Source: an uncultured virus (IMG/VR IMGVR_UViG_3300042484_001031) (Duplodnaviria; Heunggongvirae; Uroviricota; Caudoviricetes). From it: a stretch of 64,000 bases of DNA. The DNA lies in the IMG/VR virus record IMGVR_UViG_3300042484_001031, positions 1-64,000 of that record. One strand, 5' to 3'. Position numbers and translations under genes: made by a program. Of the stretch, positions 1-64,000 are shown in pieces. The notes below the pieces were generated by a model. It was not told the DNA's origin and searched no databases. It was given only the letters and a program-made list of their open reading frames with translations. The stretch's first letter is position 1. The number at the start of each line of letters is the position of its first letter.

Positions 1-212
1 ATGTGCTTCAATATGCTCTGCGTCCCCCGGCGGTAATTATAGTACAAAAAGATATGACGCTATCATACCCCTCACACGTACCTTCCACCCGCTTCCCGAC
101 AGGGACCGTTCTCGCATTGCTAGCGGCCTTTAGGTTCAAAGACTACCACCCGTAGTTGTCACACTACTTCTCATCGTGCGGGTCACACTATCCGAAGACA
201 CTCGGAACGTTC
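1..212 (-). ncRNA. putative structured non-coding RNA (may extend beyond window edge)
   Basis: GC-rich relative to the genome. Nested minus-strand helices: TCCGAG/TTCGGA, ACCCG/CGGGT, GTAGT/ACTAC, GTCTTT/AAAGGC, GTCCCT/GGGGAC, GGGTATGA/TCATATCT. Confidence 0.6.
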
Positions 213-227
213 TTTTATAAATACAGT

Positions 228-410
228 ATGGAACTACAAAACTGTATTGATGTTGTTGAAAAGTTGTTGCGTCAAAACAAACGTAATTACAAAGATAGCC
301 ACGAACAGTTATTATATGAACGGGGTTACCTCACTGGATTGCTTGCTCGTATGATGAGTGATGATCCTAGTATCTTACATCAAATCATAAACAAAACAAA
401 TAATCGCTGA
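228..410 (+). CDS. small hypothetical protein (60 aa, MELQNCIDVV...)
   Basis: ORF 156..410 re-started at ATG 228, 4 nt after TATAAATA (216-223); the upstream extension overlaps the structured RNA. Confidence 0.6.
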   Translation: MELQNCIDVVEKLLRQNKRNYKDSHEQLLYERGYLTGLLARMMSDDPSILHQIINKTNNR

Positions 411-411
411 T

Positions 412-503
412 TGGTGGAGACGGTGAGATTCGAACTCACGGTACGTGTTGCCACATACGACAGGTTAGCAACCTGCTGCCTTCGGCCACTCGGCCACGTC
501 TCC
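412..503 (-). tRNA. tRNA-Ser(GCT)
   Basis: Cloverleaf, anticodon arm GCAGG-TTGCTAA-CCTGT, long variable arm, CCA end. Confidence 0.95.
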
Positions 504-510
504 TAATACT

Positions 511-587
511 TGGTGCCTCCACCTGGACTCGAACCAGGAACCAACGGATTATGAGTCCGCTGCGCTAACCAATTGCGCTATAGAGGC
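511..587 (-). tRNA. tRNA with CAT anticodon (probably Ile2/lysidine type, otherwise elongator Met)
   Basis: Anticodon arm GCGGA-CTCATAA-TCCGT; 1:72 paired, so not an initiator tRNA. Confidence 0.9.
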
Positions 588-596
588 ATCATTCTT

Positions 597-681
597 TGGT
601 GCGAGTGGGCGGGGTCGAACCGCCATGCCTTGCGACGCCAGATTTTAAGTCTGGAGAGTATACCGATTTCTCCACACTCGC
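597..681 (-). tRNA. tRNA-Leu(TAA)
   Basis: CCAGA-CTTAAAA-TCTGG, variable arm, CCA. Confidence 0.95.
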
Positions 682-693
682 ATTATTGTTAAC

Positions 694-722
694 ATTATAT
701 ATCATACAATGATTGTTGTCAA
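694..722 (-). promoter_or_regulatory. sigma70-type promoter
   Basis: TTGACA-17 nt-TATAAT, perfect consensus, just upstream of tRNA-Leu(TAA). Confidence 0.85.
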
Positions 723-728
723 ATAATT

Positions 729-805
729 TGGCGCACCGTAGGGGACTTGAACCCCTGGCCTCATGCGTGACAGGCATGCGATCTAACCAACTGATCTAAC
801 GGTGC
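729..805 (-). tRNA. tRNA-Asp(GTC)
   Basis: CATGC-CTGTCAC-GCATG, CCA. Confidence 0.95.
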
Positions 806-811
806 AAATAT

Positions 812-877
812 GAAACAGGACACCCCTTTGGCCTAGGTCATTTAAGAGTACGCCTGCCCAGCGACTCTCCTATATTC
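812..877 (-). ncRNA. putative small structured RNA (junction or pseudoknot)
   Basis: Closing ATAGGA/TCCTGT, inner GAGT/ACTC and CGCT/GGCG; CTGGG-CA is alternatively complementary to TG-A-CCTAG. Confidence 0.35.
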
Positions 878-878
878 T

Positions 879-963
879 TGGTGGAGATTACCGGGATCGA
901 ACCAGTCGTGCTATAAAGCGGCGGATTTACAGTCCACTGCATCACCATTGATGCTTCATCTCC
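879..963 (-). tRNA. tRNA-Tyr(GTA)
   Basis: GTGGA-CTGTAAA-TCCGC, variable arm, CCA. Confidence 0.95.
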
Positions 964-968
964 AAGGG

Positions 969-1033
969 GAGAGCCACGGTTGCAGGACCTAGTGCTTTGT
1001 TACCAAAGGAAGTATCCAGGCGATGTGGCTCTC
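969..1033 (-). ncRNA. putative small structured RNA
   Basis: 9-bp closing stem GAGAGCCAC/GTGGCTCTC, inner CCTGG/CTAGG, and CTTTG-GTAA-CAAAG (GNRA loop on the minus strand). Confidence 0.5.
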
Positions 1034-1103
1034 AAAACTCAGTATAATATAGATGTATACAACAAGCCTATTATTGTACATATCTATGTTATGTATTAGT
1101 ATA

Positions 1104-1293
1104 AGCTACTTGTTTCCACACAAGCCCTTAATTGAGCGGTTACTCTGTCCATCTCCATTTATTCAAAGTCTGTGTGCAGTTGAGATTCTGCCTATCAGAG
1201 CCTGCGAGGGTATTGTTAATCCTCACGCTAACGGTTTTCTGCCACCGGAACTCTATCGCTATTCAAACGCTACTTTAAGGAAAGTAGTAACCG
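1104..1293 (-). ncRNA. putative multibranch structured RNA (~190 nt)
   Basis: Long-range CGGTTACT/AGTAACCG (1137-1144 with 1286-1293) enclosing hairpins CTACTTT/AAAGTAG, CGGT/ACCG, GTGAGG/CCTCGC and TCTG/CAGA. Confidence 0.6.
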
Positions 1294-1300
1294 GATTCTT

Positions 1301-1375
1301 TGGAAGAGCATAGGAGAATCGAACTCCTCTTCTTAGGATGAAAACCTAATGTCCTAACCGATAGACGAATGCTCC
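1301..1375 (-). tRNA. tRNA-Glu(TTC)
   Basis: TTAGG-TTTTCAT-CCTAA, CCA. Confidence 0.93.
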
Positions 1376-1376
1376 A

Positions 1377-1503
1377 TGTTATTAGTTTTGCTGACGCACT
1401 ATTTGCTATGCTCAACGGAATTATTTGCAAATTTACCGTTTATATACATAGTTAGTTAGAGTTGACGTTTACTCAGGCGCTTACATCAGCAAAACTAATA
1501 ACA
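1377..1503. repeat. 18-bp perfect inverted repeat enclosing a 91-nt structured interior
   Basis: tgttattagttttgctga (1377-1394) / tcagcaaaactaataaca (1486-1503); inner CTATG/CATAG and AACGG/CCGTT stems. Confidence 0.8.
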
Positions 1504-1504
1504 C

Positions 1505-1600
1505 ACTATATGAAAACACACTACCTCGCTATTTGCGGGCGAGACACCGACTGTATAGTGTGTTTACATATAGTCCCTGTAACTTAAACAGGGCTATATG
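1505..1600. repeat. two overlapping inverted repeats (alternative hairpins)
   Basis: actatatgaaaacacacta/tagtgtgtttacatatagt (one mismatch) overlaps catatag-t-ccctgt/acagggctatatg. Confidence 0.7.
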
Positions 1601-1662
1601 ATAACTCAGAATTTTAAAGAACTTTGTTGATTAGTACGATGACTTTCTCAACTCATGCTATG

Positions 1663-1691
1663 ATTGTATCATAACTACCATTTATTGTCAA
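1663..1691 (-). promoter_or_regulatory. sigma70-type promoter
   Basis: TTGACA-17-TACAAT with TGn extension. Confidence 0.75.
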
Positions 1692-1743
1692 ATTCTTCTG
1701 TTTCACTGTTTCCCGAGAACTTGTTCAATCAATCTATGAATAG

Positions 1744-1772
1744 AGTATATCAGATTGAGGATTTATTGTCAA
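1744..1772 (-). promoter_or_regulatory. sigma70-type promoter
   Basis: TTGACA-17-TATACT with TGn extension. Confidence 0.75.
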
Positions 1773-1827
1773 ATTTTATCATTTTAGTACTTTATACTAC
1801 ATAAAATACTTGATGATAAATATTGTT

Positions 1828-2424
1828 ATGACAACCTCCCTATATGATGATTTAGAATTACCAAAAACTTGCACCTCTGAAGAAATCAAACAAAAATACA
1901 GAATCTTAGCACAACTACATCATCCTGACAAGGGAGGGGATGTGGAAAAGTTCAAACGGATGAAATTGGCATACGAAGTGTTAAGTGACCCTATCAAACG
2001 TGAACACTATGATTCGACCGGTGATCATTATAATGATATTAACCTTGACAGTGAGGTTATGGGCAGATTAGCTGTTATGGTTTCACAGTTTGTTCAACAT
2101 ATTAATCCAGAGTTTGATGATTTAATACTAAAAATGAAAATTGAGATTCGTGCATTACAACAACTGACAACAAATGCTATTGTAGAATGTAATGATTTAA
2201 TTGCCAAATTTAACATTATTTCTAAAAAGATTAGATTAAAAAAAGAAGGCGAGAACTTGTTAAAGTTGGTAGTTGACAAAAAAGTATTAGGGCTTCATAA
2301 TGAAGTAATTAACCACAAAAGAGGTTTAATTGTTTTTGCTAGGATGTTAGAAGTATTAGACGATTATCACTACAGTAGTGATGAATGGCGATTACTACTA
2401 GAAAACGTTGATGGTCCGGCGTAG
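1828..2424 (+). CDS. DnaJ (J-domain) protein
   Basis: N-terminal J-domain LYDDLEL...HPDKGGD...AYEVLSDP; start moved to ATG 1828 after GATAAATA. Confidence 0.9.
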   Translation: MTTSLYDDLELPKTCTSEEIKQKYRILAQLHHPDKGGDVEKFKRMKLAYEVLSDPIKREHYDSTGDHYNDINLDSEVMGRLAVMVSQFVQHINPEFDDLILKMKIEIRALQQLTTNAIVECNDLIAKFNIISKKIRLKKEGENLLKLVVDKKVLGLHNEVINHKRGLIVFARMLEVLDDYHYSSDEWRLLLENVDGPA

Positions 2425-2486
2425 AGGAATCGAACCTCTATTGACGGCTTAGAAGGCCGCTGTATGATCCATTATACTAACGCCAG
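2412..2486 (-). tRNA. tRNA-Arg(TCT)
   Basis: GCGGC-CTTCTAA-GCCGT, CCA; its 3' end overlaps the DnaJ stop codon on the opposite strand. Confidence 0.93.
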
Positions 2487-2501
2487 AAGTTTTAAGTTGT
2501 T

Positions 2502-2582
2502 TGGCTCCACGGCTAGGACTCGAACCTAGCTAGCTTTCGCACAGATTAACAGTCTGCTGCCACACCCGGCGGCTCCCGTGGA
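2502..2582 (-). tRNA. tRNA-Asn(GTT) with extended variable arm
   Basis: GCAGA-CTGTTAA-TCTGT, variable region GCGAAAGCTA, G73, CCA. Confidence 0.85.
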
Positions 2583-2589
2583 ATAATTT

Positions 2590-2665
<76 letters not shown>

Positions 2666-2690
2666 GACTTTTATTTAATAGTATTATACA

Positions 2691-3251
2691 CTAACTTAAT
2701 AATATTCTACTATGTTTTGGAACTCCTGCTAACAAATATTCCATTTGATCAGCAAGAATTGTTCTATGTTGTAATATCATATTTTCGTAGTGGTTTGGGA
2801 TGTATGGTAAGTATAGTAATTCCATACGCACTTCTTTTAAACTCTTATGTCCTTTTTTGCTGTTACAATCTTTACATGCTGTAACAACATTCATCCAAGT
2901 ATTTTCACCACCTTTGCTTCTAGGGACAATGTGGTCACGACTTAACAGATGATAGTTTGGAAACTGTTCACCGCAATAAGCACATACATGTCTATCACGA
3001 CCAAACAATGTTTTATTAGTTAGTGCAACACATGAATGCTTGTATGGATTGAATCCATGACCTTTAATAGCAATAATGCTACTAGCTTCTAGGTAACTTA
3101 ATGTACCGTCATTTTGTATACCACCACGATATTTAGCTACAATATTACCCATTGACCAAGCGATGGCATCTTTTGCTTTATAGGTAATTGCGTCATCATT
3201 TGATATCCATTGCCGGGGAACTCCCGAGATATCTAGTGCTAGAACAGCCAT
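2691..3251 (-). CDS. HNH endonuclease (McrA-like)
   Basis: RDRHVCAYCG...DHIVPRSKGG...NVVTACKDCNSKK; SD AAGGAG before ATG 3251. Confidence 0.9.
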   Translation of the reverse strand: MAVLALDISGVPRQWISNDDAITYKAKDAIAWSMGNIVAKYRGGIQNDGTLSYLEASSIIAIKGHGFNPYKHSCVALTNKTLFGRDRHVCAYCGEQFPNYHLLSRDHIVPRSKGGENTWMNVVTACKDCNSKKGHKSLKEVRMELLYLPYIPNHYENMILQHRTILADQMEYLLAGVPKHSRILLS

Positions 3252-3298
3252 AGTGTACTCCTTTTCTGTTATTATCACTATATGTATTTAATGCCTAA

Positions 3299-3373
3299 TG
3301 GCGGGTCCTGCAGGAATCGAACCCACATCTCCAAGTTCGAAGCATGGCATTCTATCCATTGAACTAAGGACCC
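3299..3373 (-). tRNA. tRNA-Arg(TCG)
   Basis: CCATG-CTTCGAA-CTTGG (one U:U pair), CCA. Confidence 0.9.
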
Positions 3374-3380
3374 TTAATAT

Positions 3381-3409
3381 ATCATAACATAAACTATGTT
3401 TGTTGTCAA
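3381..3409 (-). promoter_or_regulatory. sigma70-type promoter
   Basis: TTGACA-17-TATGAT with TGn extension. Confidence 0.7.
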
Positions 3410-3413
3410 CTAT

Positions 3414-3500
3414 TGGTGCCCCCACTGAGATTCGAACTCAGATTTCCTTTAAGATACTCCCTTTTGAGGAGAGTGACTTTGCCAATTTGTCTATGGGGGC
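3414..3500 (-). tRNA. tRNA-Leu(CAA)
   Basis: CTCTC-CTCAAAA-GGGAG, variable arm, CCA. Confidence 0.93.
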
Positions 3501-3505
3501 ATGTT

Positions 3506-3581
3506 TGGTGCAACCTTGTGGGATCGAACCACGTTCAACGGTTCTTCAGACCGCCGCTATGACTACATCAGCTAAAGTTGC
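3506..3581 (-). tRNA. tRNA-Phe(GAA)
   Basis: GCGGT-CTGAAGA-ACCGT, CCA. Confidence 0.92.
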
Positions 3582-3592
3582 ATAAATATATA

Positions 3593-3781
3593 ATGTCTTA
3601 TATAAAAAGATTTATCATTCTTTTCCCCACTCCATTGTTTATGATTATGGGGTTTTTTAATCTGTTTCACGTTAATCCACATATGTGCGGTGGACATGAT
3701 GGTCAATCATTTGAAATGACTTTAATGTGGTTTGCTATGTCGATTGCACATTGTAGACCATGGCTTGATTATATAGATTAA
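3593..3781 (+). CDS. small putative membrane protein
   Basis: Two hydrophobic segments; ATG 4 nt after CATAAATA; fills the gap between two tRNAs. Confidence 0.6.
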   Translation: MSYIKRFIILFPTPLFMIMGFFNLFHVNPHMCGGHDGQSFEMTLMWFAMSIAHCRPWLDYID

Positions 3782-3785
3782 TATT

Positions 3786-3861
3786 TGGGGTGAAGGATGG
3801 GACTCGAACCCACAACCAACGGAATCACAATCCGTTGCTCTACCATTGAGCTACCAACACC
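3786..3861 (-). tRNA. tRNA-His(GTG) copy 1
   Basis: ACGGA-TTGTGAT-TCCGT, G-1:C73; two U:U pairs in the acceptor stem. Confidence 0.9.
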
Positions 3862-3869
3862 ATAAAAAG

Positions 3870-4019
3870 ATGGGAGCCTAGCTATCTTATTGTTAATAAG
3901 CCTCGCTAGATTGTCTCGTATAGGCAAGTTTATACACCCATCAATCATACTATAGTGTCATCACAGTTAACCCCACTGTGATTAGATTGACAGGGACTCG
4001 AACCTATCGTCTATCCCAT
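3870..4019 (-). ncRNA. putative structured RNA with a T-loop-like hairpin
   Basis: Closing ATGGGA/TCCCAT; hairpins GATAGG-TTCGAGTC-CCTGTC, ATCACAGT/ACTGTGAT, and CTAGC..CTTATT/AATAAG..GCTAG. Confidence 0.6.
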
Positions 4020-4031
4020 AACTTTGTAAAA

Positions 4032-4577
4032 TTAATTTGTTAAATAACAGTTGAATAATTGCAATGCAGTATTCCAATCTACCCATTCATTATTAATTGT
4101 CTTTAATTTTAAATTAACACACCATCTTTCATTTATTTGATTAGTGACATTGTGTGGCACAGCACCTTGAAATAAACAGGTGCCATTAATATTTCTAGAT
4201 TCTATGATTCTTAATTTAGTATTGTTGTATTTTCTTATAGTTGTAAACGGTGTTTTTATTACCTCGCCATTATATCCATCAACAGGTTTATACCAAAATA
4301 CTTTACTATTTGTACCACCAATAACCAAATTCAAATTAGTTTGATCGTACACATCATCGTCATCAATATGTATACGTGAAGGTTCATACGTTGCGGCGTA
4401 ATACAGTACAATACAATTAACTATTTTAATTTTTCCCGATGATTCAACTAAGTTGAATAATTCAGGATTTAAAATAATATGTGGATTAATTTTAATTATC
4501 TGTTTAACACTTGTTAAATCAAATTCCGTGTTAAGAAATGGAATCGGTAAATTTAATTTTTGAAAATTTCTAGACAT
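4032..4577 (-). CDS. cupin / Fe(II)-2OG oxygenase-like protein
   Basis: HxD (IHID) ... distal His (VPHNV) ... RWCV; start after TATAAATA. Confidence 0.6.
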   Translation of the reverse strand: MSRNFQKLNLPIPFLNTEFDLTSVKQIIKINPHIILNPELFNLVESSGKIKIVNCIVLYYAATYEPSRIHIDDDDVYDQTNLNLVIGGTNSKVFWYKPVDGYNGEVIKTPFTTIRKYNNTKLRIIESRNINGTCLFQGAVPHNVTNQINERWCVNLKLKTINNEWVDWNTALQLFNCYLTN

Positions 4578-4634
4578 TTTGTATTTATATACAATTGTGT
4601 TCTGTGGGCAGAACTGATAGTCTATACTATAAAC

Positions 4635-4712
4635 TGGCACCCCCTCAAGGATTTGAACCTCGGAGTGTCGGAATCAAAATCCGATGCCTTAGACCAACTT
4701 GGCGAAGGGGGT
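4635..4712 (-). tRNA. tRNA-Gln(TTG)
   Basis: TCGGA-TTTTGAT-TCCGA, CCA. Confidence 0.93.
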
Positions 4713-4717
4713 ATAAA

Positions 4718-4794
4718 TGGTAGCTTCACTGTGACTCGAACACAGGACCCCCGCCTTATCAAGACGGTGCTCTAACCAACTGAGCTATGAAGCT
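4718..4794 (-). tRNA. tRNA-Ile(GAT)
   Basis: CCGTC-TTGATAA-GGCGG, CCA. Confidence 0.95.
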
Positions 4795-4799
4795 GAAAC

Positions 4800-4874
4800 T
4801 GGTGGATGTAAGTAGATTTGAACTACTGACCTACTCCGTATGAAGGAGTTGCACTACCGCTGTGCTATACATCC
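4800..4874 (-). tRNA. tRNA-Met(CAT), elongator type
   Basis: ACTCC-TTCATAC-GGAGT, G1:C72 paired, CCA. Confidence 0.9.
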
Positions 4875-4875
4875 A

Positions 4876-4952
4876 TGGGGTGCTTGATGGGATTCGAACC
4901 CACGTATATCGGAATCACAATCCGAGGTCTTAACCGCTTGACGACAAGCACC
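4876..4952 (-). tRNA. tRNA-His(GTG) copy 2
   Basis: TCGGA-TTGTGAT-TCCGA, G-1:C73, Gln-like D arm. Confidence 0.92.
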
Positions 4953-4953
4953 A

Positions 4954-5043
4954 TGGTAGAAACGGTGAGATTTGAACTCACGGACCCTTTCGGACCGACA
5001 GTTTTCAAGACTGTTGCAATAAACCAAACTCTGCCACGTTTCC
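4954..5043 (-). tRNA. tRNA-Ser(TGA)
   Basis: ACAGT-CTTGAAA-ACTGT, long variable arm, CCA. Confidence 0.95.
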
Positions 5044-5049
5044 ATAATA

Positions 5050-5125
5050 TGGTGGGACCAGGGCGGTTCGAACGCCCGACCAATGGATTAAAAGTCCACT
5101 GCTCTACCGACTGAGCTATGGTCCC
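5050..5125 (-). tRNA. tRNA-Lys(TTT)
   Basis: GTGGA-CTTTTAA-TCCAT, CCA. Confidence 0.95.
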
Positions 5126-5131
5126 ATATAT

Positions 5132-5208
5132 TGGTGCGACCGGAAGGACTTGAACCTCCGACTCCCTATTTCGTAGACAGGTACTCTAATCCACTGAGTT
5201 ACGGTCGC
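5132..5208 (-). tRNA. tRNA-Arg(ACG)
   Basis: CCTGT-CTACGAA-ATAGG, CCA. Confidence 0.95.
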
Positions 5209-5288
5209 ATTCTAAAACACACATAGTACACCCTAGTCAACAGGGTTGCCGCACAGGCCATACTGTTCAACTATGTATGCTTTAGAAT
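5209..5288 (-). ncRNA. long stem-loop element with structured head
   Basis: 19-bp stem whose two non-Watson-Crick pairs are G:U only on the minus strand; head contains GCC/GGC and ACCCTG/TAGGGT. Confidence 0.55.
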
Positions 5289-5430
5289 GCCCAGTATCAC
5301 TACCGGACATGATAGGGTCAATACCCTACCCAGTAGTCTTACTAACATGTTGTCTCCATGCTTTCATATATACTGTCCGCCCATTCTATACATTTAACGC
5401 TGTATTACGGCTCTCGTTGCCTATTCACGC
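5289..5430 (-). ncRNA. putative multibranch structured RNA (~140 nt)
   Basis: CAGTAT/ATACTG enclosing GCATG/CATGT and CTACTGG..TAGGGT/ACCCTA..CCGGTAG; ATACA/TGTAT hairpin. Confidence 0.5.
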
Positions 5431-5437
5431 TATCTAT

Positions 5438-5605
5438 TCAATCAGTATAAGTTAGTTGGTTAACTTTCTTAGTAGCCTCATGATGGACTTTAGCACGTTG
5501 AAATTTATCCTCTATCAACTGTGCTACTTGCTCCTTAGTCAAAACATGATTGCTAAACCAATCTTGTTTGTTTTCAGAAGTTTTGTATTCTATCTGTTCA
5601 TCCAT
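5438..5605 (-). CDS. small hypothetical protein (55 aa, MDEQIEYKTSENKQDWFSNH...)
   Basis: Manually translated, below the ORF-track cutoff; AGAGGA upstream; first ORF after the attenuator terminator. Confidence 0.5.
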   Translation of the reverse strand: MDEQIEYKTSENKQDWFSNHVLTKEQVAQLIEDKFQRAKVHHEATKKVNQLTYTD

Positions 5606-5615
5606 TTATTGTCAA
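5587..5615 (-). promoter_or_regulatory. possible sigma70-type promoter
   Basis: TTGACA-17-TAGAAT; overlaps the start of the 55-aa ORF. Confidence 0.55.
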
Positions 5616-5626
5616 ATCCTCTCTGT

Positions 5627-5666
5627 AAAAGCAAAAACCCCTGAGACTTTTTAGTTCCCAGGGGTT
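5627..5666 (-). terminator. intrinsic terminator (attenuator terminator)
   Basis: 11-bp stem AACCCCTGGGA/TCTCAGGGGTT followed by TTTGCTTTT. Confidence 0.85.
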
Positions 5667-5706
5667 AGATAAATGTGTTATGATGTTAACTTGTTACCTA
5701 GTCCCC
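5661..5706 (-). promoter_or_regulatory. antiterminator hairpin
   Basis: GGGG-AC-TAGGTAA pairs with TTATCTA-A-CCCC (plus inner GTTA/TAAC), sequestering the terminator 5' arm; contains the leader stop codon. Confidence 0.7.
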
Positions 5707-5831
5707 GGGGTTCTCTCTTGGTTATCATTTGAACCGCGAATACTTGTTGGATATGCTGGTACAAAGGATACACTGGCTAACGTTAGCCACTGTCCGGTAT
5801 GCTTCAGCATGTTACAAGTTTTATTCATCAT
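5694..5831 (-). CDS. putative attenuator leader peptide (45 aa)
   Basis: MMNKTCNMLKHTGQWLTLASVSFVPAYPTSIRGSNDNQERTPGTR*; all 20 amino acids; lies between a promoter and the terminator. Confidence 0.7.
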   Translation of the reverse strand: MMNKTCNMLKHTGQWLTLASVSFVPAYPTSIRGSNDNQERTPGTR

Positions 5832-5886
5832 AGTCTCTTATTTAGTCCTGGGTGTAAAAATTACACCTTTTTTCAATTCATGCTGA

Positions 5887-5915
5887 AGTATAGCACAAGT
5901 AGGCATTAATGTCAA
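5887..5915 (-). promoter_or_regulatory. sigma70-type promoter upstream of the leader
   Basis: TTGACA-17-TATACT with TGn extension. Confidence 0.8.
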
Positions 5916-5942
5916 CACTTTTTTCATTTATTTACCCAAAAA

Positions 5943-6530
5943 TTAGTCAAACTTGTTGGTGTCAATATCTACTATAATATGAATGCGATCATCATTGCTG
6001 TTATTTTCTACTCCGTGCAGTTGTCTATTCATTAATTGGCATAGGATTCCTTTCGGCATATGTATCGGCTTATTATCAGCCGGACCTATAAACAATACCT
6101 GACTATTAGTTGTTATCGGTACATGAAATCTGTGATATCTTTGAAAGTACAATCCAGTGTCTATATGTGGTATAACTCTACCACCCGGTAATAATTTAAC
6201 TACCATAATGCGTCCCAACTCTTTTCCATTAACTACAGAATAGCACCATTCAATCATGCTATTTATTTGAGGGTACATATATCTTACACTACTATCCTTA
6301 CATTCAATAATGTCTGATACAGCTTCACGTGTTCTTGGTGTATTTTGTTCTAATTTGTGTGTCCGAAGATGTGTTGTAATAGATGTTGCAAATACCGGAT
6401 CACGTTTTCTAAAATCCGAGATTACAGTGGTAGAATCCCAATTAATATTGTCAATTTCATTTTTAGTAGAATTGAATAATTCTGTTGGCACTGATTCTAT
6501 TAAACGAACATGATTTTCTTTTATAAACAT
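5943..6530 (-). CDS. aspartyl/asparaginyl beta-hydroxylase-like (AspH family) Fe(II)/2OG oxygenase
   Basis: RIMVVKLLPGGRVIPHID...RFHVPI...HGVENNSNDDRIHIIVD. Confidence 0.85.
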   Translation of the reverse strand: MFIKENHVRLIESVPTELFNSTKNEIDNINWDSTTVISDFRKRDPVFATSITTHLRTHKLEQNTPRTREAVSDIIECKDSSVRYMYPQINSMIEWCYSVVNGKELGRIMVVKLLPGGRVIPHIDTGLYFQRYHRFHVPITTNSQVLFIGPADNKPIHMPKGILCQLMNRQLHGVENNSNDDRIHIIVDIDTNKFD

Positions 6531-6589
6531 TGAGAACTATTTATATTAATATAAATACTATATATATTTGTGTACAAAGGAGTTACAAA

Positions 6590-7129
6590 ATGAGCGTAAT
6601 TACATTTTTTGCGGCCGCACCAGAATCTACCGTAAGTCAATCAGTTACTGAGGTTAATTCTATAGATTGGGATGGATCACCCATCGATGGTATTGAAATT
6701 GATAGTAATGATAACATCAAGGTTATGATGTTGTCACAACTGAACGATCTAGGTGATACTGTTGAAGAAATAAATAATACTGTAATATTTAATCAACTTA
6801 CCCCTTTACTTTATCCAGGAATTTATTCTTTAATAGATTGGCTAAAGAGTACAGTCGGAGCATCCTACATTGGAAAAACAAGAATTGTGGCATTATTACC
6901 GGGAAAAGGTATACCGGATCACATTAATAATAGTTCATATTACTCTAAGTATACCCGATATCATATTCCTCTAGTAACTCATTCTGATGTTAAAATTATA
7001 GAAACACTCACATCTACAGAAGAAAACATGTTAGTTGGTAACGTTTATACGTTATCTAATACAATAAGCCACAGTTTTAAAAATAATTCTAATATTACTA
7101 GGATACATCTTATAGTAGATTTGGCATGA
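6590..7129 (+). CDS. AspH-like Fe(II)/2OG oxygenase
   Basis: LLPGKGIPDHIN...RYHIPL...HSFKNNSNITRIHLIVD; SD AAGGAG before ATG 6590. Confidence 0.8.
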   Translation: MSVITFFAAAPESTVSQSVTEVNSIDWDGSPIDGIEIDSNDNIKVMMLSQLNDLGDTVEEINNTVIFNQLTPLLYPGIYSLIDWLKSTVGASYIGKTRIVALLPGKGIPDHINNSSYYSKYTRYHIPLVTHSDVKIIETLTSTEENMLVGNVYTLSNTISHSFKNNSNITRIHLIVDLA

Positions 7130-7653
7130 AATACAATTTTCTTTTTAAAAAAATACTAGATGTAGATGATAGTGTTTTAGATGTATTAGAGGATTATGCA
7201 ATGTCAGTTGAGTATGGGGATAATCTTGGTTTTTATAAGGGTAAAGGAATCAGAACACACATGATAGAAAACGTGTTAAACGTTCAACCGGCAATAGAAG
7301 CACTTTCAAATATTGTTAACCCTAACGGTTATTTAAATTCTTATATTAATATATTGCCAGCAAATCATTATATTTTTGAACATAGTGACGTGGGTGAGGG
7401 AAAATTCTTCAGTGATAATTTAACTATACACAAAATACATATTCCATTAATAACCAATCAATCATCTGGTCATATGTGGAAATGTTTTTATGAAGAAAAT
7501 AAACAGGTTGCCGTTAATTTTGAACGCGGTGCATCATATTTATTCAACAATATTGACATACATTCAGCCGTAAATTTTTCTTCTAGTGAAGATCGATATC
7601 ATTTAATTCTGAGATATCGACAGGATTCTATTGCAGAATCTTTTTACAGTTAA
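7126..7653 (+). CDS. AspH-like Fe(II)/2OG oxygenase
   Basis: EHSD...KIHIPL...HSAVNFS...DRYHLI. Confidence 0.8.
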   Translation: MKYNFLFKKILDVDDSVLDVLEDYAMSVEYGDNLGFYKGKGIRTHMIENVLNVQPAIEALSNIVNPNGYLNSYINILPANHYIFEHSDVGEGKFFSDNLTIHKIHIPLITNQSSGHMWKCFYEENKQVAVNFERGASYLFNNIDIHSAVNFSSSEDRYHLILRYRQDSIAESFYS

Positions 7654-8789
7654 TCTATCAAATTTCCCATATAATAATAACTAGAATCAATAGACGGAAA
7701 TTGTCCGTTTTTCATTACTACATTTGTAGTATCTAGTTTATTTAAATAAGAACTCCAATGATATCTCCATCCCTTTTTTATTTTCATAATTTCAGGATGT
7801 GTTTCTACTATAATATCAAATTGGCTCATATCATCTATTTCTCCTACAATAGGTTTTCTAACTTGAAATTTAGATATATCCCAGTCCGGGTATATTATGG
7901 GTTTTATTAATTCACTATACTTATCCCATCGTTCTGTATGTCGACCAATCCATTTTGGTTTATATAATAAGTCTTGATATTGCGGATTTCTTTTAAACCA
8001 TAAAAATACTTGATATGCTCTTTCTAATGCAAGTTCAGGAAAGTCAGGAGTCCAGAAAAAATATTCAGTACCATATGGATTAGTTACAGTTGGTGGGATA
8101 AGTACCATTGGTTTGTCAGGAAAAGTAGTGTATGCCTTATTGTCCTTAGCTAAGAGTACGGGCTTTTCTACTCCATTGATAACTCCGACCTTTTTCCCAC
8201 GTTCTATTAATTTTATTTCTATATCATTATTACTATGTTCCGGATGCTTTAGAATATATGACATAAAATACAATCCTCTATGTGATTGAAATTTGTCATC
8301 ACCGAAACTATTTGCTGTTATGCCATCAAGCCAATCGATTAATTTGATTTCTATTTCCGGATGGTATGTTGATATGTACTCAAGATCAGGTTTAATAATA
8401 TAATCCCATTCTGACAATTGATTTTTAGCTGATGTATCTATTAAATTTGGGTTATGTATTTTTTGATTAATCAAATTAAACGGTTGTTTAACCATTATCT
8501 GATCAAGTTTGATATTATTTTGTAGAAACGCCTGTAAAATACAATGACTATCACTACCACCGCTATATTGTAAAATTAGATAATCATATGAATCTCGTAG
8601 CATCTGGGCACGTTGTTTATATAATTCTTTAAGAGCCGTTCTACCTAATAGAGATTTATCAAAGTTTCTCCAAATATTATCATAGTAATGCCATTTAATG
8701 GGTAAACCTGTTTTAGATTTTTCTAAAAAGGCAAGCATTGAATTAGTAATTATTTTATCACCGACAGTATAATGTCCATACTTACTCAC
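7650..8789 (-). CDS. PP-loop (N-type ATP pyrophosphatase / adenine nucleotide alpha-hydrolase) protein
   Basis: LILQYSGGSDS PP-loop motif. Confidence 0.7.
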   Translation of the reverse strand: MSKYGHYTVGDKIITNSMLAFLEKSKTGLPIKWHYYDNIWRNFDKSLLGRTALKELYKQRAQMLRDSYDYLILQYSGGSDSHCILQAFLQNNIKLDQIMVKQPFNLINQKIHNPNLIDTSAKNQLSEWDYIIKPDLEYISTYHPEIEIKLIDWLDGITANSFGDDKFQSHRGLYFMSYILKHPEHSNNDIEIKLIERGKKVGVINGVEKPVLLAKDNKAYTTFPDKPMVLIPPTVTNPYGTEYFFWTPDFPELALERAYQVFLWFKRNPQYQDLLYKPKWIGRHTERWDKYSELIKPIIYPDWDISKFQVRKPIVGEIDDMSQFDIIVETHPEIMKIKKGWRYHWSSYLNKLDTTNVVMKNGQFPSIDSSYYYMGNLID

Positions 8790-9718
8790 TTAAAAATCCC
8801 TTCAAGCCTTTCTTTATTTGCCATCATATTATCAAGTCTTTTATTAATTGCCGGGATAGATAAATCAGAATTATTAAAATATATCTGATTCTGTGTCCAT
8901 ATTTCTTTCGCTTCGGGTGTTGACATAATTGTACTTAATTGCAAATTATATTGTGCAATTACTGATTTTGGTGTGCCTGCAGGAACCATTAATGCAATTG
9001 TACTATCAATAAATGATCCAAATCCTTTAAAGGTTTCTGCCACCGTAGGGATATCCGGTAACTCGTTAAGTCGGTTGTTATTAACTACTGCAATGATTTT
9101 TATACGATCATTCTTATGCAACATTCTAGCTGTACTTCCATTTAATATAGCAAATTCAACGTGTCCACCTGCTATATCAGTGCCCAACTGACCGGCCGAT
9201 TTATAAGGAACTACCGTAACTTGTTTGCTTCCCAAGTTTTCTGCTAGCTCGGTAGTCCAAGCTTTTACAATACCCGACATACTACCCAACGAAATGTTTT
9301 CTCCTGCATCAATTCTTTTTTGGATATCAGAAATAGTAGACGATTTGCTATTTGGAGCCGCTACTACCATAGATACTGCACGGCCAAGACTTATTACCAT
9401 TTCGAAATCCTGTCTTGTGTATGTCTTGTTTGATTTATACAATACATCTGATAGTACAAATGTGCTAGCAAGACCGCATAACATGAATGTGTTATTTTCA
9501 CCATGTTGTTTATAATAGTTTGCCGCAATTACTCCGTCAGCGCCAGGTTTACGGTTGAAAATTAAAGTAGTGTCTGGCATTTTCGAAAATAGGTATCGCA
9601 TTATATTAGTAGAAGAACCTCCCTCTCCTATAGCTGTAGTTACTGTAATTACTTCAGCCTGTGCTATACCTATTAAGGATAGTAGTATAATAGTAAATAT
9701 TTTTTTCATGTAAATCAT
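8786..9718 (-). CDS. tripartite tricarboxylate transporter substrate-binding protein (TctC/Bug family)
   Basis: Signal peptide; NRKPGADGVIA, VVPYKSAG, LPDIPTVAE and PAGTPKSVI motifs. Confidence 0.85.
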   Translation of the reverse strand: MIYMKKIFTIILLSLIGIAQAEVITVTTAIGEGGSSTNIMRYLFSKMPDTTLIFNRKPGADGVIAANYYKQHGENNTFMLCGLASTFVLSDVLYKSNKTYTRQDFEMVISLGRAVSMVVAAPNSKSSTISDIQKRIDAGENISLGSMSGIVKAWTTELAENLGSKQVTVVPYKSAGQLGTDIAGGHVEFAILNGSTARMLHKNDRIKIIAVVNNNRLNELPDIPTVAETFKGFGSFIDSTIALMVPAGTPKSVIAQYNLQLSTIMSTPEAKEIWTQNQIYFNNSDLSIPAINKRLDNMMANKERLEGIFK

Positions 9719-9778
9719 CCATCTATTTATTAAAGGATTTTGTCTACTATAAATATATGTAACATTGAAGTGAGAAAT

Positions 9779-11089
9779 ATGTTTTGTAAAACTATCTGGA
9801 ATGGGATTTATATTTTACCGTACGGTGATATTCGGCTGTGTTCTATTGGAAACAATTCCGATGCATCATTAGATATGAATACTGCTAGGGATGAGAACGG
9901 TGTTGCTATGAATATTCTTACTCATAGCATCAAGGAAATTGTTAATTCTAAAAAACATCTTGAGGTAAGAAAACTAAACATAGATGATCCAACGGCGTGG
10001 AGCCAGCATTGTTCTTGCTGTGAGAATAGGGAAATGGTTACTAAAAATAATGTATTACACCCTAATTCAAGTAGAAGGTTATATTTAAAACAGGTTATAA
10101 AATCAAACGACATAGTTACTGAATCAAACTGTACAGAAAAAGCCAGCGCAGATGGTAATATCGACTGGTATCCGAGTAGTTTAGATATACGATTTGGAAA
10201 TCTATGCAATCAAAAATGCGTAATGTGCAGTCCTATATATAGTAAACTATGGTATGATGAATATACTGAATACTATAAAACCAATCTATTTGGTAGCGGT
10301 ACAAATAATAAGAAAATTTCTTTAGTTAAAAATAACAACGGTCAATGGCAACAACCCAAAGAAATGGAATGGTACGAAGATCCAAGGTGGTGGCCAAAGT
10401 TTAAAGAAATGATGCCATATCTACGACACATTTATGTGACCGGGGGTGAGCCAATGATTGTACCATCGCACGATACAATGTTAGATATACTAATAGAGAA
10501 TGATTTAGCAAAGAACATAGTACTTGAGTATGATACAAATCTAACTGTCATTAATACAAAATTATTCCATCGTTGGAAACATTTTAATAAGGTGTTGATT
10601 CGTGTTAGTATGGATGCTATTAAAGAAAAATATAATTTAATTAGGTTTGGAGGTAACTGGGAAAAGTTTGTTGATAATATTGAAAAACTAAAAACATATG
10701 AAGAAGAATCCGAAGGACGAATTAAGATACAAGCAATCACCTCTTGTTTTCAAATCAGTACAGCATTGAATATTGTAGAATCAGAAGAATGGTGTAATAC
10801 TATGAAGTTGCCATTTCATATTAGGTTTTTAGATGGCCCTGACAAACATGCTACTATGTCACTACCCATTTCTGCAAAAGAAGAATTAATAGATTTTTAT
10901 TCAAATCATAATACAGAAAAATCAAAACTAATAGTAAATTATCTATCGGAGCACTTATATTCGACACGAGGATCAGTGGACGAGATACATTCATTTATTA
11001 ATTTCATGGATTTCCTTGACAATAGCAGATCAACTAACTGGAGAGAGACTCTTTCGGATATCCACACTTTCCTTGAAAGGCATAAATGA
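9779..11089 (+). CDS. radical SAM protein with N-terminal Cys-rich (SPASM/twitch-like) region
   Basis: CNQKCVMC, TGGEP, YDTN; N-terminal Cys pattern. Confidence 0.9.
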   Translation: MFCKTIWNGIYILPYGDIRLCSIGNNSDASLDMNTARDENGVAMNILTHSIKEIVNSKKHLEVRKLNIDDPTAWSQHCSCCENREMVTKNNVLHPNSSRRLYLKQVIKSNDIVTESNCTEKASADGNIDWYPSSLDIRFGNLCNQKCVMCSPIYSKLWYDEYTEYYKTNLFGSGTNNKKISLVKNNNGQWQQPKEMEWYEDPRWWPKFKEMMPYLRHIYVTGGEPMIVPSHDTMLDILIENDLAKNIVLEYDTNLTVINTKLFHRWKHFNKVLIRVSMDAIKEKYNLIRFGGNWEKFVDNIEKLKTYEEESEGRIKIQAITSCFQISTALNIVESEEWCNTMKLPFHIRFLDGPDKHATMSLPISAKEELIDFYSNHNTEKSKLIVNYLSEHLYSTRGSVDEIHSFINFMDFLDNSRSTNWRETLSDIHTFLERHK

Positions 11090-11673
11090 ATTATATACAT
11101 TTAGGTAAGGCCCCGCAATCATTTATTGAAAAAATACAAAAATTAATTGAATTAAAGCACGATACCAATGCCACATATGAATGGATAATGTTTGATTACG
11201 GCATGCAAGAAATATTTAATTCTGTGTTTCCTATCCCTGAACTAAAAATACAATATTTACCTAATAATGTAATAAATCAAAAAGCGTTTTTTTCTAGCCC
11301 ATTTAATGGTTTTAGACCACATAAAGATGGTATTGATTGTCAATGCGCTCTTAATATTGCCGTCTCATGTAATAAAGAAGATTGGGTAAGATGGTATGAT
11401 GAAGATTATATTAATAATATTTCAAGCACACATAGAAACAATACAACAGAATCTCATAGACATAGTAGAAACACAGACCTGCATGAATATGAGGATATCC
11501 CATTTATTGACGAAATGAGACAAAATATAGGTGATGTTTATTTAGTTAATACTAATGTTTATCATAGTTTCAAATGCTATGGACCACTTAATCGTATAAT
11601 TATACAGACTAAGCTTGAAGATAATCCTAATATTGTAGAAGTTTATGAAAATTTAAAATATTATTTTAAATAA
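11086..11673 (+). CDS. cupin / Fe(II)-2OG oxygenase-like protein
   Basis: PHKDG...ALNI...YHSF...R. Confidence 0.6.
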   Translation: MNYIHLGKAPQSFIEKIQKLIELKHDTNATYEWIMFDYGMQEIFNSVFPIPELKIQYLPNNVINQKAFFSSPFNGFRPHKDGIDCQCALNIAVSCNKEDWVRWYDEDYINNISSTHRNNTTESHRHSRNTDLHEYEDIPFIDEMRQNIGDVYLVNTNVYHSFKCYGPLNRIIIQTKLEDNPNIVEVYENLKYYFK

Positions 11674-12529
11674 CTAAATCAATATTTGCCCTATAGAAAT
11701 TGCGAATTTCGCCGGAATTCAGAATAAGTTTACTTCTATTATGAACAAAAGACCAATTATCATAAATTGCTATATCAAACGTGTCCCAAGTGTGATAGTA
11801 GGTACGATTTGGTATTTTTAATAATTCTTTAATATACGTTCCTATTAGAGAACAATCTGGTTGAAGTATATCATCAATTTTTACATTGCATATCCAAGCA
11901 TCCTTACATACTCCGGGTATATTATAGAAATTCAATCTTAATGATTTTTCTTTAGTGACAGGATGTTCTTTTATGAAATCAAATTCTTGCAAATCTTGTA
12001 GTGGTTTATGCTCAGGCCCAGATACTTTATACCAACTCTGTTGAATAATTTTAACTCTTGGGATTAGTTTTAAGAGTTCTTCATTCATATCTGTTAACGG
12101 AAGATTTATATTTAAAAACCCAGTTATACCTGAAATTTCAGGATTTGGATTTTGTGTAATCCAAAGACTACGAAACGGAAACGGGTTCTCTCTCTTATTA
12201 GGAATATCAGCATGCCATGGCATTGGTTGAACATTAAGTCTAGGAGCATTTATATTATTGAACGGGCTTAATACATAGTCACCCATAGGTGTAGTTATTG
12301 TTTCAGTTTTTTCTTGACTATATGAATAATCAGTTTTATTCCACATATTACCAAACTGTGAGCAGAACAAGGCATAATCTTCAACTGAAAAATTCATTTT
12401 TTTGAACACAAGTAATTTTCTAGCATATATCAATGATCTCCAAAAAGAAAAATCTTTGTTAAAAAAGTCTTTTGGATTTTCAAATTCTATTGTTGAACCC
12501 CAAGATTCATGTATGTTCTTTATTTTCAT
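11666..12529 (-). CDS. TauD/TfdA family Fe(II)/2OG dioxygenase
   Basis: WHAD...HPVT...HTWDTFDIAIYDNWSFVHNR. Confidence 0.9.
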   Translation of the reverse strand: MKIKNIHESWGSTIEFENPKDFFNKDFSFWRSLIYARKLLVFKKMNFSVEDYALFCSQFGNMWNKTDYSYSQEKTETITTPMGDYVLSPFNNINAPRLNVQPMPWHADIPNKRENPFPFRSLWITQNPNPEISGITGFLNINLPLTDMNEELLKLIPRVKIIQQSWYKVSGPEHKPLQDLQEFDFIKEHPVTKEKSLRLNFYNIPGVCKDAWICNVKIDDILQPDCSLIGTYIKELLKIPNRTYYHTWDTFDIAIYDNWSFVHNRSKLILNSGEIRNFYRANIDLVI

Positions 12530-12559
12530 ATTGGTTATTTTATATAGATAAATATCCAT

Positions 12560-13180
12560 ATGCATATATTAAATTCGCACAGTGACATATGTTATCCTAT
12601 TACACTGACTACAAACCTTAATAATTTAAATGAGTCAATATCAACACTATTTATTAGATTGGGTATTAGCAAAGAATTATTCTTTAAAGATTTAGAGAAA
12701 GCTTTGATAATTACACTAAATCTGTCTCATTTACCAACTTTGCAAGGAGCTGATAGGTGGAAAAAACATGCAGGAAATCACCCATCGGTTAAAGCTGAAT
12801 CAGTTTCTGAGATTGATTTTACACAGTTTCTTACTGAGATGGATGATCTTTATATTAAAAAAGTAATAGATGATATATTCACATACCATGAACTTAAATT
12901 TGGAAAGAAATTTCAAGGTAGGTGTCAATTGATTGCTAGTCGAGCACCTCAATGTTATAAAATACATAGAGATTTACATACTACCCATAGATATCATATA
13001 CCGTTAGAAACTGATGAAAGATTTTTATGGTTATTTGAAGATGATAATAAGGATATTACATTACTTCATATGCCAGCTGACGGTAGAATATGGTATCTAA
13101 ATCCAGTAACTGCTAAACATACAGTGATTCACGTAGGCTCATCAATTCGTTTTCATATTCTATTAACTAGCAGTGTTTAG
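12560..13180 (+). CDS. AspH-like Fe(II)/2OG oxygenase
   Basis: IHRD...RYHIPL...HMPADG...HTVIH..RFHI. Confidence 0.75.
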   Translation: MHILNSHSDICYPITLTTNLNNLNESISTLFIRLGISKELFFKDLEKALIITLNLSHLPTLQGADRWKKHAGNHPSVKAESVSEIDFTQFLTEMDDLYIKKVIDDIFTYHELKFGKKFQGRCQLIASRAPQCYKIHRDLHTTHRYHIPLETDERFLWLFEDDNKDITLLHMPADGRIWYLNPVTAKHTVIHVGSSIRFHILLTSSV

Positions 13181-13191
13181 TAGCAACTAAG

Positions 13192-13983
13192 TTATTTTAA
13201 GAAAGGTAGAAAAATTCTGCAAGGATCAAATTCCCACCATTTGCCACTAATATTAGTTCCGAAGTCATATGACTTAGGGTCATGATGATGATTATTATGC
13301 CAACCTTGTCCCCATCCTAAATAGCCTAAAACAAAATTATTCTGACTCATATCGGTGGTGTCAAAATTTCGATATCCAATTATAGATTTCCAATGTCCAA
13401 ACAAATTAGTAAGATTGTCTTGAACCAGTGTAATTGCAATGGGTAGACATAATAATGACAAACTCAATTTCCAATTGATCAATGCAACCAATATTGGTAT
13501 TCCCCATAATATTTTAAATTGATTATTATGAAACCAAATGTGATTCTCTTTACGTAACAGATTGGCTGCATATCGCATGTTTATAGGATTAGCTTCAGTA
13601 ATCTTAGTTGTCCACGTGAATACTGAATGAATTTTGCCGTGTATTGGACTATGCAAATCTTTAGGAGTGTCACTGTATCTATGATGATACCCTCTATGAA
13701 TTGCTACCCAAGAAATACTTGATCCTTCACCACTAAGTATTCCAAAAAACAATATAAGATTTTCTTTCCATTTTGGAAGATTTGGATGAGTGTTGTGTGA
13801 AAAAATTCTATGGAATCCTACTGCTACTCCTAGACCGGCAATACATACCCAGCCCAAGAATGTAAACCAAAGATACCATAATGGTATAGCACTATTAATA
13901 AACAATATAATAGTAAATATACCTAATGTTATAAATGGTATAAAGCTGAACCAGGAATATCTAGAAATATTTTTGAACATCAT
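13192..13983 (-). CDS. acyl-CoA/fatty acid (delta-9 type) desaturase
   Basis: His boxes HRIFSH, HRGYHH and HNNHH; transmembrane segments; WWEFDP. Confidence 0.93.
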   Translation of the reverse strand: MMFKNISRYSWFSFIPFITLGIFTIILFINSAIPLWYLWFTFLGWVCIAGLGVAVGFHRIFSHNTHPNLPKWKENLILFFGILSGEGSSISWVAIHRGYHHRYSDTPKDLHSPIHGKIHSVFTWTTKITEANPINMRYAANLLRKENHIWFHNNQFKILWGIPILVALINWKLSLSLLCLPIAITLVQDNLTNLFGHWKSIIGYRNFDTTDMSQNNFVLGYLGWGQGWHNNHHHDPKSYDFGTNISGKWWEFDPCRIFLPFLK

Positions 13984-13987
13984 GTAT

Positions 13988-14584
13988 TTATAATCTTCCT
14001 GCGTTTGACCAATTAGTGCGATATGCGTTTTTTAAAAATGTGCAACGAACTACAGTATCAATTGGTATCAAAGTACGATTATATAATATTTGCCAATGTA
14101 AATTATACTTGCATTGATGTTTTAAAGGTATCATATACTCATCGAAATAATCATATCTTTCATTAGCCCATTCACTGAAGGTAAATCTTCTTAATAACTT
14201 TGCATGTTTAGCAGACCATAATGTATAAAACTTTAATCTACCTCGTTCTTCATTGTGCTTGATTGCAGTATCTAGTAATAATTGTGCTACTTTTTTATCC
14301 CCTGAGTTTTTTATGTGTGTTCCGTACCAACTAGCATCATCTGTTGATTCATAGAATCCTATCAAACCCTGAACTATACCTCCGTCATCTATAGCACCAT
14401 AGGCATGATAATTATTCAAATCTGACAAATATGTGTCGCTGAATGCAGTATGATAATATTCTACATAGTCTTGGTCAGTAGCAACAAAATAATTACTGTG
14501 AACCATGGAGCCCATATATTTTTTCTTTTCAAAAAGTCTACGTACACCTAATATATTAGATGAATCTAATTTAACAATTTTCAT
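13988..14584 (-). CDS. hypothetical protein, possible GNAT fold
   Basis: Pattern YGAIDDGGIVQGLIG...VAQLLLDTAI; weak. Confidence 0.4.
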   Translation of the reverse strand: MKIVKLDSSNILGVRRLFEKKKYMGSMVHSNYFVATDQDYVEYYHTAFSDTYLSDLNNYHAYGAIDDGGIVQGLIGFYESTDDASWYGTHIKNSGDKKVAQLLLDTAIKHNEERGRLKFYTLWSAKHAKLLRRFTFSEWANERYDYFDEYMIPLKHQCKYNLHWQILYNRTLIPIDTVVRCTFLKNAYRTNWSNAGRL

Positions 14585-15498
14585 TCATTACCTTTTAACA
14601 TATTAATAACTTTATTAAATTCTATTCCATCAACATTTGATTCTAATCTCATTATTTGTTCATATGTTAGCTGTCTATACGCTTCAAAATTAAAACCCAA
14701 TAATTTTTCAAATCCATGTGTCTTTTTACGAACTCTAATTTCAGGTACTAGCTTTTTTAATATAGTATTTTTGCTACTTACTGATGATAGTTTATAATTA
14801 TATTTGGTAGATACTAAATTAACAATATCAGGATCTTCTAAATAATAGAGTAACAATTCAGGAGTATAACTAAAATATTCATTAACCAATGGTATACCAA
14901 ATTTTAAACTAAAACGCATTGCACTAGCATCTTCATTCTCACGTATACAGTAAAACCAAGTACTTGGATCAGTATTGATATTTCTTTTTAAAAATACTTC
15001 CCCACCCATTACTGCCGGCATTCCTATTTTTTTAATAGAATGATATACCATTAAATATGTAATCTGTGTACATTGCAATTCTCTACCAAACTCACTAGCC
15101 TCACCGCTGTATAGAAAATCTTTTACATCAAAATCTATGATGTTCAACTCTAAATCTAATTCTGTAGCTAAATCAATTGCTTCATTCACATCAAAAATAT
15201 TATAGTCATCTTTAAATTTAATGACAAAACATTTGGGTTTTATACCAATATCTACAAAGTTTCTAGCAACAATTTCGCTATCTGTTCCGCCACTGAGAAA
15301 CAATGCAATATCCGATTTGTAGTCTTGGTAAATCAAATCAGCCGTTCTATGTAATTCTTGCTTATAATTACTTTTTTTATAATGATCCTTATCAATTGAT
15401 CCCAAAAAAATCTTGTAACGCTGTATTGGTGAGGTTCTGTATCCAAACTCTACCCCATCAATTGAATATTTTAAATGATTTTGATGAGTAAAATACAT
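14581..15498 (-). CDS. PP-loop ATP pyrophosphatase (asparagine synthase-like)
   Basis: IALFLSGGTDSE...MGGE...RKKTHGFE. Confidence 0.75.
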   Translation of the reverse strand: MYFTHQNHLKYSIDGVEFGYRTSPIQRYKIFLGSIDKDHYKKSNYKQELHRTADLIYQDYKSDIALFLSGGTDSEIVARNFVDIGIKPKCFVIKFKDDYNIFDVNEAIDLATELDLELNIIDFDVKDFLYSGEASEFGRELQCTQITYLMVYHSIKKIGMPAVMGGEVFLKRNINTDPSTWFYCIRENEDASAMRFSLKFGIPLVNEYFSYTPELLLYYLEDPDIVNLVSTKYNYKLSSVSSKNTILKKLVPEIRVRKKTHGFEKLLGFNFEAYRQLTYEQIMRLESNVDGIEFNKVINMLKGNE

Positions 15499-15519
15499 AG
15501 TATGTTATTTAGCAGTGAA

Positions 15520-16110
15520 TTAGTCTGAGTATATTTTAACAACATCTTCAAAGTTTGGATTACCTGCAAATCTAATACTCATTAAGTATCTATAGTTTTT
15601 GTTTAACTTATTATCTATTCTATGCCAAACATCTGTATTAACTATAGATGGTGTTTCAATCAAACATCGGTGTGCCGGTGTGTACACACCGGCTGGTGTG
15701 TCTTCTATTCTATATGATGAATGATTTTTTTCAATTGTTGTTAATCTTACATTAGTGTATCCGGAAACAACTTTAAATTCATCAAATATATTTTCAAACC
15801 AATCCATAAATCCCTCATCACAATTAAGTAATGGTATATTTAATGCAGCTTTTCTATCAATGCCATCACGATGAACCATGCCGGTTGATTCCGGGGTAAT
15901 AGCAAATATTTGAAATACTACCGGTTTTATTTTTAAACCAGCAAGCATCCAATCGGGAAAGTTATTTAGTTGTCTGTATATGATAGTATGACCGTCGCCG
16001 GTTTTTTCAGATAATATTTTTGCCCGATCATTATTAATAAATTGATTACCATATTCTTTTAATCTAAGAAAAAAGTCATTCCATTCTAAATGTGTTACTA
16101 CATTATTCAT
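15520..16110 (-). CDS. cupin / Fe(II)-2OG oxygenase-like protein
   Basis: VHRDG...ALNIPL...WHRIDN...RYLMSIRF. Confidence 0.65.
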   Translation of the reverse strand: MNNVVTHLEWNDFFLRLKEYGNQFINNDRAKILSEKTGDGHTIIYRQLNNFPDWMLAGLKIKPVVFQIFAITPESTGMVHRDGIDRKAALNIPLLNCDEGFMDWFENIFDEFKVVSGYTNVRLTTIEKNHSSYRIEDTPAGVYTPAHRCLIETPSIVNTDVWHRIDNKLNKNYRYLMSIRFAGNPNFEDVVKIYSD

Positions 16111-16706
16111 TTTTTAATATCCAATATAGAAACTATACGAGGTTGTTCTACATTCATTTCTTCATAATCAACCCCGTGACTTAAATTACCATCATCAAAC
16201 ATAAAAGAATTATCCATTCCTTCTTCCCATTTCTTTTTATCTCCCTCAATGTTAAATGTAAATCCGGGATTTGTTTGAAAACATATATGGGCTCGCCAAG
16301 CATGATTACTAACTCCATAATGATATGATAAGTTTGCTTTGGGATATGCAATATTAAAGAAACATTGTTCCAGTGTGTCATCAAACGTGTTTATAAAATC
16401 CTGCCATCTTATCAATTTGTTATACACTTCAGGATATCTATTTTTAAATGGGTATCTATATAAACCATGTGTATCTGTCCATCTTGTTAATCTTAATTCA
16501 TTTACATCTAATAAAGTTTTAGTAAGCTTAAATGCAACAACATCAATTCTACCATCATATAATAATTCTCCGGTGTTTCGTATGTATTTAGGTTTATCTG
16601 CCTTATTCATAGGCATCACGTGTTCAATAAATTCTGATTTTAACTCATCGTAATGAGTTGTATAATAATCAGCTATTTTTCCAATAAAAGGTAAAAAATG
16701 TGTCAT
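16107..16706 (-). CDS. AspH-like Fe(II)/2OG oxygenase
   Basis: YHYG...RAHI...WEEG...FDD...HGV...RIVSILDI. Confidence 0.75.
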   Translation of the reverse strand: MTHFLPFIGKIADYYTTHYDELKSEFIEHVMPMNKADKPKYIRNTGELLYDGRIDVVAFKLTKTLLDVNELRLTRWTDTHGLYRYPFKNRYPEVYNKLIRWQDFINTFDDTLEQCFFNIAYPKANLSYHYGVSNHAWRAHICFQTNPGFTFNIEGDKKKWEEGMDNSFMFDDGNLSHGVDYEEMNVEQPRIVSILDIKK

Positions 16707-16738
16707 TATTATTTCAATAAAAATTAATCTCTAGGGTG

Positions 16739-17332
16739 CTATATCTCATCTTTATACCTGATCATCTTATTTAATATATCAAACTTAGTACCAAATCCAT
16801 ATGTAATAAGATATCTAGGTATATCTAGTTTACCCTCGACTGCATGAATTTGATTAGTATTTAATAAGTACCCAAACCCTTCTTCAACTATATAGGAACT
16901 ATGATTATTTTCAAAGTTTTCATAAACACCGTCATTACTTATTTTAGTGATTGCTGTAGAACTATTTTTAATCCCTATATTAATACATGAGTATCTCCCG
17001 GCTTCATCTCTATGAGGTATAATATTACCTAAGGTACGTATTAAATGAACTCTTTCTATAGTAGGTGGAGAATTATTTGGGAGAACAGTGGTCAATACTT
17101 CTATCACTTTGTTAACCATTTGAGATAATATCGGGTGCTTAAATGTATGCCGAGTAAATGCAATTGATCCTATTATAGATCCTTCATTTCTATATTCCAT
17201 CCAGCACGGGTAGTCGGGTATTACAAAATCTCCACCATATTTATGAATAACAGTTTCTAGTTTTTCTGCTTCATCAACATATATTTGAAAATCGTTTGGA
17301 TTAATTAATTTACCTAGAGGTATAATGTTCAT
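16739..17332 (-). CDS. cupin / Fe(II)-2OG oxygenase-like protein
   Basis: PHRDE...INIG...IHAVEG...RYLI. Confidence 0.65.
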   Translation of the reverse strand: MNIIPLGKLINPNDFQIYVDEAEKLETVIHKYGGDFVIPDYPCWMEYRNEGSIIGSIAFTRHTFKHPILSQMVNKVIEVLTTVLPNNSPPTIERVHLIRTLGNIIPHRDEAGRYSCINIGIKNSSTAITKISNDGVYENFENNHSSYIVEEGFGYLLNTNQIHAVEGKLDIPRYLITYGFGTKFDILNKMIRYKDEI

Positions 17333-17868
17333 TTTTGATACTCTGCCACGTATTGTTCTGTATAGTAGATTGTTTTCTTTCCAATTGGTTTAAAATTTCG
17401 ATATATGTCAGGCCAATCATTAAATAATCCACCTGCTTTACCTTGTTCCACTCTAACAAACCATTCGTAAATCTTTTTATTGTATTCATTACATGTAAAC
17501 CATATATGTTTGTAATCTTTTACTTCTGCTAAGGCTAATGGTAGAATATTATTAGCTATATGATAGTTCATTCTAAACTTGGGTATAGTATACATACGTG
17601 TTAACATTAATGCAATATTATTGTCTAAATCATATTCATTCCATCCTGCACTAGCAATATAATTACCATCTTCCTCTATAATATAGTATTTACCCTGCCC
17701 TAATTTATATCTTCCGGACTTTAATGTATTAAACAAATTACCCGGAGTACTTTCATAATCCGGGTGATAGTTAGTAACATAACTTTCTTTATCAATGTGT
17801 GATAAACCTTGTTTTAATAAAGTTATTACACGTTGATTATTTAGGCCATGTATTTCATGCACGATCAT
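17329..17868 (-). CDS. GNAT-like acyltransferase
   Basis: YIIEEDGNYIASAG...RMYTIPKFR...CNEYN. Confidence 0.55.
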   Translation of the reverse strand: MIVHEIHGLNNQRVITLLKQGLSHIDKESYVTNYHPDYESTPGNLFNTLKSGRYKLGQGKYYIIEEDGNYIASAGWNEYDLDNNIALMLTRMYTIPKFRMNYHIANNILPLALAEVKDYKHIWFTCNEYNKKIYEWFVRVEQGKAGGLFNDWPDIYRNFKPIGKKTIYYTEQYVAEYQK

Positions 17869-17997
17869 TTATAATGTTTCGTAGTCTACTTTAAAACCAC
17901 CGCACTCTGGACAAGGAAAATCTTCTGGTAGATCATCCCATTTACCTTCTGTTTCTTCATCGTGAACATGTCCACAAATTACACATACATGATCCAT
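17869..17997 (-). CDS. rubredoxin (42 aa)
   Basis: Manually translated MDHVCVICGHVHDEETEGKWDDLPEDFPCPECGGFKVDYETL; two CxxC motifs; TAATG coupling to rubrerythrin. Confidence 0.9.
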   Translation of the reverse strand: MDHVCVICGHVHDEETEGKWDDLPEDFPCPECGGFKVDYETL

Positions 17998-18461
17998 TAT
18001 TCTGCTCCCTTTGTTAATTCATCTAATTTAGCTTGATATGCTTCAGCATGGCGCTTCTCTACTTTAGCAAGAGCCGCAAAACGTTTTTCAGCTTTCTTTA
18101 GTATTTCTTGGAACTCACTAGCATGACGCTGTGATTCTTCAATCTGATGTTGTGCTTCTTTGGCTGCACCTAGATTACCTTCAAATTCAGCAATCTCACG
18201 GAACTCTGGGTACATAATCTGATACTCATAAGTCTCACCCTCAATAGCCATCTCTAAACATTGTTTAGTATCTGGTTTCTTAATAAGTAATTCTAAATGA
18301 CCCCATGCATGTAATAATTCTTGGTCTGCTGTATGCTCAAAATGTTTTGCAATATCTTCATGCCCCTCAGCACGTGCAATTTTTGCAAAATATTTATATT
18401 TTACATGTGCCTGGCTTTCACCGGCTAGTGCCCCTTGTAGGCTAGTTATAGTTTCTGACAT
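17997..18461 (-). CDS. rubrerythrin (diiron domain)
   Basis: AGESQA..KY..FA...QELLHA...GETYEY..MYP...ESQRHA...EKRHA. Confidence 0.92.
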   Translation of the reverse strand: MSETITSLQGALAGESQAHVKYKYFAKIARAEGHEDIAKHFEHTADQELLHAWGHLELLIKKPDTKQCLEMAIEGETYEYQIMYPEFREIAEFEGNLGAAKEAQHQIEESQRHASEFQEILKKAEKRFAALAKVEKRHAEAYQAKLDELTKGAE

Positions 18462-18482
18462 AGTTTCTCCTTTGTGTGTATA

Positions 18483-18785
18483 TCATTCATCAGATGGTAT
18501 TAAACCATTACTGTGTTTATCTGTTGTTTTTTCAACATCCTGAAACAAACGTTTCTCTTGTGCTGTTAATGTATCTTTATGTGATCTGCGTGGGTTACCG
18601 CATAAGGGACATTGTGGGTTACCACAATCCATAACATGATGTTTAGCTAACCGATGTGGTTCTTTTATTACTTTATCTTTGTTAGATAATCCGTGTGCTT
18701 TTGCTATCTTAACTTGTTTCTTAACTGCTAGTTCGTCACGATGACGGCGTTGTGAGTTTAAAAATTTTGCTAATTCATTGGCCAT
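18483..18785 (-). CDS. hypothetical protein with CxxxxCxxC motif
   Basis: HHVMDCGNPQCPLCGNPR. Confidence 0.7.
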   Translation of the reverse strand: MANELAKFLNSQRRHRDELAVKKQVKIAKAHGLSNKDKVIKEPHRLAKHHVMDCGNPQCPLCGNPRRSHKDTLTAQEKRLFQDVEKTTDKHSNGLIPSDE

Positions 18786-19164
18786 TATATCTCTTTCTAT
18801 AATCTTCTACTGCGGCTTTGATGGCGTCTTCGGCGAGGATACTGCAGTGGATTTTGACTGGGGGGAGGCTGAGTTCGTCGGCAATATGGGAGTTTTTAAT
18901 GGATGTTGCTTCATCCAATGTTTTACCCTTGACCCAGTCTGTGACAAGACTTGAAGAAGCAATTGCCGACCCACACCCATATGTTTTAAATTTGGCATCT
19001 GTTATAATTCCTGTTTCTTTATTTACTTTAATTTGTAATTTCATTACATCACCGCATGCAGGTGCGCCAACCATACCAGTACCAATACCAGTATCACTCT
19101 TATCAAAAGATCCGACATTCCTGGGATTTTCATAGTGGTCAATAACTTGTGCGCTATAAGCCAT
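18775..19164 (-). CDS. iscU: Fe-S cluster scaffold IscU
   Basis: DHYENPRNVG, GAPACGDVM, GCGSAIASSS, LPPVKIHCS. Confidence 0.97.
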   Translation of the reverse strand: MAYSAQVIDHYENPRNVGSFDKSDTGIGTGMVGAPACGDVMKLQIKVNKETGIITDAKFKTYGCGSAIASSSLVTDWVKGKTLDEATSIKNSHIADELSLPPVKIHCSILAEDAIKAAVEDYRKRYNGQ

Positions 19165-19167
19165 ATA

Positions 19168-19284
19168 TTAATCCTTTTTGAACATAGTCAAAATCTTTGC
19201 TTGTATATTCTTTGCAAACTGAGGCTGCGGGAAATTCCAACCAATAAATGCACCTAGTGCTAACCAAAATAACGTTTCTAACAT
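19168..19284 (-). CDS. small membrane protein (38 aa)
   Basis: MLETLFWLALGAFIGWNFPQPQFAK...; SD AAGGAG; below the ORF-track cutoff. Confidence 0.7.
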   Translation of the reverse strand: MLETLFWLALGAFIGWNFPQPQFAKNIQAKILTMFKKD

Positions 19285-19312
19285 AATATATTCTCCTTGT
19301 ATGTTATTGTAT

Positions 19313-19873
19313 TTAGTCGTTAGGATCATCTATTACAATCCAACCTAATTTTAACAAATCTTCTCGTATTTCAACTGTTACAACACTTTCTGGAACAAAC
19401 TTCTTACATTGTATGTAATATTCTTGTTGTTCTTTAGTTAATGCTTGATATTCATCATCATCTAGTATCTTAGTATCTCTGATACCAGAGCAATACCAAT
19501 CAATGTAGTCACCCTTCTCTTGCATATCAGCAACAATACCACCAGCATGTCTCCAACTACAACTCCACTTTTTCTCAGTTAGTATGGGCCATACATCATT
19601 TTTAGTAAAATCATTGTTACACATGGAAGCATAAAGATGTTGAGCATAAACATCATCAGCCTTAGTTTTATCAATTATCCATTGAGTACTACGTAAGTCA
19701 TACTCCATGTTGTCTTTTTGCCACTCAGGATCTACTATGTTGGCTTCATCTTGTTCTTTGGCTGTTTTCCACATGTTAATGTAAGTTTCAGGAAGTTCTT
19801 TACCATCTTCTTCTGCACGTTTCTTTGCACCTTCAAGTTGGAATGTATGACGGTTTGGACTACTACTTATCAT
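19313..19873 (-). CDS. hypothetical protein
   Basis: 186-aa ORF in the operon with overlapping neighbours. Confidence 0.75.
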   Translation of the reverse strand: MISSSPNRHTFQLEGAKKRAEEDGKELPETYINMWKTAKEQDEANIVDPEWQKDNMEYDLRSTQWIIDKTKADDVYAQHLYASMCNNDFTKNDVWPILTEKKWSCSWRHAGGIVADMQEKGDYIDWYCSGIRDTKILDDDEYQALTKEQQEYYIQCKKFVPESVVTVEIREDLLKLGWIVIDDPND

Positions 19874-20339
19874 CTTCTACCTCTATCCAAGTGTGATCGC
19901 CTAACCATTTAACTCTACAAATATATTCGTACTGTTCAGGGGCAGTACCCGACCAATCATTGGGTCCATGAATACTTAATCTAGTAAACTGTTTCAATGT
20001 ATCAAACAACAACCAATAGATATTACCATTTGCCAATTGAAAATCGTATTTTGCGGCATGAATCATATCAGTCAAATCTAATCTATGTTTAATCTGTTCT
20101 GCTTGTTTCTGTAATACAGTTACTAGTTCCATGATTCTATCATATTCTTGTTTAGCATGTAGTCTAGCAACATTAAGCATAATATCTTTATGCTTCTCTA
20201 CAGGAACTAAATCAAACTTGGGTCCACTACTTTCTGTGGGATAAGGTGTTACATTACGATTAAAGAAATGTATCAATGATCCACTAGTGGTGGAATCATA
20301 ACTGCTAACACCATTTGCTGAATTTGGTTTGTCTGACAT
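19863..20339 (-). CDS. hypothetical protein, DUF2452-like
   Basis: Coiled coil then AKYDFQ..GNIYWL..LSIHGPNDW; family recalled from memory, unverified. Confidence 0.55.
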   Translation of the reverse strand: MSDKPNSANGVSSYDSTTSGSLIHFFNRNVTPYPTESSGPKFDLVPVEKHKDIMLNVARLHAKQEYDRIMELVTVLQKQAEQIKHRLDLTDMIHAAKYDFQLANGNIYWLLFDTLKQFTRLSIHGPNDWSGTAPEQYEYICRVKWLGDHTWIEVEDDK

Positions 20340-20345
20340 TAGATA

Positions 20346-20939
20346 TTATATATCATTTTCTGATTTAACTGTAATCTTTTGGGTAGGCTTTTTAGCCTTA
20401 CTATAGAATATGTGATTGCCAATCTTTGCTACTTGTTTATAAGGCCATAATGGATCTACACTTAAATTGTGAAAAAATAATGTTGATTTTGGCACTACAT
20501 CAGTATACGCATCATGTGCTAGTACATCATATGCTACCTGTTCTGCTTGTTTATATCTTGCGCTGTTTTTATTGGGATCATTTTTCCCCTCACATACCCA
20601 ACTAAACTGACATAGTTTTACCTTTTGCATTTCATCGTCTATAATTTTATCTACATATGATGCTTGATATATTACAGCGCAGGGATCTTTGCCAAATCCA
20701 TGTGCTATTCTATTCATTACCACACGTGCTACTGCCGCTTGCCCATTTAATGATTCACCACCTGCTTCATAAAATATATTCTTGGCCATACATGTTAATT
20801 GCTTTGGATCTACCGTTTTTGCAACTTTGGGTTCTTCTACAGGTTTAGGTTCTGTTGATGTTGTCAATTGGTCAAACGTTAGAACCACTGTTATAAGTAT
20901 TAATACTATTAAAATTTTAATAGGTTGGATTAAATTCAT
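20346..20939 (-). CDS. SleB-like cell wall hydrolase (Hydrolase_2)
   Basis: CMAKNIFYEAGGES..GQAAVARVVMNR, CQFSW, IGNHIFY; N-terminal hydrophobic anchor. Confidence 0.92.
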   Translation of the reverse strand: MNLIQPIKILIVLILITVVLTFDQLTTSTEPKPVEEPKVAKTVDPKQLTCMAKNIFYEAGGESLNGQAAVARVVMNRIAHGFGKDPCAVIYQASYVDKIIDDEMQKVKLCQFSWVCEGKNDPNKNSARYKQAEQVAYDVLAHDAYTDVVPKSTLFFHNLSVDPLWPYKQVAKIGNHIFYSKAKKPTQKITVKSENDI

Positions 20940-20975
20940 AATTTATCCTTTCTGCTTATTTCTAAGCTATGAAAT

Positions 20976-22556
20976 TTAGATGTTATCCCAGCAGTCGCAA
21001 TTGCAACGAATTACTTCGTCTATTGCTTCTGGTACGGAATATGTTGCAGGTAACAGTATATCAGATGCATATATTACTGATAACTGAGGTGGTATTAGAT
21101 TACGATACCTTGATCCTGCAAAACTGCCCGGCTCAACTGCTTCGCCGGTGTCTATTGCTACACCGTCACTATAATAACGGTCATCAACTGGATCATAATA
21201 TCCTAGAGGAGTAGGTGATCCAATTTCGGTTGCTAATGTTGCTGGAATACTACCACCCAACGTTCCATTAGCTATTAACTCTGACTCTTGTTGTTTAGTT
21301 AATTTGTTATCTATGTTGTTGTCTACTGGTATACCCGCTTCTTGCAATCTAGCTTGATTGCGAGATTCACGTAACATTGCTACCAGACTTTGTCCGCCCA
21401 CTGTATTGTAATTAGCAATAGCTTCTAATGTTTGTGAATACATATGTGGCTGTGTAAATGTAGCATAACGAGGTATAGTATCTACGAAAGCATACTGTGT
21501 TGCAGGAAATGTTGCTATTGTTGGTTCTCTTAAGTTATCCGGAGAACTATTGGGTACTCTAATTGACATACCTGTAAAAATTGCACGTTGTTCAGTTGAC
21601 AGTATTGTTCCAGTTAACTCCCAATTAGTAATTAATCGTTGTGCAGTTGCTGGATTATTATTTTTAATTGATAGTATCTCTGCATTGGCAGCATCAATGT
21701 AACCTTGAACAATCGTATTATCAAAACTTGAACCGCCCGGGGGATATGCAATTGATATCGTAGGAACGGATGAAGTTGTTCCAGCTGTAAAGTTCAATGC
21801 AGTAACTTTACCAAAATTTGTAATGTCAGTGTCATCGGTTCCTATAGTAGCAGTAACAGTAGCGCCGTTAACTGTAACTACAGGTGCGGCTGCCCCCTCA
21901 CGTCCATATCCACCACCTGGATCAGTAAGTGTTACACCTGTAGTAGTGTATGTGCTTATACCATCATATGTATATTGTATTGATGCGGTAGCACGTTCCC
22001 ATGTTACTGCTAGATATAATTGCTTATAAATGTTAAGTAGTGTACTTGTTTGTAAATTCTTTGTTAGTCCGTCAATATCTATACCAAGATAAGGTAATCC
22101 ACTCATACATCCTAAGAAATTACTCATAGTATATGTACCATACGGACCATTACCCAATGCAATTAATGCTAATCCTTGACTTGCTAGTGTAGTATCAGTT
22201 GGAACATTAGTGCCATTAACGTTCAAATTTTTAATTGTTTCTAAACTATTAACTACTTGTGCAAACTTTTCAATTGGTACACTAGAAATGTTTTTAATCT
22301 GTTGCATTGACACACTAAAGCAACCGGCAGCTTTAGCAATATCAGGTGGTAATATACCATCTAAATATGCACCAAACCCTTGTGGTATAGCTTGTATTGT
22401 TAATATATTAGATTGAGTACCTTCAGGCGTAATCTGTTCTGTACTAGATTGAGCAACATTTGTATTAGGACTAGTAGTTTCATATGCATTACTAGCAGGA
22501 GCATCCATATCATTGCGCTCTGATACTACTCTAAGATTTTGAAAGAAGCCAGCCAT
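20976..22556 (-). CDS. hypothetical, probable virion/baseplate protein
   Basis: 526-aa ORF downstream of PAAR; LTDPGGGY beta-module; C-terminal CNCDC. Confidence 0.6.
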   Translation of the reverse strand: MAGFFQNLRVVSERNDMDAPASNAYETTSPNTNVAQSSTEQITPEGTQSNILTIQAIPQGFGAYLDGILPPDIAKAAGCFSVSMQQIKNISSVPIEKFAQVVNSLETIKNLNVNGTNVPTDTTLASQGLALIALGNGPYGTYTMSNFLGCMSGLPYLGIDIDGLTKNLQTSTLLNIYKQLYLAVTWERATASIQYTYDGISTYTTTGVTLTDPGGGYGREGAAAPVVTVNGATVTATIGTDDTDITNFGKVTALNFTAGTTSSVPTISIAYPPGGSSFDNTIVQGYIDAANAEILSIKNNNPATAQRLITNWELTGTILSTEQRAIFTGMSIRVPNSSPDNLREPTIATFPATQYAFVDTIPRYATFTQPHMYSQTLEAIANYNTVGGQSLVAMLRESRNQARLQEAGIPVDNNIDNKLTKQQESELIANGTLGGSIPATLATEIGSPTPLGYYDPVDDRYYSDGVAIDTGEAVEPGSFAGSRYRNLIPPQLSVIYASDILLPATYSVPEAIDEVIRCNCDCWDNI

Positions 22557-22561
22557 TATAA

Positions 22562-23683
22562 TTAACTCCCTATACCGGTAGCTGATGTACCACCTAAAGC
22601 ACGACCAACTGATTGACTAGTTGCTGTAGGTGATCTTAACTGACTATTCAACCCATCATTCACGTATATAGGATAATATATTTTACTATTAGCTGGTCCA
22701 CCTACTGTATTATAAACCGGAACTGTTAATGATGCATAACTATTAGGGAACAACTTTATTGGACTTAATAAATCAGCTAATGATTCTAAACCAGCTGTCT
22801 TGCAATTCAATGATACTAACACATCTTTCAAATCTTGTCCTAATATAATACCAAATGCCCCGTATATTTTACGTTCTTGTTCTTTGGTTACTGATGATAT
22901 ATTACCCAGCATTTGTTCTAACTCTGTTACAGTAATGTTACTTGCAATTAATGCAAGACTTACTGAAGAAGTAATACAATTGTTTTTCTGTAATGTAGAT
23001 AACAAGTTACTAGGTAAACCAAATGTTGCAATAGTTTGTAAATTTATCGCTTTGCCACTAGCAAGTAAATCTTGTCCAAATACAGTAGTTGCTACACTTA
23101 CACCGGCAATATCACCTGTTATTAAATCGTTCATATTACTATATGTACCATCTAAAAATTCTTGTGAGTTATTTACTGCTAATATAGCATCATTACTAGA
23201 TTCAATAAAACTATAAGATGACATAAAGCCTGATAAAAAGTCTTTGTATGCTCCACTATCGGCTGATAGTCCACTATTGTAATTAAATTCATTATATCCT
23301 TGTAATGCAAACAATCTTACATAACCCCAACGTGTTACTTCATTTGTATATGTATAGTTACTGGCCCAGTTAGGATATCCAGTCCAATCAAATGTTGATG
23401 GTGGACTATTACCTAATGCAGGAATACTACTTGCCCCAATAGATATTAAATTATTATAGGTTGTACTATTAACTTGTCCTCTACCGTACGCATCATTAAT
23501 TGAATATGTAAGTAATCTTAAACAAGTTTCATTAACAATTTTACCTAATTGAGTAGCAGATGTTACACTGGTACTAGAGCCTGTAAAGGTTATCATAATA
23601 GGATTAATATTAAATCCAATATTTTGTAATAGTGAACTTAATGTATTAACACCTAACGGGCTTTGTTTTCCTGTATCGCTCAT
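22562..23683 (-). CDS. hypothetical, probable virion/baseplate protein
   Basis: 373-aa ORF coupled (ATGA) to PAAR. Confidence 0.6.
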   Translation of the reverse strand: MSDTGKQSPLGVNTLSSLLQNIGFNINPIMITFTGSSTSVTSATQLGKIVNETCLRLLTYSINDAYGRGQVNSTTYNNLISIGASSIPALGNSPPSTFDWTGYPNWASNYTYTNEVTRWGYVRLFALQGYNEFNYNSGLSADSGAYKDFLSGFMSSYSFIESSNDAILAVNNSQEFLDGTYSNMNDLITGDIAGVSVATTVFGQDLLASGKAINLQTIATFGLPSNLLSTLQKNNCITSSVSLALIASNITVTELEQMLGNISSVTKEQERKIYGAFGIILGQDLKDVLVSLNCKTAGLESLADLLSPIKLFPNSYASLTVPVYNTVGGPANSKIYYPIYVNDGLNSQLRSPTATSQSVGRALGGTSATGIGS

Positions 23684-23964
23684 GGAACAAAAACGTCAGG
23701 ACTACCTTGTACGATACTATGACCGCAACTGTTTCCTGACCCTACTCTGAGTACTGGCACACCTTCACAAAACACAGTTGGACTACCATCTGTAGTTGTT
23801 GCCGCTTTATGAGGTGGATGGGGTTTTCTAGCCCAAGGAGCGTGTGGGGTAATCTGACTAACATGTAGCCCTACTTTAATTCCATTAGCAAATACAGTAT
23901 CGGCACCACGCATTATTGCGCCACCTTCTTGATTTGTATCACCTACACGACTTAGTTTTGCCAT
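23680..23964 (-). CDS. PAAR-domain spike tip protein (T4 gp5.4-like)
   Basis: SRVGD...TVFANG...PH...GSPTVFCEG...RVGS..SCGH...GSPDVF. Confidence 0.9.
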   Translation of the reverse strand: MAKLSRVGDTNQEGGAIMRGADTVFANGIKVGLHVSQITPHAPWARKPHPPHKAATTTDGSPTVFCEGVPVLRVGSGNSCGHSIVQGSPDVFVP

Positions 23965-23965
23965 T

Positions 23966-24271
23966 TTATCCCAATACAATTTTTTTACTAGGTACCTTAA
24001 TGCCAGTTGTTGCTTCTAGGTACTTGTCTTTGATGTTATCATCTGTCTCTGCATACATTGCAACACTAGTAGTATTTAGCTTAAATTCACCCTTCGGATT
24101 TGCGGTAAAGATACTTGGAATCATTTGCATACCCTGTTGACTTGGTGCAATAGATACTGGTTCTTCAATCTGAATAAACTCACTACCTGCTTGAATTACT
24201 TTTGCAATTAATTCCTCGCCGGAATTAAGCTTAAATGTGTACACTGTGTTTGGTTGTATTGATATTTGCAT
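23966..24271 (-). CDS. conserved phage protein (Sm-like fold likely)
   Basis: TFKLNSGEELIAKV motif. Confidence 0.6.
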   Translation of the reverse strand: MQISIQPNTVYTFKLNSGEELIAKVIQAGSEFIQIEEPVSIAPSQQGMQMIPSIFTANPKGEFKLNTTSVAMYAETDDNIKDKYLEATTGIKVPSKKIVLG

Positions 24272-24501
24272 TACGCTGCCTTTGTTAAAAATTGTTTAAG
24301 TTCATTGAATCCACCGATTAATTGTCCATCAATTATAATCTGTGGTACTGTTCTAGCTGATGGAATTTCTTCTAATAGTTCTTCTTTTGTATATCCGTCT
24401 CCGATTTTCTTTTCTTCAAACGGTATCTCTCGTTGACCCAACAATGCTTTTGCTTGATCGCAGTAGGGACAATGGTACTTTGACCAAATAATTGCCTTCA
24501 T
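24271..24501 (-). CDS. glutaredoxin
   Basis: CPYC, TVPQI, IGGF; SD AAGGAG before ATG 24501. Confidence 0.95.
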   Translation of the reverse strand: MKAIIWSKYHCPYCDQAKALLGQREIPFEEKKIGDGYTKEELLEEIPSARTVPQIIIDGQLIGGFNELKQFLTKAA

Positions 24502-24511
24502 TTTATTCTCC

Positions 24512-25612
24512 TTAAATATTTGGTAAGTCATCATAGTCTAATGATTCACTCATTACTCCTATAACGTAGTTTGTTGATTCAGTTTCCTGCAATGCAGATT
24601 GTTTCTTACTTGTGTCACTATGTTTATTGAACCAAGGAATAGGTGTACTCTTTGGCGATGGACTATTATATCGTATGCCAATTTCTTTTAATGCACCTAC
24701 GGCCGTATAATCTACAAAGTCTTTTAATACTGTTGCATTTAATCCAATAACAGGGCCCATCTTAAATAGATAATCAGCCCAGTCTTTTTCTTCTTTAATA
24801 ACATCTAGGTATAGTTGATAGACTTCAACTTCGGATTCTGATTTAACTTGTGCAAAACGACTATCTTCTTTTACAACTTGATTAATAAGGTAAGCAGTCC
24901 AGCCTTTATGTAACAATTCATCTTGGAGAATTAAACTGATAATGTTACCATTACCAATAAAGATTTTGTTCTCAACCATTGCTAAACTAGTAGCAAATGA
25001 TACCATAAATCTAAATGCTTCCAATGCGTAACTAGCATGTAATGCCATGTAAATTGCTTTGATGTGTTCTTTCTCGTTTACATCTTGCCCTAACTCTTTG
25101 CGACAGTTAACTTTATGTAGTTCATCATAGTAAAGACCCACACTACTTGCCATGTCAACAATCTCTTTTGTATCATGTATTGTATTGAATACATCTTTGG
25201 GTACATTATATATGTTACGAATGATGTGACTGTATGACCTACTATGAATATTTGATTCAAAAAATCCCCAATTAAACATCAATGCTTCTAGTTCAGGTAA
25301 GGATACTACCGGAGTAAACACTTGAGTTGGACCTCTACCCTGTAAACTATCTAGTGCTGTTTGACGTAACAGATTACTAGTAAAGATATGTTTAACCGCA
25401 TCTGATGCATCTTTGAAATCATTGGCATCTTTGGTTAATGAAATCTCTTCTGGAACCCAGAAGAAACCACGTGCCGTTGTTTCAAAGTCTGCAATCTTTT
25501 TATATTTCACCTCCTCAAACCTTTGAATGGTTACGGGACCTTCCGGGTCCAAAAACATTTTTCTATTCAAATAATCTGTCTTAGTGTGTAAGTTGTATTG
25601 TTGTTTTGACAT
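24512..25612 (-). CDS. nrdB: ribonucleotide reductase class Ia beta subunit
   Basis: FFWVPEEI, LDSLQGR, ESNIHSRSY, LEAFRF, DELLH. Confidence 0.97.
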   Translation of the reverse strand: MSKQQYNLHTKTDYLNRKMFLDPEGPVTIQRFEEVKYKKIADFETTARGFFWVPEEISLTKDANDFKDASDAVKHIFTSNLLRQTALDSLQGRGPTQVFTPVVSLPELEALMFNWGFFESNIHSRSYSHIIRNIYNVPKDVFNTIHDTKEIVDMASSVGLYYDELHKVNCRKELGQDVNEKEHIKAIYMALHASYALEAFRFMVSFATSLAMVENKIFIGNGNIISLILQDELLHKGWTAYLINQVVKEDSRFAQVKSESEVEVYQLYLDVIKEEKDWADYLFKMGPVIGLNATVLKDFVDYTAVGALKEIGIRYNSPSPKSTPIPWFNKHSDTSKKQSALQETESTNYVIGVMSESLDYDDLPNI

Positions 25613-25621
25613 TGTTTTTCC

Positions 25622-27940
25622 TTAAAGCTTACAAGCTTCGCAATCTTCTTCATCCATATCATTAAAGCCACTTGGCAAATCTAATACAGTTTCATCTTGA
25701 CTCTTACTACCTGCTTTGTTAATCAAGCTATAGTAGAATGTTTTTAATCCCCACACATGTGCCTGCATCAAGTTCTTAGCAATCAATGTTGTTGGGACTT
25801 TTCTCTCAGGGAAATGTGCTGGATTATAAAACGTATTAGTACTTATGCTTTGATCAACATAGGCTGCAATCACAGCCGCTGTCTTTAAGTACCCGTCACA
25901 ATCTTTTTGATCCCACATCAATTGATATTTGTTTTTCAACTTATGATATTCTGGGACAACTTGTACAAAACTTCCTGCTTTACTTTCTTTAACTGAAATT
26001 AAACTCATTGGCATTTCAATACCATTAGTGCTATTGATAACTACACTACTAGATTCTACAGGAGCCACTGCCATTTGTGTAGCATTACGGACACCATGAC
26101 TACGCATCATAGCACGTAATCCTTCCCAATTCAATTCAGGTTCAAAGTTTGTTAATTCATTAACACCTTTAGCACGTAACTCCCAGGGAAATATACCTTG
26201 ACCATAACGTGTTTTATCACTATGTTCACATCGTCCACGTTCTTGTGCTAGTTCTACACTTGCTTCAGTTAAGTAGAAGGATAAGTGTTCCATCCACGTC
26301 TTGACTTCAGCCAATGCGTCTTTTTCTCCGTACTTGAGACTTCGCTTGGCGTGCCAGTAGGCAAGATTAGTGATTCCAATTCCAAGAGGTCTGATTTCAT
26401 CGTTTGATAATTTAGATTGAATGGATAGAAAGTCTTGATAGTCAAGAATGTTATTGAGGCTACGATGCAGTATGCGACAAGCACGGCGCATATCTTCTGG
26501 GTTACGGAACGCACCCCAATTAATACTGCCCAATGTGCAAAGAGCGATACGACCATCGCTGTCATCCAGACGTTTAAAGGATTTAGTAGGTAAAAGAATT
26601 TCACAGCATAAGTTACTCTGGTAAATTGTATGATATTCAGGATCAAATGGTCCCTGTTTCATTACGTTATCAACGAACACTAAGTAAATACGACCTGTAT
26701 CTGTTCGTTCTTTTAATATGCCTGACTTGAATACTTCTTCAGCCGACATTGTTTTCTTTCTCAGGTCTTTACGTTTTTCATATTTAACGTATAATTCTTC
26801 AAACAATTCTGTATTACTATAGAATGCTTGATAAAGATCAGGTACTTCGTTTGGATCAAAGAATGTTATTTGTTCTTTGTTTTTGAATCTTCTCCAGAAG
26901 AATGCGCTAAGAACAACCCCATAGTCCATGAACCTGACTCTAGTTTCGTCTGTTCCTTGATTGTTTTTAAGTACGATAAGATCATCAAACTGATGATGCC
27001 ATATAGGATAGAATACAGTAGCACTTGCATTGCGAATACCTCCTTGACTGCAACTACGTAAATCGCCGAACCATTTCTTTAAGAATGGTATCATGCCGGT
27101 GTGCATAATCTCGCCACCACGAATAGGACTACCTAATGGTCGTAGTCGTCCTATTTCTAAACCAATGCCAGCACGTTTGCTAGCATACTTTGCCATCATT
27201 TCTCCGCTAGCAAATATACTGTCCAGATCATCGTCACTGCGGATAAGTACGCAACTACTAAACTGTTTAGTAGGAGTCCCAAGACCAGCGAGAACAGGAG
27301 TAGCAAGAGTGAACAAGCCATCACTGGCTGCATTATAATATTCTTTAATATAACGCATGCGGGCACTATTAGGTTCTTCATTATGAAAGACTGTAGCGGC
27401 TGCAACCATGTATCTAACTTGAGGTGTTTCATATGTTTGTTTTGTTGATCTATTTTTTACTAGATATTTTTCAATCAATTGTTCAATGGCGGCATAACTA
27501 TATTGTTCGTCCTTAGAATGGTCAAGCATGTCGTCCATCTTGTTCCAATCTTCTTCACTGTACCATTCTAGTAGCTCTGGAGTATATAATCCTGTAGCAA
27601 CATTAGTTACTACAATATCATAAAGACGGGGAGGCTCATAGTTACCATACACATCTTTACGTAGCATTGATAATCTTTGTTTACCTGCTACATATTGATA
27701 GTTTGTATGACCTACGTCTGGATTGTTTTCTACATCTATTAAGTCTACAACCGCACGTAACGTAATTCCATCAATTTCTGTAGTTGAAATTCCATCATAG
27801 AAGTGTAATTGACTTTTAATCTCTACCATTGAAGGGCTAACATCAGCTATTCCTACACATATCTTTGCCACTTGCGCTTGCCATTTTTCTAACATTAATG
27901 GTTCTTTTGTCCCATTTCTCTTAGTGACGTATATTTTCAT
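25622..27940 (-). CDS. nrdA: ribonucleotide reductase class Ia alpha subunit
   Basis: ATP cone VTKRNG, QFSSC, SNLCCEI, GLKTFYY, C-terminal CEAC. Confidence 0.98.
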   Translation of the reverse strand: MKIYVTKRNGTKEPLMLEKWQAQVAKICVGIADVSPSMVEIKSQLHFYDGISTTEIDGITLRAVVDLIDVENNPDVGHTNYQYVAGKQRLSMLRKDVYGNYEPPRLYDIVVTNVATGLYTPELLEWYSEEDWNKMDDMLDHSKDEQYSYAAIEQLIEKYLVKNRSTKQTYETPQVRYMVAAATVFHNEEPNSARMRYIKEYYNAASDGLFTLATPVLAGLGTPTKQFSSCVLIRSDDDLDSIFASGEMMAKYASKRAGIGLEIGRLRPLGSPIRGGEIMHTGMIPFLKKWFGDLRSCSQGGIRNASATVFYPIWHHQFDDLIVLKNNQGTDETRVRFMDYGVVLSAFFWRRFKNKEQITFFDPNEVPDLYQAFYSNTELFEELYVKYEKRKDLRKKTMSAEEVFKSGILKERTDTGRIYLVFVDNVMKQGPFDPEYHTIYQSNLCCEILLPTKSFKRLDDSDGRIALCTLGSINWGAFRNPEDMRRACRILHRSLNNILDYQDFLSIQSKLSNDEIRPLGIGITNLAYWHAKRSLKYGEKDALAEVKTWMEHLSFYLTEASVELAQERGRCEHSDKTRYGQGIFPWELRAKGVNELTNFEPELNWEGLRAMMRSHGVRNATQMAVAPVESSSVVINSTNGIEMPMSLISVKESKAGSFVQVVPEYHKLKNKYQLMWDQKDCDGYLKTAAVIAAYVDQSISTNTFYNPAHFPERKVPTTLIAKNLMQAHVWGLKTFYYSLINKAGSKSQDETVLDLPSGFNDMDEEDCEACKL

Positions 27941-27942
27941 TT

Positions 27943-28380
27943 TTACCCTATCTTATTATTAATTGTTGTTATATCTAATTTGCTTACTATATTAAATTCT
28001 TGTAGATTATTACTTATCACCGTATCAGGCCAGTAATTAAGTATATATTTTGCGTTGTCTACCAATACTAATGGTACTTCATTGCTATCAATGTCCTTAG
28101 CCAAAACGTATTCTATGTCAGTAATATTCATTAATAATAGAGTATAACACATTCCTAGACCTCTTGCAAGTGGACAATAGGTGTTTTCTACCAAAAGTTC
28201 CCAAGGACCAGGCCAATTGGGTAAATCAGTTGGGTGAAGATAGTGATTGATTAATGGCGCACATTGCCACCATTTATCTATTTCCACACATTGTTGACTT
28301 AAATCAAAGTTTTTGATTTGATTGCGTAAATTATACCAAGATTGTAATCTATTGTCGTAAGACGATTGAAATGTATTCAT
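27943..28380 (-). CDS. hypothetical protein (possible transglutaminase-like Cys fold)
   Basis: WPGPWELL...YCPLARGLGMCYTL...YILNY. Confidence 0.55.
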   Translation of the reverse strand: MNTFQSSYDNRLQSWYNLRNQIKNFDLSQQCVEIDKWWQCAPLINHYLHPTDLPNWPGPWELLVENTYCPLARGLGMCYTLLLMNITDIEYVLAKDIDSNEVPLVLVDNAKYILNYWPDTVISNNLQEFNIVSKLDITTINNKIG

Positions 28381-28425
28381 TAGATAACTACTTATCTAAA
28401 ATTAAAAGATAGCTAACTTTGTTAC

Positions 28426-28722
28426 TTAAAAGAAAGAAGAAAAGTTACCTTGTACTACAGACGGTGCTGTAAAGTTCCATCCATTATTGTTACCAAGATC
28501 AGTAGAAGTTAAATTAGAAAAGAAAGCAGATGATACATTACTATCTTGTATGCTTAAGTAATTTACGTTAGCTGTGCCTGTAGGTTTAGTCAATGTAAAT
28601 TGAGTACCCGAAACAGAGCTATTAATAGTTACAGGTGCACCGGATTCTCCTGTCATAGTGAAGTTAGTAATTGTAGTAGTAGAACCTGCTTCAAAGGTAA
28701 TAGTTGTTGCGTATTGTGTCAT
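28426..28722 (-). CDS. small tail-fibre-associated beta protein
   Basis: Thr/Ser-rich 98 aa; SD AAGGA. Confidence 0.7.
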   Translation of the reverse strand: MTQYATTITFEAGSTTTITNFTMTGESGAPVTINSSVSGTQFTLTKPTGTANVNYLSIQDSNVSSAFFSNLTSTDLGNNNGWNFTAPSVVQGNFSSFF

Positions 28723-28733
28723 GGGTTATTCCT

Positions 28734-31700
28734 TTAGAATATATCACCTGTATTTGTTGATGGGAATGCCCTACCACTACCCCATATAATACGTACTATT
28801 CCACCGCCACCGGTACCGCCGGCTGCTGATTGATATTGGAATGCGCCACCGCCGCCACCGCCGCCACCATAGTTACCACCATTAGCTCCGGGTAATACAG
28901 CTTGGAATTGAAACGGTGAGCCTGTTCCGCCTTGTGTGCCTTGAGAGCTAGGTGAAACATATGAGCCACCGCCACCACCTGTTATAAGTGCGTTAGATCC
29001 AGGAGCACCATTTGTGCCTTGACCAAATGAACCTACACCGCCACCACCAGCTCCGGCTGATGCATAAGATCCATTACTAACACCGGCTGTAGCACCACCA
29101 CCGCCACCACCGCCACCTGATCCTGCGCCGGGTTCAGGTCCTAGTGTGCCTGAACCAGAGAATCCTGCGCCAGCACCGCCGTTGCCTGCGTAACCGCCTG
29201 CGCCACCACCACCTGATGCACCTGAACCCCAGCCACCACCAGTACCACCTATACCGCCATTGCCACCACCATCGCCCACGTATGTTCCACCGGCTCTATT
29301 CTGATATCCCATCATACCACCGCCACCTTTAACAGTTGCAGGACTGACAAAATAACTATCGCCCCCTGCTAAGTTGCTAGTGCCGCCTGCTCCTGCAACA
29401 ACAGTATATGATTGTCCTGGTGTGACAGCTATGTTGTTTTTCCAACCTAATCCACCGCCACCGCCACCATCACCATTGTGATATGCTCCAGGGGGACCGT
29501 AACCAGCATAATCTCCTCCTCCGCCGCCTCCGATACATACTACACAGACATTCAATACACCAGCAGGTACTACCCATGAATACGTACCCGGAGTAGTAAA
29601 TGCTGCTTGGAATAAGTCGTTATTTATCATGTTAGGACTTATTTGAATATCTTGGAACGTATTAGAACCAGTAATAGTTAAAGCACCTACACCTTCTTGT
29701 ATCAAAGTACCATATGTGCCTCCGCCACCAGCAAATGTTTTTACATCAGGATTATACATGTTTATATTGTACCCAGAGCCAGTGAATCCAGCTCCCGAAG
29801 TTACTGTCCAAGCATAACCAACTGTAATTGTACCACCCGTACCTGTTATAGACCTAGATCCAGTGCCAGTTGAACTTACATAACCCAACGTTAATGTTCT
29901 TGCATTTAAATTTAAGTTACCTTCATTTAATGCATAGGTACAACTACTTATTAATGTCAAATTAGCTGACAGTACTAAATTGCCGCCCGTCTGTGTAAAT
30001 GTAGTTAATGTGCTAAGATTTCCAGTATCATATGTAAATGTACCACCTGTTAAATTTAAGCTAGTAGATGTTACTGATGCGTTGGCACCAAATGTTAAAT
30101 CTGCGCCTGTACTAAATGAAGAAGATGCTACAGTACCAACATTTAATAATGTACCAGTTGTAGAGCTAAAGGCACCTGAACATGTTAATGTATAATTAGC
30201 AAAATCTATTGTACCTGTAGTTTGTGTAAAAGTACTACATGTTAAATTACTACCTAATGTAGTTGTTCCCGGTGAGTTAGTAACAACGGCTGCTATAGTT
30301 TTTCCGTTACTAGTAACTGTACCTGTACCACGCATAGTAATTGATAATCCAGTATATGTTCCACTACTAGATAATGTTAATCCATTAAGATTTAGTGAGG
30401 TGGTTGCTAAAGTAAATGCAGTAGTACCAAAACTTAAATTATTAAAATAACTACCAGATGTAAGTGTTGCAATTGCAGTGCCTGTACCAGTTAGTGTTAA
30501 ACTAGGTGCATTTGAATATGAACCGCCTGTAGTACCAAATGTAAATGTTCTAGTAACATTAGCTTCTGCAGTAAATCCGCCAGTACCAGTCACGGTACAA
30601 TTAGTAGCATTTGCCATGTTAAGAACAGTTTGTCCTGCTGTAGAATGTGCTAATACAATATTACCAGTGCCAAAATCAATTGAGCGGGCAGTACTATTAG
30701 TTGAACTGAATATACCTGTTGTTAAATTAACACTGGTTAGTATTAAATTACCAGCATTGAATGTATATGTTCCGGTCGCAGTCATTGCATATGCTTTTGC
30801 AAATGTTACAGTACCGGCATTATGAGTAAAAGTAGGGGTAGCAGTAAATGTACCATCTGTAAAAGTAAATGATCCTGAATCAATCACAAAACTTGTACTT
30901 GCTGTTAGTGTTCCACTAGTTAACTCAAATGTTGCACCTAATGTAAATGTAGTGCAACTAAGAGTACCTATATTAGAATATATACCGGATGTGAAAGTAA
31001 TGGTCCCTGTACTTGTTAAACTATTAGTAGCAAAGTTTATATCACCAGATGTTTGTGTTAATGATGAGCATCCGCCCGAACCAGTAAAAGTACTTGTACC
31101 GGAATGATTAATTGTTAATGGACCAATTGTTTTACCACCAAGATTAATGTTTCCTGTACCTAGTATATTAAAAGTTAAAAGATTGGTACTACTAAGACCA
31201 CCCGATAGATATAAAGTATTACAATTTAAAGTAGTAGATGTTCCTATAGCAAAACTTGTACTACCAAAGTCTAAGATATTAAACCAACTTCCACTAGCCA
31301 ATGATATTACACCACTCGTACCAGTAATAGTCAAATTGAGTGCAGTAGTAGAAGAACCACCGCCGCCGTTGGCCATAGTAACAGTACGTGATCTATCTGC
31401 GGGTACAGTAAATCCACCGGTACCAGTATATGTAAAGTTAGTAATATTAGACATATTTATTACATTACTACCACTAGTGCTATAATATGCATTAATTATA
31501 CCAGTACCAAAATTAATAGTACGTACATTACTATTATTAGAACTAAATATACCTACGGATAAAGTAAACCCATCAACTGTTAGTGTACCTGAACTAAATG
31601 AATAAGTAGACAACGTATTCATAGAATATGATTTTAGAAAGGTAACCGTACCTGCAGTATGTGTGAAAGTTGTAAAAGTTGTACCTAACGAGCCTGATGC

Positions 31701-34700
31701 ACCTAAAGTAAAGCTTCCTGAATTAATTACAATAGATGTAGTAGGATTTAAACTACCGCTGTTGACAGTAACACTGGTATCGTTGTTTACAGTGAAAGTA
31801 GTACATGCGGTAGTACCAAAATTAATTAAACTTCCTCCATTGACTGTAATTGCACCAGTTGTATTAAATATATAACCATTAAAATTTAATGTAGTATTAG
31901 CTATATGAGTGTATGGTTGAGCAGTATAGAAGTCCGCTTGTAATGTAATTGATGCACCTGTTGCTAGGTATAAATTATTAATAAGTTTTCCACTATTACT
32001 ATTAGAAATGGTACCAGTACCATACATAGTAACATTAAAACTAGTAAATATTGGTCCAGTACCTAACTCTAATACTCTAACATAAGGACCGGCACCACCG
32101 GCTATAGGATCTCCAGTTGTACCTATAAAGCTTAATGTATCAAGCCAACTACCTGCACTTATAGTTGGATCATTCGTTCCTGCATTAAAATACAGTTTGA
32201 TAGCATTAGAAGCAGATCCACCGCTACTATTACCAAAACTAACAGTACCGGTAGCGGCTTGTGTGCCTTTAAACCCCCCTGTACCTGTCCATGTAAAATT
32301 AGTAGCATCACTCATACTAATACTACCCTGTGTAGTTATAATGTATGATGTACCAAAATTAATACTTCTAACTAAATTAGAACTTGAGCTAAATGACCCA
32401 ACTGTTAAATCTGCATTTAAGACTAATCCACAAGGATTAGATGTTGCAAAAGTACAAGTAGCGGACATTACAGTAGAACTTGTTATTGTAATATCACCAC
32501 TAGTAGTTGGATTAATATTTAAAGAGCTAAATGTTCTGCCATTACCTGATATTGTTCCACCTGAGTCTACTATATTAAAACTCATAGCACTATGTGTAGC
32601 ACTAGTACCTAGATTTAATGACCTAATATTTAAGTTTGTGCCTGTAATAGTAGCAGTAGATCCAGTAGTATCAATTGTATTAAACCAACTACCTGCTGAA
32701 ATATCAGGTGAACTTGAACTACCAGTTAACACTAGTTTTGGGGCATTAGCGATTGAGGCACCTCCACCATTACCAAAAGTTATAACTCTAACTCGGTCAG
32801 TTTGTACAGTAAATCCACCGGTACCAGTATATGTAAAGTTAGTAATATTAGACATATCTAGTACCGTTAGTCCAGAAGTCAGTGGATAGGTTAAATTAAC
32901 AGTTCCAGTACCAAATAATATAGATCGGGTATTTGTATTATTAGACGAAAAAGATGGTGTAGATAGTGTAATATCAGTTATATCTAATACACCTGTATTA
33001 AATAAATATTTACCATTTGAACTACCACTTAGCATAGTATATGATTTTCTTAAAATCATAGTACCTGCATTTTGTGTGATCAATGGAACCGAACCTAAAG
33101 TGCCGCCGGCTCCGGCAGCTAAAGTAAAAGATCCGGAATTGAGTGTGAAAGTACCAGAGGTAGAATTAAAAGTTATACTGCCGTTATCCAATACATAATT
33201 TGGACCAGTATGTACATAATTGTAACAAGCGATGGTGCCGCTATTTAAAGTTAATGTACCACCGGTATACGTAAACGTACCTGTTGGTAATGAGCATGTT
33301 AAAGTAAACCCTGCTAAATCTAATGTGTTGGCTGCATGAGTATATAATGTAACTGCTAATGCGCTAGTTAACGTTACTGTGCCGCCACTTGGTGCAGTAA
33401 AAGTATATAATTGTTTACCACTACCACTGACAGTACTAGTAGCACCGTAAAAATCTATTTGCAATCCTGTATAAGCTGTAGTAGCGCCAGCTGTACTAGA
33501 TAAAATTACTGAATTTGCATATACTGATGATACTGAAGGGGCTGTAGCACCTACTGGTATAGTATTTTCTGAGCAATTTAATGTTTTAAACCAGCTACCA
33601 CCTGACAATGATATCCTTCTAGATGCTGAACCTGAACCTGTTATAAACATATTAATTGCGTTATCAGCAGAGCCACCTGCACTATTACCATAACTAACAG
33701 TCTGACTGGCAGATGCATTGGGACAAATTCCACCTGTACCACTCCAAGTAAAATTTCTAACATCCGACATATTAAATCCGCCGGATGTTGAAACAATGTT
33801 AGTAGTTCCAAAATTTATACTGCGAACCAATGTACTAGAGGAATTGAACGTACCAGTGGTAAGAGTATATCCATTAAGTACTATTATAGAAGGGTTAGAA
33901 GTACCAAATGTAGTAGTACCACTAACAATTATATTACTAACAAGAGTACTAGTTCCATTGGATTGTATATCTAAAGTATTGATAGTTCTAGTACCCATAT
34001 TTAAAGTACCGGTACCTCTTACATTAACAGTAAGTGGATATGTACTTGTACTGCTACCTAATATTATACTGTTAACATTATATGTTGCAGATGCGGGTGT
34101 AGATGAAGTACCTCCTAAATCTAGCATATTAAACCAACTACCACTACTAATACCATATACACTACTACCACTAGTTAAATATAAATTAGGAGCATTGGCT
34201 GAACTCATTCCGCCACCATTACCAAAACTAAATAGTCTAGTACGTGACATTACTGAACGGAATCCACCGGTACCTGTCCATGAAAAATTAGTCCCGTTTC
34301 CCATTTCAATATTAGTATTACTATTCGATGAAAATGCTACATCAATATACCCTGAACCAAATAATATCGCACGTGTATTTGAATTACTAGAATTAAATTT
34401 ACCAGTTGATATTGTGAAACTAGCTAAATCTAATGTACCACTAGTGAATTCTATAGTACCTGCTACTTTAACATTCAATGCGCTTCCTAATGTCCAAGTA
34501 CCTACGCCAGTAAATGTTAATGTATCGCAGTTCAATGTAATACCATTAGTAGTTACTGTATTAGTAGTACTTGAATTAAATGTCAGTGTACCTGTACCAC
34601 TCCAAGTAGTACTACTTAATGACATACTGCCATATACTGTAAGTGCACCTGTTCCTGAAAACGTAGTGCTACTAGTTACAGTCATGTTCCTACAAACACC

Positions 34701-34856
34701 ACCAGATAAAGTTACTGTACCACCAGATGGGAAAAATACATCATCAGCACTTGTAGGGGCACTGGCACCACCCGCACCACCTGAAGTAGCACTCCAACGT
34801 GTAGTGGTACTTGTATTCCAAGTTCCACTGCCGCCTATCCAATATCTGTCTGCCAT
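28734..34856 (-). CDS. giant adhesin-like tail fibre/spike (2040 aa) with C-terminal Gly-rich domain
   Basis: About five internal repeats (FSSxNxxxRxIxFG / TGTGG / GSWFN); Gly-rich domain from FTTPGTYSWVVPAGV. Confidence 0.8.
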   Translation of the reverse strand: MADRYWIGGSGTWNTSTTTRWSATSGGAGGASAPTSADDVFFPSGGTVTLSGGVCRNMTVTSSTTFSGTGALTVYGSMSLSSTTWSGTGTLTFNSSTTNTVTTNGITLNCDTLTFTGVGTWTLGSALNVKVAGTIEFTSGTLDLASFTISTGKFNSSNSNTRAILFGSGYIDVAFSSNSNTNIEMGNGTNFSWTGTGGFRSVMSRTRLFSFGNGGGMSSANAPNLYLTSGSSVYGISSGSWFNMLDLGGTSSTPASATYNVNSIILGSSTSTYPLTVNVRGTGTLNMGTRTINTLDIQSNGTSTLVSNIIVSGTTTFGTSNPSIIVLNGYTLTTGTFNSSSTLVRSINFGTTNIVSTSGGFNMSDVRNFTWSGTGGICPNASASQTVSYGNSAGGSADNAINMFITGSGSASRRISLSGGSWFKTLNCSENTIPVGATAPSVSSVYANSVILSSTAGATTAYTGLQIDFYGATSTVSGSGKQLYTFTAPSGGTVTLTSALAVTLYTHAANTLDLAGFTLTCSLPTGTFTYTGGTLTLNSGTIACYNYVHTGPNYVLDNGSITFNSTSGTFTLNSGSFTLAAGAGGTLGSVPLITQNAGTMILRKSYTMLSGSSNGKYLFNTGVLDITDITLSTPSFSSNNTNTRSILFGTGTVNLTYPLTSGLTVLDMSNITNFTYTGTGGFTVQTDRVRVITFGNGGGASIANAPKLVLTGSSSSPDISAGSWFNTIDTTGSTATITGTNLNIRSLNLGTSATHSAMSFNIVDSGGTISGNGRTFSSLNINPTTSGDITITSSTVMSATCTFATSNPCGLVLNADLTVGSFSSSSNLVRSINFGTSYIITTQGSISMSDATNFTWTGTGGFKGTQAATGTVSFGNSSGGSASNAIKLYFNAGTNDPTISAGSWLDTLSFIGTTGDPIAGGAGPYVRVLELGTGPIFTSFNVTMYGTGTISNSNSGKLINNLYLATGASITLQADFYTAQPYTHIANTTLNFNGYIFNTTGAITVNGGSLINFGTTACTTFTVNNDTSVTVNSGSLNPTTSIVINSGSFTLGASGSLGTTFTTFTHTAGTVTFLKSYSMNTLSTYSFSSGTLTVDGFTLSVGIFSSNNSNVRTINFGTGIINAYYSTSGSNVINMSNITNFTYTGTGGFTVPADRSRTVTMANGGGGSSTTALNLTITGTSGVISLASGSWFNILDFGSTSFAIGTSTTLNCNTLYLSGGLSSTNLLTFNILGTGNINLGGKTIGPLTINHSGTSTFTGSGGCSSLTQTSGDINFATNSLTSTGTITFTSGIYSNIGTLSCTTFTLGATFELTSGTLTASTSFVIDSGSFTFTDGTFTATPTFTHNAGTVTFAKAYAMTATGTYTFNAGNLILTSVNLTTGIFSSTNSTARSIDFGTGNIVLAHSTAGQTVLNMANATNCTVTGTGGFTAEANVTRTFTFGTTGGSYSNAPSLTLTGTGTAIATLTSGSYFNNLSFGTTAFTLATTSLNLNGLTLSSSGTYTGLSITMRGTGTVTSNGKTIAAVVTNSPGTTTLGSNLTCSTFTQTTGTIDFANYTLTCSGAFSSTTGTLLNVGTVASSSFSTGADLTFGANASVTSTSLNLTGGTFTYDTGNLSTLTTFTQTGGNLVLSANLTLISSCTYALNEGNLNLNARTLTLGYVSSTGTGSRSITGTGGTITVGYAWTVTSGAGFTGSGYNINMYNPDVKTFAGGGGTYGTLIQEGVGALTITGSNTFQDIQISPNMINNDLFQAAFTTPGTYSWVVPAGVLNVCVVCIGGGGGGDYAGYGPPGAYHNGDGGGGGGLGWKNNIAVTPGQSYTVVAGAGGTSNLAGGDSYFVSPATVKGGGGMMGYQNRAGGTYVGDGGGNGGIGGTGGGWGSGASGGGGAGGYAGNGGAGAGFSGSGTLGPEPGAGSGGGGGGGGATAGVSNGSYASAGAGGGGVGSFGQGTNGAPGSNALITGGGGGSYVSPSSQGTQGGTGSPFQFQAVLPGANGGNYGGGGGGGGAFQYQSAAGGTGGGGIVRIIWGSGRAFPSTNTGDIF

Positions 34857-34873
34857 ATTTTATTCTTTAATTA

Positions 34874-35080
34874 TTAAGGATTTTCGTCTGTAGGCACAGC
34901 ATTAATCATATCATGCCAAGCAGTATATCTCTCTAGTTTAATTGCTTCAATTGTTTCAATTGATGTATTAGCATACTCTTCCTGAGTCATCCATATAGCA
35001 TCTCTGTAAATTTGAGTACCTTCACCTTTTGTGAAGATTACTTGTACTTGTCCATTAATTTGATTTATAGTATCTTCCAT
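34874..35080 (-). CDS. small fibre-associated protein
   Basis: 68 aa, SD AAGGA, between fibre genes. Confidence 0.7.
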   Translation of the reverse strand: MEDTINQINGQVQVIFTKGEGTQIYRDAIWMTQEEYANTSIETIEAIKLERYTAWHDMINAVPTDENP

Positions 35081-35094
35081 GTATTATTCCTTAA

Positions 35095-38000
35095 TTAAAA
35101 TCCAAAGTTCTTAGAAATTACATTCCATTTTGATTGCGTTGAATTATAAATAAATCCCACGTAATCATATTTACTACTTCCAGATGATGTTGAAGGTAAA
35201 TTCAAATCCGTTGATCCGTTAAATACTGCATTCCAACTAAATGTTTGTACATTAGTAGATTGTAATCTAAACATAAGTTTTTGTCCTTGATATGGTGTGC
35301 CTGATGGTGCTGCAATAGTTAATGTACCGGCCGTTTGTGTATTAGTTTGAATAGCTAGATCAGTAATATCCGCATTGATAGTAACTGTCGTACCGTCTGC
35401 AATAGTGTCAATTCTAGGTTTTATAGCAGCTGAAACTCCACTACTGCTTACAGTAACAACGTTTGCAACACCAGCAACACCCATTGTAATATTACCATCA
35501 ACTGTGGCAATATTAACATTACTTGTACCATTACTAATAGATGCACCACCACCACCGCCACCACCTGATGCAATCCAACTTAATCCACCTGCGCCATTTG
35601 TGCTTAATACATAACCATTAGTACCGCCGGTGATAACAACATTTCCTACAGCACCTAAATTACTTTGCCCAGTTACATTTAATGTACCTGTAATATTTGC
35701 ACCAGTAGTTGTTACAACTAATACATTTGCGGTTCCGCCTACACTTGTAGTTACGTTACCGCCTGATGTAGCTATATCGACAATGCTGGTACCATTACTA
35801 ATAGATGCACCACCACCACCGCCACCACCTGATGCAATCCAACTTAATCCACCTGCGCCATTTGTGCTTAATACATAACCATTAGTACCGCCGGTAATTA
35901 TTACATTAGCATTAGAACCTAAATTAGCAGTACTAGTAACAACAAAGTTATTAGCTGTTAATGTTGTTGTTGTTTTATTAAAAGTAAGACCGGCATTTCC
36001 GCCAAAAGCACTAGAATCATTAAATTGTACTTGAGTATCAGTTCCACCGGGTGATCCTCCACCTCCTGATTGTGCTACCCAACTTAATGTACTAGATCCA
36101 TCTGTACTTAGTACATAGCCATTAGTACCACCTGATATATGTAAATTAGCTACTGCACCCAATGTTACATTAGCTGTAGTTGTAAAATCAACTACACCAG
36201 TTACATTGCTTACTGTTAATCCAGTCAATGATCCAACACTTGTAATGTTACCTTGTGCATTTCCTGTTACAAAACCAGAAAAGTTGGCATTAGCTACATT
36301 ACCTGTAACATTACCACCTGCTACACTATTAGCAGTTCCAACTGTTATGTTCGCAACATTTGCGTCGGTTACAACAATGTTACCATTCATGCCTCCATGA
36401 ATAGAACATTGATATTTGTAATTACCTACTATGCCATATGGAACCTTCCAGTACAATGTTCCTGCTATTTGTCCTTGGGCTGATGTAGTAGTTAATACCG
36501 TTCCTGCAGTATCAACATATTCTAAACCAGTACTATAATTTGCGCCACCACTTGTTTGAATTAAGAACGGATGACCCGATACATTCAAATTAAATGCTAA
36601 TGTTTGACCACTAGTAATGTATATTGCAGGATTGAGTGTAGCGCCATATTGGTCAAATAGATATCCACTTGCTCCACTAGCAGTGACATTTAGTCGTGTT
36701 GTTGCTTGTAGATATAATTCGTCTGTAGTCAATCCGGCGGTACTAAAAGTTGTAATGTTACCAAAAGTTAATGCACTTAATTGACTGCCGTTACCAGTAA
36801 AGAAGTTAGCTGTTACTAGATTGCCTAAGTTAGCATTACCGCTTGTAGTATTACCAGTTACATCTAAACTAGTTAATGAACCAACTGAAGTTATGTTTGG
36901 TTGAGCATTTGTATATACAGTACCAGAAATTAATGCGTTAGCTACTTGACCAGTGATGTTACTAGCTGTTATATTACTTAAGTTATTACCAGCTCCACTA
37001 AAGAAATTAGCTATTGCTAGATTACCTAAATTAGCATTACCAGCAGATATATTACCAGTAGCAATAAATGTATTAGCACTGATAACATTTGCGTTAGTGA
37101 TGTTACCACCTGAACCATTACCGGCAATGATATTACCTGCACTTAGATTACCGGTTATGTTTGCTGTGCCTGATATGTTTGCACCAGTTCCAGTAACTAT
37201 CATAGTTGTATTACCAACAGCAGTTAAATTGATATTTCCATTTGCAGCCGGTATGTTTACATTACTATTGCCGTTACTAATACTTGCTCCACCACCTCCA
37301 CCGCCTGATTGAGCTACCCAACTTAATGTGCCTGCACCATCTGTACTTAGTACGTATGCGTTTGTACCGCCACTGATATGTAAGTTACCAACAGCACCCA
37401 ATGTTACGTTTGCTGTGGTTGTAAAATCAACTACACCAGTTACATTGCTTACTGTTAACCCAGTTAATGAGCCAACACTTGTAATGTTTGGTTGAGCATT
37501 TGTATATACAGTACTTGATATTAGTGCATTGGGTACTTGTCCTGATACATTACCACCTTGTATATTGCTTAAATTATTACCACTACCAGTAAAGAAGTTA
37601 GCTGTTACTGTATTACCTAATTGTGCGTTACCAGAACGAATGTTAGCTAAGGTATCATAAGTTACTACTTCTGATGATATACTTACATTAGACCCAAATG
37701 CTATTTCTGCATTACTTATATCCCAACCCATCCATGCAATCTTTGCGCTTGTATCATAGTAGTTTAATGCAGTACCAACATCTTTGCCACTATTAGCTAC
37801 TGGGGCAGCTCCATTTGGTCCTGTTTGTAAATTAATGATTGGATCACTGATAGATAATGTAGTTGAATTTATGTACGTTAGTGTACCATTAACAGTTAAA
37901 TTACCACCAAATACACCGTTTCCTGATACTGATATATCTGTTAATGTCCCTACACTTGTTATGTTTGGTTGAGCATTTGTATATATTGTGCCTGACACTA

Positions 38001-38775
38001 ATGCGTTAGCTACTTGACCAGAGATATTAGCAGCCTGAATATTACTTAGATTATTACCGCTACCTGCAAAATAATTAGCTGTAGCTAGATTACCTAAATT
38101 AGCATTACTGGCTGTGATATTACCGCTAGCAATAAATGTATTAGCACTGATAACATTTGCATTAGTGATGTTGCCACCAGAGCCATTACCGGCAATAATA
38201 TTTCCTGCAGTTAAATTACCTGTTACATTAGCTGTACCTGATATGTTAGCACCAGTTCCAGTGATAACAACTACGTTGGCATTACCAATAGCACTAAAGT
38301 TTATATTGCCATTTGCAGACGGAATATTTACATTACTATTGCCGTTACTAATACTTGCTCCGCCACCTCCACCGCCTGATTGAGCTACCCAAGATAGAGT
38401 ACCTGCACCATCTGTACTTAGTACGTATGCGTTTGTACCACCACTAATATGTAGATTACCTACTGCTCCCAATGTAACATTAGCAGTAGTTGTAAAATCA
38501 ACTACACCAGTTGCGTTACTTACTGTTAATCCTGTTAATGATCCAGTTGAAGTGATATTTGGTTGAGCATTTGTATATACAGTACCAGCAACTGTTGCAT
38601 TAGATACTTGACCAGTAACATTACCACCTGTTATATTGCTTAAGTTATTACCGGCTCCACTAAAGAAATTAGCTATTGCTAGATTACCTAGATTAGCGTT
38701 ATCTGTGGCAATATTGGCAAAGGTATAGTTAGCAGTGGTGTCTAGGTTAAACGGTTGTAACTTTGTAATTGCCAT
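35095..38775 (-). CDS. tail fibre stalk protein with a cupredoxin-like domain
   Basis: TNAQPNITSVG and VLSTDGxGxLSW repeats; GHPF...CSIHGGM. Confidence 0.8.
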   Translation of the reverse strand: MAITKLQPFNLDTTANYTFANIATDNANLGNLAIANFFSGAGNNLSNITGGNVTGQVSNATVAGTVYTNAQPNITSTGSLTGLTVSNATGVVDFTTTANVTLGAVGNLHISGGTNAYVLSTDGAGTLSWVAQSGGGGGGASISNGNSNVNIPSANGNINFSAIGNANVVVITGTGANISGTANVTGNLTAGNIIAGNGSGGNITNANVISANTFIASGNITASNANLGNLATANYFAGSGNNLSNIQAANISGQVANALVSGTIYTNAQPNITSVGTLTDISVSGNGVFGGNLTVNGTLTYINSTTLSISDPIINLQTGPNGAAPVANSGKDVGTALNYYDTSAKIAWMGWDISNAEIAFGSNVSISSEVVTYDTLANIRSGNAQLGNTVTANFFTGSGNNLSNIQGGNVSGQVPNALISSTVYTNAQPNITSVGSLTGLTVSNVTGVVDFTTTANVTLGAVGNLHISGGTNAYVLSTDGAGTLSWVAQSGGGGGGASISNGNSNVNIPAANGNINLTAVGNTTMIVTGTGANISGTANITGNLSAGNIIAGNGSGGNITNANVISANTFIATGNISAGNANLGNLAIANFFSGAGNNLSNITASNITGQVANALISGTVYTNAQPNITSVGSLTSLDVTGNTTSGNANLGNLVTANFFTGNGSQLSALTFGNITTFSTAGLTTDELYLQATTRLNVTASGASGYLFDQYGATLNPAIYITSGQTLAFNLNVSGHPFLIQTSGGANYSTGLEYVDTAGTVLTTTSAQGQIAGTLYWKVPYGIVGNYKYQCSIHGGMNGNIVVTDANVANITVGTANSVAGGNVTGNVANANFSGFVTGNAQGNITSVGSLTGLTVSNVTGVVDFTTTANVTLGAVANLHISGGTNGYVLSTDGSSTLSWVAQSGGGGSPGGTDTQVQFNDSSAFGGNAGLTFNKTTTTLTANNFVVTSTANLGSNANVIITGGTNGYVLSTNGAGGLSWIASGGGGGGGASISNGTSIVDIATSGGNVTTSVGGTANVLVVTTTGANITGTLNVTGQSNLGAVGNVVITGGTNGYVLSTNGAGGLSWIASGGGGGGGASISNGTSNVNIATVDGNITMGVAGVANVVTVSSSGVSAAIKPRIDTIADGTTVTINADITDLAIQTNTQTAGTLTIAAPSGTPYQGQKLMFRLQSTNVQTFSWNAVFNGSTDLNLPSTSSGSSKYDYVGFIYNSTQSKWNVISKNFGF

Positions 38776-38839
38776 GTAGTAAATCTCTTATATGTTAGTC
38801 TATCTATGTATTTAATCCAATTTGACTACTAACATGTTA

Positions 38840-39196
38840 CTAAGGTGTGATAATTTCAACCCAAGATGTTGTATCTTCATCCCAACTGTACATTTTACCG
38901 TCATCTGGCATTGGTGTAGGGGCTTCGTATAAGCATGTATCTTCATTTAATACCCAACTGTTAAATGGTTGTGGTGGTATAAATGCATCTCTAGTACTAT
39001 CATATGTGTAACCTATACCAGCATAATTTTTACGTAATGGTGTGCCACCTTGTGTATGTACACCACCAGATGTATTATAGCTTGTTTGAATCCAGCTGTT
39101 TGGATCTCCAAATAGACCAGTATCTACTACATCCTGTTCTATTACGATTACTTGTGTTACGATGTTATTTTCATCTATTTGTGCGAAGTGACTCAT
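38840..39196 (-). CDS. conserved fibre-associated small protein (MSHFAQIDENN...)
   Basis: WIQTSYN...RKNYAGIGYTYD...F.PP.P..SW; SD AAGGA. Confidence 0.75.
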   Translation of the reverse strand: MSHFAQIDENNIVTQVIVIEQDVVDTGLFGDPNSWIQTSYNTSGGVHTQGGTPLRKNYAGIGYTYDSTRDAFIPPQPFNSWVLNEDTCLYEAPTPMPDDGKMYSWDEDTTSWVEIITP

Positions 39197-39224
39197 TTTT
39201 ATTTCCTTTAAGTTATTTATTTGT

Positions 39225-41960
39225 TTAATTGATTGGGAACGCAGTTGTTGGTGGAGTAAAGTTAGCAGTATAACGTGCATAACCTTTTGTAATGCGGAAA
39301 TCATTAATATATCCTGTCATCGCATAACTTGTACCCGGAGTTGAATAGAACAAAGCAAGATATGCAAGTGCAGTTGTTACATTTTGTGAATCGGCTATTG
39401 AACTACCCGAAGTTGGCAAGATTCCATTTACATATACCTTGACAGTACCGGCTGATCTAACCAATGCTAAATATGTCCATGTGTTGGCAGTTATAGTAGA
39501 TGAAGTGTTTGTAAAAGTATTACCAGCGTAATATTGAATTACCCCTGCTGAGGTTACACCAATTGCATAACCCGCATTAGTTCCCGCTATAGCAGTCGCA
39601 TTGATATGAAAGAAACCTTGTGCGTAAGTTGGGCTTGTTGCGTAGAACCATCCTTCAATTGTAAAATCTCCAGTTCCCATTCCTAAACTAGTAGAGATGG
39701 GTGTTACCAACCAATCACCAGTACCATCAAAGTACATACTGCTTCCACCAAATTGACTTTGTGTAGTAGAAATCTGTGCATTACCAACTGTTTCTAAATT
39801 GTTCATCATTGCATTGTCAATGATACCAGCATTTGTCATATTAAGCAATAATGCGGTATTTGTTACTGCTGTTACTGGCTGTGATGGTGGTACAAAGTTA
39901 CTGGTGTAGACTGCTGTACCTCTAACAAAACGATAGTTAGAAATATTACCAAACCAATCAGGACTAGTACCGTCTTGAGTTCTACCTATCTCAAACATAT
40001 TAAATGTAGTAAAAGGTATACTTGAGGCAGCAGATGACGAATTTACTGTAATGTCTATCACACCATTTACATATACATAAAATACCCCTGCATTTCTAAC
40101 CAAAGCAACATGCGTCCATGCATTGGGGGTTATAGTAGCCGCACCTTCAGAACCACTGCCTCCAAGCTCTGCACTGCCATTAGCTAGTAGGTACAAATTT
40201 ATTCTGTTTGCCCCATTTGATAACCTAAACATTAATCTATTAGAACCATATCCCGCTGAAGGATAGTAAATACAAATTCCTCTACCGTATTGACTACCAG
40301 CATAACCATTATTATATACCCAGCATTCTATAGTAAAGTCTGCCGCATTTGTTGCTAGTGCTAATGCAGAATTTGCGGCAGTAACTAAATAATCCCCTAC
40401 TCCATCAAAATACCCTGACCCACCAATTGTATTTGATGTGTAACCATTAGTTGTTGCAGTAGTAAAACCGAATGGGTTTTGTTGTGTTGGGCGACTATTG
40501 CCAACAGCAGTAATTGCAAAGTTGTTTGTGCTATTGTCAATGAATGTGGGTGATTGGCAGGTCAACAATGATGTGTTTGTGATTGCAGTAAGTGGTGATG
40601 TGGGGACAGTAATTGTTGTTGAGGTTGGGTCGTAAACATTAGAGCCAACAACCAATCTTGCGTTGGAAATATATCCAATCCAATTTCTTGAAACTATTCC
40701 ACCTGTGTATCCTATAGCGGCAGAAGTTGTATAACTATATGTATCTGATACTGTTCCTGTACTTGATCTAACACCATTGAAAAATACTGTTGCTACGTTG
40801 CTTGAATTTCTTACAAAAGCAACATGGTTCCAAGTATTTGCGGATATTGTTGAAACAGTATAATTATCAGCCGCTACGCCATATCTGTCAAAAGAAAAAG
40901 TTGTAGAGTTATTAAGGTTACAATTTAATCCACCAGCAATAGCACTACCCGGCCCAATGAAAGACGATATTCCGCTAAAAGAACCTGTGTAATAAAACCA
41001 ACATTCAAACGTCATTGCTCCTGTACCTACTGTAGTACCGGACCAAGTCAAATAATCTCCCGTACCATCAAAATAACCACTATAACTAGTTGGAGTTATT
41101 GATGATGGACTGAATGGACTAAATCTTTGTACACTTACATCACCAAACTTGGTAACAGTAAAGTTGTTTATACTATCATCAATTAATCTATTGTCAGCGC
41201 AGGTTAATAAACTTGTGTTAGTAATAGGTGTTAATGGTGTTGTCGGTGGAGTAAATGCCGATGTATATACTGCAGTACCTTTTATATATCTTAGATTAGA
41301 AATATATCCATAGAAAAAATTGGTGCCTGTATGTGTATATCTACCTATTGTAGGTATCAATGTTGTGTCATTAAAATTAGTGGTGTTGGCTGTCGCGGTT
41401 CCGGCAATACCATTAAGATATACTGTCACCGATCCACTGATTCTAACGACTGCAAAATGATTCCATGTACCAACTGTCCAATTATTGGCTCCACTAGAGA
41501 TAACAGAACCCCCTCCGCTGGATGTACCAACAAAATTAATAGCGCCGTTGGATACAAAAATTACAAAGTAGTTAGTGCCGGACACTGCTTGACCATAAAC
41601 TATACCACCGGCTGCAGACATCAAATCAGTAGCGTTAAACCAACCTTCAACCGTAAAGTCACCAGTACCCGGTGCAAAAGCAGAGCTAGCAGGAACAGTT
41701 AAATAATCACTACCATCAAAGTAGTTACTCCAGTTACCACCATAAGGACTAAACGTACCTTGCGTAGTATTACCATTACGAGTGATAGCAAAGTTATTTG
41801 TACTACCATCTGTAAATGTATTATTTTGTGCACCGTTAGTTCCATTGCCTGGTAACAATAATGTATTGTACATGAAGTATGGATCATTTGCGGCTGCCGT
41901 GCTAGCGCCTACAATTGTTATTCCACCACCTGATATTGTTAATCCTGTTAATATTGCCAT
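39225..41960 (-). CDS. LamG/concanavalin A-like lectin domain protein (4 domains)
   Basis: Four YFDG..DYL / FTxExW / W.H.A.VR / GYI...R units. Confidence 0.88.
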   Translation of the reverse strand: MAILTGLTISGGGITIVGASTAAANDPYFMYNTLLLPGNGTNGAQNNTFTDGSTNNFAITRNGNTTQGTFSPYGGNWSNYFDGSDYLTVPASSAFAPGTGDFTVEGWFNATDLMSAAGGIVYGQAVSGTNYFVIFVSNGAINFVGTSSGGGSVISSGANNWTVGTWNHFAVVRISGSVTVYLNGIAGTATANTTNFNDTTLIPTIGRYTHTGTNFFYGYISNLRYIKGTAVYTSAFTPPTTPLTPITNTSLLTCADNRLIDDSINNFTVTKFGDVSVQRFSPFSPSSITPTSYSGYFDGTGDYLTWSGTTVGTGAMTFECWFYYTGSFSGISSFIGPGSAIAGGLNCNLNNSTTFSFDRYGVAADNYTVSTISANTWNHVAFVRNSSNVATVFFNGVRSSTGTVSDTYSYTTSAAIGYTGGIVSRNWIGYISNARLVVGSNVYDPTSTTITVPTSPLTAITNTSLLTCQSPTFIDNSTNNFAITAVGNSRPTQQNPFGFTTATTNGYTSNTIGGSGYFDGVGDYLVTAANSALALATNAADFTIECWVYNNGYAGSQYGRGICIYYPSAGYGSNRLMFRLSNGANRINLYLLANGSAELGGSGSEGAATITPNAWTHVALVRNAGVFYVYVNGVIDITVNSSSAASSIPFTTFNMFEIGRTQDGTSPDWFGNISNYRFVRGTAVYTSNFVPPSQPVTAVTNTALLLNMTNAGIIDNAMMNNLETVGNAQISTTQSQFGGSSMYFDGTGDWLVTPISTSLGMGTGDFTIEGWFYATSPTYAQGFFHINATAIAGTNAGYAIGVTSAGVIQYYAGNTFTNTSSTITANTWTYLALVRSAGTVKVYVNGILPTSGSSIADSQNVTTALAYLALFYSTPGTSYAMTGYINDFRITKGYARYTANFTPPTTAFPIN

Positions 41961-41968
41961 AATTTACC

Positions 41969-42898
41969 TTAAAACGTTATTGAACCTGAACTGGTCCATT
42001 GATATACTCTATATCCACCTGCAGTGGTTATTGTTGGACTACCTGTTGTACTTGCAGCGGCAGCATATGTGTCAGCATAGCGAATGATTACGATACCAGA
42101 ACCTCCGTTACCAGCTAAGCCCGTACCATGTGAACCACCTCCACCTCCACCGGTATTTACTGTGCCTGAGGCAGCAAAGCGATTAACGCCATTAGCAGAA
42201 CTACTACCGGCACCACCTCCACCATTGCCACCGTCACCACCTGTTTGCCCAGCTAAAGCGAGGCTATTTCCACCTCCACCTCCACCACCGGAGTAATAAG
42301 TTGATGTCCCGGTAATACTAGACGCAGATCCAATACCTCCTGCGCCGCCGCCTCCTGTACCTAGATTCATAGAATTTTGACCAACCGCGCCAGCACCACC
42401 ACCACCACCGCCGGCATACCCAACACCACTTTGAGCTGTACCTATTCCGCCATTGTTTCCTTGTCCTACTGTACCATTTCCACCAGAACCATTTTCTCCA
42501 CTATTACCACCAGCGGCTCCGCCACCACCAGAACCACCTGAATTTCCAGTGCTAGCTCCAGAGGCTGCACCGGATCCACCACCTCCACCTACTGTGTTGG
42601 TTACTCCTGTTAGAGATGATAATGTTCCGTTACTCCCGAGTGTAGATGTTGAACCACTTGCGCCGGCACCTCCTGAACCTACTGTTACCGTATAAGGGGT
42701 GCCGGATGATATACTAGATAATGTTCCTGTAAGATATCCCCCAGCACCACCGCCACCCCCGCCGCCGTTAGGATTATTACCTCCACCACCGGCGCCGGCA
42801 ACTACTAGATATTCTACTGACGGAGTAACTGCTGGACCATCACTACCTGCGATAGACCATCCTCCCGTTATTGTTACGCCTGAAAAAGTTAATGCCAT
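41969..42898 (-). CDS. glycine-rich tail tip/fibre protein
   Basis: VEYLVVAGAGGGG...GGSGIVIIRY; start moved to ATG 42898. Confidence 0.8.
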   Translation of the reverse strand: MALTFSGVTITGGWSIAGSDGPAVTPSVEYLVVAGAGGGGNNPNGGGGGGGAGGYLTGTLSSISSGTPYTVTVGSGGAGASGSTSTLGSNGTLSSLTGVTNTVGGGGGSGAASGASTGNSGGSGGGGAAGGNSGENGSGGNGTVGQGNNGGIGTAQSGVGYAGGGGGGAGAVGQNSMNLGTGGGGAGGIGSASSITGTSTYYSGGGGGGGNSLALAGQTGGDGGNGGGGAGSSSANGVNRFAASGTVNTGGGGGGSHGTGLAGNGGSGIVIIRYADTYAAAASTTGSPTITTAGGYRVYQWTSSGSITF

Positions 42899-42917
42899 TG
42901 TGTGTTTTATCCTATAC

Positions 42918-43796
42918 TTAGAATGTGATTGACCCTGAACTGGTCCATACGTAAACTCTATATCCACCTGCAACTGTTATTGTCGGAGATCCAGTAGTAG
43001 CTGTTGCAGCCACATATGCATCTGAATAGCGAATGATTACAATGCCGGAACCTCCGGTACCCCCAATAGCAGCCGGGTATCCAGAGCCACCACCACCGCC
43101 ACCGGTATTTACTGTGCCAAAAGATGCGTTACCTGACAAAGCACCGTTGCCGCCTCCACCACTACCACCATTACCAGCGGTTCCGCCATTTGACCCTGCG
43201 CCACCGCCACCTGCATATTGAGTAGCAGTTCCTGATATACTAGATGCGGTACCTGCGCCGCCGACACCACCTTGTCCCAAAACAGCAGTACCGCCTGAAT
43301 TAGTTGAGCCACCTCCACCACCGGCTGCACTACTACTACCACTACCTCCTGATTGTCCCTCTGGAGGTGAATAAGAGCCAGAGTTACCTGATCCAGGTGA
43401 AGAACTATTTCTACCTGTTCCTCCACCTGAGCCACCACTTACACCTGCTTCCCCTAAATCGTATCCACCTCGGCCACCACCGGTTGCTGTTATTGCGCCA
43501 AAAACACTATTAGATCCATTAACTCCAGGACTTGTTTGATTTCCCCCGCCCCCACCTGCGCCGACGGTGACTGTAATTGGTGTGCCAATTGTAATAGCAA
43601 GCCCTGTATTAGTTCTATATCCACCGGCTCCACCTCCACCACCAATTTGTCCACCACCGCCACCGCCGCCAGCAACGACCAAATATTCAACCGAGGAAAG
43701 CGCCAGTAATGGCCAGTTTGATCCCATTAAATTATTACGTACATCCGTTAGTGACCACAGACCACTAGCACCAACCGGAGATGGAAATTGAGCCAT
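42918..43796 (-). CDS. glycine-rich tail tip/fibre protein (paralog of neighbour)
   Basis: VEYLVVAGGGGGG...GGSGIVIIRY...WTSSGSITF. Confidence 0.8.
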   Translation of the reverse strand: MAQFPSPVGASGLWSLTDVRNNLMGSNWPLLALSSVEYLVVAGGGGGGGQIGGGGGAGGYRTNTGLAITIGTPITVTVGAGGGGGNQTSPGVNGSNSVFGAITATGGGRGGYDLGEAGVSGGSGGGTGRNSSSPGSGNSGSYSPPEGQSGGSGSSSAAGGGGGSTNSGGTAVLGQGGVGGAGTASSISGTATQYAGGGGAGSNGGTAGNGGSGGGGNGALSGNASFGTVNTGGGGGGSGYPAAIGGTGGSGIVIIRYSDAYVAATATTGSPTITVAGGYRVYVWTSSGSITF

Positions 43797-43797
43797 T

Positions 43798-44169
43798 TTA
43801 ACTTATATCCTCATAACTACATGTAACAATAAGAGTATTTGCAGTGCCTGCAGATGCTCCTAAACTATTATTTTCCTCCAAATAATATTGTGTATTTTTT
43901 TGTATAACTGTTACTGTTCCACCAGACGGTATTGTAACATTTCCTGCAATCGCAAATGCTGTACCACCAACGTTGGCTGCGTTATACCAAGCTACAGTTA
44001 CGGAGGCTGTATTAGCTCCGTAATTAGCTACATTTAATGTGTTTACTTTTAAGCATTTGCCACTACCAGCCGCATTGTTTAATACCGTAGTTGCGCTTGT
44101 ACTTGTTAGGTTTGCACCCGTTGTTTTACCATTGATTGTTGTTGCACTGATTATGTTTGGTGCTGCCAT
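43798..44169 (-). CDS. small fibre adaptor-like protein
   Basis: 123-aa beta-rich ORF between stalk and tip genes. Confidence 0.7.
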   Translation of the reverse strand: MAAPNIISATTINGKTTGANLTSTSATTVLNNAAGSGKCLKVNTLNVANYGANTASVTVAWYNAANVGGTAFAIAGNVTIPSGGTVTVIQKNTQYYLEENNSLGASAGTANTLIVTCSYEDIS

Positions 44170-44170
44170 G

Positions 44171-47044
44171 TTATCCTCCGAATATTAATGAATAGCCTAC
44201 TGCGGCAGCTGATGATGCTCCACCAGCGGTTAAATTGATTGTTGTTACTTCTATGTAACTACCATTTGCCGGAGCACTACTGAATGTTATATTAGCGTTA
44301 GCCAATGTATAATCTGTTCGTAATACTGTTGCTCCGTTATAGTTAACACTAGTTTGATTTATGCCAATTGGCGTAGTGCTTAAAGTAAATATTGTTTGTA
44401 CACCGTTTCCAGTAAAGTTGTCTACAGTTACGTTTGCCGCATTACCACCACTTTGTGCTACCCAATCTAAGTTTCCTGCACCATCTGTCTGTAATACATA
44501 ATTAGCAGTACCACCTGTAATAATTACGTTACCAACTGCACCCAAATTACTTTGTCCAGTAACATTTAATGTACCGGCTACATTAACTCCTGTGCCTGTT
44601 ACTACAACTACGTTAGCATTACCCACAGCACTAAAGTTAATATTGCCATTTGCAGCCGGAATGTTTACATTACTATTGCCGTTACTGATACTAGCACCGC
44701 CTCCACCACCTGATTGTGCTACCCAACTTAATGTACCTGATCCATCTGTACTTAGTACATAACCATTAGTACCACCTGATATATGTAAATTACCTACTGA
44801 ACCTAAGGTGACATTAGCTGTGGTTGTAAAGTCAACTATACCAGTTGCATTGCTTACTGTTAACCCAGTTAAACTACCAACTGAAGTTATGTTTGGTTGT
44901 GCATTAGTTGTTAGTGTACCTGTAAAATAATTAGCACTTACTAAATTACCACCAGTAATGCTTCCCCCAGATCCAGCACCAGCTGTAATATTACCCGCAA
45001 CTAAATTACCAGTTACATTGGCTGTACCGCTAATGTTAGCACCTGTACCAGTTATAACTACTACGTTAGCATTACCCACTGCACTAAAGTTTATATTGCC
45101 ATTAGCTACTGGAATACTGACATTACTATTGCCGTTACTGATATTACTTGTAGAACCACTAATAACAGTAGACCAAGTTAATGTACCGGATCCATCTGTC
45201 TGTAAATATTGACCATTTGATCCACCTGCTATGTGTAGGTTAGCTACAGCACCAAGAGTAACGTTAGCTGTTGTTGTAAAATCAACTATACCGGTTGCGT
45301 TACTTACGGTTAATCCTGTTAATGAACCAACTGAAGTTATGTTTGGTTGTGCATTTGTTGTTACGGTACCCGCAGTCGTTGCTGAATTGGCAGTTCCATA
45401 AAAGTTACCAATGAAATAATTAGCTGTTGCTAGATTACCTAAATTAGCATTAGCACCTGTAATATTACCTGTAACAGTTAAACTGGTTAATGAACCAACA
45501 CTTGTTATGTTAGGTTGTGCATTAGTTGTTAGTGTACCGGTAATATAATTAGCAGATAATAAGTTACCACCAGTGATACTACCACCAGAGCCAGCACCAG
45601 CTGTAATATTACCGGCAGATAGATTACCTGTTACATTAGCTGTACCTGATATGTTTGCTCCGGTTCCAGTTATAACTACTACGTTAGCATTACCTACAGC
45701 ACTAAAGTTAATATTGCCATTGGCACTTGGTATATTTACATTACTATTACCATTAGATAAACCTGCTGTTGTAATACCAGTTAAATATATACCATTACCA
45801 GTAAAGAAATTAGCTGATACATTGTTACCTAAACTAGCATTACCAGAACGAATGTTAGCTAATTCAGTGAATGTAACTACCTCTGAGGAGATACCAACAT
45901 TACTACCAAATGCTATTTCTGCATTACTTATATCCCATCCCATCCAGGCTATCTTTGCGCTTGTATCATAATAATTAAGAGCAGTACCAACATCTTTACC
46001 GGTATTAGCAACTGGTGCAGCGCCATTTGGTCCTGTTTGTAAGTTAATGATTGGATCACTAATAGATAAGGTAGTTGAATTAATATATGTTAATGTGCCA
46101 TTAACTGTTAAATTTCCACCAAAAACGCCATTACCTGATATTGATAAATCTGTTAATGTACCAACACTTGTAATGTTTGGTTGAGCATTGGTGTATACCG
46201 TACCGGATACTAATGCATTGCTTACTTGACCGGATACATTAGCACCAGCTACACTATTAGCGGTTGTAGCAAAAGATACTGCGCCGGTTACATTACTACC
46301 TTGAATATTACTTAAATTATTGCCTGCTCCACTGAAGAAATTAGCTATAGCTAGATTACCTAAATCAGCGTTACCTGCAGTTATATTACCACTAGCAATA
46401 AATGTATTGGCTGATATAACATTCGCATTAGTGATATTACCACCGGAGCCATTACCTGCAATGATATTACCAGCAGATAGATTACCTGTGACATTAGCTG
46501 TACCTGATATGTTTGCACCAGTACCGGTAATTACCATTACAGTATTACCAACAGCAGTAAAATTTATATTGCCATTAGCTGACGGAATATTGACATTACT
46601 ATTGCCGTTACTGATACTAGCACCGCCTCCGCCACCTGATTGAGCTACCCAACTTAATGTACCAGATCCATCTGTTTGTAGCACATAGCCATTAGTTCCA
46701 CCGGTTATATGTACATTAGCTACTGGTCCTAATGCTACATTACTTGCACCAGTTAAGTCAGCAGTACCAGTAGAAGTTATACCAGTTAGTGTACCAACTG
46801 AAGTAATATTTGGTTGAGCATTAGTATATACAGTACCGGATACTAATGCGTTACCTACTTGTCCAGAAACATTACTACCTGCTATATTGCTTAAGTTATT
46901 ACCAGAGCCACTGAAGAAATTAGCTGTTGCTGTATTGCCAAGATCAGCGTTTAATGAAGATAGGTTACCCGTAGCAGTTACGTTATTGAACGTAAAGTCA
47001 CCTGTTGTGTCTATGATGTACGGTTCTATCTTTATTAAAGCCAT
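44171..47044 (-). CDS. tail fibre stalk protein
   Basis: Same repeat vocabulary as 35095..38775; C-terminal DNFTGNGVQT domain. Confidence 0.8.
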   Translation of the reverse strand: MALIKIEPYIIDTTGDFTFNNVTATGNLSSLNADLGNTATANFFSGSGNNLSNIAGSNVSGQVGNALVSGTVYTNAQPNITSVGTLTGITSTGTADLTGASNVALGPVANVHITGGTNGYVLQTDGSGTLSWVAQSGGGGGASISNGNSNVNIPSANGNINFTAVGNTVMVITGTGANISGTANVTGNLSAGNIIAGNGSGGNITNANVISANTFIASGNITAGNADLGNLAIANFFSGAGNNLSNIQGSNVTGAVSFATTANSVAGANVSGQVSNALVSGTVYTNAQPNITSVGTLTDLSISGNGVFGGNLTVNGTLTYINSTTLSISDPIINLQTGPNGAAPVANTGKDVGTALNYYDTSAKIAWMGWDISNAEIAFGSNVGISSEVVTFTELANIRSGNASLGNNVSANFFTGNGIYLTGITTAGLSNGNSNVNIPSANGNINFSAVGNANVVVITGTGANISGTANVTGNLSAGNITAGAGSGGSITGGNLLSANYITGTLTTNAQPNITSVGSLTSLTVTGNITGANANLGNLATANYFIGNFYGTANSATTAGTVTTNAQPNITSVGSLTGLTVSNATGIVDFTTTANVTLGAVANLHIAGGSNGQYLQTDGSGTLTWSTVISGSTSNISNGNSNVSIPVANGNINFSAVGNANVVVITGTGANISGTANVTGNLVAGNITAGAGSGGSITGGNLVSANYFTGTLTTNAQPNITSVGSLTGLTVSNATGIVDFTTTANVTLGSVGNLHISGGTNGYVLSTDGSGTLSWVAQSGGGGGASISNGNSNVNIPAANGNINFSAVGNANVVVVTGTGVNVAGTLNVTGQSNLGAVGNVIITGGTANYVLQTDGAGNLDWVAQSGGNAANVTVDNFTGNGVQTIFTLSTTPIGINQTSVNYNGATVLRTDYTLANANITFSSAPANGSYIEVTTINLTAGGASSAAAVGYSLIFGG

Positions 47045-47078
47045 TTGTTATCCTGTTATACTATATTTAGTCTTTTTA

Positions 47079-50000
47079 TTAATAGATCGGGAATGCACTT
47101 GTTGGGGCGGTGAAGTTACTTGTATAACGTGCATAACCTTTTGTTATTCTTAGATCGTCTATGTATCCTTGCCAATAATTTGAAAGAGAACCGCCATTAA
47201 TATTAAAGCACCCAATTGTCAAGGGACAATCTTCGTCAGCGGTCCAATTAGTTGCAGTTGTAGCTACAGAAACACCATTTACATAAAATGTAGTACTAGT
47301 TGTACTACTTCTAACCAATGCAATATGCGTCCATGTATTTGCTGAAATAGATGTTGTCCCGCTTGTCAGAGTAATTCCGTTACCTATTTGAACAAACAAA
47401 ACTCCAGACCTTAGTTCAATTTCATAGTTTGCGCCAGCACCCCAACTATATACCGCGCAAATAATGGTTCTATCACCGGAAGTAGTAGTTGGATATATCC
47501 AACATTCAACCGTAAAGTTAGATGTTAAAAATTTAGATAAATTATTTACATTTAATGTTGGCGAAAATAAATAATCCCCCGTACCATCAAAACTTACACT
47601 ACTTCCGCCAAACTTAGTTACTGTCGTACTTAATTGTGCATCAGCAACAGTTTCCATGTTTGTCATCATTGCGGCATCATATACACCAGCACTGGTCATA
47701 TTAGTTAATAAACTTGTATTTTGTATTGCGGTTAATGGCTGAGCCGGTGGTACAAAGTTACTGGTGTATAGTGCTGTACTTTTAACTACACGGAAATCAC
47801 TAATATACCCTTGAAAATATGAAGTGCCGTCTCCGCCTATTAAATTAGTAGTTGTAAAAGAATACGCAGTAGAACCTGTAGATCCAGATTGAACTCCATT
47901 AATAAATATTTTTAATGTACTCCCGGATCTTGTTAATGCAACATGACTCCATGTATTTAATGTTGGTAAGGCGGCATCCGTTATATGCCAAGCGAGTCCT
48001 TGTATAGCAACACCTAAATTTGCATTAGCTCCATATTTACTTAGCTGGACTGCTCCTGTTGATCCCGAAGATATAGGCGCATTAGTTGCCCATGCTAGAG
48101 GATATACCCAACATTCTATTGTAAAATCAGCCGGAAATGCTAACGCACTATTGCTAGGTGCAGTTAAGTAATCACCAGTGCCATCAAAATAACCACTACC
48201 GCCAATTGTACTTACCGTATAGCCATTTGTAGTTGCACTTGTAAAACCGAATGGATTTTGTTGTGTTGGTTGACTATTACCTGAGGCAGTAATTGCAAAT
48301 GCGTTTGTGGAATTATCAATGAATGTAGGTGATTGGCAAGTTAATAAACTTGTACCGGATACTGCTGTTAATGGAGTTGTACTTGGTGTAAAGGTTGAAG
48401 TATATACTGCAGTACCTTTTACTATACGTACATTTGAAATGTAACCGGTTACATATCCTTGAGGACTATTAGGATACGAGATACTAATACCAAGTAAAGT
48501 TCTTTCAATATTATTTGTTCCAGATCCCGAACCAACTGAGACACCGTTTTTATATAAAGTTACTGTTCCTGAACTACGAACGGCTGCAACATGAACCCAT
48601 GTATTTACCGATAAATTTACAGAGTCATACAAATCAAAGTTACCCGAACCGGTACCATTTCCCAAACCAATATGTAATTTACCGGCATTGCCTCCAGCAC
48701 CAGTGCCAAGAATAAATCCTTGGCCGCCACCAGTATTAAATGTACTGACAAATCCTACTTCTCCGCCGGGCGAAGAAGGAAGATATACCCAGCATTCAAC
48801 TGTAAAGTCACCAGTAGCAAATGCATATTCAGAACTAGCAGTAGGAGTTAAATAATCCCCGGTACCATCAAAATAACCACTATAACTTGTTGGGGTTACT
48901 ATTGATGGATTGAATGGACTAAAACGCTGTACTGAAACATCACCGTTCTTTGTGATGGTAAAGTTGTTTACACTATTATCAATCAATCTATTACTTTGGC
49001 AGGTTAATAGTACAGTGTTTGTAATTGCTGTTAGAGGTGTGGTTGGGACTGTATATGTTGTACCAGAATAAAGTGCAGTTCCTTTTACATATCGTACATT
49101 ACTAATATAGCCATTTAAGAAATACTGATTTGCACCGTTCGCATAATAACGCCCAATAATAAATGCGTCTGTAGCATTCGCTTCAGTAGTACTTGAAAAT
49201 TGACCTACTCTAGTTCCATTTAGATAACAACTACAATTATTTGCTGAAGATCCGGAACGTACCAATGCAACATGAAACCATTGATTTAACGGACACAATG
49301 TGCCGGAATAATTTGTGTTAATGGCCCATTCTAAGTAACCTGTATTTAGTATATTAATACTAAGTCCAGCAGCACTGGTACTGTTACGCATCCCAGCCAA
49401 ACCACCATAATCAGATGCACTTGTTACGTATGCCCAACATTCAAGTGTTAGGTCACCCGTAGTGCTAAACCCTGTAATTGCAGAAGCAGTTAAGGAATCA
49501 CCATTACCATCAAAGTAGTTACTCCAGTTACCACCATAAGGACTAAATGTACCTTGAGTAGTATTACCCGCTCTTGTTACTAAAAAATTATTTGTGCTAT
49601 TGTCTAGGAAAACATTGTTGTTTACTGATTGATTGTTTTGTAATATTAATAAACTTGTATTGGCAATTGCTGTTAATGGCTCAGAGGGCGGTGTGAATAT
49701 TTGAGTGCCGGTTGTTGTACTGCTTGTTTGATAACCAGCTGGGATTGATCCTTTTATTATACGAAGATCAACCAGGTATCCGTTAAGTGGAGTTCCACTA
49801 TAACCAGTACCAATGGCTAATGTGCTAGTAGATGAAATATTTTGCGATCCGCTGGTTGCGTAACTAGAAAGATTGCCGTTTAAAAATCCACGTATAGTAG
49901 AACCACTTCTAGTATATACTAGATGATGCCATACCTTAGGAGTAATAGATCCTATACTATATGATGTGCTTGCTAAGAATAAACCAGAGCTATTGGTATT

Positions 50001-51866
50001 TAATGTCCAGTCAAAACCTGATCCATTGTAATCTGATGTTGCACATATCCTATCAAATGTACCTGTACTAATACTATTTGCGTATAACCAAACTTCTAAA
50101 GTGAAATCCCCTGTACCAAATGCAAAGACTGAGTTACCCGGCACACTTAAATAATCACCACTACCATCAAAGTATCCACTACCATAAGTACTATAACTAC
50201 TGTTTGGAGTGAATGGATCAAATGAATTTACTGTGGTATTACCACCAACCGTTACAGTGAATGCATTGGTACTGTTATCTATAAATCTGTTAGATTGGCA
50301 GGTTAATAAACTTGTGTTTGCTATTGCTGTTAGTGGACTTGTGGGTGGAGTAAATGCGGCTGTATAGACTGCCGTACCTTTAACAACACGAACATTAGAA
50401 ATATACCCTGTAACATACTCAAAATTACCAGCACCATTTCTGCCAACTGCAACAATTTCAGTTGAATCAGTAATTGCTAAAGCACCCATATCTAAATTCG
50501 GCCCTTTAACACCATCGACATATACATTAACCATTGCACCATTGCGTACGCCTGCAATATGATACCAGCGGTTTGTTGTTGCAACTGTGCCAAAAGTTGA
50601 GAAATACACTGTTCCACCATAACCTACTCCAACTATTGGGTATGATGAACCATTTAATCCAAGTACAAAACTCATTGAACCTTGATTACCACCGGCATCA
50701 CATGTACCAATAAAAATTTGTTGAGATACACTTTGTAAATATACCCAACATTCTATTGTAAAATCGCCCGCACCCATAGTAAAGGCAACATTATCCGGAA
50801 CACTTATATAATCCCCAGTACCATCAAAGTAATTACTATAATAACCGGGAGTATACGGATTAAAACTATTTGGCCTTGTATCACCAAAAATACTTACATT
50901 AAAGTTATTCGTACTTGCATCATCTACAAATGTTGTACTTGCACCGGGTATCAATAATGTATTATACTCAAAGTACGGATCATTGGCAACAGTAATACTC
51001 CAATTGATAGTTCTTACTGCACTACGATTTGTTGTTGCGGCCGTAGCGGTTAGTAATGTACTACTATCAGCAATAACAGTTGGTGTACCAGATATGTTTG
51101 CACCAGTTAATGATAATCCAGTTGGTAGTGCATTAGCACTATAACTAACTGCATAACCAGCGGCATCAGTAGCACTTAATGCTACATTAGAAATAGCACT
51201 ATCCACCGCACTAGTATATGTTGTATTATTTGCTGGACTAACCCAAGTAACAGCATCAACATTGATTGTTAAACTAAAACTTCTTGTACTATCTTGTAAT
51301 TGTGCATCGGTTGCTTGTATCGTAAATGAATATGTTGTACTACTACTATCTACTGGAGCTGTACCAGTTATAACACCATTGGCATATAATGTAGAACCAG
51401 TTGGTAATGAACCAGAAAATAATGAATAAGTTATTGGAGCATCACCACTAGCAACAACAGTATTTGATATACTGGTTGTCTCATAATAACTACCTAATGA
51501 TCCAGCACTTGTTGTCCAAGTTGGTAACACACTATAGATGATACCAGGAATAAATATTGCCGTACCACCATCACTATTTACTACATATATTGTATATGTA
51601 CCTGCACTCTTTGCAGGGCTTGTAAAAGTCAATTGATTTGGGTTAACATAAGTTACTACTGCTACTGCATTACCATCAAATGTAATAGTTGCGCCAGCTA
51701 AAAAGCCAGTACCGTTTATTTGTACAGTTTGTCCACCTGCTGGGTCTAATGCCGTATCATCTAAGCCACCAACACTATATCCAGAGATAGTTGGGGGTAA
51801 AGGTTTTAGTGCGTTAATGACACTTACGCTAGTTACAAGGTCATTTACAACTGAGGTTATACTCAT
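47079..51866 (-). CDS. IPT/Ig-like plus six LamG domain protein
   Basis: DPAGGQTVQINGTGF (IPT), LPTGLSL..ISGTPT (putative Ig), six LamG units. Confidence 0.88.
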   Translation of the reverse strand: MSITSVVNDLVTSVSVINALKPLPPTISGYSVGGLDDTALDPAGGQTVQINGTGFLAGATITFDGNAVAVVTYVNPNQLTFTSPAKSAGTYTIYVVNSDGGTAIFIPGIIYSVLPTWTTSAGSLGSYYETTSISNTVVASGDAPITYSLFSGSLPTGSTLYANGVITGTAPVDSSSTTYSFTIQATDAQLQDSTRSFSLTINVDAVTWVSPANNTTYTSAVDSAISNVALSATDAAGYAVSYSANALPTGLSLTGANISGTPTVIADSSTLLTATAATTNRSAVRTINWSITVANDPYFEYNTLLIPGASTTFVDDASTNNFNVSIFGDTRPNSFNPYTPGYYSNYFDGTGDYISVPDNVAFTMGAGDFTIECWVYLQSVSQQIFIGTCDAGGNQGSMSFVLGLNGSSYPIVGVGYGGTVYFSTFGTVATTNRWYHIAGVRNGAMVNVYVDGVKGPNLDMGALAITDSTEIVAVGRNGAGNFEYVTGYISNVRVVKGTAVYTAAFTPPTSPLTAIANTSLLTCQSNRFIDNSTNAFTVTVGGNTTVNSFDPFTPNSSYSTYGSGYFDGSGDYLSVPGNSVFAFGTGDFTLEVWLYANSISTGTFDRICATSDYNGSGFDWTLNTNSSGLFLASTSYSIGSITPKVWHHLVYTRSGSTIRGFLNGNLSSYATSGSQNISSTSTLAIGTGYSGTPLNGYLVDLRIIKGSIPAGYQTSSTTTGTQIFTPPSEPLTAIANTSLLILQNNQSVNNNVFLDNSTNNFLVTRAGNTTQGTFSPYGGNWSNYFDGNGDSLTASAITGFSTTGDLTLECWAYVTSASDYGGLAGMRNSTSAAGLSINILNTGYLEWAINTNYSGTLCPLNQWFHVALVRSGSSANNCSCYLNGTRVGQFSSTTEANATDAFIIGRYYANGANQYFLNGYISNVRYVKGTALYSGTTYTVPTTPLTAITNTVLLTCQSNRLIDNSVNNFTITKNGDVSVQRFSPFNPSIVTPTSYSGYFDGTGDYLTPTASSEYAFATGDFTVECWVYLPSSPGGEVGFVSTFNTGGGQGFILGTGAGGNAGKLHIGLGNGTGSGNFDLYDSVNLSVNTWVHVAAVRSSGTVTLYKNGVSVGSGSGTNNIERTLLGISISYPNSPQGYVTGYISNVRIVKGTAVYTSTFTPSTTPLTAVSGTSLLTCQSPTFIDNSTNAFAITASGNSQPTQQNPFGFTSATTNGYTVSTIGGSGYFDGTGDYLTAPSNSALAFPADFTIECWVYPLAWATNAPISSGSTGAVQLSKYGANANLGVAIQGLAWHITDAALPTLNTWSHVALTRSGSTLKIFINGVQSGSTGSTAYSFTTTNLIGGDGTSYFQGYISDFRVVKSTALYTSNFVPPAQPLTAIQNTSLLTNMTSAGVYDAAMMTNMETVADAQLSTTVTKFGGSSVSFDGTGDYLFSPTLNVNNLSKFLTSNFTVECWIYPTTTSGDRTIICAVYSWGAGANYEIELRSGVLFVQIGNGITLTSGTTSISANTWTHIALVRSSTTSTTFYVNGVSVATTATNWTADEDCPLTIGCFNINGGSLSNYWQGYIDDLRITKGYARYTSNFTAPTSAFPIY

Positions 51867-52192
51867 GTCAACTCTGATCCAAATAAGTTAAAACTAACTG
51901 TAGTTGTATTAGCTCTTACTGTAACAACATCGGTTGTTGCTAATGTAATACCAATAGTCATTGTAATACTATCATTGGCATTTACGTTAGTGTCATATGA
52001 TATGTACTGTGCTGTTGCAATTGAGGCGCCAGCTGGTCGTACTGCAACACGAAATGTTGCGGCACTTGCTGCCTGATTACAAATTACAATTGTACTACAT
52101 ACTGCTGAAGTTGATGCTGGTACTGTATATAAATCTATATTTGTATTTGCTGCCGGGTTACTTTGCCCTAAAACTTTATATGTGATTGCCAT
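51863..52192 (-). CDS. small fibre adaptor-like protein
   Basis: MAITYKVLGQ...LYTVPA...FGSELT; ATGA-coupled to the LamG gene. Confidence 0.75.
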   Translation of the reverse strand: MAITYKVLGQSNPAANTNIDLYTVPASTSAVCSTIVICNQAASAATFRVAVRPAGASIATAQYISYDTNVNANDSITMTIGITLATTDVVTVRANTTTVSFNLFGSELT

Positions 52193-52201
52193 GTTATTTC
52201 C

Positions 52202-55200
52202 TTATGCTCCCATTAACAAGAATGGGCTTATTAAATCTTGTGCTGTAATTCCACCACCCCCAGCATTTCCAGCAGTAAATGTTGTTACTTCAATAGGTGC
52301 TGTGTTTGGCGGAGCAGAACTAAATGTGATTACATTACCCGTTAATGAATATACTGTCCTTGGTTGGAATGTACCTGCTATACTAACTAAGGTAGCGTTA
52401 GCATTTGCTGGTGTAGATGTTAATGTGTACGCTGTTTGTACACCATTACCAGTAAAATTATCTACGCCAATACTTGTTCCAGATGCGGCTGCCCAAGTTA
52501 AATTACCTGAACCGTCTGTACTTAATACAAATGTATTTGAACCGCCGGTTATATGCAAGTTACTTACATTACCTAAACTAACGTTAGCACCACTAAGTGC
52601 TATGTTACCAGTGATATTTGCATAGCCACTAATGTTTGCCCCTGTACCAGTAATAGTCATTACATTAGCATTACCAACTGCACTAAAGTTTATGTTTCCA
52701 TTTACTGATGGAATGTTAACATTACTATTGCCGTTACTTATGTTAGATCCGCCACCGCCGCCACCTGATTGTGCTACCCAAGATAGAGCACCGGATCCAT
52801 CTGTACTTAGTACATAACCATTAGTACCGCCTGTAATAACAACATTACCTACTGCACCTAAATTACTTTGCCCAGTAACATTTAATGTACCTGATATATT
52901 TGCACCTGTACCAGTTATAACTACTACATTAGCATTTCCAACAGCACTAAAGTTAATATTGCCATTTGCAGCCGGTATGTTTACATTACTATTGCCGTTA
53001 CTTATGTTGGATCCGCTACCACCACCTGATTGTGCTACCCAAGATAGAGCACCAGATCCATCTGTACTTAATACATAACCATTAGTACCACCACTGATAT
53101 GTAAATTACCAACAGCGCCTAATGTTACATTAGCTGTAGTTGTAAAGTCAACTACACCAGTTGCATTACTTACTGTTAAACCAATTAATGAACCAGTACT
53201 AGTTATATTTGGTTGTGCGTTTGTGTATACAGTACCTGAAATTAATGAGTTACTCACTTGTCCAGAAACATTACCGCCTGCTACTGCATTAGCTGTAGTA
53301 GCAAATGTTGCTAATCCAACTGTTATGTTCGCAACATTGGCGTCGGTTACAACAATATTACCATTCATGCCTCCGTGAATAGAGCATTGATATTTGTAAT
53401 TACCTACTATACCATATGGAATTTTCCAATATAGTGTTCCTGCTATTTGACCTTGGGCTGATGTAGTAGTTGATACTGTTCCTGTAGTTGTAACATGTTC
53501 TAAACCAACACTATAGTTTGCACCACCACTTGTTTGAATTAAGAATGGGTGTCCTGATACATTCAAATTAAATGCTAATGTTTGACCACTAGTAACATAT
53601 ATCGCAGGATTGATAGTAGCACCATATTGATCAAATAGATATCCAGATGTTCCGCTAGCAGTGACATTTAGTCGTGTTGTGGCTTGTAGATACAACTCAT
53701 CTGTCGTTAATCCAGCTGTATTGAATGTTGTAATATTACCAAACGTTAATGCACTCAATGCACTACCATCACCAGTAAAGAAATTAGCTGTTACTAGATT
53801 ACCTAAATTAGCATTACCGGCACTAATATTACCACTAGCAATAAATGTATTTGCACTAATTACATTTGCATTAGTGATGTTACCACCAGAACCATTACCT
53901 GCAATAATATTACCGGCAGATAAATTACCTGTAACATTAGCGGTACCACTAATGTTTGCACCTGTACCAGTTATTACCATTACATTAGCATTACCAACTG
54001 CACTAAAGTTAATATTGCCATTGGCGACTGGAATGTTTACATTACTATTGCCGTTACTTATGTTAGATCCGCCACCGCCGCCACCTGATTGTGCTACCCA
54101 ACTTAGTGTACCTGAACCGTCTGTACTTAGTACATATGCGTTTGTACCACCACTGATATGTAGATTACCAACAGCACCCAAAGTAACATTAGCTGTAGTT
54201 GTAAAATCAACTACACCAGTTGCATTACTTACAGTTAATCCTGTTAATGAACCAACACTTGTTATATTTGGTTGAGCATTAGTTGTTACAGTACCGGCAG
54301 TTGCAACATTTAAGTTAGCAACTTGTGTTGTACTTGTTACTGTGAACGGCGCTGTACCTGTTGTAACGTTACTTACTAGTATACTAGCTGTAACATTTCC
54401 ACTTACTGCTAAACTTGTTAATGTACCAACACTAGTAATGTTTGGTTGTGCGTTTGTATATACTGTGCCGGCTATTAATGCGTTAGCTACTTGACCAGTA
54501 ACATTACCAGCTGATATATTACTTAAGTTATTACCGGCCCCACTAAAGAAATTAGCTATAGCTAAATTACCTAAATTAGCATTACCGGCAGTAACATTAC
54601 CACTAGCAATAAATGTATTGGCTGATATGACGTTAGCGTTAATAATATTGCCACCAGCACCATTACCTGTAATGATGTTAGTTGTAGTAAGATTACCTGT
54701 AATATTAGCACCAGTGCCGGTAACAACTAATATATTGGCATTGCCTTCAGCACTAAAGTTTATATTACCGTTAGCTAATGGGATATTTACATTACTATTT
54801 CCGTTTGATATACTAGCTGTAGTAACACCTGTTAATAACGAACCGTTACCTATAAAGTAGTTAGCATTTGCAAGATTACCCAATATTGCATTGCCAGAAC
54901 GAATGTTGGCTAATTCGGTGAATGTTACTACTTCACTTGAAATACCAACATTAGACCCAAATGCTATTTCTGCATTACTTATATCCCAACCCATCCAAGC
55001 AATTTTTGCACTTGTATCGTAATAATTTAATGCGGTACCAACATCTTTACCTGTATTAGCAACCGGGGCGGCACCATTTGGTCCTGTTTGTAAATTAATG
55101 ATTGGGTCACTAATTGATAATGTAGTTGAGTTGATATATGTTAGTGTACCGTTAACTGTTAAATTACCACCAAACACACCATTACCTGATACCGATACAT

Positions 55201-56434
55201 CTGTTAATGTGCCTAAACTTGTTATGTTTGGTTGTGCATTAGTATATACTGTTCCGGAAATTAATGCATTGCTTACTTGACCGGATACATTAGCAGCCTG
55301 AATATTACTTAAGTTATTACCGGCTCCACTAAAGAAATTAGCAGTAACTAGATTACCTAAATTAGCATTACCACCTGTAATATTACCAGTTACCGATAGA
55401 CTAGTTAATGTACCTACACTTGTAATGTTTGGTTGTGCATTTGTATATACTGTACCAGAAACTACACTGTTACCTACTTGAATATTTGCAACATTTGCAT
55501 CAGTTACAACGATATTACCATTCATGCCTCCATGAACAGAGCATTGATATTTGTAATTACCCGTTATGCCATACGGAACTTTCCAATATAGTGTCCCTGC
55601 TATTTGTCCTTGTGCTGCCGAAGCAGTTAATACCGTGCCCGTAGTATCAACATATTCTAAACCAGTACTATAATTTGCTCCACCGCTTGTTTGAATTAAG
55701 AATGGATGACCTGATACATTTAAATTAAATGCTAATGTTTGGCCGCTAGTAATGTATATTGCAGGATTTAGCGTGGCGCCATATTGATCAAATAGATATC
55801 CAGAAGCTCCACTAGCAGTAACATTTAGCCGTGTTGTACCTTGTAGATATAGTTGATCAGTGGTTAATCCAGCAGTGCTAAAAGTTGTAATATTGCCAAA
55901 AGTTAACGCACTCAATTCACTGCCGTTACCACTAAAGAAATTAGCTGTTGCTAAGTTACCTAAATTAGCATTGCCAGAAGTTATATTACCTGTACCAGTA
56001 ATTTCCCCACTACCAAAATCTAAGTTACCAACTGTTGCGTTTCCTGATATATTTAATGTACCGGCTATATTAGCCCCTGTACCAGTAACTACCATAGTAG
56101 TATTGCCAACAGCACTAAAGTTTATATTACCATTGGCAGTTGGTATATTTACGTTGCTATTACCATTACTAATATTACTTGTACTACCGCCACCGCCTGA
56201 TTGAGCAACCCAAGATAGATTACCTGCACCATCTGTTTGTAATACATATCCATTAGTACCGCCGGTAATAATGACATTACCAACAGGGCCTAGATTTGCT
56301 GAATTTGTTAACAAAGTCAGTGAAGTTGTTACAGATAAGTTAGCGACAGTAGCGTTGGCAGAAACGTTCATACCGTTAACTGTATAGTTACCGGATGTCT
56401 CTATTCCTGATGGTTTAATTACTGTCAATGCCAT
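52202..56434 (-). CDS. tail fibre stalk protein with two cupredoxin-like domains
   Basis: Repeat vocabulary as above; two GHPF...CSxHGGM units. Confidence 0.8.
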   Translation of the reverse strand: MALTVIKPSGIETSGNYTVNGMNVSANATVANLSVTTSLTLLTNSANLGPVGNVIITGGTNGYVLQTDGAGNLSWVAQSGGGGSTSNISNGNSNVNIPTANGNINFSAVGNTTMVVTGTGANIAGTLNISGNATVGNLDFGSGEITGTGNITSGNANLGNLATANFFSGNGSELSALTFGNITTFSTAGLTTDQLYLQGTTRLNVTASGASGYLFDQYGATLNPAIYITSGQTLAFNLNVSGHPFLIQTSGGANYSTGLEYVDTTGTVLTASAAQGQIAGTLYWKVPYGITGNYKYQCSVHGGMNGNIVVTDANVANIQVGNSVVSGTVYTNAQPNITSVGTLTSLSVTGNITGGNANLGNLVTANFFSGAGNNLSNIQAANVSGQVSNALISGTVYTNAQPNITSLGTLTDVSVSGNGVFGGNLTVNGTLTYINSTTLSISDPIINLQTGPNGAAPVANTGKDVGTALNYYDTSAKIAWMGWDISNAEIAFGSNVGISSEVVTFTELANIRSGNAILGNLANANYFIGNGSLLTGVTTASISNGNSNVNIPLANGNINFSAEGNANILVVTGTGANITGNLTTTNIITGNGAGGNIINANVISANTFIASGNVTAGNANLGNLAIANFFSGAGNNLSNISAGNVTGQVANALIAGTVYTNAQPNITSVGTLTSLAVSGNVTASILVSNVTTGTAPFTVTSTTQVANLNVATAGTVTTNAQPNITSVGSLTGLTVSNATGVVDFTTTANVTLGAVGNLHISGGTNAYVLSTDGSGTLSWVAQSGGGGGGSNISNGNSNVNIPVANGNINFSAVGNANVMVITGTGANISGTANVTGNLSAGNIIAGNGSGGNITNANVISANTFIASGNISAGNANLGNLVTANFFTGDGSALSALTFGNITTFNTAGLTTDELYLQATTRLNVTASGTSGYLFDQYGATINPAIYVTSGQTLAFNLNVSGHPFLIQTSGGANYSVGLEHVTTTGTVSTTTSAQGQIAGTLYWKIPYGIVGNYKYQCSIHGGMNGNIVVTDANVANITVGLATFATTANAVAGGNVSGQVSNSLISGTVYTNAQPNITSTGSLIGLTVSNATGVVDFTTTANVTLGAVGNLHISGGTNGYVLSTDGSGALSWVAQSGGGSGSNISNGNSNVNIPAANGNINFSAVGNANVVVITGTGANISGTLNVTGQSNLGAVGNVVITGGTNGYVLSTDGSGALSWVAQSGGGGGGSNISNGNSNVNIPSVNGNINFSAVGNANVMTITGTGANISGYANITGNIALSGANVSLGNVSNLHITGGSNTFVLSTDGSGNLTWAAASGTSIGVDNFTGNGVQTAYTLTSTPANANATLVSIAGTFQPRTVYSLTGNVITFSSAPPNTAPIEVTTFTAGNAGGGGITAQDLISPFLLMGA

Positions 56435-56467
56435 TATATCTTGTCCTTATTATGTATTTAGTTCTTA

Positions 56468-59400
56468 TTAAAAGATCGGGAATGCACTTGTTGCTGGTGT
56501 GAAGTTACTTGTATAACGTGCATAACCTTTTGTTATTCTTAAATCGTCTAGGTAACCATACAATGGAGCTGAAGATACGTCAGACATAATACCAACAAAT
56601 AATGATTGTGTTGTTCCTGAATAAGTGAAACTGTCAGAAATAGTTGTACCAACTATTGTTCCATTAACAAAAAATCTTCCAGTGGAACCTGTTCTACAAT
56701 ATGTTACATGTGTCCAAGTGTTAATAGGTATCGCAACAGTTGTGCTACTAGCTTTATTTCCAGAAGTTGAATTAAAATACAATGTATATGGTCCAGTACC
56801 ATTTAAATAAAATCCCCAAGGGCCAGTACCGGTAGAATTATTATAACCAAAACTAGCAATAGTTTGATTACCTGTTCCTGCAGCCGATGTTAAATATATC
56901 CATGTTTCTACAGTGAAGTCACCAGGCAATGAATATGCAGGATTGTATGGTGCTTTTAAATAGTCGCCCGTACCATCAAAACTCATACTGCTTCCGCCAA
57001 ACTTACTTACTGCTGTACTTAGTTTTGCATCACCGACAGTTTCCATGTTATTCATCATTGCGGCATCGTATATACCAGCACTGGTCATATTGTTTAGTAA
57101 TACTGTATTTTGCACTGCTAATAGTGGAGCTGCGGATGGTACAAAGTTACTTGTGTATAGCGCAGTACCGTTTACTACACGAACATCGGCAATATTTCCA
57201 GTCATAACATAATTTGAACCTTGACTACCAATAGTTGTACTTGTTATACCTAAATTATATGCTGTTGAATTTGTTTGAGTAGTACCTTGCTGTACTCCAT
57301 CAACAAATATTTTCATACTTGTACCGCTTCTTGATATTGCTACATGCTGCCATGCGTTTAATGTTTTTGAAGTTGCAGGTTGATAATCCCATGCGACCCC
57401 AGCCCGACCCCAGCCATATCCACCGGTAGAAGGTGCATATCCAAAAAATAATCCGTTTGTTCCGCTAGCACTAATAATAAACCAATCAGTTGTTAATTGT
57501 GCTGGGTATACCCAAGCTTCAATTGTAAAATTGCCTGTACCAAAATTAAATGCCGCATTTGTAGGAATAGTCAAATAATCCCCGGTACCATCAAAGTAAC
57601 CACTACCGCCGATTGTACTTACCGTATAGCCATTTGTTAATGCACTAGTAACACCGAATGGATTTTGTTGTGTTGGTTGACTATTACCAACAGCAGTAAT
57701 CGTAAAGTTGTTAGTACTGTTATCTATAAATGTTGGTGATTGTAATGTTAATAAACTTGTACCAGATATTGCTGTTAATGGACTTGTTGGAACTGTTATA
57801 GTTGATTGTGTTGGATCATATACAGCCGTTCCAACAACAATTCTAAAATTACTAATATATCCCGTGTAGTAATTAGTTAAGTGAGCGCCAATTCGAAGTA
57901 TTTCAGTATATGAATTAGTATTTACAACGACCCCTGTAGACGACCTAATGCCATTAACAAATACAGTAGTAGAGGATCCGCTTCTAACCCATACTATATG
58001 GTTCCAAGTATTTAATGAAATTGTCGAAACAGTAAAGGTAGTAGTTCCTGTACTATCTTGTATAGTAACGGTTGTAGAACTTGCAATTCTTCCAACTAAT
58101 CTTCCGCCGACACTGTTTGTTGTTCCAAACACATACATATCTGCGGTCAAGGTAGTTGTAGCATATACCCAACACTCTATAGTAAATGAGCCTGTTGTAA
58201 TATTAGTTGCAGGGCTTGTTGCTAATAGTAAGTAATCTCCTGTACCATCAAAATAACCACTATAACTTGTTGGGGTTACTATTGATGGATTGAATGGACT
58301 GAAACGTTGTACTGAAACATCGCCGTTCTTTGTGAGAGTAAAGTTGTTTATACTGTCATCAACTAATCTATTGTCCGCACAGGTTAATAGTTGTGTGTTA
58401 GTGATAGGTGTTAATGGTGTGGTGCTTGGGGTAAACGCACTTGTATAAAGTGCAGTTGTGTTATTAATACGAATGTTTGACAAATATCCTGTTATAAATG
58501 AGCTTCCACTAGAATATGCTCCGATTCCAAGTGCCTGAGTGTAATTAAAATTAGCAGATGTTTGAGATGCAGTGAGCGCACCATTTATAAAAAATCTAAC
58601 GGTACTACCAGACCTTGAGACAGCAAAATTAACCCATTGATTTGTTACCGCACTTGAATTGCCGTTTAAAAAAGAACTTCCATCGTATGCGCCAAATCCA
58701 CGCTGATATCCATATTCAATATACCAACCAGCTGAGCCATTCCCGCCAACCAAAACACCAAATTGAGAGGTAGAGAGTAAATATACCCAGCCTTCAATAG
58801 TAAAGTCTCCGCTAAAGTTTGATATTGACGCAGATGATGGAGTTGTCAAATAATCACCAGTACCATCAAAGTAGTTACTCCAATTACCACCATAAGGACT
58901 AAATGTACCTTGAGTAGTATTACCGTTGCGAGTTACAAAAAAGTTATTTGTACTGTTATCTAAGAATACATTATTGTTTACTGATTGATTGTTTTGTAAT
59001 GTTAATAAACTTGTATTTGCTATTGCGGTTAGTGGAGCTGAGGGTGGTGTGAATGTTGTTGTGTAAACTGCGGTGCCTTTTACTACACGAACATCGGTTA
59101 TATAACCATTAAAATAACGATAACCAGATTCAAATGGAAATGCTCCAATCGTTAAACCAATTGATGAATTTGTTATTGCACCCACACTTGCAAAACCGCC
59201 CGGATTTAGCAAAGTTCCATTAAGAAATGCGTATCCGACCCCAGACGACACTGTCATGGCAACGTGATACCAAGTATTTAATAAAGTAGTTGATGTATAA
59301 TCATAAAATTTTTCCGTAGAAGTTGATCCAGTGGTATTAAAATAAAATCTAAAGACTGTAGCACTTATTCTTCTGACACCAAAACCTTGGGCCCATGATC

Positions 59401-61309
59401 CATCAGTGTAATAATACCCTTTAAATATCAAACCACCATCAGAATTTGATTGTGAAAAAAACCAAAATTCTACAGTATAATCTCCCGATCCCATTTCAAA
59501 TGCCGCATTGTCAGGAATACTCAAGTTGCTACTGCTGCCATCAAAGTATCCACTACCATATGTACTATAACTACTGTTTGGCACGAACGGATCAAATGAA
59601 CTTATTGAAGTATTACCATTAACTGTTATAGCAAAGTTGTTTGTACTGTTATCTATAAATCTATTAGATTGGCAGGTTAATAATTGTGTGCCAGATATTG
59701 CAGTTAATGGTGTTGTAGGTGGAGTGAAGGCTGATGTATAAACTGCTGTTCCTTTAACCATTCTAAAATTAGATAAATATCCTAAATACGGATATGTGCT
59801 ACCATCTGAATTAATACCTATATACACCGATCCAGTAGTACAAGTATAATTAGTGCTATCAGTATAGTTAGACCCTGATTGTGTTCCATTGATATAAAAC
59901 TTGGTAGTACCCGATGATCTAACCAAAGCCACATGGATCCAAGTGTTTGTTGTTATTGCGCCGGCGGCTGTAGTATTTCTTGCATTACCATTTTGACCCA
60001 AGTTATACAAAGTTCCCGCAGAATCAACCCATAAAATTAATCTGCCAACACTATTGCCATCCACAACATCTAAAATTTGCCTATAACTTACTAAAGATGT
60101 TTGATAAACCCAAAATTCAACAGTAAAGTTTTCGGAACCCATACCAAGTGAAGTGTTATTTGGTACTGTTAAGTAATCACCAGTACCATCAAAATAATTA
60201 CTATAATAGCCCGGTGTATATGGATTAAAACTATTTGGCTTTGTATCACCATTAATAGTTACCGCAAAGTTATTTGTACTAGCATCATCTACAAACGTTG
60301 TACTTGCTCCCGGTATCAATAATGTATTATACTCAAAGTATACATCATTGGCTACACTGATAACCCAATTGATAGTTATAGATGATAACTCACTTGTAGT
60401 ATTTGCTGTTGCTGTTAACAATGAACTACTATTTGCTTCTACAGTAGGTGTTCCTGATATGTTTGCACCAGTTAAACTTAATCCAGTTGGTAGTGCATTA
60501 GCAGTGTATGTAATTCCCGAACCAACAGCACTAGTTGCACTTAATACTACATTAGATATAGCACTGTTAGTTGCACTGGTATATGTTGTTCCATTAGCTG
60601 GACTAACCCATGTTACTACATCAGGGGTAATAGTTAAACTAAAACTACGATTAGTATCTTGTAGTTCCGCATCTGTTGCTCTAACAGTAAATGTGTATGT
60701 TGTAGGGCTTGATAACAACTCACTTGTACCAGTAATTGTTCCATTACTATTAAAAGTTGCACCAGGTGGTATTGATCCACTAAACAAACTATATGTTATT
60801 GGTGCATCACCTGTTGCAGTAACTGTTTGATTAAAACTAGCAGTTTCATAAACATTTCCCAAACTACCAGCGGCTGTTGTCCATGTTGGTACACCACTAT
60901 ACTGAATACCCGGGATAGCAATCGCAGTTCCACCATCTGTGTTTATAACATACAATACATAACTACCTGCACTGTTAGCTGGACTTGTAAATGTAATAGT
61001 TGTAGAACTTACAACTGATACTACACCCACTGCACTACCATTAATCAACACACTTGCGCCAACCAAGAATCCACTACCAGTTAGTGTAATAGTTTGTCCA
61101 CCTGCAGGATCGGCTGCAGTGTCATCTCCTGGATATCCTATAGTAGATACTTTTGGAGTGATAATTGTTGCTCCAGTAACTGTAACGTTACCTAATATTA
61201 AATCATTTTGAACAAAAGCATTACCAAATTGATTAGATGTATTACCTAAACTAGTATTAGCCGGTGGGTTAAAAATATTTTGATTTTTTAACTGATAGTA
61301 ATCTGCCAT
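56468..61309 (-). CDS. IPT/Ig-like plus six LamG domain protein (paralog of 47079..51866)
   Basis: Same architecture with near-identical linkers. Confidence 0.88.
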   Translation of the reverse strand: MADYYQLKNQNIFNPPANTSLGNTSNQFGNAFVQNDLILGNVTVTGATIITPKVSTIGYPGDDTAADPAGGQTITLTGSGFLVGASVLINGSAVGVVSVVSSTTITFTSPANSAGSYVLYVINTDGGTAIAIPGIQYSGVPTWTTAAGSLGNVYETASFNQTVTATGDAPITYSLFSGSIPPGATFNSNGTITGTSELLSSPTTYTFTVRATDAELQDTNRSFSLTITPDVVTWVSPANGTTYTSATNSAISNVVLSATSAVGSGITYTANALPTGLSLTGANISGTPTVEANSSSLLTATANTTSELSSITINWVISVANDVYFEYNTLLIPGASTTFVDDASTNNFAVTINGDTKPNSFNPYTPGYYSNYFDGTGDYLTVPNNTSLGMGSENFTVEFWVYQTSLVSYRQILDVVDGNSVGRLILWVDSAGTLYNLGQNGNARNTTAAGAITTNTWIHVALVRSSGTTKFYINGTQSGSNYTDSTNYTCTTGSVYIGINSDGSTYPYLGYLSNFRMVKGTAVYTSAFTPPTTPLTAISGTQLLTCQSNRFIDNSTNNFAITVNGNTSISSFDPFVPNSSYSTYGSGYFDGSSSNLSIPDNAAFEMGSGDYTVEFWFFSQSNSDGGLIFKGYYYTDGSWAQGFGVRRISATVFRFYFNTTGSTSTEKFYDYTSTTLLNTWYHVAMTVSSGVGYAFLNGTLLNPGGFASVGAITNSSIGLTIGAFPFESGYRYFNGYITDVRVVKGTAVYTTTFTPPSAPLTAIANTSLLTLQNNQSVNNNVFLDNSTNNFFVTRNGNTTQGTFSPYGGNWSNYFDGTGDYLTTPSSASISNFSGDFTIEGWVYLLSTSQFGVLVGGNGSAGWYIEYGYQRGFGAYDGSSFLNGNSSAVTNQWVNFAVSRSGSTVRFFINGALTASQTSANFNYTQALGIGAYSSGSSFITGYLSNIRINNTTALYTSAFTPSTTPLTPITNTQLLTCADNRLVDDSINNFTLTKNGDVSVQRFSPFNPSIVTPTSYSGYFDGTGDYLLLATSPATNITTGSFTIECWVYATTTLTADMYVFGTTNSVGGRLVGRIASSTTVTIQDSTGTTTFTVSTISLNTWNHIVWVRSGSSTTVFVNGIRSSTGVVVNTNSYTEILRIGAHLTNYYTGYISNFRIVVGTAVYDPTQSTITVPTSPLTAISGTSLLTLQSPTFIDNSTNNFTITAVGNSQPTQQNPFGVTSALTNGYTVSTIGGSGYFDGTGDYLTIPTNAAFNFGTGNFTIEAWVYPAQLTTDWFIISASGTNGLFFGYAPSTGGYGWGRAGVAWDYQPATSKTLNAWQHVAISRSGTSMKIFVDGVQQGTTQTNSTAYNLGITSTTIGSQGSNYVMTGNIADVRVVNGTALYTSNFVPSAAPLLAVQNTVLLNNMTSAGIYDAAMMNNMETVGDAKLSTAVSKFGGSSMSFDGTGDYLKAPYNPAYSLPGDFTVETWIYLTSAAGTGNQTIASFGYNNSTGTGPWGFYLNGTGPYTLYFNSTSGNKASSTTVAIPINTWTHVTYCRTGSTGRFFVNGTIVGTTISDSFTYSGTTQSLFVGIMSDVSSAPLYGYLDDLRITKGYARYTSNFTPATSAFPIF

Positions 61310-61319
61310 GTTTTATACC

Positions 61320-62336
61320 TTAAACGTTTGTTAATATCCAACCTTGGGCAGCATTATAATATACCAATGTAAATGCTGAACGGTTAGTTGTTACTGTCAT
61401 ATCTGACGCTGTTCCTTGAATGTTACCACCATTTCTTCCAACTGTAATTGCATGTACACTTGCATTGCCAGTACCATCAATGATACCAACTTCAGTACCT
61501 AATGACGGGCTACCCGGAAGTGTAACTGTTATATTAGAAGTATTGGTGTTAACTATATATTTTGTGTTTGCTGATGCTGAGGTGTTTGCTGTAATTTCTA
61601 CATATGTGTAACCAGCTGCTCCATTGCCGCCGCCTCCACTACCCAAATTAAATGTCATTACTTCAATAGCGGCGCCACTAACTGGTGCACTACTTAACGT
61701 AACGTTTGCTCCGGCAACAGTATATGCTGAATGTAATTGACTTACACCATCAATATTGATAATTGTATAATCTTCTGATGTTGGTGAGGTAGTTAGTGTA
61801 AATACTGTTTGTACTCCATTGCCAGTGAATGTGTCAATTACTATATTAGATCCGGCTGTTGCTGCCGATATCCAACTTAGTGCACCAGCACCGTCGGTAC
61901 TTAATACATATCCGTTAGCACCGCCGGTAATTACTACATTACCAACAGCACCCAAATTAGTTTGTCCGGTAATATTCAATGTGCCTGATACATTAACACC
62001 GGTACCGGTAATTACTGCTACATTGGCATTCCCGGCAGAACTAAAATTTATATTGCCATTAACTGCTGGGATATTTACATTACTTGTACCATTAGATATA
62101 CCAGCAATGCTACCACCCTGACTAGCCCAAGATAGATTTCCAGTACCATCAGTTTGTAATACATAACCATTAGTGCCGCCAGTAATTTTTACATTACCAA
62201 CATCACCTAGATTTGCTAAACTTGTGACACTAATATTTCCAATAAAGTAATTTGCCTGCACGTTTGCATTAGCAGAATGCAATGATATATTTCCGGTCGT
62301 GAGGCCGTTCTTTACGTTAAAATATTTAAATGACAC
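61320..62336 (-). CDS. tail fibre protein
   Basis: GTG start; DTFTGNGVQT domain; C-terminal TVTLPGSPSLG..IID..ITVGRNG module. Confidence 0.75.
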   Translation of the reverse strand: MSFKYFNVKNGLTTGNISLHSANANVQANYFIGNISVTSLANLGDVGNVKITGGTNGYVLQTDGTGNLSWASQGGSIAGISNGTSNVNIPAVNGNINFSSAGNANVAVITGTGVNVSGTLNITGQTNLGAVGNVVITGGANGYVLSTDGAGALSWISAATAGSNIVIDTFTGNGVQTVFTLTTSPTSEDYTIINIDGVSQLHSAYTVAGANVTLSSAPVSGAAIEVMTFNLGSGGGGNGAAGYTYVEITANTSASANTKYIVNTNTSNITVTLPGSPSLGTEVGIIDGTGNASVHAITVGRNGGNIQGTASDMTVTTNRSAFTLVYYNAAQGWILTNV

Positions 62337-62370
62337 AGTTCCATATTCCCTGTTTTACGAATTGTATTAT

Positions 62371-62398
62371 ATTTATCCCCCATTTAAGGGGGATAAAT
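62371..62398. terminator. intergenic hairpin (terminator-like)
   Basis: atttatccccc/gggggataaat 11-bp inverted repeat overlapping a minus-strand GATAAATA motif; no clear U-tract in the coding direction. Confidence 0.45.
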
Positions 62399-62402
62399 TT
62401 GA

Positions 62403-64000
62403 TTAAGTTTTGATGTACGTACTAACTAAATTGACTTTTAAGTTTGCACTAGCTCCAGTCGCATACACCGATACATTTCCGGATACTCCGTTAATATTAC
62501 TTGATAATTCAATAATATCAGCAGTGTTATTACTACAAATGCTACCATAAATTGTAATATAAGCTGTAGTACCGTCATGTATCAATAGTGTTTCTACTGA
62601 TTGGAATCCATCATCACCTGATGCACTAATAATATATTTCGCTGTTCTAAATGTACCTGGGGCAAATTGATCAACAACTGTATTAGTAGTTACTACTACA
62701 TTTGAACGATTACTTGTTAATCCACCGTTAAGAGCAACATAGTTAGCAGTTAAGTTACCAAAAGTAGTTGCACCTGTTACTATTAATGTACCTACATTAG
62801 CAGTACCAGCAGTGCTTATGTTACCACCAGATATATTACCAGTAACATTAGCTATACCACTAATGCTTATATTACCGCCGGATATGTTACCGGTTACATC
62901 TAAACTTGTTAATGTACCAACGCTTGTGATATTTGGTTGAGCATTAGTTGTTACTGTGGCCGCTGTACCCGCCGTTGCTACATTTAAGTTAGCAACCTGA
63001 GTAGTAGATGAGACTATGAACGGTGCAGTACCAGTTGCTATTATAGAAGTAAATGTATTAGCAGATATATTATTAACATTACTAATATTACCACCTGAAC
63101 CAGATGTTGTTATATTACCAGCAGTTAAATCCCCAGTAACATTTAATGTGCCTGCTATATTAGCACCGGTACCAGTAATAACAACTACATTGGCATTGCC
63201 AGCAGAGCTAAAGTTTATATTGCCATTAACTGTTGGAATATTTACATTACTTGTTCCGTTACTTATACCTGATGAGTTGACTGAGACAAAAGACAATCCA
63301 CCAGAACCATCTGTACTTAATACTTGACCACTTGTTCCACCTGATATATGTAAGTTAGCTACTGCGCCTAATGTAACATTAGCTGTAGTTGTAAAATTAA
63401 CTACACCGGTTGCATTGCTTACTGTTAATCCAGTTAAACTGCCAACACTTGTAATATTTGGTTGAGCCGCAGTTGTTAGTGTACCTGTAAAGAAATTAGC
63501 ACTTACTAAGTTAGCGCCAGTGATGTTACCGGCAACTAAATTACCAGTGATATTAGCTGTACCAGATATGTTAGCACCAGTACCAGTAACCACCAATGTA
63601 GTGTTACCGGCTGCAGTAATATCAACGTTACCATTAACTGTTGGAATATTTACATTACTAGTTCCGTTACTTATACCTGATGAACTTATTGAGATGAATG
63701 ACAATCCACCTGAACCATTTGTGCTTAGTACTTGACCATTAGTACCGCCGATAATTGTTATATTACCAACTGCCCCTAAATTACTTGTACCAGTAACTGC
63801 CAAAGTCCCTACATTAGCTGCTCCAGCTGTACTTATATTACCACCAGATATATTACCTGTTACAGTTAAACTTGTTAGTGTACCAACTGAAGTAATATTT
63901 GGTTGAGCCGCAGTTGTTAATGTACCTGTAAAGAAATTAGCACTTACTAAGTTAGCGCCAGTAATGTTACCACCTGAGCCTGCGCCTGTACTGATATTAC
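62403..64000 (-). CDS. tail fibre stalk protein (5' end outside window)
   Basis: Frame stays open from the window edge; same repeats; C-terminal FRTAKYII...ETLLIHDGT domain. Confidence 0.8.
   Translation of the reverse strand, partial: NISTGAGSGGNITGANLVSANFFTGTLTTAAQPNITSVGTLTSLTVTGNISGGNISTAGAANVGTLAVTGTSNLGAVGNITIIGGTNGQVLSTNGSGGLSFISISSSGISNGTSNVNIPTVNGNVDITAAGNTTLVVTGTGANISGTANITGNLVAGNITGANLVSANFFTGTLTTAAQPNITSVGSLTGLTVSNATGVVNFTTTANVTLGAVANLHISGGTSGQVLSTDGSGGLSFVSVNSSGISNGTSNVNIPTVNGNINFSSAGNANVVVITGTGANIAGTLNVTGDLTAGNITTSGSGGNISNVNNISANTFTSIIATGTAPFIVSSTTQVANLNVATAGTAATVTTNAQPNITSVGTLTSLDVTGNISGGNISISGIANVTGNISGGNISTAGTANVGTLIVTGATTFGNLTANYVALNGGLTSNRSNVVVTTNTVVDQFAPGTFRTAKYIISASGDDGFQSVETLLIHDGTTAYITIYGSICSNNTADIIELSSNINGVSGNVSVYATGASANLKVNLVSTYIKT

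Follow-up and report, generated by a model that had tools for sequence, protein, structure and literature searches.

In the genome of an uncultured virus of the Caudoviricetes, we find a promoter, a 45-codon leader ORF and an intrinsic terminator ahead of a tRNA array, an arrangement that is probably a ribosome-dependent leader-peptide transcription attenuator, serving as a general sensor of the timely decoding of a short test ORF. The ORF contains all 20 amino acids and ends inside a hairpin that competes with the terminator, so read-through probably follows slow decoding. The parts of the module, their conservation, the covariation of the two competing helices, their geometry relative to the ORF, and selection for the complete amino-acid set are all seen directly in the sequences. 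The window referred to below is the whole stretch of DNA analysed, 64,000 nucleotides in length, and the leader module, P2, the 55-aa ORF and the tRNA array all lie on its minus strand, with the following coordinates.

5887..5915, minus strand: P1, a sigma70-type promoter (TTGACA-17-TGcTATACT, extended -10), scoring 11/12
5850..5868, minus strand: 5' stem-loop of the leader transcript (GGTGTAA...TTACACC), terminator-like on the plus strand
5838..5851, minus strand: box A, a near-invariant 5'UTR motif, CCAGGACTAAATAA, with invariant alignment columns
5694..5831, minus strand: leader ORF, 45 codons plus TAA, 20 amino acids, 36 distinct codons
5694..5709, minus strand: box B, antiterminator 5' strand (CCCGGGG-AC-TAGGTAA), formed by the last leader codons and the stop
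5657..5672, minus strand: box C (TTATCTA-AC-CCCTGGG), both antiterminator 3' strand and terminator 5' arm
5627..5666, minus strand: intrinsic terminator, stem AACCCCTGGGA/TCTCAGGGGTT followed by TTTTTGCTTTT, dG -18.1
5587..5615, minus strand: P2, a sigma70-type promoter (TTGACA, 17 nt, TAGAAT) directly after the terminator, scoring 11/12
5438..5605, minus strand: 55-aa ORF, its start codon between the -35 and -10 of P2
412..5208, minus strand: tRNA array, 19 ARAGORN genes with ORFs and promoters interspersed
963-882, minus strand: a further tRNA within the array, from an Rfam match alone

A preliminary description, made from the letters alone, had placed a promoter at 5887-5915, a 45-codon ORF at 5831-5694 and an intrinsic terminator at 5627-5666, and each of these was borne out: the promoter matches at 11/12 with an extended -10, the ORF ends in TAA, and the terminator has the listed stem, TTTTTGCTTTT and dG of -18.1. 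In 53/53 loci of the family, a P1-type match of at least 10/12 is found no more than 140 nt upstream of the leader. The CTAAATA motif singled out in the same description does occur, at 5845-5839, yet the window shows no enrichment for it (20 sites vs 24.3 expected), and a late-promoter reading of it was rejected for that reason. It had also placed the tRNA array directly after the terminator; here P2 (5615-5587) and the 55-aa ORF (5605-5438) intervene, and the first tRNA begins at 5208. Among relatives the 5' hairpin is kept while its length varies, as in GTGCAAA/TTTGCAC (locus L008) vs GTGTAAA/TTTACAC (L004), and box A both resembles box B and is complementary to box C. A search of 5620-5915 against Rfam (E up to 1) gave no match to a curated RNA family, T-box included.

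We then looked for the same architecture in relatives, and more than 50 related viral contigs proved to have the module of promoter, ORF and terminator ahead of their tRNA arrays. Loci were recovered through a neighbouring ORF (20 loci) and by a degenerate DNA scan for the peptide motif (52 loci). The order of promoter, short ORF and intrinsic terminator is conserved in 53/53 loci, and same-strand tRNAs lie downstream in all 46 of the loci having at least 700 nt of downstream sequence. The flank preceding P1 shows no conservation. Two loci (L027 and L059) have neither P2 nor the 55-aa ORF, and their tRNA begins 260 nt after the stop. When the upstream 195-aa hydroxylase-like ORF was used as query, no related viral loci were found; a phage collection gave no match to 5400-6100 at the DNA level and none to the 55-aa ORF by tblastn. 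Two long matches from an exhaustive protein search were spurious, one (P0015) being a WD40 repeat protein and the other (P0023) a repeat sequence. Metatranscriptome contigs of relatives, in which DNA carry-over is possible, span the terminator (X19 record 1, 5352-5765; X22 record 8, 5488-5768) and so lend weak support to read-through; contig cover is nil at 5100-5303 and beyond 5950.

The leader ORF is intact in 21/21 and 53/53 related loci, its indels are in-frame, and its pN/pS is 0.42-0.50. Judging from these evolutionary signs of coding, the ORF is probably translated; its Shine-Dalgarno sequence is poor (AAGAG here, AAAGA in most relatives). The same signs weigh against a reading of the locus as a non-coding or dual-strand RNA element, for instance a small RNA or an antisense pair resembling a type I toxin-antitoxin system, of which the ORF would not be the functional unit. 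In keeping with such an element, the transcript as a whole has a better fold than its shuffles (z = -4.2), little variation is seen in the near-invariant UTR blocks, the plus strand bears a promoter-like site (5655-5684) and a terminator-like site (5850-5868), and TATGATG pairs with CATCATA between the 5' and 3' ends in the main clade. Yet the ORF is kept despite in-frame indels in all 53 loci, with a coding pattern of substitution, and the element has no Rfam match; we consider this reading very improbable. The ORF-enclosing 5'-3' pairing (TATGATG/CATCATA and AACTTGT/ACAAGTT) was rejected, as it shows no covariation and is absent in the divergent clade, and so was an antisense 68-aa ORF, which is broken in 4/21 loci. 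A type I toxin-antitoxin pair does not fit: type I toxins are hydrophobic and this peptide is not, the promoter-like site on the antisense strand amounts to no more than a consensus match, and the 5'-3' pairing is not conserved.

We next examined the content of the leader, for which 20 amino acids and 36 distinct codons had been claimed; both counts were confirmed, and the Thr, Leu, Arg, Gly, Ser, Lys and Gln codons listed with them are seen directly in the ORF. G/C-ending codons are indeed unusually frequent (GC3 of 0.42 in the leader vs 0.20 in the genome). Codon diversity departed from random expectation: across 200,000 draws of 45 codons each from contig codon usage, the mean number of distinct codons was 26.5 (sd 2.3) and no draw had 36 or more (0/200,000), with P = 0.0019 for 20 amino acids. 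Likewise, no real 45-codon window (n = 870) held at least 36 codons, and 0.34% held 20 amino acids. Part of the codon excess arises because the peptide itself demands diversity; given the leader peptide, 30.1 codons are expected from genome usage and 33.4 from uniform synonymous usage (P = 0.12), and codon diversity with the peptide taken into account exceeds uniform synonymous usage by little (35.05 vs 33.5). The leader has no codon runs, eight amino acids occur once, and the runs or enrichment of regulating codons that mark classic trp/his leaders are absent.

Completeness extends to the family, in which all 20 amino acids occur in 53/60 distinct peptides of 43-57 aa (52/59 plus P0013), the remaining 7/60 being without 1-3 amino acids. 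In simulations with site rates, run under a generic LG model along a tree inferred from a 45-residue alignment, means of 14-27 of 59 leaves were complete with a maximum of 49, and the observed 50 was reached by 0/2000 replicates in each of five settings. A column-shuffle null gave 3.7/16 complete vs 12 observed. By comparison, members of the 55-aa ORF family have 16-18 amino-acid types and none has 20 (0/25). Residues also relocate: E occupies four different places, P0027 has regained C, and H has reappeared elsewhere in 4/5 members that had lost H11. The complete amino-acid set is thus kept by selection, beyond tree-aware expectation.

The leader peptide is constrained at the protein level as well. 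W15 and G43 are invariant in the family, most of the single-copy residues (C6, H11, W15, F23, Y27, I31) are at conserved positions, and a motif at codons 22-33, F-x-P-x-Y-P-T/S-S-I-R-G, has a pN/pS of 0.18 at a pS of 0.22, a substitution pattern that points to purifying selection on the protein. A pure codon-content sensor does not need such a motif, and the leader is therefore not codon content alone. This conservation fits an ordinary early gene for a small, strongly expressed protein, in which the terminator insulates the gene from the P2/tRNA unit, the helix between boxes B and C is a non-regulatory 3' mRNA structure, and the complete set follows from a conserved peptide of even composition. 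The purifying selection, near-invariant motif and invariant W15 and G43 are what such a gene would show; its own consensus promoter and strong terminator would define a discrete transcript, and P2 makes the downstream unit independent. However, an even peptide does not account for completeness beyond two nulls or for the relocation of E, H and C, and the 45-aa peptide had no family match in Pfam or PHROGs. We regard the small-protein gene as unlikely, and the position of its stop codon, described below, counts further against it.

Alternatively, the peptide could act as a nascent-chain arrest sensor, in which W15 and F-x-P-x-Y-P-T-S-I-R-G in the exit tunnel hold the ribosome near the stop, perhaps in a ligand-dependent manner; tRNA supply would then not be decisive and the complete set would be secondary. 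The motif is conserved as protein while its synonymous sites vary, G43 is invariant, and the motif sits 13-24 residues before the stop, so that exit-tunnel length would place it inside the tunnel while the ribosome covers box B. The retention and relocation of all 20 amino acids are left unexplained by arrest, which we judge to be improbable as the main function. The arrest reading could coexist with the attenuator reading rather than replace it. The IRG of the motif may resemble the SecM motif.

The attenuator reading involves an alternative pairing of box C. The preliminary description had proposed that GGGGACTAGGTAA pairs with TTATCTAACCCC; this pairing exists, but a better register of 14 bp joins CCCGGGG-AC-TAGGTAA with TTATCTA-AC-CCCTGGG (5709-5694 with 5672-5657). 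Across the alignment 88.5% of antiterminator cells are paired vs 22-65% when the strands are slid, and 14 cells carry double changes vs 3.3 in shuffles (0/500 shuffles reach 14). Pair 183:253 changes from C-G to U-A in L024, L027/L059 and L048, pair 201:243 changes from G-C to A-U in 7 sequences, and in L016 the helix persists although its letters differ (GGGG-AG-TTTCATA with TATGAAA-CCCC). The terminator is paired in 99.3% of cells, with 16 double-change cells vs 4.1 in shuffles (0/500 reach 16). As box C pairs either with box B or with the terminator 3' arm, the two helices are mutually exclusive, and both covary. In 39/41 sequences the last 3 nt of box B are the stop codon, which in the other 2 lies before box C. 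A stop that closes a covarying, terminator-competing helix is not what an insulated small-protein gene would call for. Box A also pairs with box C (84.5% of cells, with weak covariation) and rivals box B for it in folding; in L024 one position changes jointly in boxes A and B and remains paired with box D. An anti-antiterminator (1:2) helix was looked for and not found, box A pairing with box C and not with box B.

To follow ribosome position, the window transcript was folded up to the terminator 3' arm with a ribosome footprint placed at given codons. With the footprint at codons 1-37 the inner antiterminator helix had a probability of 0.85-0.97 (0.49 at codon 25), and at codons 41-46 it fell to 0.00, placing the switch between codons 37 and 41. 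Placement of the ORF, with its stop closing box B in 39/41 sequences, thus lets ribosome position select the structure in the model. Without a ribosome, the antiterminator probability in the model was 0.97. Box A can pair with box C too; with the ribosome at the stop, the CCCC was still paired in half of the ensemble, and in 15/41 sequences the model favours partners other than the ORF end for the terminator 5' arm. The energies of the two structures are close (antiterminator segment, -19.7; terminator, -18.2 kcal/mol). Full-length RNA at equilibrium adopts the terminator (probability 0.96), and the switch must therefore be kinetic.

From these observations we infer how ribosome position could decide termination. 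Transcripts from P1 would carry a 45-codon ORF with every amino acid, and box B (5709-5694) would be able to pair over 14 bp with box C (5672-5657), which is also the terminator 5' arm. A lead ribosome that has come to the end of the ORF, at its last codons or its stop, while polymerase is synthesizing box C and the 3' arm would cover box B; the terminator would then form and a discrete transcript of ~250 nt would be released. If the ribosome is absent, or delayed within codons 1 to ~38, box B would pair with box C, the terminator would be blocked and polymerase would continue. Such a delay could come from the lack of any charged tRNA or from general translation stress. Read-through would then enter the 55-aa ORF, which would be untranslatable from P2 transcripts, and would supplement transcription of the first tRNA cluster from P2.

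The leader-peptide attenuators of the textbooks each sense one amino acid. In the classic cases (trpL, hisL, leuL, thrL, pheL, ilv) a promoter and a short translated leader precede hairpins that share one strand, ribosome position selects the hairpin, and the leader holds codon runs of the one or few regulatory amino acids made by the matching biosynthetic genes. The phage leader is like them in its promoter, short leader and alternative hairpins with a common strand, and differs in having no codon runs, all 20 amino acids and tRNAs downstream. In classic leaders a 1:2 structure means that no translation gives termination, whereas the phage leader without a ribosome forms the antiterminator in the model (0.97).

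A closer likeness is to the whiB7 (wblC) uORF attenuator of mycobacteria and Streptomyces. In that system, efficient translation leads to termination and poor translation to an antiterminator and read-through; what the uORF senses is translation stress in general, along with shortages of many amino acids, tRNAs and synthetases, and the amino acids within it determine which starvations are sensed, every amino acid but cysteine being present in the M. smegmatis uORF. In both, a uORF precedes an intrinsic terminator, and in the phage poor translation is likewise predicted to give an antiterminator and read-through. The whiB7 element is bacterial and controls a transcription factor with positive feedback, whereas the phage module is viral and precedes tRNA genes; what follows is a 55-aa two-helix ORF and tRNAs, not a WhiB-type regulator gene. 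The whiB7 uORF varies between species, is alanine-enriched and is often incomplete, whereas the phage leader has 20/20 in 53/60 peptides with none enriched. Nothing suggests common descent, and by analogy the best reading is that the phage module would work like the whiB7 uORF. Another sensory uORF, toiL of E. coli topAI-yjhQ, is a multipurpose sensor in which stalls at different positions remodel the downstream RNA under many translation stresses; it differs in using ribosome-binding-site occlusion and Rho-dependent termination, with no link to tRNA genes. The preliminary description had known of no such attenuator in phages; none was found in the literature searched, but a general translation-sensing uORF attenuator is already known in bacteria (whiB7).

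The whiB7 uORF showed that broad sensing of translation stress is within reach of a diverse leader, and the virus appears to push this design to its limit, with every amino acid kept by selection in a module that heads viral tRNA genes across a clade of uncultured giant lake phages. The amino-acid completeness of a peptide can thus itself be a selected trait. If the attenuator reading is true, phages monitor host decoding capacity and adjust expression accordingly, the long-standing question of why phages have tRNA arrays becomes open to test, and the module is a compact natural part for reporting when any amino acid or tRNA runs short. As to the purpose of the output, phage tRNAs are treated in excerpts of PMC10264068, PMC11464382 and PMC11555353 as a way round host defences that cut tRNAs (PARIS, retrons, anticodon nucleases), which would give a phage a possible reason for raising the supply of phage-encoded tRNAs once those of the host are depleted; the same excerpts make no mention of translation-sensing control of a phage tRNA array. 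We tentatively entertain, as a doubtful possibility, that the leader is a deliberately complete decoding test with little codon bias, whereby any limiting tRNA or amino acid, as might follow the action of a host anticodon nuclease, would be detected early in infection and the 55-aa effector and the phage's own tRNAs expressed by read-through as an inducible viral counter-measure. A link to host anticodon nucleases, or any counter-defence role, is purely conjectural.

Lastly, we considered the routes by which the tRNAs could be transcribed. With P2 and the 55-aa ORF lying between the terminator and the first tRNA, read-through cannot be the sole route. A P2-type match of at least 10/12 follows the terminator in 49/53 loci, the P2 hexamers being kept although the overlapping ORF start varies, and promoters scoring 11-12/12 lie inside the array at 3409, 1772, 1691 and 722; for the most part, then, the tRNAs could be transcribed without passing the switch. 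The attenuator first proposed thus keeps its architecture, compensatory changes, footprint logic, all-20 content and tRNA context (46/46), but not the idea that the phage tRNAs are made on demand alone. By contrast, the 55-aa ORF has its start codon between the -35 and -10 elements of P2, and its translation would therefore come only from transcripts that pass the terminator, a dependence on read-through that an insulated small-protein gene does not foresee. The 55-aa ORF gave no family in Pfam and nothing meaningful in a PDB profile search, and an Atlas search returned a single unnamed cluster (score 0.76). Its family alignment (A3) has a pN/pS of 0.57 with W16, Q26, L30 and K34 invariant, and its AF2 model consists of two helices (pLDDT 80).

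The window covers the initial 64 kb of a viral contig 137 kb long, with an estimated completeness of 40%, and its source is therefore a giant phage; lake and freshwater metagenomes hold DNA near-identical to it. Coordinates and codon list in the preliminary description were correct. The tRNA array does not, however, directly follow the terminator as had been stated, since a second promoter (P2) and a 55-aa ORF intervene and the array begins at 5208.

Features on the minus strand of the window
6530-5943, minus: 195-aa hydroxylase-like ORF (Pfam Asp_Arg_Hydrox)
5915-5887, minus: P1, promoter before the leader, TTGACA-17-TGcTATACT, consensus score 11/12
5868-5850, minus: 5' stem-loop
5851-5838, minus: box A, a near-invariant block of the 5'UTR, CCAGGACTAAATAA
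5831-5694, minus: leader ORF, 45 codons
between leader ORF and terminator, minus: 21-nt spacer
5666-5627, minus: terminator, dG -18.1
5615-5587, minus: P2, promoter after the terminator, TTGACA-17-TAGAAT, consensus score 11/12
5605-5438, minus: 55-aa ORF, its ATG located between the P2 -35 and -10 hexamers
5208 down to 412, minus: tRNA array, 19 ARAGORN genes plus one Rfam-only gene at 963-882

Upstream, 5943-12565 holds a cluster of hydroxylase-like (cupin/AspH), PP-loop (SGGxDS), periplasmic-binding-like and Cys-rich 449-aa ORFs, labels read from translations by eye except for the 195-aa ORF. This enzyme-ORF flank is not kept beside the leader in relatives.

Using the 55-aa ORF as query, we found 20 viral loci, all sharing a homologous promoter, ORF and terminator (DNA identity 72-94%), and a degenerate DNA pattern of the peptide motif gave 52 loci. 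The leader ORF was unbroken throughout (21/21 and 53/53 loci), including members with in-frame indels; that of locus L016 has 57 codons. Leader-frame pN/pS was 0.42 and 0.50 in the two locus sets, variable columns numbered 13, 13 and 23 at codon positions 1, 2 and 3, and the ORF antisense across the leader was disrupted in 4/21 loci. Exhaustive protein searches returned only small unnamed proteins (38-59 aa) as homologues, and the leader peptide had no family match in Pfam or PHROGs. Same-strand tRNA genes lay downstream in every locus with at least 700 nt of 3' flank (46/46), the first beginning 260-1427 nt past the leader stop; the architecture thus recurs upstream of tRNA arrays in related phages, where the preliminary description had suggested looking for it. 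Leader, terminator, 55-aa ORF and tRNAs are present twice, as diverged copies about 290 kb apart, on one viral contig of 524,565 bases (L014/L053 and L017/L035), meaning that its genome has two arrays or that its assembly is chimeric.

The predicted terminator is strongly supported, with 99.3% of cells in its helix paired and double-side changes in 16 cells versus 4.1 in shuffles. The antiterminator pairing previously proposed is also present, and a better register extends it to 14 bp, joining the leader end and stop (box B, 5709-5694, CCCGGGG-AC-TAGGTAA) with box C (5672-5657, TTATCTA-AC-CCCTGGG) and using up most of the terminator 5' arm. This pairing is conserved in relatives: across 41 sequences, 88.5% of cells were paired, versus 22-65% with the partner slid, and 14 cells carried double changes versus 3.3, a result matched in 0/500 shuffles. 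Pair 183:253 changed from C-G to U-A in three lineages (L024, L027/L059 and L048) and pair 201:243 from G-C to A-U in the RGTE clade, while in L016 the helix letters were replaced wholesale (TTTCATA with TATGAAA). Box B ends in the stop codon, as its final three bases, in 39/41 sequences; in the other two the stop falls 8-14 nt later, yet 13-18 nt ahead of box C. The energies are comparable (antiterminator segment -19.7, terminator -18.2).

Folding with and without a ribosome footprint, a check already suggested, was performed on the window transcript from its predicted start to a point before the terminator 3' arm, with a footprint of 28 nt. The inner antiterminator helix had a probability of 0.85-0.97 without a ribosome or with the footprint at codons 1-37 (0.49 at codon 25), and of 0.00 with the footprint at codons 41-46. 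The complete RNA adopts the terminator form at equilibrium (probability 0.96), therefore any switch must be kinetic, as is also the case in known attenuators. In 26/41 family sequences without a ribosome, the 5' arm paired with the ORF end at a probability of 0.5 or more; with a ribosome at the stop, this probability was 0.06 or less in 39/41. In the remaining sequences box A was the winning alternative partner of the 5' arm, as it also was in the window once the 5' hairpin was omitted. Nearly invariant in the 41 sequences, box A (CCAGGACTAAATAA) mimics the ORF-end strand CCCGGGGACTAGGTAA, both being complementary to box C; it may antiterminate if no ribosome loads, or a ribosome trailing the first may cover it. 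Even after masking of box B, half of the ensemble kept the CCCC of box C paired.

We compared the leader with the 69 long ORFs of the contig, whose GC3 is 0.20 versus 0.42 in the leader. Random 45-codon draws from contig usage gave 26.5 distinct codons (sd 2.3), reached the leader's 36 in 0/200,000 cases and contained all 20 amino acids in 0.19%; real 45-codon windows (n = 870) never attained 36 codons, and 0.34% of them were complete for the 20 amino acids. The diversity pointed out in the preliminary description is thus beyond random expectation. Conditional on the peptide, the family averaged 35.05 distinct codons, versus 30.2 under genome usage and 33.5 under uniform synonymous usage; the latter is a slight excess only, and selection for additional synonymous codons was not demonstrable with the peptide fixed. 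Because the codon count, given the peptide, is well above genome usage and barely above uniform usage, the robust oddity of the leader is its full amino-acid set combined with the missing genome codon bias.

All 20 amino acids occur in 53/60 distinct trimmed peptides of 43-57 aa (52/59 plus peptide P0013), and the others have 17-19. Independent draws from family composition yielded a complete set with a probability of 0.014-0.017 at 44-45 residues, and shuffling residues within alignment columns left 3.7 complete members (sd 1.5) versus 12 observed among 16 divergent ones. In a tree-aware null, the window peptide was evolved on the family ML tree under LG with per-site rates (five settings, 2000 replicates). 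The base setting gave 19.1 complete leaves of 59 (sd 7.1), rates scaled to a simulated divergence equal to or below the real one gave 23-27, and ML site rates gave 14-20. The maximum in any setting was 49, versus 50 observed over the same columns (0/2000 replicates reached 50 in each setting), with the tree built on 45 residues and LG ignoring site-specific preferences. Single-copy residues relocate instead of disappearing: Glu occupies four different places and Val five, His was regained elsewhere in 4/5 members that lost H11, Cys was regained in P0027, and in P0025 and the TENQR clade Asp has moved into the N-terminal half. The neighbouring 55-aa ORF family, our control, has 16-18 amino-acid types and was complete in 0/25 members. 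Selection very probably keeps the leader's amino-acid set complete. One leader clade (L024, L073, P0014) tolerates loss of one to three amino acids (D, V, C), and the antiterminator helix of L073 additionally contains a mismatch; these changes may reflect relaxed constraint or decay.

Alternatively, or as an added layer, the leader peptide itself may have a role, acting in trans or, with the ribosome over box B, from within the exit tunnel. Protein-level constraint on codons 22-33 (S-F-V-P-A-Y-P-T-S-I-R-G; pN/pS 0.18 at pS 0.22) points to such a role, as do W15 and G43, invariant in the family. On the plus strand, a promoter-like TTCCCA-18-TGtTATGAT (5655-5684) and a terminator-like hairpin (5850-5868) would flank an antisense RNA over the entire leader ORF, and 17/21 relatives have an open antisense ORF of 68 aa.

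As to what the attenuator would control, P2 is a genuine promoter, because it scores at least 10/12 in 49/53 loci and its hexamers are kept while the overlapping ORF starts variously with ATG, TTG or an upstream ATG. With P2 following the terminator, the tRNAs thus do not depend on read-through. The 55-aa ORF represents a true small protein family, with W16, Q26, L30 and K34 invariant, a pN/pS of 0.57 and an AF2 model of two helices (pLDDT 80); the protein matched no described family. An SD-like GAGG or AAGGAG lies directly 5' of the P2 -35. Since the ORF starts upstream of the P2 start site, it is encoded only by transcripts passing the terminator, and read-through must therefore be frequent enough to be useful. 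The direct output of the switch is probably the 55-aa ORF, and its second output added transcription of the first tRNA cluster. Metatranscriptome contigs of relatives span the terminator in two studies, a weak sign of read-through given that contigs do not reveal where transcripts end and that DNA may have been included. L027/L059 have neither P2 nor the 55-aa ORF, and a tRNA directly follows the terminator (tRNA-Gln, starting 260 nt past the leader stop). In these loci and in L051 and L064, which likewise lack both, a G+C-rich stretch takes the place of P2 and the 55-aa ORF after the terminator.

The element resembles leader-peptide attenuators but lacks the defining features of the trp/his type, namely codon runs and an anti-antiterminator. 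Its closest likeness is the whiB7 uORF attenuator, in which efficient uORF translation leads to termination and read-through is induced when any of many amino acids, tRNAs or synthetases is deficient. A whiB7 uORF stripped of Trp or His codons no longer responds to that starvation, cysteine is the sole amino acid absent from the M. smegmatis uORF, and toiL is another multipurpose sensory uORF. By descent, the leader element does not appear to belong to either family. Full-text literature, in which subscription journals are mostly not covered, yielded no description of a phage tRNA array controlled by sensing of translation, nor any pairing of "all 20 amino acids" with a leader peptide or attenuator. 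The preliminary observation was confirmed; its interpretation is partly supported. We consider it likely that the element is a ribosome-dependent attenuator serving as a general decoding sensor, and hold this less firmly than selection for the complete set. On-demand counter-defence against tRNA-cutting systems is hypothetical and seems rather unlikely.

The array itself is probably transcribed in several units, judging from four minus-strand promoter matches within it (722-694, 1691-1663, 1772-1744 and 3409-3381; 11-12/12 against the sigma70 consensus, one a perfect 12/12). A 202-aa ORF without a family (4032-4640) and an HNH endonuclease ORF (2691-3278, minus) also lie in the array, with a DnaJ-domain ORF on the opposite strand (1810-2424, plus). 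Between tRNA-Glu and tRNA-Asp, 882-963 (minus) is a tRNA by Rfam (33.1 bits), missed by ARAGORN, that matches the tRNA-Tyr of L008 by position.
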